Of a stretch of 64,000 bases of DNA, positions 1 through 64,000 are shown piece by piece. Made by a program: the position numbers and the translations under genes. The stretch is from the human T2T-CHM13v2.0 reference genome, Homo sapiens. Under the pieces are notes generated by a model. That model saw only the letters and a program-made list of their open reading frames with translations, was not told where the DNA came from and did not search any database. Where the stretch lies: the NCBI RefSeq assembly GCF_009914755.1, contig NC_060925.1; one strand, given 5' to 3'. Every line of letters starts with the position of its first letter. Within the stretch, counting starts at the first letter, position 1.

Positions 1-1589
1 TCACTCATACTGGATCTCTATTTCTGATTGAACGTTGATACAGAAAAATACCCTTTTAAATATTCTTTAATTTAGCCTTTCTGAAACATGAGTAATGCAT
101 GAACTCATTTAAAAAAAAAAAACCTTGTAATTTCCTAGTGTTTACTTAAATTATTATTATCATGACCTTACCTAAACAGGTACATATATTAATCAAAACA
201 TGTAACTATAAATGAAAATAAACTTTATAAATAAAATTCACATCAGTTACACTAATTTAATGTTCCTGATAATGTCATTGTGCTGAAATGAAGTCATGAA
301 TGAATCCGCAGTACAGGTTCTTTTGCTATCCCAAGCCTGTAGCACTGGGCACTATGTGGTGTCTGAATACTCCAGGTCCTTTTCTATGTTTGAATTACTG
401 CAAAGCCTTCTCTCACACAGCTTTCTGGGATGTCATTTGGCTCACTTGGTGCAAACACATCACGCAGTTATCAACTGAAACTCTAGGCTCCCTAGTAAAT
501 ATTAAAAAGTTAACTTTACCAGAGCCCAGGTCTTCTTGTTCAATCCCCCCCTCTCCTTCACATTGCTCTCTGGAGACCCCACCCTGTCCAGGCGTAGCTG
601 GATTCCTCATCCTGGCAGCTAAGTCTATCTTTCCCAAGAGAACAAGGCATTCAGCCTCCTACGCACAAGAGTTGCTGGCCAAGAGAAAGCCGATTCGTTA
701 TTGGAGATGAGAGAGCAACACACCCAACCCTGCCATATGTTGGAAAATCCAATAAAAGAGTAAATAATATCTTTCCTGATTCTTTGTAATAATCAGAATA
801 ACCAATGGCCACCATCACTGTGTAACTTCCAGTTATCTGGAAATTGCAGCCTGCAAGAGCTAGCCCTGGTAAGCTCCACATTCACACTAAGAAGCCTGCG
901 ATAGGTGTGAAAACCTCAGCACATCTACTGGGTCCCCTTTCCTGCCTGGAAAGCCACAGGGCATCTAAAGGCATGTCAGCCATACAAGGCACTGTGAGGC
1001 TGCTCTGAAGTTGTATTTAACCTCCATGCACCTCTGCAATCATACTGTCCTAGCAGAGACATTTGCAAAGCCTCAGACACACAATACATTTGTGATAATG
1101 GCCATTTCCAAAGGCTGGCTTACTTGTTGCATTTCTATATGTGGAATGTGATTAAAACTTGTGCTTAAATCTCATTCTTTTCTTCCTTTGTTTCCCTTGG
1201 CTCAAATGATCATCAGCGAAGCAGTAAAGCAGTTTATGGGACTCCGCCACCTCCCAAGATAAAATTATAAATCAGAGCTAATTTGTTCAGATGCATTAAT
1301 GGATGATTGACTCATAATGAGTTAGAATGTGGGAAGGGCAGCATCAGACCTTGGTGACACACCAAGCCACCCTGGTTGGTTCTATTCTCACGCCCAAGGG
1401 AGGACACTACAGGACTGGGGCTCCCAAAGCTGCGTTGTTAGATCCTCCAACCAAATAAGAATGATTGTTTCCCTGAAAAATCTGCTGCCATTCTTGGGAT
1501 GTTCAGGCACCTCCTGTAAGGCTCATCCTCACTGTGGAAAGTTATTGAATGTGGTGAAGTCAATTACAAAAAAGAAGGATGATCACAGT

Positions 1590-1787
1590 CAATAACAGCT
1601 GACATGTCCCTCATGTGCCAGGCATCACCCTTGATCTTTAGCCAACTGTCTCCTATTTCGTATTCATTTTTCAAATAAACAGCTGGGGCTTAGGAAGGTG
1701 AGGCACCTTGCCTGCCCTCCTAGGTAGGTAAGTGAGGAAGCTGGCTCACTCTAACCCCAAAGCCCCACTCTTGACCACTAACTGCAC
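1590..1787 (-). mobile_element. MIR SINE relic
   Basis: Antisense MIR-like motifs (ATGTGCCAGGCA, GCTTAGGAAGGTGAGGCACCTTGCC, CTCTTGACCACT); degenerate, boundaries approximate. Confidence 0.6.
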
Positions 1788-2119
1788 CATTCTTCACTGA
1801 GCACAGTGAGTTTGCACAGTTCCACGCTTCTCTGGCATTTTTGAATCCTATGAGAACTTTAAATCCCTTTCACCTGCTCATTTCTAATTAAATGAAAAAC
1901 AAGCCTCCTTGTGTATATATTTTTATATTTCTTTGGAAACATCTTTTTTACATTTACAGCCAAGAGTGGTCTGAGCCCCAGTATGTGCCAAATGAGATAT
2001 GTCTTCTCTTCCCTTTGTACATCATGCTAACATTTGCTTATTTCAGTAAGTGCAATGACTAATCATGTGGCTCTTATGCTTACTCTTTCATACTGGGAGT
2101 TTTAGCCAAAATATTATTT

Positions 2120-2625
2120 AACCTGTAATCCTGAGAGCAGGGACCACATCCTCCCTAATGCCTATCTTGATTCTTGGAACAAAAACCTGTATAAACGAAT
2201 AAAGGAAGGGAGGGAGCAAAAAAGAAGGGAGAGAAATGCTTAGAATTCCACAGTTCCTTGAACGCCAGGTATAAAGATACACAGTAGCTGCCCTGCAAGA
2301 GCTCTAGTCAAATGAGGGAAGCAGACTTGGAAACAAATAATAAGAACACAACCAGAGAAAGACTATCAGGTCAGTGCAGAGTAGTATGAGAGCAAGGATG
2401 AGGGGATCTGGAAGGTTTCTCAGCGGAGTGACATTTGGCATTGAAGAAAGCGTGGCATTAGGCGTTGGAACCAACCCCTGGGAAAAGTTGGAAGGAAGAC
2501 AGGCAGGTGCTTGATGGGCAATACCCATTTCTACAGAGGAGAAAAAGATTCAGAGAGGTCAGCCGACTAGCCAAAGATTGCAGCTTATAAATCTTGGACC
2601 TAGCAGTCTGCTGCTCTCCTCTGGA
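2120..2625. mobile_element. Cluster of degenerate L2 and MIR fragments
   Basis: L2 3'-end-like CCTGAGAGCAGGGACCAC; antisense MIR core CCCATTTCTACAGAGGAGAAAAAGATTCAGAGAGGT. Confidence 0.45.
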
Positions 2626-3624
2626 TGGTCTGACTAGCAAGCTGGTCACTTAATACATGCCCCTCTATTGTTCTTGAGAGTTGCCAGGTTTTGCAGATCA
2701 TCTGATGATTTGGCCTCTAGGTGAACAAAGAGGAGTTTGTTTCCGTGGCGGGTCCTCTTCTCATTCTTTAGACTCTCTTGCCCTCTTGTGGTTATGCAGA
2801 GCTACAGCCACCTGAGCTGTCTTCATACATCAGAGAGAAAACATCTAATAATGAGTGCTGGATTGCAGCCCGATCCCTTCCCAGTTCCAAAACAACACAA
2901 AACAACTCTTGAGCCAAGAATCTTTTAAAAATATTTATCAAAGAATACACTCATGGTTTTAAATGATCATGCATATTTTAAACAGCAAAAGGTCCAAATG
3001 GAGGTAGGAGGAAGTAAGAGGAGGAGGCATGAGTATATCAAATTCTATTTTTATACACAGAGGTAGTGCATGCAGGTTTAGAAAGCCCAACTCAAAATTA
3101 GTAGAATGTCAATAAATGTAAAAACTAAGGCACAGAGTGGTAGGGAAAGGATTGCCTTAGACAAAGCTACCATTTTAAGTTCTGGACCCCAGTTGAATTG
3201 TCCACCTGGCGAGAGTTTTGCAGGGTGGAAACAATGCCTTCAGCCAGTTATGAAATAAGCAAAAGTCTGTTCCCTGAGAGGAGACATCTGCATGAAACCT
3301 ACAGGCATGTGGGAACCAGATCTTAACCTTGGTTTCAATGCAAGTATTTGAGAAATTACTGCAAACAGCAGTAACTACCAGTTTTGTCTTTTATTATTCA
3401 GCTTTCTTGTTAACTTCAGAGAAGTGCAAATGTGAAATGGACATCGCCCCATCCCAGCAGAGGAAAACATAACATACAGCTAACAGAGACAAAGACTTTC
3501 TATTGCCAGGAACAATGGCCAACACTCATCACTCTTGGTAAAGACAGTAGGAAACTGGGATTCAAACACACAGTGAAGAATTTCAGTTAGATGCAAGGAA
3601 GAAATTTCCACAGGGACTGTGAGT

Positions 3625-3815
3625 GATAATGTGGTATGTTGCAAAGAAAACTGAACTTAAAATATAGAACACTGGATTTTAGTTCCTGCTCTGCCACAAA
3701 CCAGCCATGTGACCTTGTGAGAGGCATTTTACTATTCTGGGTCTCAGTCCCCTCAACTGCTAAAAGAGTATCATAATAAATCTCTAATTTTCCATTCAAC
3801 CCTAAATGTTTATAA
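3625..3815 (+). mobile_element. MIR3/MIRc SINE relic
   Basis: TCTGCCACAAACCAGCCATGTGACCTTG...GGGTCTCAGTCCCCTCAACTG core. Confidence 0.65.
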
Positions 3816-4039
3816 GCCAAAGGTTCTATGATGCTTCCCTTTGGAGGCTGTCAAAGAAAGAGAGAATATTTCAAGCTATTTCCATTTGTTTGGACACAGA
3901 TGTGGTTGGAACCAGGAGAATAACTTAAATGGCTTCTTCAGATAGCCTTCTCTTCCAAAGTGTAGGGAATTTGGGGATGCTTGCCAAAATACATTGTTAG
4001 CCTAATTAATTGATTTTAACACCTCAATGTTTTAAACCT

Positions 4040-4345
4040 TAATGATCATCTTCCAGAAAATAGAGCAAAAATTCAAAGCAATGGAAAGGGGAAAAAACAC
4101 ATAAGAAAATCTAAGGTACAACCCAAGGAGTTTAGTATCCATAGATAAATTCAGAGAGAACACAGAAAACAGATGACTAGAATCATCGGCTAAATAATTC
4201 ACCAAAAGAGAAAAAATAAGTCCCAAACTGGAAGGCACAAATTTCTGATGGAAAGTATACATTTTCATCAAGTGCTCACCCAGCACAATAGAAGAAGATG
4301 GAAAGAGACACAAAATAAGGTATATCATTGTGAAATTTAAAAAAA
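4040..4345 (+). mobile_element. Ancient L1M/HAL1 ORF1-like fragment
   Basis: A-rich; ends AGGTATATCATTGTGAAATTT (RYIIVKF, resembling the L1 ORF1 RHIIV[RK]F motif). Confidence 0.55.
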
Positions 4346-5934
4346 AAAAAGGAAATTCCCAGAAAAATATTCTTGGGAGACCACAAGCTGATAGCTCTGA
4401 AGCAGACACAGAGAGCAACCAGTTCAAACTGAAACAGGTCGAAAGAGATCTAAATGAGACTTCTTCAGCAAAGTACATGTAATAGAACACATTAGGTACT
4501 CCAACAGACTGAAAGAAGATTTTGACAATTGATAAAAATGGTTGAGGTCGAATTGGTAATATGTAAATAGAAACTGAAGCAAACCGATAATTAAGACAAG
4601 TTTATGAAGTCTAGAAAAAAACAAAATGTTGTGCAAGAAAGAAAAAGTACTTGCCACCATTACAGCCCAGTCCCTCTGTTTTGCATTTATTTTGTAACCA
4701 TTGCATTGAGGAATTGGAATTTCATATCAGTGGGAAACAAACAAAATTTTTTAATCGCTGTTTTCATTCACACTCTGTCAAATCTTCCTTCCCCACTCAA
4801 TAGTAAATCCTTTAACACCTCGAACAAGTGTCATAACTTTTCAGTTATTAAAATTCAGTTCCATCCTGTTAATAACTCTGGACTCATATTTGATTCAAAA
4901 CTTTTCCTCTCCCTCATTGCAAATCAGACCTATGGCTTGAGGGACTTGGAGAGTGAAGGATGACACTCTTTCATTACCGCACCACCTCTGTGCTCAGGAC
5001 TGGATTCTTTGGTGATGGAAACAAGGAAGTGAGATACGGGAGATTGGTGAAGAGCAAACAGCTCCTTACTTAACTGGAGTCATTGCAGTTCTCTCTCTGG
5101 CCAACCCTGACTGGCCATTAAGGCTGGGCACGTGGGGAGGAATCCAAAGCTGACTCTTTTGTGAGGCTCATGAATATGTTGACTGGAGAGCACTGAAGGG
5201 GCCTTCTGACTACATGTTTTGTTGACATGGCAAATGCTACTCTTGCCTCACCTCTTCTATCCTCCCATATCCTGTCATTCATGCTGCATCTCCCATAGCC
5301 CTTTGCTGATGGGGTCCCCTTATCCTGTGTGTAGCTCTCTCAAGTGGAGTAGCATCAAAAGGGCTCAAGCCCAGCCATCTCTGCAGGTTCCACTCTATCC
5401 ACTAGAGACTCACAGACCCCTGCCAGACTAACTGGTGGCTGTGCTGATTGTGGTACTCTTTCTGCAGCCCTGTAGTCTTCCTCCAATTCTCTTCCCTTTC
5501 TCTGGTACTCAGGGGCAGATCAGCAAGTCTGATGCCTAAGGAATGAGATGCCAGTGACCCTGCCTTGCACAGACACACCCAATCTCTACACAGGATTGTG
5601 GGGAACCCCTTCACTTGATGATGGGGAAGGAGATCAACCCCTGTGCTACCCGAAGGGAGAGTGGCAATCACCTCTTATCATGAATACGGCACTCCTCACA
5701 AGGCTAGTGACTCAAAACATTCCCTGTGTCTCCCATTCATTCTCAAGACTTCTTATGTAAGGGACCATCATTCCCCTTCCCACCCCTTCATCCTGTGTTT
5801 GGAGGGTGGCAGGTGCTAATAGGGAAGTTCTACCTCCTCCTTGTAAGCCCTGGAGGGAGATATCTGGCTCCTATTTGCCTCTTGTTAAAAAATAGGATTA
5901 CTTGAGCATCTTCCTTTCAGGTTGGGATTTTAGT

Positions 5935-6140
5935 TACAATTCTGGGGCAACATGCTTTTACATCTGTTCTAATATCTGTCTCCCTGATTAAACTGTGAGC
6001 TCCCCGAAGATCACATCTTGTGATCTCATGCGAAGGCCATATCTCATTTCTCAACGTATCCCAGCCCCTAGCATAGCACCAGGCATATAACAGATTCTCA
6101 GTAAGTACAGAGTAAATGAAGTGGGAATGAAAGAATAATT
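5935..6140 (+). mobile_element. L2 3' end
   Basis: CTGTCTCCC..TAAACTGTGAGCTCC..GTATCCCAGCCCCTAGCATAG..CAGGCATATA..TCAGTAAG..AATGAA. Confidence 0.7.
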
Positions 6141-6160
6141 CATAGGTGGATGGATGGAAA

Positions 6161-6176
6161 GATAGATAGATAGATG

Positions 6177-6215
<39 letters not shown>

Positions 6216-6220
6216 GATAG
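6161..6220. repeat. Compound (GATA)n STR: (GATA)3 GATG (GATA)9 GAT GATA
   Basis: Read directly; lies next to the L2 tail. Confidence 0.95.
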
Positions 6221-6789
6221 AACCTCTTTCCTACTTCCATTGACACTGACAAATAAGAAACTACTACTGGTCTTGTGTGTTAATATCAGCCTCAGACAGC
6301 AAGGGCACAACATTGACTGTCATTTAGGAACTCCCAAGAATTGATTGTTTCAAGCTCTCTTTCTGTCCTCTTGCACTCCTTTTCATCCTCATCCTCTTGG
6401 GTTTCATTAAAGAAACAATGTTATTTATTCTATATTAAGAAGAAAAAAACACTCTTTTTTATCTGAAATATCTGAATAAGAAAAATTTTAAATATCTCTG
6501 ATATCACAGATATCATTTAGAATTAAGTCTTTTTAAAAAAAATGTCCACTATTCACATTTAAATATGAGAGGATGGTATAAAATGACCCTTCAACAAATA
6601 ACTGCCAGAATTCTATCTTACAAATGTTTCCTATATGGAAGGAGGCAAAACAAAATCCTGGTTTTCCAATTGCTGAGACTTTTCATTTATTTCTTCTTAA
6701 TGATTCACCCTTTCAATAACATACTCCATCATGATTTCTGAGTACCTGAGCCATGAAGGACCAGAAATCAAGAAACGTGGGAGGTACCA

Positions 6790-6916
6790 CTGACTCTTTT
6801 ACCAGTCTCCTGTAAGTGTAGGCAAGTAATTCCATTTGATTTCCTCATCTGTGAAATGAGGAAGTTGAACCTCATGAATCTTAAGATGCCTCTAAAATTC
6901 CTTAATTTTAAGATTC
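6790..6916 (+). mobile_element. MIR3 relic
   Basis: GGCAAGT..TTTCCTCATCTGTGAAATGAGGAAGTTGAAC core. Confidence 0.65.
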
Positions 6917-7001
6917 ATCCAGTAACTGTAGGTACTTAAAACCCATGGAAAATCTCATGACTGTAAGAGCTCTTCTTTAAAGAGAAAATGATTTCTGAAC
7001 C

Positions 7002-7620
7002 ATGTTTAGCAGACCGACTAATGGCCCTCCAAAAATACCCATGCCCTACTCCCTGGATCCTGTGAATATGTTCCATTACATAGCAAAAGAAACTTTGTAG
7101 GTTGCTGACCTTATGCTAGGGAGACTATCCTGAGTCATCTAGGGGGTCCAATCTAATTAATTACATAAGCCCTTAAAAGCAGAGTAATTTCTCCAGTGGG
7201 AATGAGAGAGAGGTTGGCAGAAGGAGAAGTTAGATTCGAGAGGTAAGAGAGACTCAATTAGTCGCGGGAGGGAGCACCACGGGAAGCATGAGGAGGAATG
7301 GAGCAGCCTCTAGGAGAAAAGCCTGATTCCCGGTGGGCAGCCAGCAAGGAAATGGGAACCTCTGTTCTACAACTGCAGGGAACTGAATCAGGTCATCAAC
7401 CTGAAGGAGCTGGGAAGTGGATTCATCCTGAGACTTCAGAAAGGAAAGCAGCCCTGCCAAAATGTTGATTTCAGTCTTGTGAGACTCAGAGCAGAAGGAC
7501 CACTAAGCCGTGATGTGCCCGGACTTCTGACCCATGGAAACGATAAGATAATCAATTTGTGTTGTTTTAAGCATCTACACTTGTAGCAATTTGTTATAAC
7601 AGCAGTAGAAAACCAATACA
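7002..7620 (+). mobile_element. MLT1-family (MaLR) solo LTR, MLT1D/E-like
   Basis: TG...CA ends; AATGGCCCTCCAAAAATACCCATGCCC start; TTGTTTTAAGC..AATTTGTTATAACAGCAGTAGAAAACCAATACA end. Confidence 0.85.
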
Positions 7621-8127
7621 CCAACCATACCTTTAACATCTCCTTCACTCTGAATTCATGTTCTACTTGTTTCTGCAGAAGGAGACAAGAAAAGGATGTT
7701 TTACCATCATCTAGAAGATAGAAACTCAGCAGGCCCTACTTTTTTCTGCTTTTAGTTAACTGTATGTAAACAACCTCCTTGGATTTCTCCCCTTTAAATA
7801 TTTATTGCCCAAAATTGCAATATTAACCATTCTGAAATCAGTCTTTAAGCTAGAAAATTTTAATTAAATTATTTTAAGGAAAAGATCATCATGTTTTGTT
7901 TCTAATTTTTTCAGTCTCTTTGCCTCATTTTTTTCCATTTTGTGCCTTAATCAGAAGAAGGAGGAGGAGAAGGAGAAAGTGCTTTTATCATATTGGCAAC
8001 CTTCATGCTACTCTCATTAAGAAACTTTTAGCGTTTTATTACAACTTCCTTTGGCCAAAGAATTATGCCTCAGTAAACCTACTACATGACATCATTCCTT
8101 CCCCAGAGCAGTGTTTATTCCTTACAG

Positions 8128-8635
8128 GTCAATGACTGTGTACCAGACACTGTTCTATGTGCCGGATTCATGTTTTTCAAACTATGGGTCAAGACCCTTT
8201 GGTGGGTTGTAAAATAAATTTAGTGGGTCATGACCAGAATTTCTGTAAATGTGAAATAGAATAGAACAGAAACTATCAGAGTGTATCATTAGTGAGAGTA
8301 AGCATTGTTTCATGAAATTTTTGTTAAAGTCATATGCATCTCTGTGTGTGTGTGTGTACATCTAGGAACACCAAATATAAATGTAAAAAAAAGGAAAAAG
8401 GATGTCCTACTGTATATTATGGTTTAAAAAGATAAAAATTAGTGCTCTTGATTCATCATTTTATTTAATCCTCATGACTATACATAAGGTAGGTACTGTT
8501 ATCCTTGGTTTGAAGATAGGGAAACTGAGGCTGAAACAGTTTGAACAGCCTGCTCAGGATCCAGCAGGTAACAAATGGTAGACTTGGGACTCAAATCTAG
8601 ATCTGTCCAAGTCCATGCTTCTTCCCATACCTCAC
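8128..8635 (-). mobile_element. MIR split by a hAT element
   Basis: MIR tail-like CTGTGTACCAGACACTGTTCTA (about 8136-8157) resumes at TTTAATCCTCA..GGTAGGTACTGTTATCC..GAAACTGAGGCT. Confidence 0.7.
8168..8445. mobile_element. hAT-Charlie-type non-autonomous DNA transposon
   Basis: Terminal TGTTTTTCAAACTATGGGTC..GACCC..GTGGGT..AAATTTAGTGGGTCATGACCAG. Confidence 0.6.
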
Positions 8636-8713
8636 ATATCCTTCACAGAATTGAAAAACAAAACCAGAAGCCGTATTCAAAGCCATGTTCGTACTTTTTG
8701 ATAAATGGCATGA

Positions 8714-9184
<471 letters not shown>

Positions 9185-9767
9185 TTACCCCAAAGCCTTT
9201 GCTGAAATTAGATATCCAGTAATGACAGCAAAGCCAGTGAATTAGCAACAATATATTTTCCCATCATTTCATTCAGGGCTTATATGGAGTGATTATCTGT
9301 ATGAAATGTTATTTGGGCTTCTCCTTTACTCTTCATCTCACCCTTCCTCAGCTATGTCGATTTTTCTCAAACCACATTGCACCCCCTAAACCCTTCCTCC
9401 AACCCATCCGGAAGGCTGCTCAGCCGCTGGTTTGAAGAGCCATGTCCTTTTTCCAGTGGTTAGCCACCTGGCCATTTTCAAGCTGTGCTTCTACAAACTC
9501 CAACTCAACCACACACACAGCATGGACATGGAGATTCTGCAATCCAAAATATTATCAGCATATTTTGCAAATGGTACAATTCCTTAGAAACAGCATGAAA
9601 TTTTCTGATATTCCTCTCCATGTCCTACATTTCATGTCCCAGTTTGCTTCTGGCAATCTGACTTCATGAGGCCATCAGAGTGCAAATCATCCACATGGAG
9701 CCATCATGCCACTTTAACATTTCTTCCTCATCATTCTTAATATTGGCATTAGAAACATACACAGAAA

Positions 9768-10147
<380 letters not shown>

Positions 10148-12234
10148 CTATCTTTCCTATGTTTTTTGTGGAGAGAAGCGGAGGACATATTACAAAGAAA
10201 CGTCTGAGAATAGTTTACAATTTTCCAAAGTATCTGAAAATGATATAGTTTTTCTATAGAAGTGAAACCAGTTCTTTTCCCTGCACTATGTGGCAGATGG
10301 AACGAGTGGTTGGCTTTTTTAGTGGTTTTGCAGATCTGATCCAAGCAGATAAAAATGATTTTAAGTATCTGATTCCCCTTGCACTCCAACATTTGACTTC
10401 TGCCACTTGGTTAGAATTCAAGAAAAATTAAAATCTTACTGTGCAACCAGGGCTCGGATTACGGTAAGCAGCCAGACCACCTCACCCTGACAGTAATACC
10501 CTGGGAAAACCTGCACAAGAATAAAAGCAGACCTGCTCAAGGCTCAGCAATTGGCACTTGAGTTCTATGCGTGTAAAAGGGGTAGAGGTTTTGTGGCGTT
10601 TAAATTATATTGTGTTAAATAAGGCTCTGATTTCCCCAGTCCTTCTCATGGGGATTTCAGGGGATGAGCAAACCCCTTTTATGTAAACTCAAGAAGTCTT
10701 TATTCACAGCCAGAGACAAACTTAGCCCCACTCCAGAGCCAAAGAGCCTCACTGACTACAAGGTTGGCCAGCCTCAATGCCAGAATTCACCATCTCCCTC
10801 ATCCCTCAAGAGTTTTAGAACTGTAATCAATGAGCTCACCATTAAAAAAAAAAAATCCTAAAATCATTAAAAGTCCTCACAGGCTTTCTTCCTGAGCAAA
10901 GTGAAACCAGTTCTTGTGCAGAATGCCCCCAAAATGCCACATTCAGAGGGTAGGATTCTTTCTGGACCTCAGAGCTTTCCATCAAACTCTCTAAGCGGCC
11001 TGGTGACAACCTAGAGTCACCTTCAAGCAAATGGTTCAATCATTTTGACTGACATGAATGAGACTATTTGATCAAGTGTAAATCAAATCAGTCAAATGGG
11101 ATGTCCAAATTGATCAATAAGTTCAACCAAATCAGAAAAAGCCAGTTGGGAGCAAAAACACATCCTTGGTAAAATCCAGAAGGATAACAAATTTTCCAGG
11201 TATGGGACAAGATAAAAGTTTTTGATACCAAATACTAGTGGAACATTTCTGGTAGCCAGACAGTCCATGACCATGGACCATGAGAACAGCCATTGCTTCT
11301 GGTGCTGCTGCCAGGGAATTCCTCTGACCAGGCATCTTAGGAAGCTGCCATCCCCGAAGTAGTGGCTATGCTGTGACCTCACTCTCAAGCTGCCTAGACC
11401 ACTTCATTTGTTAAACATACCCTAGAACTATCCTTATTTCTGAAAAAGCAGCATAACTGTAGCCAGTGTTGACCTTGCAGAAGAGGCCAACAAATCAGGC
11501 TATAGACATGCTAATCCAGCAATCCAACCAATTAAAGAGCTTCTGCCTCCAAAGGGACATGGAGACACGCTTAGAGGCCTTTGCAGGGACCATGCAACTC
11601 TCTTTGTAGCAACACATTTCAAAAAAGAAAAAAAAAAAACTAAGTGTAGATACATGTAGGGTCATCACACTAACTCTCTGCCTTCCTTCCTGCCTTCCTT
11701 CCACCACATGGAGATGAAAACAAGAAACGTAGCCTGTCTTAAAGCTAGGACTAAAGCTCCAGCTTTAACCATCACCTATCATCTTAACACAACCCAATTC
11801 TTCTAGCAACAAAGTATGACAGCTGCAACTGCCAACAGACAATTTTACCCTTCCATGACCTTGGCAACATTGAAAGAGCACTGCTTTCCCACTGATTTGA
11901 TAGTCACTATTGGAATAATGACTCTAGATAATCACTACAAATAAACTTTCTGTCTATAATAGTAGCCATTCCATTTCTGGTTTTAATGTTATTCACCTTC
12001 TTCCAAATAAACATCTTTTCCCAATGCCTGGAAAGTTCCAACCTTGTTCCAAATTTATATATTACTTTTCCATTATCTCAGGGCAGCAATAATAATAATA
12101 ATAACAGTTATGACATCTTCCTTCTCCTAGAAGAATCCTGGCCACTTCTTGCACTTTTCTGGTTTGGAATTCTCTGATGGGCTTATTTTTTTCTTCCTCC
12201 TCCTCCTCCTTAGTGGAAAATGTTACTTCTAACT

Positions 12235-12591
12235 GCTGGCTTTAATTTAATTTAATTTAATTACAGCATTTTCCACACATGCCCACAGGCTCTTGGTAAT
12301 AGTTGCATTTTTAATAAATCTAATATATAATAATGACTTTGTTTTTAATTTTCCACTGAGAGTTGGATCCTGAGTTGAACACAGAGCTCCAGACAGGGGC
12401 GTCTGGTTCACTCCATGTGATTGGATTTCAGGGAACCAAGGGGCTCCTAATTGGAAAATAGCTGTGCTTTCACCCCCTATCCCCACACACCTGTGTTTAA
12501 TGTCCTCAGCAAGCATCCCATAGGACATGAAATGACCGCTTGTTTCAGTCAAAATGATCAAACCAGTTGAGCAGGCATTCCTCAGGCTGGA
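12235..12591 (-). ncRNA. Candidate terminal exon of a minus-strand non-coding transcript
   Basis: Minus-strand 3' splice site CTTACCTCCATTTTCCTTTCACAG| (AG at 12593-12592); four overlapping ATTAAA at 12241-12261; repeat-free; no transcript evidence available. Confidence 0.3.
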
Positions 12592-12959
12592 CTGTGAAAG
12601 GAAAATGGAGGTAAGCGAGCAATGCCTGGCCAAGACCATTATACAAAGAGACTCTATGGACAGCACTCTGGTGGTGGCCTTTACGGAGTGACCCACTGCT
12701 CTCTGCCTTTATCCACAAGTCACTGGGCCAACTTAGAACTGTAATCAAACATAGTTCAACCAAAGGATGAATTTTATGACTACTGATTTCTCCTTTGCAA
12801 AGACCGTGGTTGATATTCATCGGTAGGCTATTTTATGACTGTCCATGTTCAGTTCATTCAACTATATGGTAAGTTAACAATGTTTGGGTTTCTTTTCCCT
12901 TGTCTTTCTCCCCAGTGCCATGTGCTCAGTAAAGAGCTCAGCGCCAATAGATTCCCAAT

Positions 12960-13172
12960 AACATATAGGGCTACGTTTATTGGGTATTACCCTGTTTCAG
13001 ACACCATTCTGAGCACGTTACCTGCACTGCTTCATACAAGTTTCTTGTGCTGTTGTCTTCATTCTGTGGATTAGAGAATGGAGACTTACAGAGGTTAAAT
13101 ATCTGGCTCAAGTTCACCCTCCTAGTAAGTGGCAGAACCATCCAACTGCAGAGTCTAAGTTCTTAACCACTA
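12960..13172 (-). mobile_element. MIR relic
   Basis: TTTATTGGGTATTAC..CAGAGGTTAAAT..AGTAAGTGGCAGA..TCTTAACCACTA. Confidence 0.7.
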
Positions 13173-13469
13173 GTCTGAGGTCACCAACTAAAGCCTTGTA
13201 CGGCAAAATCTGCACCAAAGCACTCAGAAAGTGCTTTACTTTCTTAATACATTGGGCATCCTCTTGGAGTCAAGTGTAACGTGTGATGGAGTGGGCCTAA
13301 GCTATCTTAGTAACTGAAATCTGCCCATAAGAAAACTTCTCTGTGGATTTCAAGCAGCTACAAGAAATTTGGGCAAGCAAGATAAGTCAGTCTTCAAAAT
13401 GGAGTGAGAGATCCTGCTGTAGTCTATCTCACTTGACCATCGTAGGAGATGGATGCTTCAGAAGGATGG

Positions 13470-14018
13470 TGTAAGAGATGGCTCCACTATGGTGCCCTGG
13501 TGGCCTTGCACGTGTCTGGATGGGACATGCAGGCAAAGGCTTGGACTGCAGCTCATGTATGTCTTCAATGAATGTCTCACAGTCCTCCCTAAACATGAGC
13601 TCAGGAGAGGCTCGTGATGAGCTGCTGTGAGACCCACCCACCTCCCTCTCTCTTCTGGGGGCTGTCACAAGGTTGTTTCTCATTGCCTCAGAGGTTCTGA
13701 TGAGGTATGAAGAATTTGGGGCTGCCTCCCTAAAAGCAGAGATGCAGGATATAAATCCATTGTACTGTAGCTTAGAATTGGCTCCTTAGCAAAGGGGAAT
13801 CCCTTAAGTTGTGTTGCCATTGTCCAGTCCCTTTTGTTTCTGTGTCGTTCCTTTCTGGTGTGTAGGATAAGGACCTCAGGGAGCTGAGTATCTTCAGCTA
13901 CTTTTCCTTTTGCTGTCTATGTAAGTAACTAATGGCCTGAATGTAAAAGTGACTTGTTCTACTTTATAAGTCAAGTCACTCAAGCCTTGGCCTTATATAG
14001 CATCTTGTGTGTGTTTGA
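13470..14018 (+). mobile_element. ERVL-class solo LTR (MER76-like, tentative)
   Basis: TGTAAGAGATGGCT start, internal TATAAA, 3' GCTGTCTATGTAAGTAA..CCTTGGCCTT..TGTGTGTTTGA. Confidence 0.45.
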
Positions 14019-14138
14019 AGAATTGTCCCATCAAGTCGGTCACCTATACAGACAATGCAATGAAAACTAGCCAAAAGGAATATATCAATAAGAGCTCCCT
14101 CATTTCAAGTGACACTGTAAAGTGATACAAAAAAAAAT

Positions 14139-14204
14139 TATATATATGTATAAATAGCACGCACATGCACACATACACACACACACACGTGCATACACAC
14201 ACAC
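14139..14204. repeat. Imperfect (TA)n/(CA)n microsatellite
   Basis: Read directly. Confidence 0.85.
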
Positions 14205-14735
14205 AAGCGTCTATGAAAAGCATCCCAGGGAAAATAGAAAAGTCACTAACTGAGGGATTTGCCTCTGCATGTCTTTTGTTAAGCAAGCTGATGGTAATTT
14301 GGGGAAAGAAATGCAAATGCATTCAATTTAACAAAATTAATATTTATTTTCTATAAACAAACCCAGTAGAATTCTCAGTGGGCACATATTTCGACATCAG
14401 AATTTAACATTAAGTATTAATTCTGCATTTCAGAATCTGTGTAAATCCAAATGCTAAGATGTGTATGAGGACAGATCCCATTTACTCATCAGGTCTCATA
14501 TGGGCCATAACAATAAAAAGAACGCAGGGAACTCCCTGTTACATGGCAGGACTTGAGAATGGACTGTTCTGGTTAGTAAATACACAGATTGCCAATTTTT
14601 AAATAGTTATGTTCAAAGAACATGTAAAAAAGGATTAACACTAAAAGTTCCATGACCTTATTTTAAACTAGTTTTGATCATTCAAGACTCACAAGACAAA
14701 GTAAATGAGTAATTATTAAATAATCTAATTACCAT

Positions 14736-15084
14736 ATTATTAGTTCATTTTCATGCTGCTGATAAAGACATACCTGAAACTGGGGACAAAAAGGGGTTTA
14801 ATTGGGCTTACAGCTCCACATGGCTGAGGAGGTCTCAGAATCATGGTGGGAGGAGAAAGGCACTTCTTACATGGCAGTGGAAAGAGAAAATGAGGAAGAA
14901 GCAAAAGCAGAAACCCCTGATAAACCCATCAGATCTCATGAGTCTTACTATCACGAGAATAGCATAGGAAAGACCAATCCCCTGATTCAATTACCTCTCC
15001 TTTGGTCCCTCCCACAACATGTGGGAATTCTGGGAAATACAATTCAAGTTGAGATTTGGCTGGGGACACAGCCAAACCATATCA
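14736..15084 (-). mobile_element. THE1 (B/C-like) MaLR solo LTR
   Basis: CATGCTGCTGATAAAGACATACC...GGGGACACAGCCAAACCATATCA; near-TSD CCATA/CCATG. Confidence 0.92.
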
Positions 15085-15739
15085 CCATGGAATATTAAAA
15101 AAAAAAAAAAAAAAAAAAAGAAGTAAAGGAGACAATCTTTGTCCTGAAGTACAAAGCAATTTGTTGGAGAGGTAAGATTTTCACTGATCACAATAGAAAA
15201 CAAAAATGTTATCATCAAGGGCCTCAGAATTACCTTTGGAAAAACCAACTCTCATATACCAGGTTGGCAGGAGCAGTTAAAGATTATCTGATGAAAGAAT
15301 GCTAAATAATAACATTTTTACTCTTTAATTCTTTTGAGTGTCTTTCCATTTCACCAAATTGATCAGCTGTTATAAATCTCAGCTATAATTAGCTTCATGG
15401 ACATCATACACAAAGGAAAAGTGAAATCACTCCCTTCTACAAAATATAAATGTCTTTGACCCACCCTAATCTCACTGGTATATTCACACACACACACACA
15501 CAAAGTTACTACAAAGTCATAAACCTTTCCAGTTGGACTCCTTAACTCTGTTTTATTACGAATGATGTCATGCGCTACTCCTTAGTTTACTTTTTAAAAA
15601 TTTGCTTTTTTACATTTCTTTCCCCATAGAAGCATCTAACCATAAAGATAGCCTGCTCATTAGAGGCCCATCCAGTAGGTTTCAAATACATGAGGGAGAA
15701 GGCCAGAGAGGTGGGGAGAGGCCAGCTGATTCAGATGAA

Positions 15740-15960
15740 AACAACAATAGCTCCCATTTATGAAGCACTTCAACATGCAGGCACCCTGCTGAACCCTTAA
15801 CAGATATCTCATTTAATTCTCACAACAAATCCGAGGTGTAGATTTTATTATCTTCATTTAGTGATTAGGAAGCTAGAGTTTGAATGGTTCAGTAATTGAT
15901 CTAAGATGAAAATGCTTCGCTTCACACCTAGGTCTATCTAAGTCCCTTTCCCTGCTTTCA
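15740..15960 (-). mobile_element. MIR relic
   Basis: ATAGCTCCCATTTATGAAGCACTT..TCTCATTTAATTCTCACAACAA. Confidence 0.7.
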
Positions 15961-16767
15961 TCCATTCCACAGAAATTGAAAAAAAGTGCACAGATTCAAA
16001 ACTTCAAATCCTATTAGCCAACAGGCAATTGGTTTACAGTACGCAAATGTCTTAGCAGGAATTCTCATGAAAATAACTTTCCCTTCTCCACTTTGAATTA
16101 GTCCTTTGGAGCTTTTAAACTTAAAATCATAAGTTTCCTTTTACTAAGGGTCAGCCCTGGAAAAATATCTTTCCACCCCACAAAACGAGCTCCCTTTTGG
16201 GATTCCCAAGCTGAAGTTGATTTCCTAAATTTACCAAATGTTTATTCTCATTACTGTTTTATGTCCTCTGATTGAGGAAGTTCTCCCTTTCCAAAGACGT
16301 AATATTCCCAACAAGATCCCACTGCTTCTCTGTGAGAAACATGGCAGGAGAATTATTGCTATACCTTTAAATGTGTTATTTTTGCCAGCTAAAAAGAGAA
16401 ACTTCAACAATGTCATCCCCTCCCTCATCAGGCTTTCTTTCTTTCCAAATGCATAACAGGAACCCACAGAGGGTAACCTGCTGATTCCCTTGAAGCAAGA
16501 GGCTCACAGAACAAAGGTTTAAATTTCTGTTATTTATCCCTTCTTTCATTGATGATAAAGTACATCCCCACAGTTATCTCTATCTTCTCACCCACCAAAG
16601 TAAAAAAACATAGGCTTGAGGCAGGGAGTTGGGGGTTGGAGTCACTATAAAAGAATACTAAATCACCAAAGTAGTGCATCTGCAGAGAGCAGAATGCTTC
16701 TAGAATATTGCCATCGTTACAACAACTATTATTATCTCAATAGATGTGTATAGAAAACACCATGCTT

Positions 16768-16871
16768 GGCACATGTATACATATGTAACTAACCTGCACA
16801 TTGTGCACATGTACCCTAAAACTTAAAGTATAATAATAATAAAATTAAATTAAAAATTAAAAAAAAAGAAA
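16768..16871 (+). mobile_element. Extremely 5'-truncated young L1PA 3' end with A-rich tail
   Basis: GGCACATGTATACATATGTAACTAACCTGCACATTGTGCACATGTACCCTAAAACTTAAAGTATAAT; perfect 16-bp TSD AGAAAACACCATGCTT at 16752-16767 and 16872-16887. Confidence 0.97.
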
Positions 16872-17310
16872 AGAAAACACCATGCTTAGAAAATTAAAGA
16901 AAAACTCATTGAATTAGAATGACTTCCCCATGGCCATATAGCTAGAAAATAGCAAAATATGGATATGGTGTCTTACCAGCTTGAAGCTGCCTGACTCCAC
17001 ACCCAGTGTTCTCCCCAGTGTGTCCACCATAGTAAAGAGGTAGTGAGCATTTCCCCTGGTAAGTTCTGATTGGACCCATGGTTGCATTATAGCAAAATAT
17101 GGCTCTTAATAATCAGTGCCATTTAAATTAATACCCCAGATTTACAACCACCATCTCAGCCATTATATGTTATGATACTACTCTATCACTAAGTTCTTTC
17201 TAAACTGAAATGTAACCCTTTCGTCATTTCTCTATTCAAATAATTTCACCGTAATGTCCCATTATTATATGATCAAGTTCATATTCTTTGGTGAGTATTT
17301 AAGGCTCTTC

Positions 17311-19140
<1,830 letters not shown>

Positions 19141-19344
19141 AAAAGCCCTTCATTTTTAAACAGGGGCTTAGGGGCACTGAATTCCTGTGGGTTCTCCTGG
19201 TTGACTAAGCTGGAATAGACTGGTGAGCCAGAGGGACCTTCAACCTAGACATGAGGCAACTCTAAGCTGAATGACAGGTTTATTCTCTCTATTTTTGGTA
19301 TATTTAAATTTTATAAAATGAAACATATTTTAAAAAATTATCCC

Positions 19345-19679
19345 CTAACAGTACAGTATTTATCCAGCTCCAGGTTTTCATGTTCCACCTTCATATTATT
19401 ATTTTGTAATATCTTATACAATATTTTTCTTTCTATTGACTTTAAACCGATCCACTATTTTACCAAGATTTGTACTAATGATAATACTAATGATAATACT
19501 CAAGATTTGTACTAATGATAATACTAATGTTATCACAGGTTTGATGAACTAGTGTTGTCATTTTCTAATATACATTAAGATCAGTGTGTAACTATCAAAA
19601 GAAAAATATTTCTGCCAGTACAATTTGTAGCAATTATTCAGATCAACAACTATATACAGACCCTATTTTGGGAAACACC
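19345..19679. mobile_element. Probable hAT-Charlie DNA transposon relic
   Basis: Ends TTTTGGGAAACAC, resembling a Charlie-type terminal inverted repeat; AT-rich. Confidence 0.4.
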
Positions 19680-19914
19680 AACAGGAAAAAAGTTAACAAT
19701 CACAAGTCTTTCAATTAGACTGAAACAAAAGGAACACTGAGGAGGGGAGCAAATACTGCCTTTATAAAGTGTTATGGGACCAAGCTGAGAAAGACCTCGA
19801 ATGCCAAGTCCTTTGGTGGTAACATCTCAACTACTGAAGAAATGAAATTATCAGCCAGGGAAATGGGATTATCAGAGCTACACTTGAGAGAAAGCAATGA
19901 GTTACAATGTGTAA

Positions 19915-20568
19915 TAACTGAAATCCTGATCTTCCCCCACCCCCAAAATATGCTCCTCTCAGGATCTTCCCCTTTCAGTTAAGTGACAGCCCCTTCCCGC
20001 CTCCATTCTCCCAGTTGCTCAGGCTGAAATCCTTGTCTCTTTTTCCCAGTCATCCACAGCCCATCCATCAGCAAACCCTTTTGGTTTTACTTTCCAAATA
20101 GAACCAGCCTTTTCTCACCATTTCTACAAGTACCACCAACTACAAAAAAGCATCATCTTTTTAATTTTTTTTTTTATTTTTTAGGAGCAGGGTCTCACTC
20201 TGTCACCACGGCTGGAGTGCAGTGGTGCAATCATAGTTCACTGCAACCTCAAACTTCCAGGCTCAAGCAATCTTCCTGAGTAGCTAGGACTACGGGGCGT
20301 GCCACCATGCCCAGCTAATATTTTTATTTTTTGTGTGTAGAGACTAGGTCTCACAATATTGCCTGGGCTGGTCTTGAACTCCTGGCCTCAATGGATCTTT
20401 CTGCCCCAGCCTCCCAAAGCGCTGGGATTACAGGCATAAGCCACCACACCAGGCCTCATTTGTCTCTTGCTCGTAGTATTAAATAGCCTCCTAATGGCTT
20501 CCTGCTTCCTTCTTATCTCCTCTGCAGTCCTTTCTCCACAAAGCAGCAAGAAGTATCTCTTTTTTAAA
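19915..20568 (+). mobile_element. L2 fragment interrupted by AluJ
   Basis: CCAGTTGCTCAGGC..ATCCATCAGCAAACCC..; resumes AATAGCCTCCTAATGG..TCTCCACAAAGCAGCAAG. Confidence 0.75.
20158..20455 (-). mobile_element. AluJ
   Basis: Alu dimer with J diagnostics and a short internal deletion. Confidence 0.92.
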
Positions 20569-20569
20569 T

Positions 20570-21420
20570 AAAATACTTGTGTGTGTATTTTATAAAAACA
20601 CGTGGCCTTACATAATCTCAGCACAATTATCAAAATCAAGAAAATTAGCACTGATAGGATACTATTATCTAATCCCCAGTTGATAGTCATATGTAATTGA
20701 TTGTCCCAATAATGTCCTTTAATAGCTCCCACCTACCCCAGTGCAAGATCCAGTTCTATATCACATCGTGTATTTATCTGTTATGGCTCTTTGTTCCCGT
20801 TTAATCTGAAATGATTCCTTAGCCAATTTTTTTGTTTCTTAGCCTGAATATTTATTTAAAAAAATATAAACCAGTTATTTTGGAGAAGGCTTCCCAGTCT
20901 GAATTTTTCTGATATTTCTCCATGATTAGGATTCAGGTAATGCCTTCTGGAGGGCAGAAAAACCATGAAAGAGATGTGGTGCCCTCAGTGCTTCCTTTCC
21001 AGAAGCACACAACGCTAGTTTGTCTATTTTTCGTCATATTAATGGTGATTCTTTATGAACATCTGACAATGTTCTTCAACCATAAGTACGTTCCTGCTTT
21101 CTCCCCCGTACTTCCTTTGCAGGTAAATACCTTAAGGTTATGCAAGTAACTGTTCAATCATCAAACTTTCAATCACTAGTTTTGGCATCCATTGATAATT
21201 TTCTAAATTCACTGTCCCTTCTACATTTATGAATTGGCAATACAATGTAAGGAGAAACATTTTTGTCCCTCCAATTTATTTATTTATTCACCCATTCATT
21301 CATTTACCTTAGTACAAACTCATAAACCTTAACTGAATTTATTGGTTTATAATCCCAATTTTATGCTAAAATTGGTCCAGATTTGGTAAATAAAACCTCT
21401 TTAAGCTAGTTGCTATGTCC
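20570..21420 (-). mobile_element. Old L1MC/ME 3' region
   Basis: CACAATTATCAAAATCAAGAAAATTAGCACTGATA..TTGTCCCAATAATGTCCTTT antisense L1MC-like motifs. Confidence 0.7.
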
Positions 21421-21425
21421 TGTTT

Positions 21426-22452
21426 ATTATTATTATTATTATTGTTATTATTATTATACTTTAAGCTCTGGGATACATGTGCAGAACGTGCAGGTTTGTT
21501 ACATAGCTGCACACATGCCATGGTGGTTTGCTGCACCCATCAACCCGTCATCTACATTAGGTATTTCTCCTAATGCTATCCCTCCCCTACCCCCAACCCC
21601 AGACAGGCCTAAAACCATAAAAACCCTAGAAGAAAACCTGGGCAATACCATTCAGGACATAGGCATGGGCAAAGACTTCATGACTAAAACACCAAAAGCA
21701 ATGGCAACAAAAGCAAAAATTGACAAATGGGATCTAATTAAACTAAAGAGCTTCTGCACAGCAAAAGTAACTATCATCAGAGTGAACAGACAACCTACAG
21801 AATGGGAGAGAAAATTTTTGCGATCTATCCATTTGACAATGGGCTAATATTCAGAATCTACAAGGAACTTAATTGAATTTACAAGAAAAAAACAAACAAC
21901 CCCATAAAAAAGTGGGTGAAGGATATGAACAGACATTTCTCAAAAGAAGACATTTATGCGGCCAACAAACATATGAAAAAAAGCTCATCATCACTGGTCA
22001 TTAGAGAAATGCAATTCAAAACCACAGTGAGATACCATCACATGCCAGTTAGAATGGCGATCATTAAAAGGTCAGGAAACAACAGATGCTGGAGAGGATG
22101 TGGAGAAATAGGAATGCTTTTACACTGTTGGTGGGAGTGTAAATTAGTTCAACCATTGTGGAAGACAGTGTGGCGATTCCTCAAGGATCTAAACCAGAAA
22201 TACCTTTTGACCCAGCAATCAGATTACTGGGTATATACCCAAAGGATTATAAATCATTCTACTATAAAGACACATGCACACGTATGTTTACTGCAGCACT
22301 GTTCACAATAACAAAGACTTGGAACCAACCCAAATGCCTATCCATGATAGACTGGATAAAGAAAATGTGGCACGTATACAACATGGAATACTATGCAGCC
22401 ATAAAAAAAGACGGGTTCATGTCCTTTGCAGGGACATGGATGAAGCTGGAAA
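21426..22452 (-). mobile_element. 5'-inverted (twin-primed) L1PA7-like insertion
   Basis: Antisense tail and 3'UTR at 21426-21609, then sense ORF2 end at 21605-22452; degenerate TSD CTATGTCCTGTTT / CTATGTTCTTTTT. Confidence 0.9.
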
Positions 22453-22479
22453 CTATGTTCTTTTTTTCAAAAAAAATGA

Positions 22480-23560
22480 ACTTTTTATTTTGGAATAATT
22501 TTATATTTATAGAAAAGTTACAAAGATGGTAGAGAGCTCACATATACCCCTTACCCAACTTCTCCCACTATAACCATTTTACATTACCATGGCACTGTTC
22601 TCAAAACTAAGTAACCAGCAGTGGTACATTACTATTAACTACACTCCAGACTTTATTAAGGTTTACCACTTTTTCCACTAAGGCCCTTTCTCTGCTCCAG
22701 GATCCAAGGCAGTGTGCCATGTTGCATTTTGTCCTCGTGTCATCTTAGTCTACTCTACTCTCACAGTTGTTCAGTCTTGCCTTGTATTTCATGACCTCAA
22801 AAGTTCTGAGAAGTACTGGTCAGGTAATTTTTAGAATATACCTCAATACAGGTTCATCATATGTTTTCATCATGATTCAACATGGATTATGGGATCTGGA
22901 AAAGAATACCACAGAGATGAGGTCCTCTCGTCATCATAGCAAAACAGGAAGTAGTGTGGTAGCAACATGACTTATTACTGGTGATGTTAAACTTGATCAT
23001 TTTGGTTAAAGTAGTGTTTGCCAGTTTTCTCCACTGTAAAGTTACTATTTTCCCCTTTCTATATCTACTCACTGGAAATCAGTCACTATGTCCAGTTCAC
23101 ACTTTTGGAGAGTGAGGAGAGGGTAGATTATACACACATACTATCTGAAATTCTTCTGTAATGAAAATTTATTGCTCATCCTTCATTAATTTGATTATTC
23201 AATTATTTATGTATAGCAACATAGGCTTATGTACATTTATTTTATACTTGTGTTATAATTCAATGCTACATTTAAAAAAAAATTACTGTTTAAATTCTTC
23301 CAGTTTTGGCCCCCAGGAGCTCTTTCAGGTTAGTATGTCTGTCCCATGCATGCCTACATGCTTTTACTTTCTGAGCACTTCCTTATTTCCTGACACTACA
23401 AGACTCTCCAGGCTCATCTTGTATTTTTCGCACTCTTGCCCTAGAATCAGCCATGTCTCCAAAAAGCCCTGGCCCCTTTCACTGAAAAACAATCTTTAGA
23501 AAAAGCAAGATCTGAGTGTTCAGCGTGCTCATTGCTCCTGGGGTGGCACTGGCTCTAGAC
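22480..23560 (-). mobile_element. Old L1MB/L1MC 3' region
   Basis: TTTTATTTTGGAATAATTTTATATTTATAGAAAAGTTACAAAGAT..; TTTCTCCACTGTAAAGTTACTATTTT; CCAGGCTCATCTTGTATTT. Confidence 0.8.
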
Positions 23561-24162
23561 CAAGAAACTTCCTTTTAAACCATAAGCGAGAGAGGCATGG
23601 TGGTGAGAGATGAGGCTTGAACACCCACTGGGTTTTTGTTGTGCTGATCTCAGTAAGGACCAAAGCAGTAATTTACATTCTAGATCCTCTGGGAAAACAG
23701 AATAAATCCCACAGATGAGTTAGTTGGGAGAAAAACATGAACATAGGTGATGCAGTGCATGCCAGAATTGAGAGAACTAGATGAAAAAGGAGTGTGCAAG
23801 GACAGGCCTGGTGTATGCCTGTGCCCAGTGAAATTATAAATCGCATGCTCTTTGCACCCAAAAGTGTCCCCATTTGGACTACAAATTACCTGGTCAACTT
23901 AGAAACTGCCTTGAAGATGAGATTTGTGATAGCTGAGCCACTGATTAAGAATATTACAATGTTTTGCTGTGTCAAACAATGTAATCATTCCTTTGCACAT
24001 TTTATAGAAATTTTTATAAAGATTTAAACCATATTTCAGTGTTTCTTGGATGTCAAATGTGCCTCCGTTAAATGTGCTTCTTTTCTCTTTGGCACCTAGC
24101 TGTCCTCCCCAGGCTAAGCCCTCCCTCCAAAGAGGAAAAGAGCTCCATCTGAAAAATCCATT

Positions 24163-24834
24163 TGCTACAAGAGATAGAAAGAAGTTATTTAGGCAGATAG
24201 TATGGGTAAGAGAGTCCTCAGCAGAATTTCCCTTTTAATGAAAAACAGCCTCAAACTCGTTTCTTTTCTAACAACTGCCTGAAAAATCGAGCTGCAGACA
24301 TAGATACAAGCAAGCTAGAAGCTTGCACAGGTGAATGCTGGCAGCTGTGCCAATAGGAAAGGGCTACCTGAGAGCCAGGCATGTTCCACATGGAGGCTCT
24401 ATCTTCCCTTTTCTTTGTCACCACGTGTACAGTAAGGAAACAGGCAACATGGCATCAGCCAGATAGAGAACCCATCTGCATAATAAAAGATTAGGGTGGG
24501 GTGGCCAGCTTTTTCATGCCCTATGCAAATGGCACATCTAGCCCTAACCAGTTTTTCGCACCCTATGCAAATGACACACCTGGTCCAACCAATCTTTTGT
24601 GCCCTATGTAAATCCAATACCACCTCCTCAAGCTCATCTATAAAACCTGATGCATTTCACAATGGACCAGAAAACCTGCTCGGGACCCCTCTCTCTGCAG
24701 GAGAGAGCTCTTCTCTTTCTTTCACCTATTAAACCTCTGCTCTTAACCTCACTGCTCGTGTGTCCGTATCTTTGATTTCTTTGGCGTGGGACACTGAACC
24801 TCGGGTATTACCCCAGATGAATGATGCTGCTTTG
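24163..24834 (+). mobile_element. ERV1 solo LTR, LTR9 family
   Basis: TG..AAGAAGTTATTTAGGCAGATAG start; octamer repeats; CTATAAAA at 24638; ATTAAA at 24728; 4-bp TSD CATT at 24159-24162 and 24835-24838. Confidence 0.85.
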
Positions 24835-24942
24835 CATTGTTTCTATAGTCAATTGACCTCATCAATTGTGCTCAGTTTATAATCTCTGAACTTTTTCTAC
24901 CTGAGGCCCTTTTGGTGTCCTAGGAGAAGATATGACGAATAG

Positions 24943-25266
<324 letters not shown>

Positions 25267-26324
25267 AACAAATTTACCTTCTAACCATCTTTTCTCGCTT
25301 ACCCCATCCTCTTTCAGCTTGACCTGTATCTTGGGTAACATCTTAACCTTATGTCCACAGCTTCCTCCACTGTGTGTCCTCGCTTCACTTCAACACACCA
25401 TCTTGAAGGACACAGGACACAGGTAGCATGGGAAGTAAGCTTCATGCAAGGATCTAGAGTTCAGATTTTGACATTTGAAACCACTACTGTTTATGCAGCA
25501 AGAAAAAGAAAAAGTTTTCTTCTTAGATTAAAAAAAAAAAAGGCAGAGCAAACTATACAGTGTAATTTGAAAACTCCAGCTGTCCACCCAACAAGAAAAA
25601 GGAGTCCAGTAATTCCTGGCAATGACAGAAATTTGGTGAATGTACATAGTGCTAAATTTGGAATCTAGCTGAACACTCATTTTTAAATTGGTTTTATGAA
25701 ACAATGCTTGCTCTAGAAAGTGTGGTCCTAGAAAATTTAATCAACTGCAAAAGAACCAATAGAGTTTGTGAAGGCTTGACAATTAAATCGTTTTAAATAT
25801 TTAACTAAAAGGGTCTCCTGGTTTCTTTCAAAGTTGTACCAGCAAGGGTTACCTAAGTGCAAGCAAGCCCAGGTGACATTTTTATATTTCCAGGAAACTC
25901 TTGTGCCAGGATTCAGCCCTTAGAGAATGATCAAATCTTCATTAAAACTCCCAAAAGTAGGAATTGAGACCAGGAAATAAGACATTCTCACTCCACCAGT
26001 GTGTTTAGTGCCAGAGCTCAAACTGTGAGAGCTGCTCAGGAAAAGGTCTTAGACCTGGCAAAGGATGTGTTGTAAAAACCCACAGCCCCCATAGCGACCT
26101 GCCCCATTTCCTGCAGAAAGAGGCAAGGACCTGCCCAGAGCCAGAGGTCAGAAGGTAGCTGTGGAGTAGCCCTGCTCAAGTGGCCTCCTTAACCTGGTGT
26201 CCTGAGAATGTGGCTCAGAGCCAAGCCTGGGAAAATCTGGAGAGTCCATCTGAGGTTCAAGGTACAGTCCCTTCCTCTCACCACCTCCTTCTTTTGGGGG
26301 GCTGTGGTCGGGAGGGTGGTTTCA

Positions 26325-26606
26325 GGAAGCAGGGTCTTGCTCTGATACCCTGGCTGAGTGCAGGGGCACAATCACAGCCCACTGGGGCCTCAACTTCTTG
26401 GACTCAGGTGATCCTTCCACTTCAGAATCCCGAGTAGCTGGGACTACAGACATGCGCCACCCTGCCTGGCTAATTTTTTTATTTTTTGTAGAGATGTGGT
26501 CTCGCTATGTTGCCCAAACTGGTCTCCAACTCCTGGGTTCAAGTAGTCCTCCCACTTCAGCCTCCCGAAGTGCTGGGATTACAGGCATGAGCCATCTTAC
26601 CCAGCC
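26325..26606 (-). mobile_element. AluJ, tail eroded
   Basis: Divergent Alu dimer with J diagnostics. Confidence 0.88.
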
Positions 26607-26814
26607 TCTTTCTTCAAACTCAGGACCAGGCTCTACCCTGGAGTGACTGTACCAATGGCAGGTATCAGAATCAATTTATTTTCATGCTTCACCTTTTCAT
26701 GCTTCACCTGCCTATGTTCACAATTCAGAGCAATAATTCCAATGAGAGTTTCATCATCACCTCTCTATTTTTCACTGATGGTGTTGTCATTATTGGGGTT
26801 AGGGCAAAGTGGGG

Positions 26815-27262
26815 CATAATAGCAAAGACATGAATTCAACTTAAGTGTCCATCGACAGAGGATTGGATAAAGAAAATGTAGCATATATACACAAAAGAAT
26901 ATACACTGCCATAAAAGAGAACGAAATCACATCTTTTGCTGCAACATGGATGGACCTAGAGGTCATTACCGTAAGTAAAAACATCTCAGAAACAAAGCCA
27001 AATACCGCATGTTCTCACTTAAAAGTGGGTGCTAAATAACATGTACACATGGACGTAGAGTGTGCAATAATAGTCACTGGAGACTCAAAAGGGTGGAGAG
27101 GTGGGAGGGGTGAGGAATGAGAAATTAATTACTTGATGGGCATGACGTAGGTTATTTGGGTGATGGTTACACTAAAAGCTGAGACTTTACCATTGTGTAA
27201 TATATCCATGTTAAAAAAAAAACTGCACCTATACCCTTTAAATTTATACAAATTTTATAAGA
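26815..27262 (+). mobile_element. L1MA-type 3' end
   Basis: GCAACATGGATGGACCTAGAGG..CATGTTCTCACTT..GGGTGATGGTTACACTAAAAGC. Confidence 0.85.
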
Positions 27263-27319
27263 AAGTGAAGAAGTAGAATTGTCAATGAGTGCCAATTGTT
27301 AATCAGGAGACTCTTGTTC

Positions 27320-27690
27320 TGATACTACTACAACTTACCATTGGATTTGAGAGATGTTGCTTAGATTCTTCAGGAGTCAGTTTTCCCATCTATAGAATGA
27401 GAGTCCGGAGCAGGTAAGTATAGTGTAATGGAAAGTCCACAACACTGAGTCACAATTCCTGGTGTGAAACCTAAAGCACCTAATTTAGCCTTCCTTTGCC
27501 TAACTCTCCTTTCATTTAAAATGGAGATAATAAGATCTGTGTTGTCTATTTTTCAGGGCTACTTTGAGGGTCAAATCATGTGAGAGTTCTTTAAAAACTT
27601 TTCAGCGATACATAAACATACAGCGTTACTCTAACTGTTGCTGCTTTACCATTGTCTTCTAAGTTCCCTTTACATTCTAAAATCATGATT
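27320..27690 (+). mobile_element. Nested or adjacent MIR relics
   Basis: Two MIR cores (CAGTTTTCCCATCTATAGAATGAG; TTTAAAATGGAGATAATAA..GAGGGTCAAAT). Confidence 0.6.
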
Positions 27691-27882
27691 TCAAAGTCTT
27701 TCAACATGAAATACTGTACCTGGCATTCCCTTAACTCTTTCATGGTCTTTCATGTATTCAGCCTTGGAATGTGATCTTAGAACAAATGAACCAAAGACAA
27801 CACCAACATCCACCTCTGCTTTCTCGCTCTTTCAAGTTCTAACAGTCGAGAATGTGAATGCTCAGTTACTTAGAATAAAGAT

Positions 27883-27901
27883 CGTCCAGTAGATGGTGCT
27901 G
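27883..27901 (+). promoter_or_regulatory. Candidate CTCF site
   Basis: CGTCCAGTAGATGGTGCTG; 14/15 match to CCASYAGRKGGCRSY in unique DNA. Confidence 0.55.
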
Positions 27902-28264
27902 CTGTCTCTGAAAATGGACTGAGAAACCAAAGCGACTTCATCTTCCCTACTAAAAAGTTTGGAGAATACAGTTGAGGCCAGTCTATGGAGAGCCTTGAGT
28001 GGTAATCAAAGAGTGTTTGAGTTATTGTCTATTCAGTGTGAGGTCAGTCCACAGTGTGAGCCGAAAAAAAACAATGATGAAAGACATTAATTGGAAAAGT
28101 TAATTTGATAGAAAACTAAAGGATAGGATGTAGAAGACAGTGACCTGTTCAAGCGTGAAAAGACAGAAAGGCCTTGAGTTTCCAGAGTCTATAGATAAGT
28201 AATAAAATGCATAACAATAATAACAATAATTTAAGTAATATTAATTTTTAATAAGTTAATATCA

Positions 28265-28490
28265 ACATAATTATTATTATGAAGCACTGTTCTAATCACT
28301 TTACATAATGTTAACTATTTAACCTTCACAATAAAGCTATGAAGGAGGAATTGTTATTATGCCCATATTATAGAGGAGTAAACTGAGGTTGAGTAACTTG
28401 CCCAGAGTCACTCAGCTCATACATGGACTTGAGCTGAGATTCATATCTAAGCAGTAGGCTCCAGAGTGTGTGCTCTGGTGACCTACACTA
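28265..28490 (-). mobile_element. MIR relic
   Basis: GCACTGTTCTAA..AAACTGAGG..GTAACTTGCCCAGAGTCACTCAGCT. Confidence 0.8.
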
Positions 28491-29242
28491 AAATGGCTTC
28501 ATCTTTTACAGCCCCCATGGTAAACAGCAATAACATCGAACAAATCATCGAACAATAACATCCACTAAATGGATGATTAGAAAAGAGTAAGATGACAGTC
28601 CGGCCTTTCCCACCCTGAATTTAAGGTGAGGACAGGGTGTACCTCACTTAAACCAATGAAGTCATTTGGTCCATTCACTATCTTAATCAACATGGGATTC
28701 CCTTTTACAACTTTTCAGAATGGTTATTATAAGGTCGAAAATGAAAGGCAAGGTCATTTTCTCCTAAGACTTCATCTTTTCCTTACAACCAAATTGGCCT
28801 TTGTTTGTCAGGCTTAAAATCAAGGTGAAAGGTTCCTTCACTGCTTCCTCTGTGTATAAGAGATAGTGTTGGCTCCATATCTGTTCACCCATCCACCCAT
28901 TTTTTAACATAGCCACATCTTGACTTCTTACAGGAACAAGGACAAGTTGGAGGTAGAGAGGGGAAAAATCTAGTGCATAGCATTTATTTTTGATGTAACA
29001 GTGTATTTTGTCATTTTTTCATTTGTATTTTCAAGTGCATCTCATTGCAAAGTGTTCAGGTCACTTTGCTCTTTGAAGGCTCTCTAATTGACATTAAATC
29101 CATAATGTATTGACGTAGAGTGAATTATAGGAACCTAACAGTAAGAGAAAGGAAAGAGGAGCCACTTATGAGTTGAACTGTCACGGAGCTGCTGTTCCTT
29201 CGGCACTACTGAATGCAAATTCTTGGTATGTTCCTAAGGATG

Positions 29243-29752
29243 CTAGACTTCCCAGTCTACAGAATTTGAGATCTTTCTGTTGAAAAATAAGAAATGTTGG
29301 GGGGTGGCGCCAAGATGGCTGAATAGGAACAGCTCCCGTCTACAGCTCCCAGCTTGAGCGACACAGAAGACGGGTGATTTCTGCATTTCCATCTGAGGTA
29401 CCGGGTTCATCTCACTAGGGAGTGCCAGACAGTGGGCGCAGGACAGTGGGTGCAGCACACCGTGCGCGAGACGAAGCAGGGCGAGGCATTGCCTCGCTCG
29501 GGTAGCGCAAGGGGTCAGGGAGTTCCCTTTCCTAGTCAAAGAAAGGGGTGACAGACGGCACCTGGAAAATCGGGTCACTCCCACCCTAATACCGCGCTTT
29601 TCCGACAGGCTTAAAAAATGGAGCACCACGAGATTATATCCCGCACCTGGCTTGGAGGGTTCTATGCCCACGGAATCTCGCTGATTGCTAGCACAGCAGT
29701 CTGAGATCAAACTGCAAGCCGGCAGCGAGGCTGAGGGAGGGGCGCCCGCCAT
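29243..29752 (-). CDS. L1 ORF0-like open frame (169 aa) reading out of the element into flank
   Basis: Begins MAGAPPSASLPACSLISDCCASNQRDSVG (ORF0 N-terminus); no stop until 29243; expression unknown. Confidence 0.45.
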   Translation of the reverse strand: MAGAPPSASLPACSLISDCCASNQRDSVGIEPSKPGAGYNLVVLHFLSLSEKRGIRVGVTRFSRCRLSPLSLTRKGNSLTPCATRARQCLALLRLAHGVLHPLSCAHCLALPSEMNPVPQMEMQKSPVFCVAQAGSCRRELFLFSHLGATPQHFLFFNRKISNSVDWEV

Positions 29753-30334
29753 TGCCCAGGATTGATTAGGTAAACAAAGCAGCGGGAAGCTCGAACTGGG
29801 TGGAGCCCACCACAGCTCAAGGAGGCCTGCCTGCATCTCTAGGCTACACCTCTGGGGGCAGGGCACAGACAAACAAAAAGACAGCAGTAACCTCTGCAGC
29901 CTTAAATGTCCCTGTCTGACAGCTTTGAAGAGAGCAGTGGTTCTCCCAGCACGCAGCTGGAGATCTGAGAACGGGCAGACTGCCTCCTCAAGTGGGTCCC
30001 TGACCCCTGACCCTTGAGCAGCCTAACTGGGAGGCACCCCGCAGTAGGGGCAGACTGACACCTCACACGGCCGGGTACTCCTCTGAGACAAAACTGCCAG
30101 AGGAATGATCAGACAGCAGCATTCACAGTTCACGAAAACCCGCTGTTCTGCAGCCACCGCTGCTGGTACCCAGGCACACACGGTCTGGAGTGGACCTCTA
30201 GCAAACTCCAACAGACCTGCAGCTGAGGGTCCTGTCTGTTAGAAGGAAAACTAACAAACAGAAAGGACATCTACACCAAAAACCCATCTGTACGTCACCA
30301 TCATCAAAGAACAAAAGTAGATAAAATCACAAAG

Positions 30335-31351
30335 ATGGGGAAAAAACAGAGCAGAAAAACTGGAAACTCTAAAAGGCAGAGCGCCTCTCCTCCTCCAAAG
30401 GAATGCAGCTCCTCACCAGCAACGGAACAAAGCTAGATGAAGAATGACTTTGATGAGCTGAGAGAAGAAGGCTTCAGATGATCAAACCACTCCGAGCTAC
30501 GGGAGGAAATTCAAACCAAAGGCAAAGAAGTTGAAAACTTTGAAAAAAATTTAGACGAATGTATAACTAGAATAACCAATACAGAGAAGTGCTTAAAGGA
30601 GCTGATGGAGCTGAAAGCCAAGGCTCGAGAGCTACATGAAGAATGCAGAAGCCTCAGGAGCCAATGCGATCAACTGGAAGAAAGGGTATCAGTGATGGAA
30701 GATGAAATGAATGAAATGAAGCGAGAAGGGAAGTTTAGAGAAAAAAGAATAAAAAGAAACGAGCAAAGCCTCCAAGGAATATGGGACTATGTGAAAAGAC
30801 CAAACCTACGTCTGATTGGTGTACCTGAAAGTGACGGGGAGAATGGAATCAAGCTGGAAAACACCCTTCAGGATATTATCCAGGAGAACTTCCCCAATCT
30901 AGGAAGGCATGCCAACATTCAAATTCAGGAAATACAGAGAATGCCACAAAGATATTCCTCAAGAAGAGCAACTCCAAGACACATAATTGTCAGATTCACC
31001 AAAGTTGAAATGAAGGAAAAAATGTTAAGGGCAGCCAGAGAGAAAGGTCGGGTTACCCACAAAGGGAAGCCCATCAGACTAACAGTGGATCTCTCGGCAG
31101 AAACTCTACAACCCAGAAGAGAGTGGGGGCCAATATTCAACATTCTTAAAGAAAAGAATTTTCAACTCAGAATTTCATATCCAGCCAAACTAAGCTTCAT
31201 AAGTGAAGGGGAAATAAAATACTTTACAGATAAGCAGATGCTGAGAGATTTTGTCACCACCAGGCCTGCCCTAAAAGAGCTCCTGAAGGAAGCACTAAAC
31301 ATGGAAAGGAACAACCGGTACCAGCCACTGCAAAATCATGCCAAATTGTAA
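30335..31351 (+). pseudogene. L1a ORF1p, disrupted
   Basis: ATG at 30335; premature TAG at 30434-30436 and TGA near 30479; C-terminal 248 aa open. Confidence 0.95.
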
Positions 31352-31414
31352 AGACCATCAAGGCTAGGAAGAAACTGCATCAACTAACGAGCAAAATAAC
31401 CAACTAACATCATA

Positions 31415-35260
<3,846 letters not shown>

Positions 35261-35559
35261 ACAATGAGAACACATGGACACGGGAAGGGGAACATCACAC
35301 TCTGGGGACTGTTGTGGGGTGGGGTGAGGGGAGAGGGATAGCATTAGGAGATATACCTAATGCTAAATGACGAGTTAATGGGTGCAGCACACCAGCATGG
35401 CACATGTATACATATGTAACTAACCTGCACATTGTACACATGTACCCTAAAACTTAAAGTATAATAATAATAAAATAAAATAAAATAAAAAAGAAAAATA
35501 AGAAATGTTGTATATATTCAAATCATCTTAACATATCATTTCATTCAAATGCATGCTCT

Positions 35560-35880
35560 GAATGCATTGCTAGCTATTTAACCCTGGGAAAGATACTTAC
35601 AGTCTTCTTCCCTCAGTTCCCTTGTCTATAAAATAAAACTGTCTAACTTGTAGGATAGTTTTTAAAAATAAATGAATTAATGCATGTAAAGCAGTTAAAA
35701 CCATACCTGATACATAATAAGGGAACTGTAAATTTTAGCTCTATTTGTGTTACTTAATATCTCATTTGAGTCACATAACAACCTTATGAAATAAGATGGG
35801 TACACAGTATTATTTTAGTTTACAACTAGATTTCAGAAAGATTATGGGACTTTCCCACAATCATACAGCTAGTCAGTCTG
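35560..35880. mobile_element. Two MIR relics in opposite orientation
   Basis: CCTCAGTTCCCTTGTCTATAAAAT..ATGTAAAGCAGTTA (+); TCTCATTTGAGTCACATAACAACCTTATGA (-). Confidence 0.65.
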
Positions 35881-36252
35881 AGAAAATTAGAAAAATGGCA
35901 CTTGACATATAGTAAGTGCTCAACCAGTGTTTGCTGCTGTTGTCACTCTGATTTGGCAATGCTAAGTTCCAATTCCAGATTTTCTGACTCCAGTCCCAAA
36001 TTAGTTTCTTTCTTTCATTTTTTTTTCTTTTTCCCTGCACTCAGGTTTCTATAGTGAATAGAATTATTCACTATAGAACTCAGAACTATTCAGTTTAGAA
36101 CTGAAATACTAGCCAGACCTTGCAAGCAACACTATTACTTATAAGGTACTTCAATACCCAAGTTTTCCAAGTATTAACAAAATAAAATAAACTTGATGCC
36201 TCAAATTAAGACCAAGACTAAAAAAAATAGATCACACAAAAGTTATGCTCAG

Positions 36253-39200
36253 GAGGATTAGGAGGAAGATGGCAAATAAGAGACAGGGCTAATGTGCAGC
36301 TCCCACTTGGACCAACAGAACAGTGTGTGGAGACTCACATCGTTTTGCTCCAAGAACCACCACAGGAATGCACCAGGAAAACTGAAAGAATTCATGGATC
36401 CTTTGAAGGAAGCGGCATGCTACAGCAAATTTCATGAGACAGGCAAAAAACTGTAAGTTCCCAAAGTGTGAGAGGGGAAAACCTTCCTCCAAACATACAT
36501 CCCCATGGGGGAATCTGAAAATCCAGATCACAGGATAAGGACTTAACCTTATCTAGTGCTGAAATGGATTTAGGGGCCTGCACAAAATCTAAAAGTAGAA
36601 GCAGCAGCAGGAAGAGCCCTGTAGGCACTCCCAGTCTCCAGCCTGAGCCCAAGGAAGCCATCCCTGACTATAACTCATGGAGGTCCTTGGGGAAGACAGC
36701 CAGCTGAACTGGGCGGTGGGGAGGTCACAGGGTGAAATAAGCTTCCAAATGAAATTTGTAATAATTTTGACTGGGCACAAATTTTCTCGAGCAGAATCCG
36801 AGGTGTGAACAGAAACTGCTGCATATACAAGCACAGGAGCTGCTGCCGAAATTGTGGGCAGACAGGGAGGGACAAGACCTGAAAGCCATGCTTGCTTTCT
36901 CAGCAGAGAAACTTAAGGCCTGGAACAAGGTCTGAGCAGGGCACTGCAGGAGCAAGACCACCCACCAACTGTGTGGCAGCTGGGTGAAGTCTTTAACTAC
37001 CAGCTATCTCCTAGTTTTCTGGAAAACTATATGACACAGCAGAGGCAGCTATAATCCCCTCTGGAGCATAACTCCATTGGCCTGAGAACCACACCCCCAT
37101 CCCTGACAGTGGTCATGGCAAGCCCCACCCAAGGAGAGCCTGAGCCCAGACCCATCTAAGCCTGCCCCCACCTGATGGTATTTCTCTACCTGCCCTGGTA
37201 GCCAAACACATAAGACATAAACTCTTGGGAGGTTTATGGCCCCACCCATCACCTGAGAAAACAAAATACTTGCCCTGGCCAACTTAGGGCAAACTTAGAT
37301 CCCTCTACTACTATTGAAGCTGGTGTTCTCTTGAAAGTGCCACCTCCTGGCTGGAGGCCAACGAACTTTGGCCATTATAGCGACTCATGACAGAATAACC
37401 CTACTCCCACGAAGAAGAAAACAATGACTAAGTTCAATGCCTGCAACACCCTGGCTAACAGTGGTCCTGAGTGTGTCCACATGACTTCACTAGTAGCATA
37501 ACCAGCATTAGAGAAAGCCAGCACACAGATATAAACATATCTACAACCAAGGACTTTCAGAGTCTACTTTACTCCCCTACCACCCACAGCAGAGCAGGTG
37601 CTGGTATGCATAGCTGGGAAACCTGAAGATGGATAACATCACAGGACTCTTTGCAGACATTCCCCAGCACCAGCCCAAAGCCTGGTAGCTAGACCCAGAA
37701 GAGCAGTAACAATCACTGCTGTCTGGCTTTCAGGAAGCCTCATCCCTGGGGGAAGGAAGAGAGTATCACATTAAGGGATCAGCTCGTGGGGCAAAAGAAT
37801 CTGAACAGAAGGCCTTGGGTTCCAGACTTTTCCACTGAAATAGTCTACCCAAATGAGAAGGAACCAGAAAAGTAATTCTGCTAATATGACAAAATAGGGT
37901 TCTATAACACCCCTGAAAGATCACACTAGCTCCCCAGAAATAAATCCAAACCAAGAAGAAATCTTTGAATTGCTAGAAAAAGAATTCAGATGCTTGATTA
38001 TTAAGCTATTCATAGAGATACCAGAGAAAGGTGAAAAACACCTTAAATAAACTTTAAAAAACAATAGAGGATGTGGATGAAAAATTCTCCACAGAAATAG
38101 ATATCATAAAGAAAAAACAATCACAATTTCTGGAAATGAAAGACACACTTAGAGAAATACAAAATGCACTGGAAAGGTTTAAAAATAGACTAGAACAAGT
38201 AGAAGAAAGAACTTCAGAACTCGAAGACTAGGCTTTCAAATTAACCCAATCAGACAAAGACAAAGAAAAAAGACTTTTTGAAAATAATCAAAGCCTCCAA
38301 GAAATTTGGGATTATATTAAATGGTCAAAGCTAATAATTGGTGTTCCTAAGGAAAAAGAGAAATCTAAAAGTTTGGGAAAATTTTTGAGGGAATAATTGA
38401 GGAAAACTTCCCCAGCCTTGCTAGGACCTAGACATCCAAATACAAGAAGCTCAAAGAACACCTGGGAAATTCATTGCAAAAAGATCATCAGCTAGGCACA
38501 GGTTATCTAATGTCAAGATGGAGGAAAGAATCTTAAGAGCTGTGAGACAAAAGCATCAGGTAACCTATAAGGGAAAACCTATCAGATTAATGATAGATTT
38601 CTCAGCAGAAACCTTATAAGCCAGAAGGGATTCGGATTCTATCTTTAGCCTCCTCAAACAAAATAACTGTCAGCCAAGAATTTTGTATCCAGTGAAACTA
38701 AGCTTCATAAATGAAGCACAGATAAGATCTTTTTCAGACAAACAAATATTGAGAGATTTTGCCACGTCCAAGCTAGCACTATAAGAAATGTTAAAAGGAT
38801 TTCTAAATCTTGAAATGAAATCTTAAAGTGCACCAAAACAGAACCTCTTTAAAGCATAACTCTCACATGGCCTATAAAACAATAACAGAATGAAAATTTA
38901 AAGAAAGGTATTTAGGCAACAACTAGCATGATGAATAGAACAGTACCTCACATCTCAACACCAATGTTGAATGTAAATGGCTTAAATGCCCACTTAAAAG
39001 ATACAGAATGGCAGAATGGATAAAAATCCAACAAGTATCTGCTGTCTTCAAGAGGCTCACCTAACACATAAGACCTCACACAAACTTAAGATAAAGGGGT
39101 GAAAAAGATATTCCACGCAAATGGAAATGAAAAGCAGGCAGGAGAAGCTATTCTTATATCAGACAAAATAGACTTTAAAACAACAACAGTTAAAAAAAAT

Positions 39201-42200
39201 ACAAAGAGAGACTTTATATACTAATAAAAGGATTAGTCCAACAGGAAAATATCACAATCTTAAATATATATATGATCTAACACTAGAGGTCCCAAATGTA
39301 TAAAACAATTACTACTGGACCTAAGAAATGAGATAGACGGCAATACAATAATACTAGGAGACTTCAATACTCCACAGACAGCACTAGACAGGTCATCAAA
39401 ATAGAAAGTCAAAAAAGAAACAATGGACTTAAACTATACCCTAGAACAAATGGACTTAGCAGATATTTACAGAACATTCTACCCAACAACTTCAGAATTT
39501 ACATTCTTTTCATCAACACATGAAACATCCTCCAAGATAGACCATATGATAGGTCACGAGTCTCAATACATCAAAATTATATCAAGTGTCCTCTGAGACC
39601 ACAATGGAATAAAACAGGAAATTAGCTCCAAAAGGAACCCTCAAAACTATACAAATACATGAAAATTAAATAATCAGCTCTGGAATGATCGTTGTGTCAA
39701 CAATGAAATTAAGACGGAAATTAAAGAATTCTTTGAACTGAATGATAATAGTGATACAAAACCTCTGGGATACAGCAAAGATGGTGCTAAGAGGAAAGTT
39801 CATAGCATTAAATATCTACAGCAAAAAGTCTGAAAGAGCACAAACATACAATCTAAGGTCACACCTCAAGGAACTAGAGCAACAAGAACAAACCAAACCC
39901 AAATCCAGCAGAAGAAAAGAAATAACAAAGGTCAGAACAGAACTGAATGAAATTGAAACAAACAAAAATACAAAAGATAAATGAAACCAAAGCTGGTTCC
40001 TTGAAAAGATAAACAAAATTGATAGACCATTAATGAGATTAACCAAAAAAAGAAGAGAGAAGTTCCAAATAAGCTCAACTAGAAATAAAAAGGGAGATAT
40101 TACAACCAATATCACAGAAACCCAAAAGATCATTCAATGCTACTATGTAAACCTTCATATGCACAAACTAGAAAATCTAGAGGAGATGGATAAATTCCTG
40201 GAAATATACAACCCTCCTAGACTAGTCAGGAAGAAATAAAAACTCTGAACAGACCAATAACATGTAGCAAGATTGAAACAGTAATTTTTAAAATTGCCAA
40301 CAAATAAAAGAGTCCAGGACCAGATGGATTCACAGCTGAATTCTATCAGGCATTCAAAGAATTAGTACCAATCTTAATCAAACTATTCCAAAAGATAGAG
40401 AAAGAGTGAATCCTCCCTAAATCATTCTATGCAATGAGTATCACCCTAATACCAAAGCCAGGAAACGACATAACAGAAAAAGAAAACTACAGACTAATAT
40501 CCTGCATGAACATAGATGCAAAAATCCTCAACAAAATATTAGCTAACTGAATCCAACAGCATATTGAAAAGAATATCCACCATGATCAAGTGGGTTTCAT
40601 ACCAGGGACGCAGGTATGGTTTTACATATGCAAGTCAATAAATGTGATACATCACATAAGCAGAATTTAAAAATCATATGGTCATCTCAATAGACACAAA
40701 AAAAGCATTTGACAAAATCCAGCATCCTTTTACGATTAAAATCCACAGCAAAATTGACAAACAAGGGACATACCTCAAGGTAATAAAAGCCATCTATTAC
40801 AAATCCATAGCCAACATTATATTGAATGGGAAAAAGTTGAAAGCATTCTCCCTGAGAACTAGAACAAAACAAGAACGCCCACTTTCACTACTTCTATTCA
40901 ACATAAAACTGGAAGTCCTAGCCAGAGCAAACAGACAAGAGGAAGAAATAAAGGGCATCCAAATCGGTTAAGAGGATGTCAAACTGTCGCTGTTCACAGA
41001 TGTTATGATTACATATCTAGAAAACTCTAAAGCCTTGTGCAAACAGCTCCTGGGTCTGATAAATGAATTCAGAAAAGTTTCAGAATATAAAATCTCAGTG
41101 TACACAAATCAGTAGCACTGCTACATACCAACAGCAACCAAGCTGAGAATCAAATCAAGAACTCAATCCCCTTTACAACAGCTGTGAAAATAAAATAAAA
41201 TATTTGGGAATATACCTAACCAAGGAGGTGAAACATCTCTGCAAGGAAAACTACAAAATGCTGCTGAAATAAATCATAGGCGACACAAACAAATGGAAAC
41301 ACATACCACATTCATGGATGGGTAGAATCAGTATTGTGAAAATGACTATACTGCCTAAAGCGATCTGCAGATTCAGTGCAATTCCCATCAAAATACCATC
41401 ATCATTCTTCACAGAACTAGAAAAAAAATCATAAAATTCCTATGGAACAAAAAGTAAGAGCCTACATAGCCAAAGCAAGACTAAGCAAAAAGCACAAATC
41501 TGGGGGCATCACATTATCCCACTTCAAACTATACTACAAGGGTATTAAAAATAAGAATGTAGACTAATGGAACAGAATAGAAAACCCAGAAATAAAGCCA
41601 AATACGTACAACCAACTGATCTTCAACAAAGCAAACAAAAGCATATAGTGGGGAAAGAACATCCTATACAACAAATGGTACTGGGATAATTGGCAAGCCA
41701 CATGTAAAAGAATAAAACTGTATCCTCATCTCTCACCTTATACAAAAATCAACTCAAGATGGATCAAAAACTTAAATCTAAAACCTGAAACCATAAAAAT
41801 TCTGGAAGGTAATACCAGAAAAACTCTTGTAGACACTGGCTTAGGCAAAGAATTTATGATCAAGAACCAGACAGCAAATGCAACAAAAACAAATAAATAG
41901 ATGGGACCTAATTAAACTAAAAAGCTTCTGCACAGCAAAAGAAATAATCAGCAGAGTAAACAGACAACCCACAGACTGGGAGAAAATATTAACAAACTAT
42001 GCACCCGACAAAGGACTAATGTCTATAACCTATAAGGAACTCAAACAAATCAGCATTAAAAAAATAATAATCTTATCAAAAAGTGGGCAAATGACATGAA
42101 TAGACGATTCTCAAAAGAAGATATACAAGTGGACAGTAAAATAAGAAAAAATGCTCACCATCACCAATTATCAGGGAAATGCAAATTAAAATCACATTGA

Positions 42201-42534
42201 GATACCACCTTACTCCTGCAAGAATGGCCATAATTTAAAAATCAAAAAATAATAGATGTTGGTGTGGATGTGGTGAAAAAGGAACACTTTTACACTGCTG
42301 GTAAGAATGTAAACTAATATAATCACTATGGAAAACAGTATGCAGATTCCTTGAAGAACAAAAAGTAGAACTACCATATGATCCAGCAATCCCACTACTG
42401 AGTATCTACCCAGAGGAAAAGAAGTCATATGAAAAAGACACATGGACATGCATGTTTATAGCAGCACAATTCACAATTGCACAAATATGGAACCAGCCTA
42501 AATCCCCATCAACCAATGAGTAGATAAAGAAAAT

Positions 42535-42574
<40 letters not shown>

Positions 42575-42945
42575 TAGTATACATATACACACCATGGAAA
42601 ACTACTCAGTCATAAAAAGAAATGACATAATGGCATTTGCAGCAACCTGGATGCAGTCAGAGACTTATTCTAAGTAAAGCAACCCAGGAATGTAAAACCA
42701 AACATCGTATGTTCTCACTTGTAAGTGGGAGCTAAGCTATAAGGACACAAAAGAATAAGAATGATATAATGGACTTTGGGGACTCGGGGGAAGGGTGAAG
42801 GGTGGATGAGGGATAAAAGACTACACATTTGGTACAGTATACACTGCTTGGGTGATGGGGAGCGCCAAAATCTCAGATATCACCGCTAAAAAACTTACCC
42901 ATGTAACCAAAAACCACCTGTTTCCAAAACACTATTAAAATAAAA
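36253..42945 (+). mobile_element. Full-length old primate LINE-1, L1PB1-like, heavily decayed
   Basis: GGAAGATGGC 5' start, long 5'UTR, decayed ORF1/ORF2, L1PB-type 3'UTR (GGGATAAAAGACTACACATT); degenerate TSD AAAAGTTATGCTCAG / AAAACTCATACTCAG; internal (TA)n near 42539-42590. Confidence 0.9.
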
Positions 42946-43192
42946 ACTCATACTCAGACCTTGGATCAACTTTATATTTTTGTTTTTTATTTAGAGGCAA
43001 TGCATATTTTTTCTCTATACTTTCAGAAGCAGACCAAAAACATTCATAATGATAAGTAATGCATGGGTTTCTTTGTTTGTTTGTTAAGTTACATCCTCTT
43101 GAGTGTTGATGGGATTGGAAAAATTAATGTTAAGGGGTGAGGAGAGTGTGGAAGAAAGAAGTGATGGGAAGAAATTAAATAAATAAAACTGG

Positions 43193-43879
43193 AAAGTCTC
43201 AGAATATAAAATCAATGTGCAAAAATCACAAGCATTCCAAAACACCAATAATAGAGAGCCAAATCATGAGTGAACTCCCATTCATAATTGCTACAAAGAC
43301 AATAAAATACCTAGGAATCCAACTTACAAGGGAAAGGAAGGACCTCTTCAAGGAGAACTACAAACCACTGCTCAAGGAACTAAGAGAGGACACAAACAAA
43401 CGGAAAAAAATTCCATGCTCATGGATAGGAAGAATCAATATCGTGCAAATGGTCATACTGCCCAAAGTAATTTATAGATTCAATGCTATCCCCATCAAGC
43501 TACCATGAACTTTCTTCACAGAATTAGAAAAAAAAAACTACTTTAAATGTCATATGGAACCAACAAAGAGCCCATATAGCCAAGACTATCCTAAGCAAAA
43601 AGAACAAAGCTGGAGGCATCACGCTACCTGACTTCAAACTATACTACAAGGCTACCGTAACCAAAATAGCATGACACTGGTACCAAAACTGATATATAGA
43701 CCAATGGAACAGAACAGAGGCCTCAGAAATAACACCACACATCTACAACCATCTGATCTTTGACAAACCTGACAAGAACAAGCAATGGGGAAAGGATTCC
43801 CTATTTAATAAATAGTGCTGGGAAAACTGGCTACCCATATGCAGAAAACTGAAACAGGACCCCCTCCTTATATCATATA
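43193..43879 (+). mobile_element. L1PA7-like ORF2 fragment lacking both ends
   Basis: ORF2 peptide [13 protein letters not shown]..; ends abruptly at GGACCCCCTCCTTATATCATATA. Confidence 0.92.
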
Positions 43880-48702
<4,823 letters not shown>

Positions 48703-49514
48703 GGAGTCCTGCTATCCTACACTGCCATGTGCTCCTAGGAGCAGAGGCCTTGAGGAGGTCTCCAAGAAATCACAAACTTTCCACTGCTGAACATGTGCCT
48801 GAAATGAGTGATCCTAAGGAGCAAAGGTTGGGTTTGCAAACTTCATTCCTCCAATCTCCAATAAATACAAAAGAAAACTTGGACCCTCTTCAAATAGGCT
48901 CAGCTGTTATATGGGTTTTATGCAAGAAGCTGTTCACGTATAGATTGCTCTTTGAAAGTATTTGAGAGTCTTTGAACCAAAAAAAAAAAAAAAAACACAC
49001 ACACATAAAGTATGTCTTTTTTATCAGTCCCTTCCACCTCGGTGTCCCAGGTTGACCCCTCCTTCCCTGGAGAATTGTTTTTAGGGAACACTTTAAGCTG
49101 AGTAAATTGGCTGACAGCCCTATCTCCTGGGTAATTCCAATTCAGCAGCTTTTATGGGTTGTTATTATACTGGAGTCTCACACTTAAGGTCAACGAGTCT
49201 TTCTCTTATTACCCTCAGTATTTGCTTTGGCAATACCTTGGTTGTAAGGCTAAATTATTTACATACAATCAAAATATAAGTTATATATATTAAGGAAGGC
49301 TGAATTCACTATTCACAGTTAAAGTTCATCCCTACTTTAAGACCCAGGAAGGTAGTAATTGGGGTTCATTGTAATGTCCACACACACATCCCTACTACCA
49401 CCTCCAGTACTCAGCACACCATTCATTTATCCCAAAAATACTTACTGATCATCTATGAAGTGGAATTGCAAATTTATCTCATTCTACAATTTGATTGTGC
49501 AAAGGAAATATTTA

Positions 49515-49725
49515 AGAACATAGGCTCGAGTTTCAAACTGCCTGGTTTTGAATTCTGGTTCTATCATTCCATAGCTATGTGCCTTGGGGGAAATTTCCTA
49601 GCCTTTCTGTGCCTTAATTTCCTCATAAGCAAAATAGGGACAGCCATAATAACTACTGCAGAGGGTTACTGTGATTAAGTCTGGCACATTCCTCATACAT
49701 AGTAAGTGTCAGTAACTGTTAGTAA
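49515..49725 (+). mobile_element. MIR relic
   Basis: ACTGCCTGGTTTTGAATTCTGG..TCTGTGCCTTAATTTCCTCAT..CATAGTAAGTG. Confidence 0.8.
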
Positions 49726-50869
49726 GCATCATTTTTTTATGTAATTCGCACTTTCCTTCTAACTCCTCTTCTACTAGTTAATGGGAATAAAATAACTTAA
49801 TGTCCATAAGATTTAAAAACACTTTAAGTAAATGTCAATCTCTTTAGGAAAAACTGACTAGTCACTCAGATTTTAGTCTTCCATACCATCCCCACCTTTC
49901 TTCTCCAAGGCAACATCGTGAAGAAGTATGGCTCACAGAGCATGGTGACAGAGAGAAAGAATCAGAGAACTAAGGCATGATGTTCTCCACGCCCTCCCAC
50001 CTCCAGGGAGATTTGTCTTCTGCGCAGTTGCCAGAAGCCCTGTTGGACACAATGCTGGCATTTGCAACAGATGAACTCATAATCATTCCATTAGTTTAGC
50101 ATCAGGCACTGCTCCCTGGAAGCCAGGGTCACCTTCCCTTCATGATTTAGTCACACCTACATGCTCCCTACCACTACAGTCCCTCTGGAGGTCTAGCTGT
50201 GACTCCCACTCTGTCCTAGCCTGAACCATCTACCCTGCAGTTCATTTCTACAGAACCCCTTGCCCTGGTACACTAAGCCCCTCTAGCCCAAGTCCCCAGC
50301 ACACCTCAGCTACATTTGGGTCCAATTCATGCCTCTATAAGCAAGGGCATCTCCAGAAAGCTACGACTTAAGGCTGCTCCTCTGTCTCACAACACTGAGC
50401 TACTAAGCTGACATTGCCTTTCCAAAGTTTGATGTAGGAGCAGCCCTTGAGACTTTCTTCTTTCAGAGAGTGAGGAAGGAACCCCCTCATTTACTGGTGT
50501 TCCCTTTAGCTTATCTTACACACCTCTCCGTTCCAGAGCATCATCCAGAAAGGATGAATAAAAACCCACAGGTCTAACCCCTTCCTTGCTCTCTTCCCTT
50601 CCCTCTTTCCACAGCCCCCAGAACCTGAATGTCCTCTATTATCATTATAGCTAAGCCAATGATCATAGGGGGAAAGTGTCTCTTCTTTATAATACATTAA
50701 TTCTAGGAGCCTGGGCCTTGACAAATTAAGCAGAGATATAAAAGAATTTAGAAATATCATTATTATGCCAGAAGTTGAATATTCCTTCTCCCCCAGACAG
50801 AAAGAAGCCTCAGACCAATTAGGGAAATCAAGGACATAATTTCCATTGCCCTCATTAGAATTGACCAAG

Positions 50870-51856
50870 TGATATTGAAAAGTAAGGATGTCTCAGAGTG
50901 CAGAATCAAGGGCCAGAGGGTACAGCCAGGAACCACTCCAAAGAGCAGAAGCAAGGCCAAATCAAGACACACTCTTCACTCCAAGAGAACCTGTAAACAT
51001 TTCTCCATTGGGATTTCAGAACTGTCATGAAACAGTGGCTGCTATGTGCCTCCTCTTATTGAATGGGAATCTTTATTGTGGTTGTTTTGTTCCTATTCAC
51101 CATTGCACATTGGGTATGTAGGGGAAGATAACATGTCTTTTTATTCTAAGGGCTTCAGACCAAAAGGAGATGCATCCAAGAAACCACTATAGACCTGATA
51201 TTGATCATAACATCCCGGATTTTGAACCTGATACTATGGTTGTATAAGACCTTGAAGAACCTTGAAAGGGTGAGAATGTGTCTTGCATGTGGATAAGATG
51301 TAAATAATTCTGGCTAGAGGATATAAAATGATTGATTGCCAAATTGGCCTTCATTCTCCACTTTCCCTGTATCTACATCCTTTGCATGTGACTTTGAGGA
51401 CCCTCACATCATGAAGTGTGGTCTACTCCCACAGCCGTTGAATCTGGGCTTGTCTCATGCCTTGTTTTGGCCAACAGAATGCAGCATAAGTGACATGTGC
51501 CAGTTCTGAGCCTAGGCCTCAACATCCATACTTCTACTCTTGCACCTCTCCTTTGCCAGGAGAATAATCCTAGGATGGCTTGCTGGAGGATGAGGTGCTA
51601 TGTGGACCACAGCCAAGCAACTAAGTCCCCAGATATGTGAGAGAGCCCAGCTAAGATCAGCAAAGCCATCAGCACTGAGAGTCAGCACTCACTTGCTGCT
51701 GACTCTCAGTGCATGAACAAGCCCCCAGTGAGCCCAGATAAGCAGAACTGCTCAGCCAGCCATAATCATGTTGTCAAAAATACATGTTTATTATTGTATA
51801 TCACTGAGGTTTTTTGGTGGTTCATTATGTAGAATTATTGTGGAAATAACTGATCC
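50870..51856 (+). mobile_element. MLT1 (F/G/H-like) internal 3' end plus LTR (LTR about 51325-51856)
   Basis: GGATTTCAGAACTG..GCTGCTATGTGCCTCC internal motif; TTGAATCTGGGCT..TGGCCAACAGAATG..TGCCAGTTCTGAGCCTAGGCCTCAA LTR. Confidence 0.75.
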
Positions 51857-51859
51857 TTG

Positions 51860-53201
51860 GATTAAAATGCATCAGCAGAAATAAGAGGAACATATACAGA
51901 AGTGGATATTGAGGGTGTTATACTGGAGAAGAGGGGGCTGGGTAAGAAGAATATAAATGTGGTTCAGGGATAATTCTCTGATATGGGACCACTCATCTGT
52001 TCTTCAGGATTCAAAGCTCCAGCAAGGAACAATAGTTGTTCCTGAGAGCTTGCTGGAATGGCTCTTCAAAGACTGAATTTGACAATAGCTGACAGTAAAT
52101 GAAGTTGAAATGTGAGAATTTCTTGGGCACTGAAATAGAGAGATTAGAAGCCTTGGAGAGGTAGAAATGTCATTTAAAACCTGAGAACCTACCATATTTC
52201 CACATTCTCTTGAGAACCCAAAAGACACTTCCCTTGCTAAGACAGTAAGGAGTATACTGGTGAGAAGTTCAGCAGTGACTCTGCAAGCCAGAATTGGTGG
52301 TAGGACATACTGATATGAAATAAGATTCCCTAGTATCCATAAAGAAGATGAAATTTCAGAATAGCAGATCCCAGGTAGCAGCACTTAACTACTGAAGCAA
52401 GATAGATATAATTGTACCTTAATGGTCAGCAAGCTCAGAGCAGCAGTCAAGTTCCATAAGACATAGGGATTTAGAGTGAAAGTAACAGATCACAGTATTC
52501 TTAGGGGCAAGATTGATGGACAGCTCCTAAGACACTGGATAATTTCTGGTTATATAATAGGAAAAAAATGAAGAGATGATAACCTGAAGGCTCATAGCAG
52601 TTGCTCACAATGAAATATCACAGTTGCTCATCCAGTGTCCTGATCTAAATCTCTTCACAGGCCCAGAGCCCACTGATTGAGGACAAAGACAGGTCCCTTT
52701 GAGGATCAACCCTGTAACCACTGCACAGATATGTTCTAAATATTCTTTCCATCCTTCCCCCAAGAAGACTTGCAATCATTTGACAGAGTAACTACAAACT
52801 TCCAAACAAAGTGGAAAGGCCAGAATTTTTTTAAGGACAAGTGTACACAGGATCTCAGCTGTTTTTGCTACCAGCTGCTTTGGGCACTATGGTCCTCTGG
52901 TTATAACATAGGCTTATGGGGCTGGGCTCGGTAGCTCACGCCTGTAATCCCAGCACTTTGGGAGGCCAAGGAGGGTGGATCACAAGGTCAGGAGATCGAG
53001 ACCAGCCTGACTAACACGCTGAAACCCTGTCTCTACTAAAAATACAAAAAATTAGCCAGATGTGGTGGCACGTGCCTGTAGTTCCAGCTACTCAGGAGGC
53101 TGAGGCAGGAGAATCGCTTGAACCCGAGAGGGGGGGGGGTTGCAGTGAGCTGAGATCGCACCACTGCACTCCAGCCTGGGCAACAGAGTGAGACTCCATC
53201 T

Positions 53202-53246
<45 letters not shown>

Positions 53247-53526
53247 CCAAAAAAAACATAGACTTAATGGAAGCCAGGTAATAAATGGAGTTCTGGCCCA
53301 AGTCTGTCTCACAGTGACTCCACTGGGACTATGCAATTTTCAGCTGGCAGAATCCTCACACTGGTTCCCTCACCTAGAGAGTAAGAGTTATTATGGCAGG
53401 AAGAACAACATGAGAGCTCCTGAAACTGAAAGGCAGCAAATCAGAAGCTATATTGAATTATTGGAGGGACAGCCAAGATTATCCTCACCATCGAAAACCT
53501 GAAGGATGCAAGAGTGGTGAGCCTTG
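51860..53526 (+). mobile_element. ERVL internal region (gag/pro to RT start), left part
   Basis: CAGCTGGCAGAATCCTCACACTGGTTCCCT..GTAAGAGTTATTATGG; ends LKDARVVS, resembling ERVL LKDAGVVI. Confidence 0.7.
52920..53254 (+). mobile_element. AluS with (AC)19 in the tail
   Basis: Full dimer; (AC)n at 53205-53242; degenerate TSD AACATAGGCTTATGG / AACATAGACTTAATGG. Confidence 0.95.
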
Positions 53527-54426
53527 AAGATGGCCGAATAGGAACAGCTTCGTCTACAGCTCCCAGCATGAGCAATGCAGAAGACGGGTGATTTCTGCAT
53601 TTCCATCTGAGGTACTGGGTGGATCTCACTAGGGAGTGCCAGACAGTGGGCGCAGGTCAGTGGGTGCGTGCACCATGTGCGAGCCAAAGCAGGGCGAGGC
53701 ATTGCCTCACTCGGGAAGCGCAAGGGGTCAGGGAGTTCCCTTTCCTAGTCAAAGAAAGGGGTGACAGACGGCACCTGGAAAATCGGGTCACTCCCAACCG
53801 AATACTGCGCTTTTCCGACGGGCTTAAAAAACGGCGCACTAGGAGATTATATCCCACACCTGGCTCGGAGGGTCCTATGCCCACGGAGTCTCGCTGATTG
53901 CTAGCACAGCAGTCTGAGATCAAACTGCAAGGCGGCAGCGAGGCTGGGGGGGGGGGCGCCCGCCATTACCCAGGATTGATTAGGTAAACAAAGCAGCCAG
54001 GAAGCTCGAACTGGGTGGAGCCCACCACAGCTCAAGGAGGCCTGCCTGCCTCTGTAGGCTCCACCTCTGGGGGGCAGGGCACAGACAAACAAAAAGACAG
54101 CAGTAACCTCTGCAGACTTAAATGTCCCTGTCTGACAGCTTTGAAGAGAGCAGTGGTTCTCCCAGCAGGCAGCTGGAGATCTGAGAACAGGCAGACTGCC
54201 TCTTCAAGTGGGTCCCTGATCCCTGACCCTCGAGCAGCCTAACTGGGAGGCACCTCCCAGCAGGGGCAGACTGACACCTCACACGGCGGCGGGGCACTCC
54301 AACAGACCTGCAGCTGAGGGTCCTGTCTGTTAGAAGGAAAACTAACAAACAGAAAGGACATCCACACCAAAAACCCATCTGTACATCACCATCATCAAAG
54401 ACCAAAAGTAGATAAAAACCACAAAG

Positions 54427-55435
54427 ATGGGGAAAAAACAGAACAGAAAAACTGGAAACTCTAAAAAGCAGAGCGCCTCTCCTCCTCTAAATGAACACAG
54501 CTCCTCACCAGCAATGGAACAAAGCTGGATGGAGAATGACTTTGACGAGTTGAGAGAAGAAGGCTTCAGACGACCAAATTACTCCGAGCTATGGGAGGAC
54601 ATTCAAACCAAAGGCAAAGAAGTTGAAAACTTTGAAAAAAAATTTAGAAGAATGTATAACTAGAATAATCAACACAGAGAAGTGCTTAAAGGAGCTGATG
54701 GAGCTGAAAACCAAGGCTCGAGAGCTACGTGAAGAATGCAGAAGCCTCAGGAGCCAATGCGATCAACTGGAAGAAAGGGTATCAGTGATGGAAGATCAAA
54801 TGAATGAAATGAAGCCAGAAGGGAAGTTTAGAGAAAAAAGAATAAAAAGAAACGAGCAAAGCCTCCAAGAAATATGGGACTATGTGAAAAGACCAAATCT
54901 ACGTCTGATTGGTGTACCTGAAAGTGACGGGGAGAATGGAACCAAGTTGGAAAACACTCTGCAGGATATAATCCAGGAGAACTTCCCCAATCTAGGAAGG
55001 CAGGCCAACATTCAGATTCAGGAAATACAGAGAACGCCACAAAGATACTCCTTGAGAAGAGCAACTCCAAGACACATAATTGTCAGATTCACCAAAGTTG
55101 AAATGAAGGAAAAAATGTTAAGGGCAGCCAAAGAGAAAGGGTTACCCTCAAAGGGAAGCCCATCAGACTAACAGTGGATCTCTCGGCAGAAACTCTACAA
55201 GCCAGAAGAGAGTGGGGGCCAATATTCAACATTCTTAAAGAAAAGAATTTTCAACCCAGAATTTCATATCCAGCCAAACTAAGCTTCATAAGTGAAGGAG
55301 AAATAAAACACAGACAAGCAAATGCTGAGAGATTTTGTCACCACCAGGCCTGCCCTAAAAGAGCTCCTGAAGGAAGCGCTAAACATGGAAAGGAACAACC
55401 GGTACCAGCCACTGCAAAATCATGCCAAATTGTAA
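54427..55435 (+). pseudogene. L1b ORF1p, frameshifted
   Basis: MGKKQNRKTGNSK start; broken across several frames in the ORF track. Confidence 0.95.
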
Positions 55436-55498
55436 AGACCATCAAGGCTAGGAAGAAACTGCATCAACTAACGAGCAAAATAACCAGCAAACATCATA

Positions 55499-59325
<3,827 letters not shown>

Positions 59326-59560
59326 ACAATGAGAACACATGGACACAGGAAGGGGAACATCACACTCTGGGGCCTGTTGTGGGGTGTGGGGAGGGGGGCG
59401 GGATAGCATTGGGAGATATACCTAATGCTAGATGATGAGTTAGTGGGTGCATTGCACCAGCATGGCACATGTATACATATGTAACTAACTTGCACATTGT
59501 GCACATTTACCCTAAAACTTAAAGTATTAAAAAAAAAATAAAAAAGAGTGGTGAGCCTTG

Positions 59561-59940
59561 TTATAGCCTCATTCAATTCACCTATCTGACCTCTGTAAAA
59601 ACGAGATGGATGGTGACAGATAATGATGGACTAACATAAACATAACTAGATGATAGCCCAAACCATGGCTGCCATGTTGAATGCTGCATCTTTACAGGAA
59701 CAATCAACACAGACCCTGTCACTTTGAATGTGTTTGTCAATGTGATGAAAACATATCAATAGCCAAAAGCAAGGATCAAAACCAGTTTATCTTTACATAG
59801 CTTGTTTCAGGGTAAAGTTAATTGTCCTGCTTTCTGTGATAATATAGTCTACAGGGATCTTGATCATCTTGACACTTCACAGAACTTTGCCCTGACCCAG
59901 TACATGTATAAGATTATACCAACTGGATCTGGTTCACAGT
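59561..59940 (+). mobile_element. ERVL pol (RT) relic, right part
   Basis: Translates ASFNSPI*PL*KRDG and LFQGKVNCPAFCDNIVYRDLDHL..YMYKI, resembling ERVL SPFNSPIWPV.K.DG / LPQGYINSPALCHN..RDLD..YIDDI. Confidence 0.8.
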
Positions 59941-59982
59941 AGATGGTTGGCACAAAGATGCTTCAGTATAGAGCATCTTTTT

Positions 59983-61130
59983 CAGGTTTCTCAAACTTTT
60001 CAGGTATCAGAACTCTCTTTACACACAAAAATGACTAAAAACACCCAAGATTTTCTGTTCTTGTAGGTATTTACCTTATTAGAAATTAAATTAAGGTAAT
60101 TTAAAATATTTTTTAAATTCTTTAGATATAATAAACCCAATACATGTTAGCATAAACATATTTTAAGAGAAATGATCATATTTACAAAGAAAAAAATTTG
60201 TGAGAAAGTGTCATTGTTTTACATTTTTGGAAATCTATTTAATATCTGGCTTAATAGAAAATAGCTTTTATCTGCTTCTGCATTCAATATGTTGTTTTGA
60301 TTGAAGTCTGAAGTGTATGAAAAAAATGTGGCCTCACACAGATTTGCAGTTGGAAAGGGGAGGAGTTTTTTAATAGACTTTTCAGACAATTGTCAATATT
60401 CTTCATTGGTAAAATATACCAAAACACAATAAAAGATCATTTCTGTATGGTTAGTTGCAATGCAGAATCTGAAACCATACCAATAAGCTCTCCATATTCT
60501 GAAATATTAAAAATCATTTGCCCATCTTGCACTTTAAATGAAACTTTTACCTACGTATGATTTTGTAATAACCTTGGTTGCATTAATCAGGGCTCTCTAG
60601 AGAAACAGAACCAATATATAGATATAGATATAAAGAGATTTATTATGAGGAATTGGCTCATGCCATTGTAGAGGCTGAGAAGCACCATGATCTGCTGCCT
60701 GCAAGTTGAAGAACCAGGAAAGCCAGTGGTATAATTCCAGTCTGAATTCTAAGGCCTGAGAATCAGGGAAACCTATGTTATGAATACCAATAAATTGGAA
60801 AATATTGATTCTTTGAGCTATGCAGCTATTTCAAATATTGATGCATTTCAATATGCAACATCAACAAATCAAATTCATTAATATCCCAACCACTCTTAGG
60901 AAAATACAGAAATATGGGCTCAAGATGGGAGAAACAAGTTCTTCAGAATACTAATTTTTACTTGAAAGGTTAAATTTTATCATTGCTAATAAATACTGTC
61001 AGTTGTTTTCCTTGAAGTGACACACTCACTTTTTTTAATTTCAAGAACATATCTGTGAAATACCGAAGTATGAGGAACCATAGTTTGTCTGTCAATCGTT
61101 CTTTCAAATGAAAATGGTATTTCCTGAAAT
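59983..61130. mobile_element. Charlie1-type hAT DNA transposon fragment, interrupted by MLT2
   Basis: GTTTCTCAAACTTTT terminus; CATTGTTTTACATTTTTG..TCTGGCTTAATAGAA..TCTGCTTCTGCATTCAAT. Confidence 0.75.
60579..60770 (-). mobile_element. MLT2 (ERVL) LTR 3' fragment
   Basis: CAGGGCTCTCTAGAGAAACAGAACCAATA..GAGATTTATTATGAGGAATTGGCTCA..GAGGCTGAGAAG. Confidence 0.85.
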
Positions 61131-61179
61131 GCAGTTAGTGAACTGGCTAACTAGTTAGATTGCTCCCTCACACCTTACA

Positions 61180-61860
<681 letters not shown>

Positions 61861-61879
61861 CAATGTGGGTTTTTCCCTC

Positions 61880-62550
61880 CCTGGGTCATTTAGAACTGTG
61901 TTGCTTAATTTTCAAATATGGAGAGGTTTTTCAGATAATTTTCTACTACTAATGTCTAATTTAATTTCATAGTAGTCAGATAACATACTGTGTATGAAAT
62001 CAAGCTTTTTAAATTTACAGAAACTTGCTTTCTTGCCCAGCATATGGTTTATCTTGATAAAAATTTATGTGTGGTTGAAAATAATATAAATTTTTTGGAG
62101 GGATGAAATGTTCCACAAATGTCAATTAAATCAAGTTGGCTGACAGTGTTGTTCAGGTCTTCTATATACTTGGTGACTTTCTGTCAATTTCTTCTATCAA
62201 TTGTCAAAAAGCAAATGTTGAGGTTTCCAACTACAACTGTGTTTGCTTACTGCTTCATTTCTGTCAGTTTTTCCTCTGTGTATTTTGAAGTTCTGTTATT
62301 TGCCACATACACATTTAGAATTGTGATGTCTTTTTGATTAATTGCTCCCTATACTATTATGTGAAGCCTCTTTTTTATTCCTGGTTATATTCTTTATTTA
62401 AAATCTATTTGTCTGGTGCTAATATAGCCACTCTAGCTTTCTTAGAAGTGTCTGCATGATATGTCTTCTTCCATCTTGTATTTTTTACCCTATCTGTATC
62501 TTAAAGTGTATTTCTTATAGATAACATACAGTTGACTCTTGCTTTCCAAT
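61880..62550 (-). mobile_element. Old L1M ORF2 (endonuclease region) fragment
   Basis: Antisense GTGTTGTTCAGGTCTTCTATAT..GTATTTTGAAGTTCTGTTATT..AATATAGCCACTCTAGCTTTC. Confidence 0.75.
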
Positions 62551-62747
62551 CAACCTATAGATGACCAATACCAAATTAATCTGTGTTACTAAAAATCAAA
62601 AATTGTGTCTCCCTAGTCTCATTTGGGGTCGATACTATAATTCATCATAACTCAAATATATCAATGCCCAATATGTATATGAGGTAAAGACAATGACTCA
62701 TCATTAATAATGGCTAATAAACAGAGATATTTCTAACTAACACTTTC

Positions 62748-63225
62748 TTTTTTTTTTTTTTTTAAATTTATTTTTTTATTGATAATTCTTGGGTGTTTCT
62801 CACAGAGGGGGATTTGGCAGGGTCATGGGACAATAGTGGAGGGAAGGTCAGCAGATAAACAAGTGAACAAAGGTCTCTGGTTTTCCTAGGCAGAGGACCC
62901 TGCGGCCTTCCGCAGTGTTTGTGTCCCTGATTACTTGAGATTAGGGATTGGTGATGACTCTTAACGAGCATGCTGCCTTCAAGCATCTGTTTAACAAAGC
63001 ACATCTTGCACCGCCCTTAATCCATTTAACCCTGAGTGGACACAGCACATGTTTCAGAGAGCACAGGGTTGGGGGTAAGGTTATAGATTAACAGGATCCC
63101 AAGGCAGAAGAATTTTTCTTAGTGCAGAACAAAATGAAAAGTCTCCCATGTCTACTTCTTTCTACACAGACACGGCAACCATCCGATTTCTCAATCTTTT
63201 CCCCACCTTTCCCCCCTTTCTATTC
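62748..63225 (-). mobile_element. 5'-truncated SVA (SINE-R part only), SVA_F-like
   Basis: Poly(T) then TTCTTGGGTGTTTCTCACAGAGGGGGATTTGGCAGGGTCATGGGAC..CCCTGATTACTTGAGATTAGGGATTGG; TSD CTAACTAACACTTTC at 62733-62747 and 63266-63280. Confidence 0.96.
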
Positions 63226-63226
63226 A

Positions 63227-63269
63227 CTGGTTTCTCTTCAGACCGAATAAATCTTTCGCCTTTTACTAA
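63227..63269 (+). pseudogene. U5 snRNA 5' fragment (about nt 6-48), inverted relative to the SVA
   Basis: CTGGTTTCTCTTCAGACCGAATAAATCTTTCGCCTTTTACTAA vs recalled U5A CTGGTTTCTCTTCAGATCGCATAAATCTTTCGCCTTTTACTAA (41/43); includes loop 1 GCCTTTTAC. Confidence 0.93.
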
Positions 63270-63343
63270 CTAACACTTTCAATTATTTAAAACAAAAGGC
63301 AAGCAAAGTTCACAAAACTAAACTTGTTCAAAACATAGTTTCC

Positions 63344-63503
63344 ATATCATTAGGAGATATACCTAATGCTAAATGACGAGTTAATGGGTGCAGCACACCT
63401 GCATGGCCCATGTATATATATGTAACTAACCTGCACATTGTGCACATGTACCCTAAAACTTAAAGTATAATAGTAATAAAATAAAAATTAAAAAAAAAAC
63501 AAC
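63344..63503 (+). mobile_element. Short L1PA3/4-type 3' end
   Basis: CATTAGGAGATATACCTAATGCTAAATGACGAGTTAATGGG..tail; TSD AACATAGTTTCC at 63332-63343 and 63504-63515. Confidence 0.95.
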
Positions 63504-64000
63504 AACATAGTTTCCTTTATGACTCCCAGGATCTCAGGCCAGCTTAATCCATTTGACATACTGAATTAACACCTTAAGTGAGTCATTGCATTTTATAAAT
63601 CAATTGGACATCTAGCCTAACATGATTAAAGTTAATCTCATTGGTAATGTTGACTTTTAAAATTCTGATTATTGCCCTACTCCCCTGTTTCTCTGAGCTA
63701 TTTTAAAACTGTTTTATCTATCAATTGCTCTGCTGTATTTTGATGGTTAATGAAACAGAATTTAATACACTCAAGCCACGTCATCTAGGTCCGACCAACC
63801 ATGGTACCATCTCATGGGGAAAATGGCCTTAAACTGAGCTCATTTTGATACTTCAGTGAGAAAACCTGACTATCCTGGGGTTCATGATTCTTTATAACAA
63901 ATAGTCATTCCTAATGCAAATGTTATGTACCAAAAGTTTGCTTCATCTTCCCATAGTAGTGGTGTTAAAAATGGTGGCTAGTTTCCAAGGCTAGATCACA

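What the first reader, a model, noticed from the sequence alone, without database searches (positions are those of the whole stretch)
62733..63280. U5 snRNA-SVA inverted chimera inside a single TSD: apparent twin priming on two different RNAs
Seen: one perfect 15-bp TSD (CTAACTAACACTTTC) encloses an antisense SVA SINE-R plus poly(A) (62748-63225), one extra A, and a sense 43-nt U5 5' fragment (63227-63269). The last 4 nt of the U5 match (CTAA, U5 nt 45-48, at the 3' edge of single-stranded loop 1) are also the first 4 nt of the TSD. On the SVA strand the nick site reads TT/GAAAG. SVA TATTC resembles U5 TACTC at the internal join. Established: L1 ORF2p mobilises SVA in trans, twin priming produces inverted 5' segments, and inverted U5 pieces are known on L1 insertions. 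Inference: the first nick primed SVA poly(A), the second-strand 3' end (..TTAG) primed on U5, and the two cDNAs were joined head to head, so two non-L1 RNAs were captured in one event. This differs from same-orientation U6/L1 chimeras. I do not know of a described U5-SVA case but cannot search.
Basis: partly seen in the sequence, partly recalled or inferred. Interest (0 to 1): 0.88.

Follow-up and report, generated by a model that had tools for sequence, protein, structure and literature searches.

The report
Inverted U5 snRNA–SVA retrotransposition chimera
A shortened SVA retrotransposon and a backwards-facing piece of U5 spliceosomal RNA were pasted into the genome together in one LINE-1-driven event, which is a rare but already published kind of insertion.

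Summary
A perfect 15-bp target-site duplication (62733-62747 and 63266-63280) encloses an antisense 5'-truncated SVA with its poly(A) (62748-63225) and a sense U5 snRNA 5' piece cut in loop 1 (to 63269). One correction: the "extra A" is U5 sequence. The piece comes from a U5 variant beginning ATTCACTGG, seen in four other retro-copies. So the U5 copy reaches nt 1 and shares ATTC with the SVA end.

It is not new. Doucet et al. [quoted passage not shown] My scan of this genome found inverted loci cut at 48 (this one, the only SVA case), 43 and 46. This locus is therefore very probably their published case. The empty-site test could not be run.

The parts
62733..62747 (.). Left copy of the 15-bp target-site duplication CTAACTAACACTTTC. 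Its 3' end (…CTTTC) is the inferred first-strand primer.
   Evidence: identical to 63266-63280, and only these two copies exist in the window.
62748..62763 (-). Poly(A) tail of the SVA copy, read as T16 on the + strand.
62764..63225 (-). 5'-truncated SVA (SINE-R part only), antisense to the + strand.
   Evidence: 91.8-97.4% identity over about 460 nt to 9 other copies; relative L019 has a VNTR and a hexamer run beside the shared part; homology to other copies ends at 63225.
63222..63225 (.). ATTC shared by the SVA end and nt 1-4 of the U5 variant, giving microhomology at the head-to-head join.
   Evidence: SVA copies read …CTATTC; all 5 copies of the variant (the window and 4 other retro-copies) read ATTCACTGG. 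In at least two of them the A could instead belong to the TSD, so TTC is certain and A is probable.
63226..63265 (+). Unambiguous U5 snRNA sequence (nt 5-44), in sense on the + strand and so inverted relative to the SVA.
   Evidence: alignment to U5 genes found with RF00020.
63266..63269 (.). CTAA shared by U5 nt 45-48 (the 3' edge of loop 1) and the start of the TSD. This is the inferred priming site of the second-strand 3' end (…TTAG-3').
   Evidence: In the MFE fold of U5, nt 36-46 form the loop region and nt 47-48 the first stem pairs.
63266..63280 (.). Right copy of the TSD.

Best explanation
This was one L1 ORF2p-mediated insertion that used two RNA templates (heterologous twin priming).

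1. The + strand was nicked at ACTTTC/AATTAT. Its 3' end primed reverse transcription on the poly(A) of an SVA RNA. That cDNA stopped after about 462 nt of SINE-R.
2. The other strand was cut 15 bp away. Its 3' end (…GTTAGTTAG-3') paired with CUAA at the 3' edge of loop 1 of a U5 snRNA. It was extended to the 5' end of that RNA.
3. The two cDNA 3' ends were joined through the shared ATTC, and gap filling produced the 15-bp TSD.

Shown: the anatomy, the microhomologies, the uniqueness of the junction, and parallel loci. Inferred: the order of the nicks, priming rather than capture, and the single event.
For: - One perfect 15-bp TSD encloses both parts, with nothing else between them.
- The parts lie in opposite orientation, and U5 is cut at nt 48 in loop 1.
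- 4 nt (CTAA) are shared between U5 and the target, and 3-4 nt (ATTC) between U5 nt 1-4 and the SVA end. So the U5 copy runs from an internal priming point to the very 5' end of the RNA, as run-off reverse transcription predicts.
- The nick on the SVA-priming strand (TTTC/AA) is closer to the L1 endonuclease consensus than the one on the U5 side (TTAG/AA). Doucet et al. use the same argument.
- The junction 26-mer occurs once in the 3.1-Gb assembly with up to 2 mismatches allowed, and the control gave 0.
- Two further loci have the same design with L1 as partner. C8:56.8 Mb has a 16-bp TSD, a TTCT/AA nick and U5 cut at about 46. C9:92.63 Mb has a 15-bp TSD, about 3.96 kb of antisense L1, a TTTA/AT nick and U5 cut at about 43.
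- In print: Doucet et al. 2015 report four inverted U5/L1-or-SVA copies cut at 36, 48, 43 and 46 and give the twin-priming model. Law & Burns 2026 report that all U5 in U5/L1 chimeras are 3'-truncated and 80% are antisense. The preprint 10.1101/2025.10.07.680917 reports a PCR-validated somatic antisense U5/L1HS insertion.
Against: - No empty allele or orthologous site could be inspected, so 'single event' rests on parsimony.
- The U5-side nick TTAG/AAAT is not far from an endonuclease site, so the order of nicks is not fixed by the sequence.
- Stand-alone truncated U5 pieces are common: 59 of 78 truncated copies in my scan have an abutting TSD by script. This raises the prior for independent U5 insertion somewhat.
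- The exact source gene of the ATTCACTGG variant was not found. The nearest full-length copy (C1:209.61 Mb) reads ATTACACTGG.
- Rfam's U5 model did not score the piece in the window.
Confidence: 0.85

Rival explanations
1. Same single event, but with the roles of the nicks reversed. U5 was primed at the first nick (TTAG/AAAT), as in stand-alone truncated U5 pseudogenes, and the SVA poly(A) was primed at the second nick.
For: Stand-alone loop-1-primed U5 copies are frequent (Doucet section 8). TTAG/AA has 4 of 6 consensus positions.
Against: The SVA-side site TTTC/AA fits the consensus better. The two L1-partner loci also have near-consensus sites on the retrotransposon side (TTCT/AA and TTTA/AT). 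Doucet et al. report the same asymmetry for all four of their cases.
Confidence: 0.08
2. The U5 piece was not primed by the target. A pre-made U5 cDNA or fragment was captured by microhomology-mediated end joining while the SVA 5' junction was being repaired.
For: Microhomology at both ends (ATTC and CTAA) is equally what end joining would use.
Against: Cuts cluster in the same loop and carry target complementarity. In the scan, 76 of 78 truncated copies end at nt 41-53. Doucet fig. 3 shows more complementarity than chance (legend and text read). This points to annealing-primed synthesis, since a free cDNA would need its own primer at that same place.
Confidence: 0.06
3. Two independent insertions: a stand-alone truncated U5 pseudogene and an SVA landed at the same spot.
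For: Stand-alone U5 pieces with the same cut are common.
Against: An SVA primed at 62747 would make its own duplication of the same 15-mer, giving three copies, or a different TSD. Only two copies exist. No target sequence lies between the SVA 5' end and U5 nt 1, and they overlap by ATTC.
Confidence: 0.03
4. The junction was inherited: a source SVA lay beside an antisense U5 piece, and the whole was retrotransposed as one read-through RNA (5' transduction).
For: SVA 5' transductions are known (recalled, not checked here).
Against: The junction 26-mer is unique in this assembly. Of 105 U5-core places examined (96 plus 9 new), only the window has SVA beside the U5 5' end. The insertion would also have had to end exactly at U5 nt 48, with 4 nt of target homology, by chance.
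Confidence: 0.02
5. Template switching or RNA ligation, as in U6/L1 chimeras.
For: It is the common route for snRNA/L1 chimeras (Doucet). One same-sense U5(1-83)/L1 copy exists at C3:40.51 Mb.
Against: That route gives both parts in the same orientation. Here they are opposite.
Confidence: 0.01

Closest known systems
Inverted U5/L1 and U5/SVA chimeras formed by twin priming (Doucet et al. 2015, Mol Biol Evol, PMC4476161; Group IV 'twin')
   Same: Everything tested matches: one TSD around both parts, opposite orientation, U5 3'-truncated in the exon-binding loop, target/U5 complementarity, and the endonuclease consensus on the retrotransposon's strand. One of their four copies is cut at position 48, as here, and SVA is named as a partner.
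   Different: Nothing in kind. I could not open their Fig. 1B or supplementary table S1 (a PDF), so identity of the locus is inferred. I add that the piece comes from a U5 variant and reaches nt 1, with an ATTC overlap.
Classical L1 twin priming / 5'-inverted insertions (Ostertag & Kazazian 2001, as cited; Kojima 2010, PMC2912911)
   Same: The second-strand 3' end primes internally on an RNA, and the two cDNAs join with microhomology.
   Different: In the classical case both primers use the same RNA. Here the second template is a different RNA. 5'-inverted SVA itself is rare: 4 of 477 (Kojima 2010, passage read).
Stand-alone 3'-truncated ('tailless') U5 pseudogenes, made by template choice
   Same: They share the same U5 cut zone and the same target complementarity. 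In my scan 76 of 78 truncated copies end at nt 41-53 (Doucet section 8).
   Different: In those the TSD abuts U5 nt 1, and priming is at the first nick. Here 478 nt of SVA plus tail lie between.
U6/L1 template-switch or ligation chimeras
   Same: An snRNA is joined to the 5' end of a 5'-truncated retrotransposon inside one TSD.
   Different: In those the orientation is the same and U6 is full length (Doucet; Law & Burns).
Antisense 5S rRNA/L1 and tRNA-half/L1 chimeras (Law & Burns 2026, PMC13174262)
   Same: A small RNA, cut at a loop, lies antisense to the L1, and twin priming is proposed.
   Different: The captured RNA differs, and the partner is L1, not SVA.

Membership tests
Inverted snRNA/retrotransposon chimera by twin priming (Doucet 2015) | A single TSD encloses the snRNA piece and the retrotransposon. 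| tested here: met
   15/15 identical, with only two copies in the window.
Inverted snRNA/retrotransposon chimera by twin priming (Doucet 2015) | The two parts lie in opposite transcriptional orientation, with the snRNA 5' end facing the retrotransposon 5' end. | tested here: met
   Poly(T) lies at the left, the SVA is antisense, and U5 is in sense with nt 1 at the join.
Inverted snRNA/retrotransposon chimera by twin priming (Doucet 2015) | The snRNA is 3'-truncated in a single-stranded segment (U5 loop 1). | tested here: met
   The match ends at nt 48, and the fold of U5 puts nt 36-46 in the loop.
Inverted snRNA/retrotransposon chimera by twin priming (Doucet 2015) | The snRNA cut and the target site are complementary. 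| tested here: met
   CTAA is shared at 63266-63269.
Inverted snRNA/retrotransposon chimera by twin priming (Doucet 2015) | An L1 endonuclease-like site lies on the retrotransposon's priming strand, and the retrotransposon has a poly(A) tail. | tested here: met
   ACTTTC/AATTAT and T16. The U5-side site reads TTAG/AAAT.
Inverted snRNA/retrotransposon chimera by twin priming (Doucet 2015) | An empty pre-insertion site carries one TSD copy and neither part. | not testable with these tools
   Only this one human assembly is held, with no ape or pangenome sequence.
SVA retrotransposon copy | SINE-R 3' module with a poly(A), homologous to copies that carry a VNTR and hexamer repeats. | tested here: met
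   91.8-97.4% identity to 9 of 9 copies. L019 has a VNTR and a GAGAGG run. The window copy itself lacks these modules because it is 5'-truncated.
Stand-alone 3'-truncated U5 pseudogene | The TSD abuts the U5 5' end. | tested here: not met
   474-478 nt of SVA plus tail lie between the left TSD and U5.
Template-switch snRNA/L1-type chimera | The snRNA and the retrotransposon have the same orientation. | tested here: not met
   The orientation is opposite.

The most novel reading that the evidence does not exclude
The captured RNA is not canonical U5A or U5B but a minor variant (ATTCACTGG…CGAAT). This assembly holds only truncated retro-copies of it (5 of 5) and no exact full-length gene. Two of the three intact inverted chimeras found (this one and C9:92.63 Mb) carry it, against 3 of the other 75 truncated copies. 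That works out to about 0.01 by my own hand hypergeometric arithmetic (no call), and it is post hoc. The variant might be unusually accessible to ORF2p at the second-strand end, for example if it is poorly assembled into snRNPs. Alternatively it may simply have been expressed when SVA and young L1 were active.
Probability: 0.08. Interest if true: 0.35.

Novelty: already known. Interest (0 to 1): 0.14.

Why it matters
It is a clean textbook example. ORF2p can start a second reverse transcription on an unrelated nuclear RNA at the second-strand break, and an SVA RNA mobilised in trans behaves like L1 in this respect. No L1 RNA is found in the product. But the class, its mechanism and an SVA-partnered case were published in 2015, extended in 2025-2026, and seen somatically. 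The locus therefore adds no new principle. Its value is as a well-resolved reference case: both microhomologies are defined, and the U5 copy reaches nt 1.

Tried and rejected
- Rfam cmscan of window 62000-64000 at E<=10 gave four weak snoRNA/lncRNA hits, all far below gathering scores, and no U5. I treated these as chance and identified U5 by alignment to U5 genes instead.
- The supplementary xlsx of Doucet 2015 holds no 'SVA', 'chr1' or 'twin'. Their table S1 is a PDF that cannot be read here, and Fig. 1B is an image. So the published locus list could not be compared directly.
For those 40 hits only 60 nt per side were obtained, so a distant TSD or partner could be judged only from the 40-50 nt next to U5.
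- The automated TSD finder left 19 of 78 truncated copies unassigned. They break down as follows:
  - the window;
  - 2 inverted U5/L1 loci;
  - 2 A-tailed copies;
  - 5 duplicated copies with old L1 upstream and no TSD;
  - 3 with abutting TSDs carrying 2 mismatches;
  - 4 with diverged TSDs by my eye;
  - 2 unresolved (L090, L105).
- The fourth published case (cut at 36) was sought with a shorter core. Two copies end at nt 36 (C18:25.66 Mb and C3:112.07 Mb). Neither has SVA beside it, and I did not resolve their partners.
- SVA subfamily and age were not determined, because no labelled consensus is available here.

Full report
**The observation.**
- The 15-mer CTAACTAACACTTTC stands at 62733-62747 and 63266-63280 and nowhere else in the window on either strand.
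- Directly after the left copy comes T16 (62748-62763).
- Next come 462 nt (62764-63225) that align at 91.8-97.4% to 9 of 9 other genomic copies fetched.
- One of those relatives (L019) has VNTR arrays of period 37-50 and a GAGAGG hexamer run beside the shared part. So the family is SVA, and the window holds only its SINE-R 3' module, antisense, with its poly(A).
- Homology to other SVA copies stops exactly at 63225. In one search, 39 of the 40 scored matches (of 1285 candidates) cover only query positions 1-56, and only the window itself covers the whole query.
- In 9 of 9 fetched copies SVA goes on with CACAAA, where the window goes on with ACTGG.

**The U5 identity.** Rfam's cmscan on the window did not list U5 even at E<=10. 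I therefore found the genome's U5 genes with RF00020. This gave 29 matches at E<=0.001, 48 of 236,249 candidates were scored, and the best was 113 bits. I then aligned the piece to them. Window 63222-63269 is colinear with U5 nt 1-48, with 4 mismatches to the top gene.

A scan with the piece itself and the contexts of its hits showed other truncated U5 copies that begin with the same ATTCACTGG and carry the same CGAAT. In the whole genome this 5' end occurs in five places, all truncated retro-copies at different sites. So it is the 5' end of a U5 variant RNA. It follows that the U5 copy in the window reaches nt 1, and that SVA (…CTATTC) and U5 (ATTCACTGG…) overlap by ATTC (63222-63225). TTC is certain. 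In at least two of the sibling copies the A could instead belong to the TSD.

At the other end, U5 nt 45-48 (CTAA) are also the first four bases of the TSD. In the MFE fold of U5, nt 36-46 form the loop and nt 47-48 the first stem pairs.

**Mechanism.** The geometry is that of twin priming with two templates.
- The + strand nick reads ACTTTC/AATTAT, close to the L1 endonuclease consensus. Its 3' end is followed by poly(T), which means it primed on the SVA poly(A).
- The opposite strand, cut 15 bp away, ends …GTTAGTTAG-3' (context TTAG/AAATATC). It can pair with CUAA of U5. The U5 copy then runs from that point to nt 1, as run-off reverse transcription predicts.
- The two cDNA ends share ATTC.

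Template switching or RNA ligation would give the same orientation for both parts, so they are excluded. Two independent insertions would leave a third copy of the 15-mer or a second TSD, and neither is present. Inheritance from a source element is unlikely. The junction 26-mer is unique in the 3.1-Gb assembly at up to 2 mismatches, with a control of 0.

What the sequence cannot decide is which nick came first, and whether the U5 cDNA was target-primed or captured by end joining. No empty allele could be inspected.

**The class in this genome.** A U5 core pattern (nt 10-43, up to 3 mismatches) hits 96 places, with a control of 0.

Of the 96, 18 are long copies and 78 are truncated. Of the truncated ones, 76 end at U5 nt 41-53. 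A TSD abutting U5 nt 1 was found by script in 59. The 19 leftovers were checked by eye and by BLAST against SVA-bearing loci and the window's L1 blocks:
- the window, which is the only one with SVA beside U5;
- L115/L130 at C8:56.8 Mb (below);
- L081/L131 at C9:92.63 Mb (below);
- two A-tailed copies;
- five duplicated copies with old L1 upstream and no TSD;
- the rest, which have diverged TSDs or are unresolved (L090, L105).

L115/L130 has a 16-bp TSD (AACTTTTCATTTTTCT), an antisense L1 3' end with its tail, U5 cut at about 46, and a TTCT/AA nick. L081/L131 has a 15-bp TSD (TCCTCTGGTGTTTTA), about 3.96 kb of antisense L1, U5 cut at about 43, and a TTTA/AT nick.

A shorter core (nt 6-36) added nine places, none with SVA beside U5.

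**What is in print.** Doucet et al. 2015 (PMC4476161; passages, sections 6, 8 and 13) analysed human snRNA copies of at least 90% identity and more than 25 nt. They report seven U5 copies associated with retrotransposed sequences. [quoted passage not shown] All four cuts lie in the same single-stranded loop and show complementarity to the insertion site. The endonuclease consensus appears only when the site is read in the retrotransposon's orientation. They propose exactly the twin-priming model (their Fig. 1A c', d'). They also describe the stand-alone 3'-truncated copies as 'template choice'.

Law & Burns (bioRxiv 2025 and Cell Genomics 2026, PMC13174262; passages) state that all U5 in U5/LINE-1 chimeras are 3'-truncated and 80% are antisense. 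A 2025 preprint (10.1101/2025.10.07.680917; passages) reports a PCR-validated somatic antisense U5/L1HS insertion with the same explanation. Kojima 2010 (PMC2912911; passages) gives 4 of 477 SVA insertions as 5'-inverted.

Full-text searches for U5 snRNA with SVA found only the Doucet paper.

**Is this the published locus?** My three intact inverted loci are cut at 48 (the window, SVA), about 43 and about 46. These match three of the four published positions. The window is also the only SVA-partnered case among the 105 places examined. I therefore infer, at roughly 85-90%, that the window's insertion is Doucet's sequence #4. I could not confirm it. Fig. 1B is an image, table S1 is an unreadable PDF, and the readable xlsx does not mention SVA or chr1.

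**Verdict.** The finding is already known as a class, and very probably as this very locus. Interest is low. What I add is the variant origin of the U5 piece, the ATTC overlap at the join, and a genome-wide tally in T2T-CHM13.

Noticed in passing
window 63222-63269; loci L026/L036 (C9:1.91 Mb), L030/L048 (C6:5.79 Mb), L031/L053 (C10:6.51 Mb), L081 (C9:92.64 Mb); gene-like copy L006/L034 (C1:209.61 Mb): A U5 variant (5' ATTCACTGG, CGAAT at nt 23-27) is present only as five truncated retro-copies. The nearest full-length copy reads ATTACACTGG. Its upstream block resembles that of the chr15 U5 genes, so it looks like a real gene. Two of the three inverted chimeras carry this variant.
   Followed up: partly
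L081 + L131 (G000:C9:92633452-92637490): An inverted U5/L1 chimera. A 15-bp TSD (TCCTCTGGTGTTTTA) encloses about 3.96 kb of antisense L1 (95% identical to the window's L1 over 1489 nt) and a sense U5 piece cut at about nt 43. The nick reads TTTA/AT.
   Followed up: yes
L115 + L130 (G000:C8:56817100-56817800, minus strand): An inverted U5/L1 chimera with a 16-bp TSD (AACTTTTCATTTTTCT). Only about 90 nt of L1 3' end are present. Compared with the L1 in L131, that stretch lacks about 19 nt between two CCAT repeats. U5 is cut at about nt 46.
   Followed up: yes
L085-L089 and L139 (C20:29.6-31.1 Mb, C21:2.59 Mb, C22:4.33 Mb, C15:14.9 Mb): Six near-identical copies of a 36-nt U5-like piece (nt 6-41) sit beside old L1 sequence. 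They have no TSD and are flanked by an inverted 9-mer (TTAACCATC … GATGGTTAA). They probably represent one old event spread by segmental duplication, but the origin is unexplained.
   Followed up: no
L107 (G000:C3:40513987-40514140, minus strand): U5 nt 1-83 is followed directly by what I take, from recall only and not checked by any search, to be L1 in the same orientation. This is the template-switch type of U5/L1 chimera, and position 83 matches one reported by Doucet et al.
   Followed up: no
L132 (C18:25.66 Mb) and L134 (C3:112.07 Mb): Two U5 pieces end at nt 36. L134 lies between what look, by eye, like an Alu poly(A) tail and the poly(T) of an antisense Alu. L132 may be the published inverted case cut at 36. 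Their partners were not resolved.
   Followed up: no
L027/L039 (G000:C1:7.90 Mb): U5 nt 6-49 is followed by about 25 A and a 12-bp TSD (GAAAATGACCAG). This is a polyadenylated truncated U5 pseudogene, cut at the same loop.
   Followed up: no
window 63336-63499: A sense L1 3' end with poly(A) lies about 55 nt downstream of the right TSD. It resembles the 3' ends of the window's L1 blocks at 35440-35500 and 59480-59540. It is an independent insertion and not part of the chimera.
   Followed up: partly
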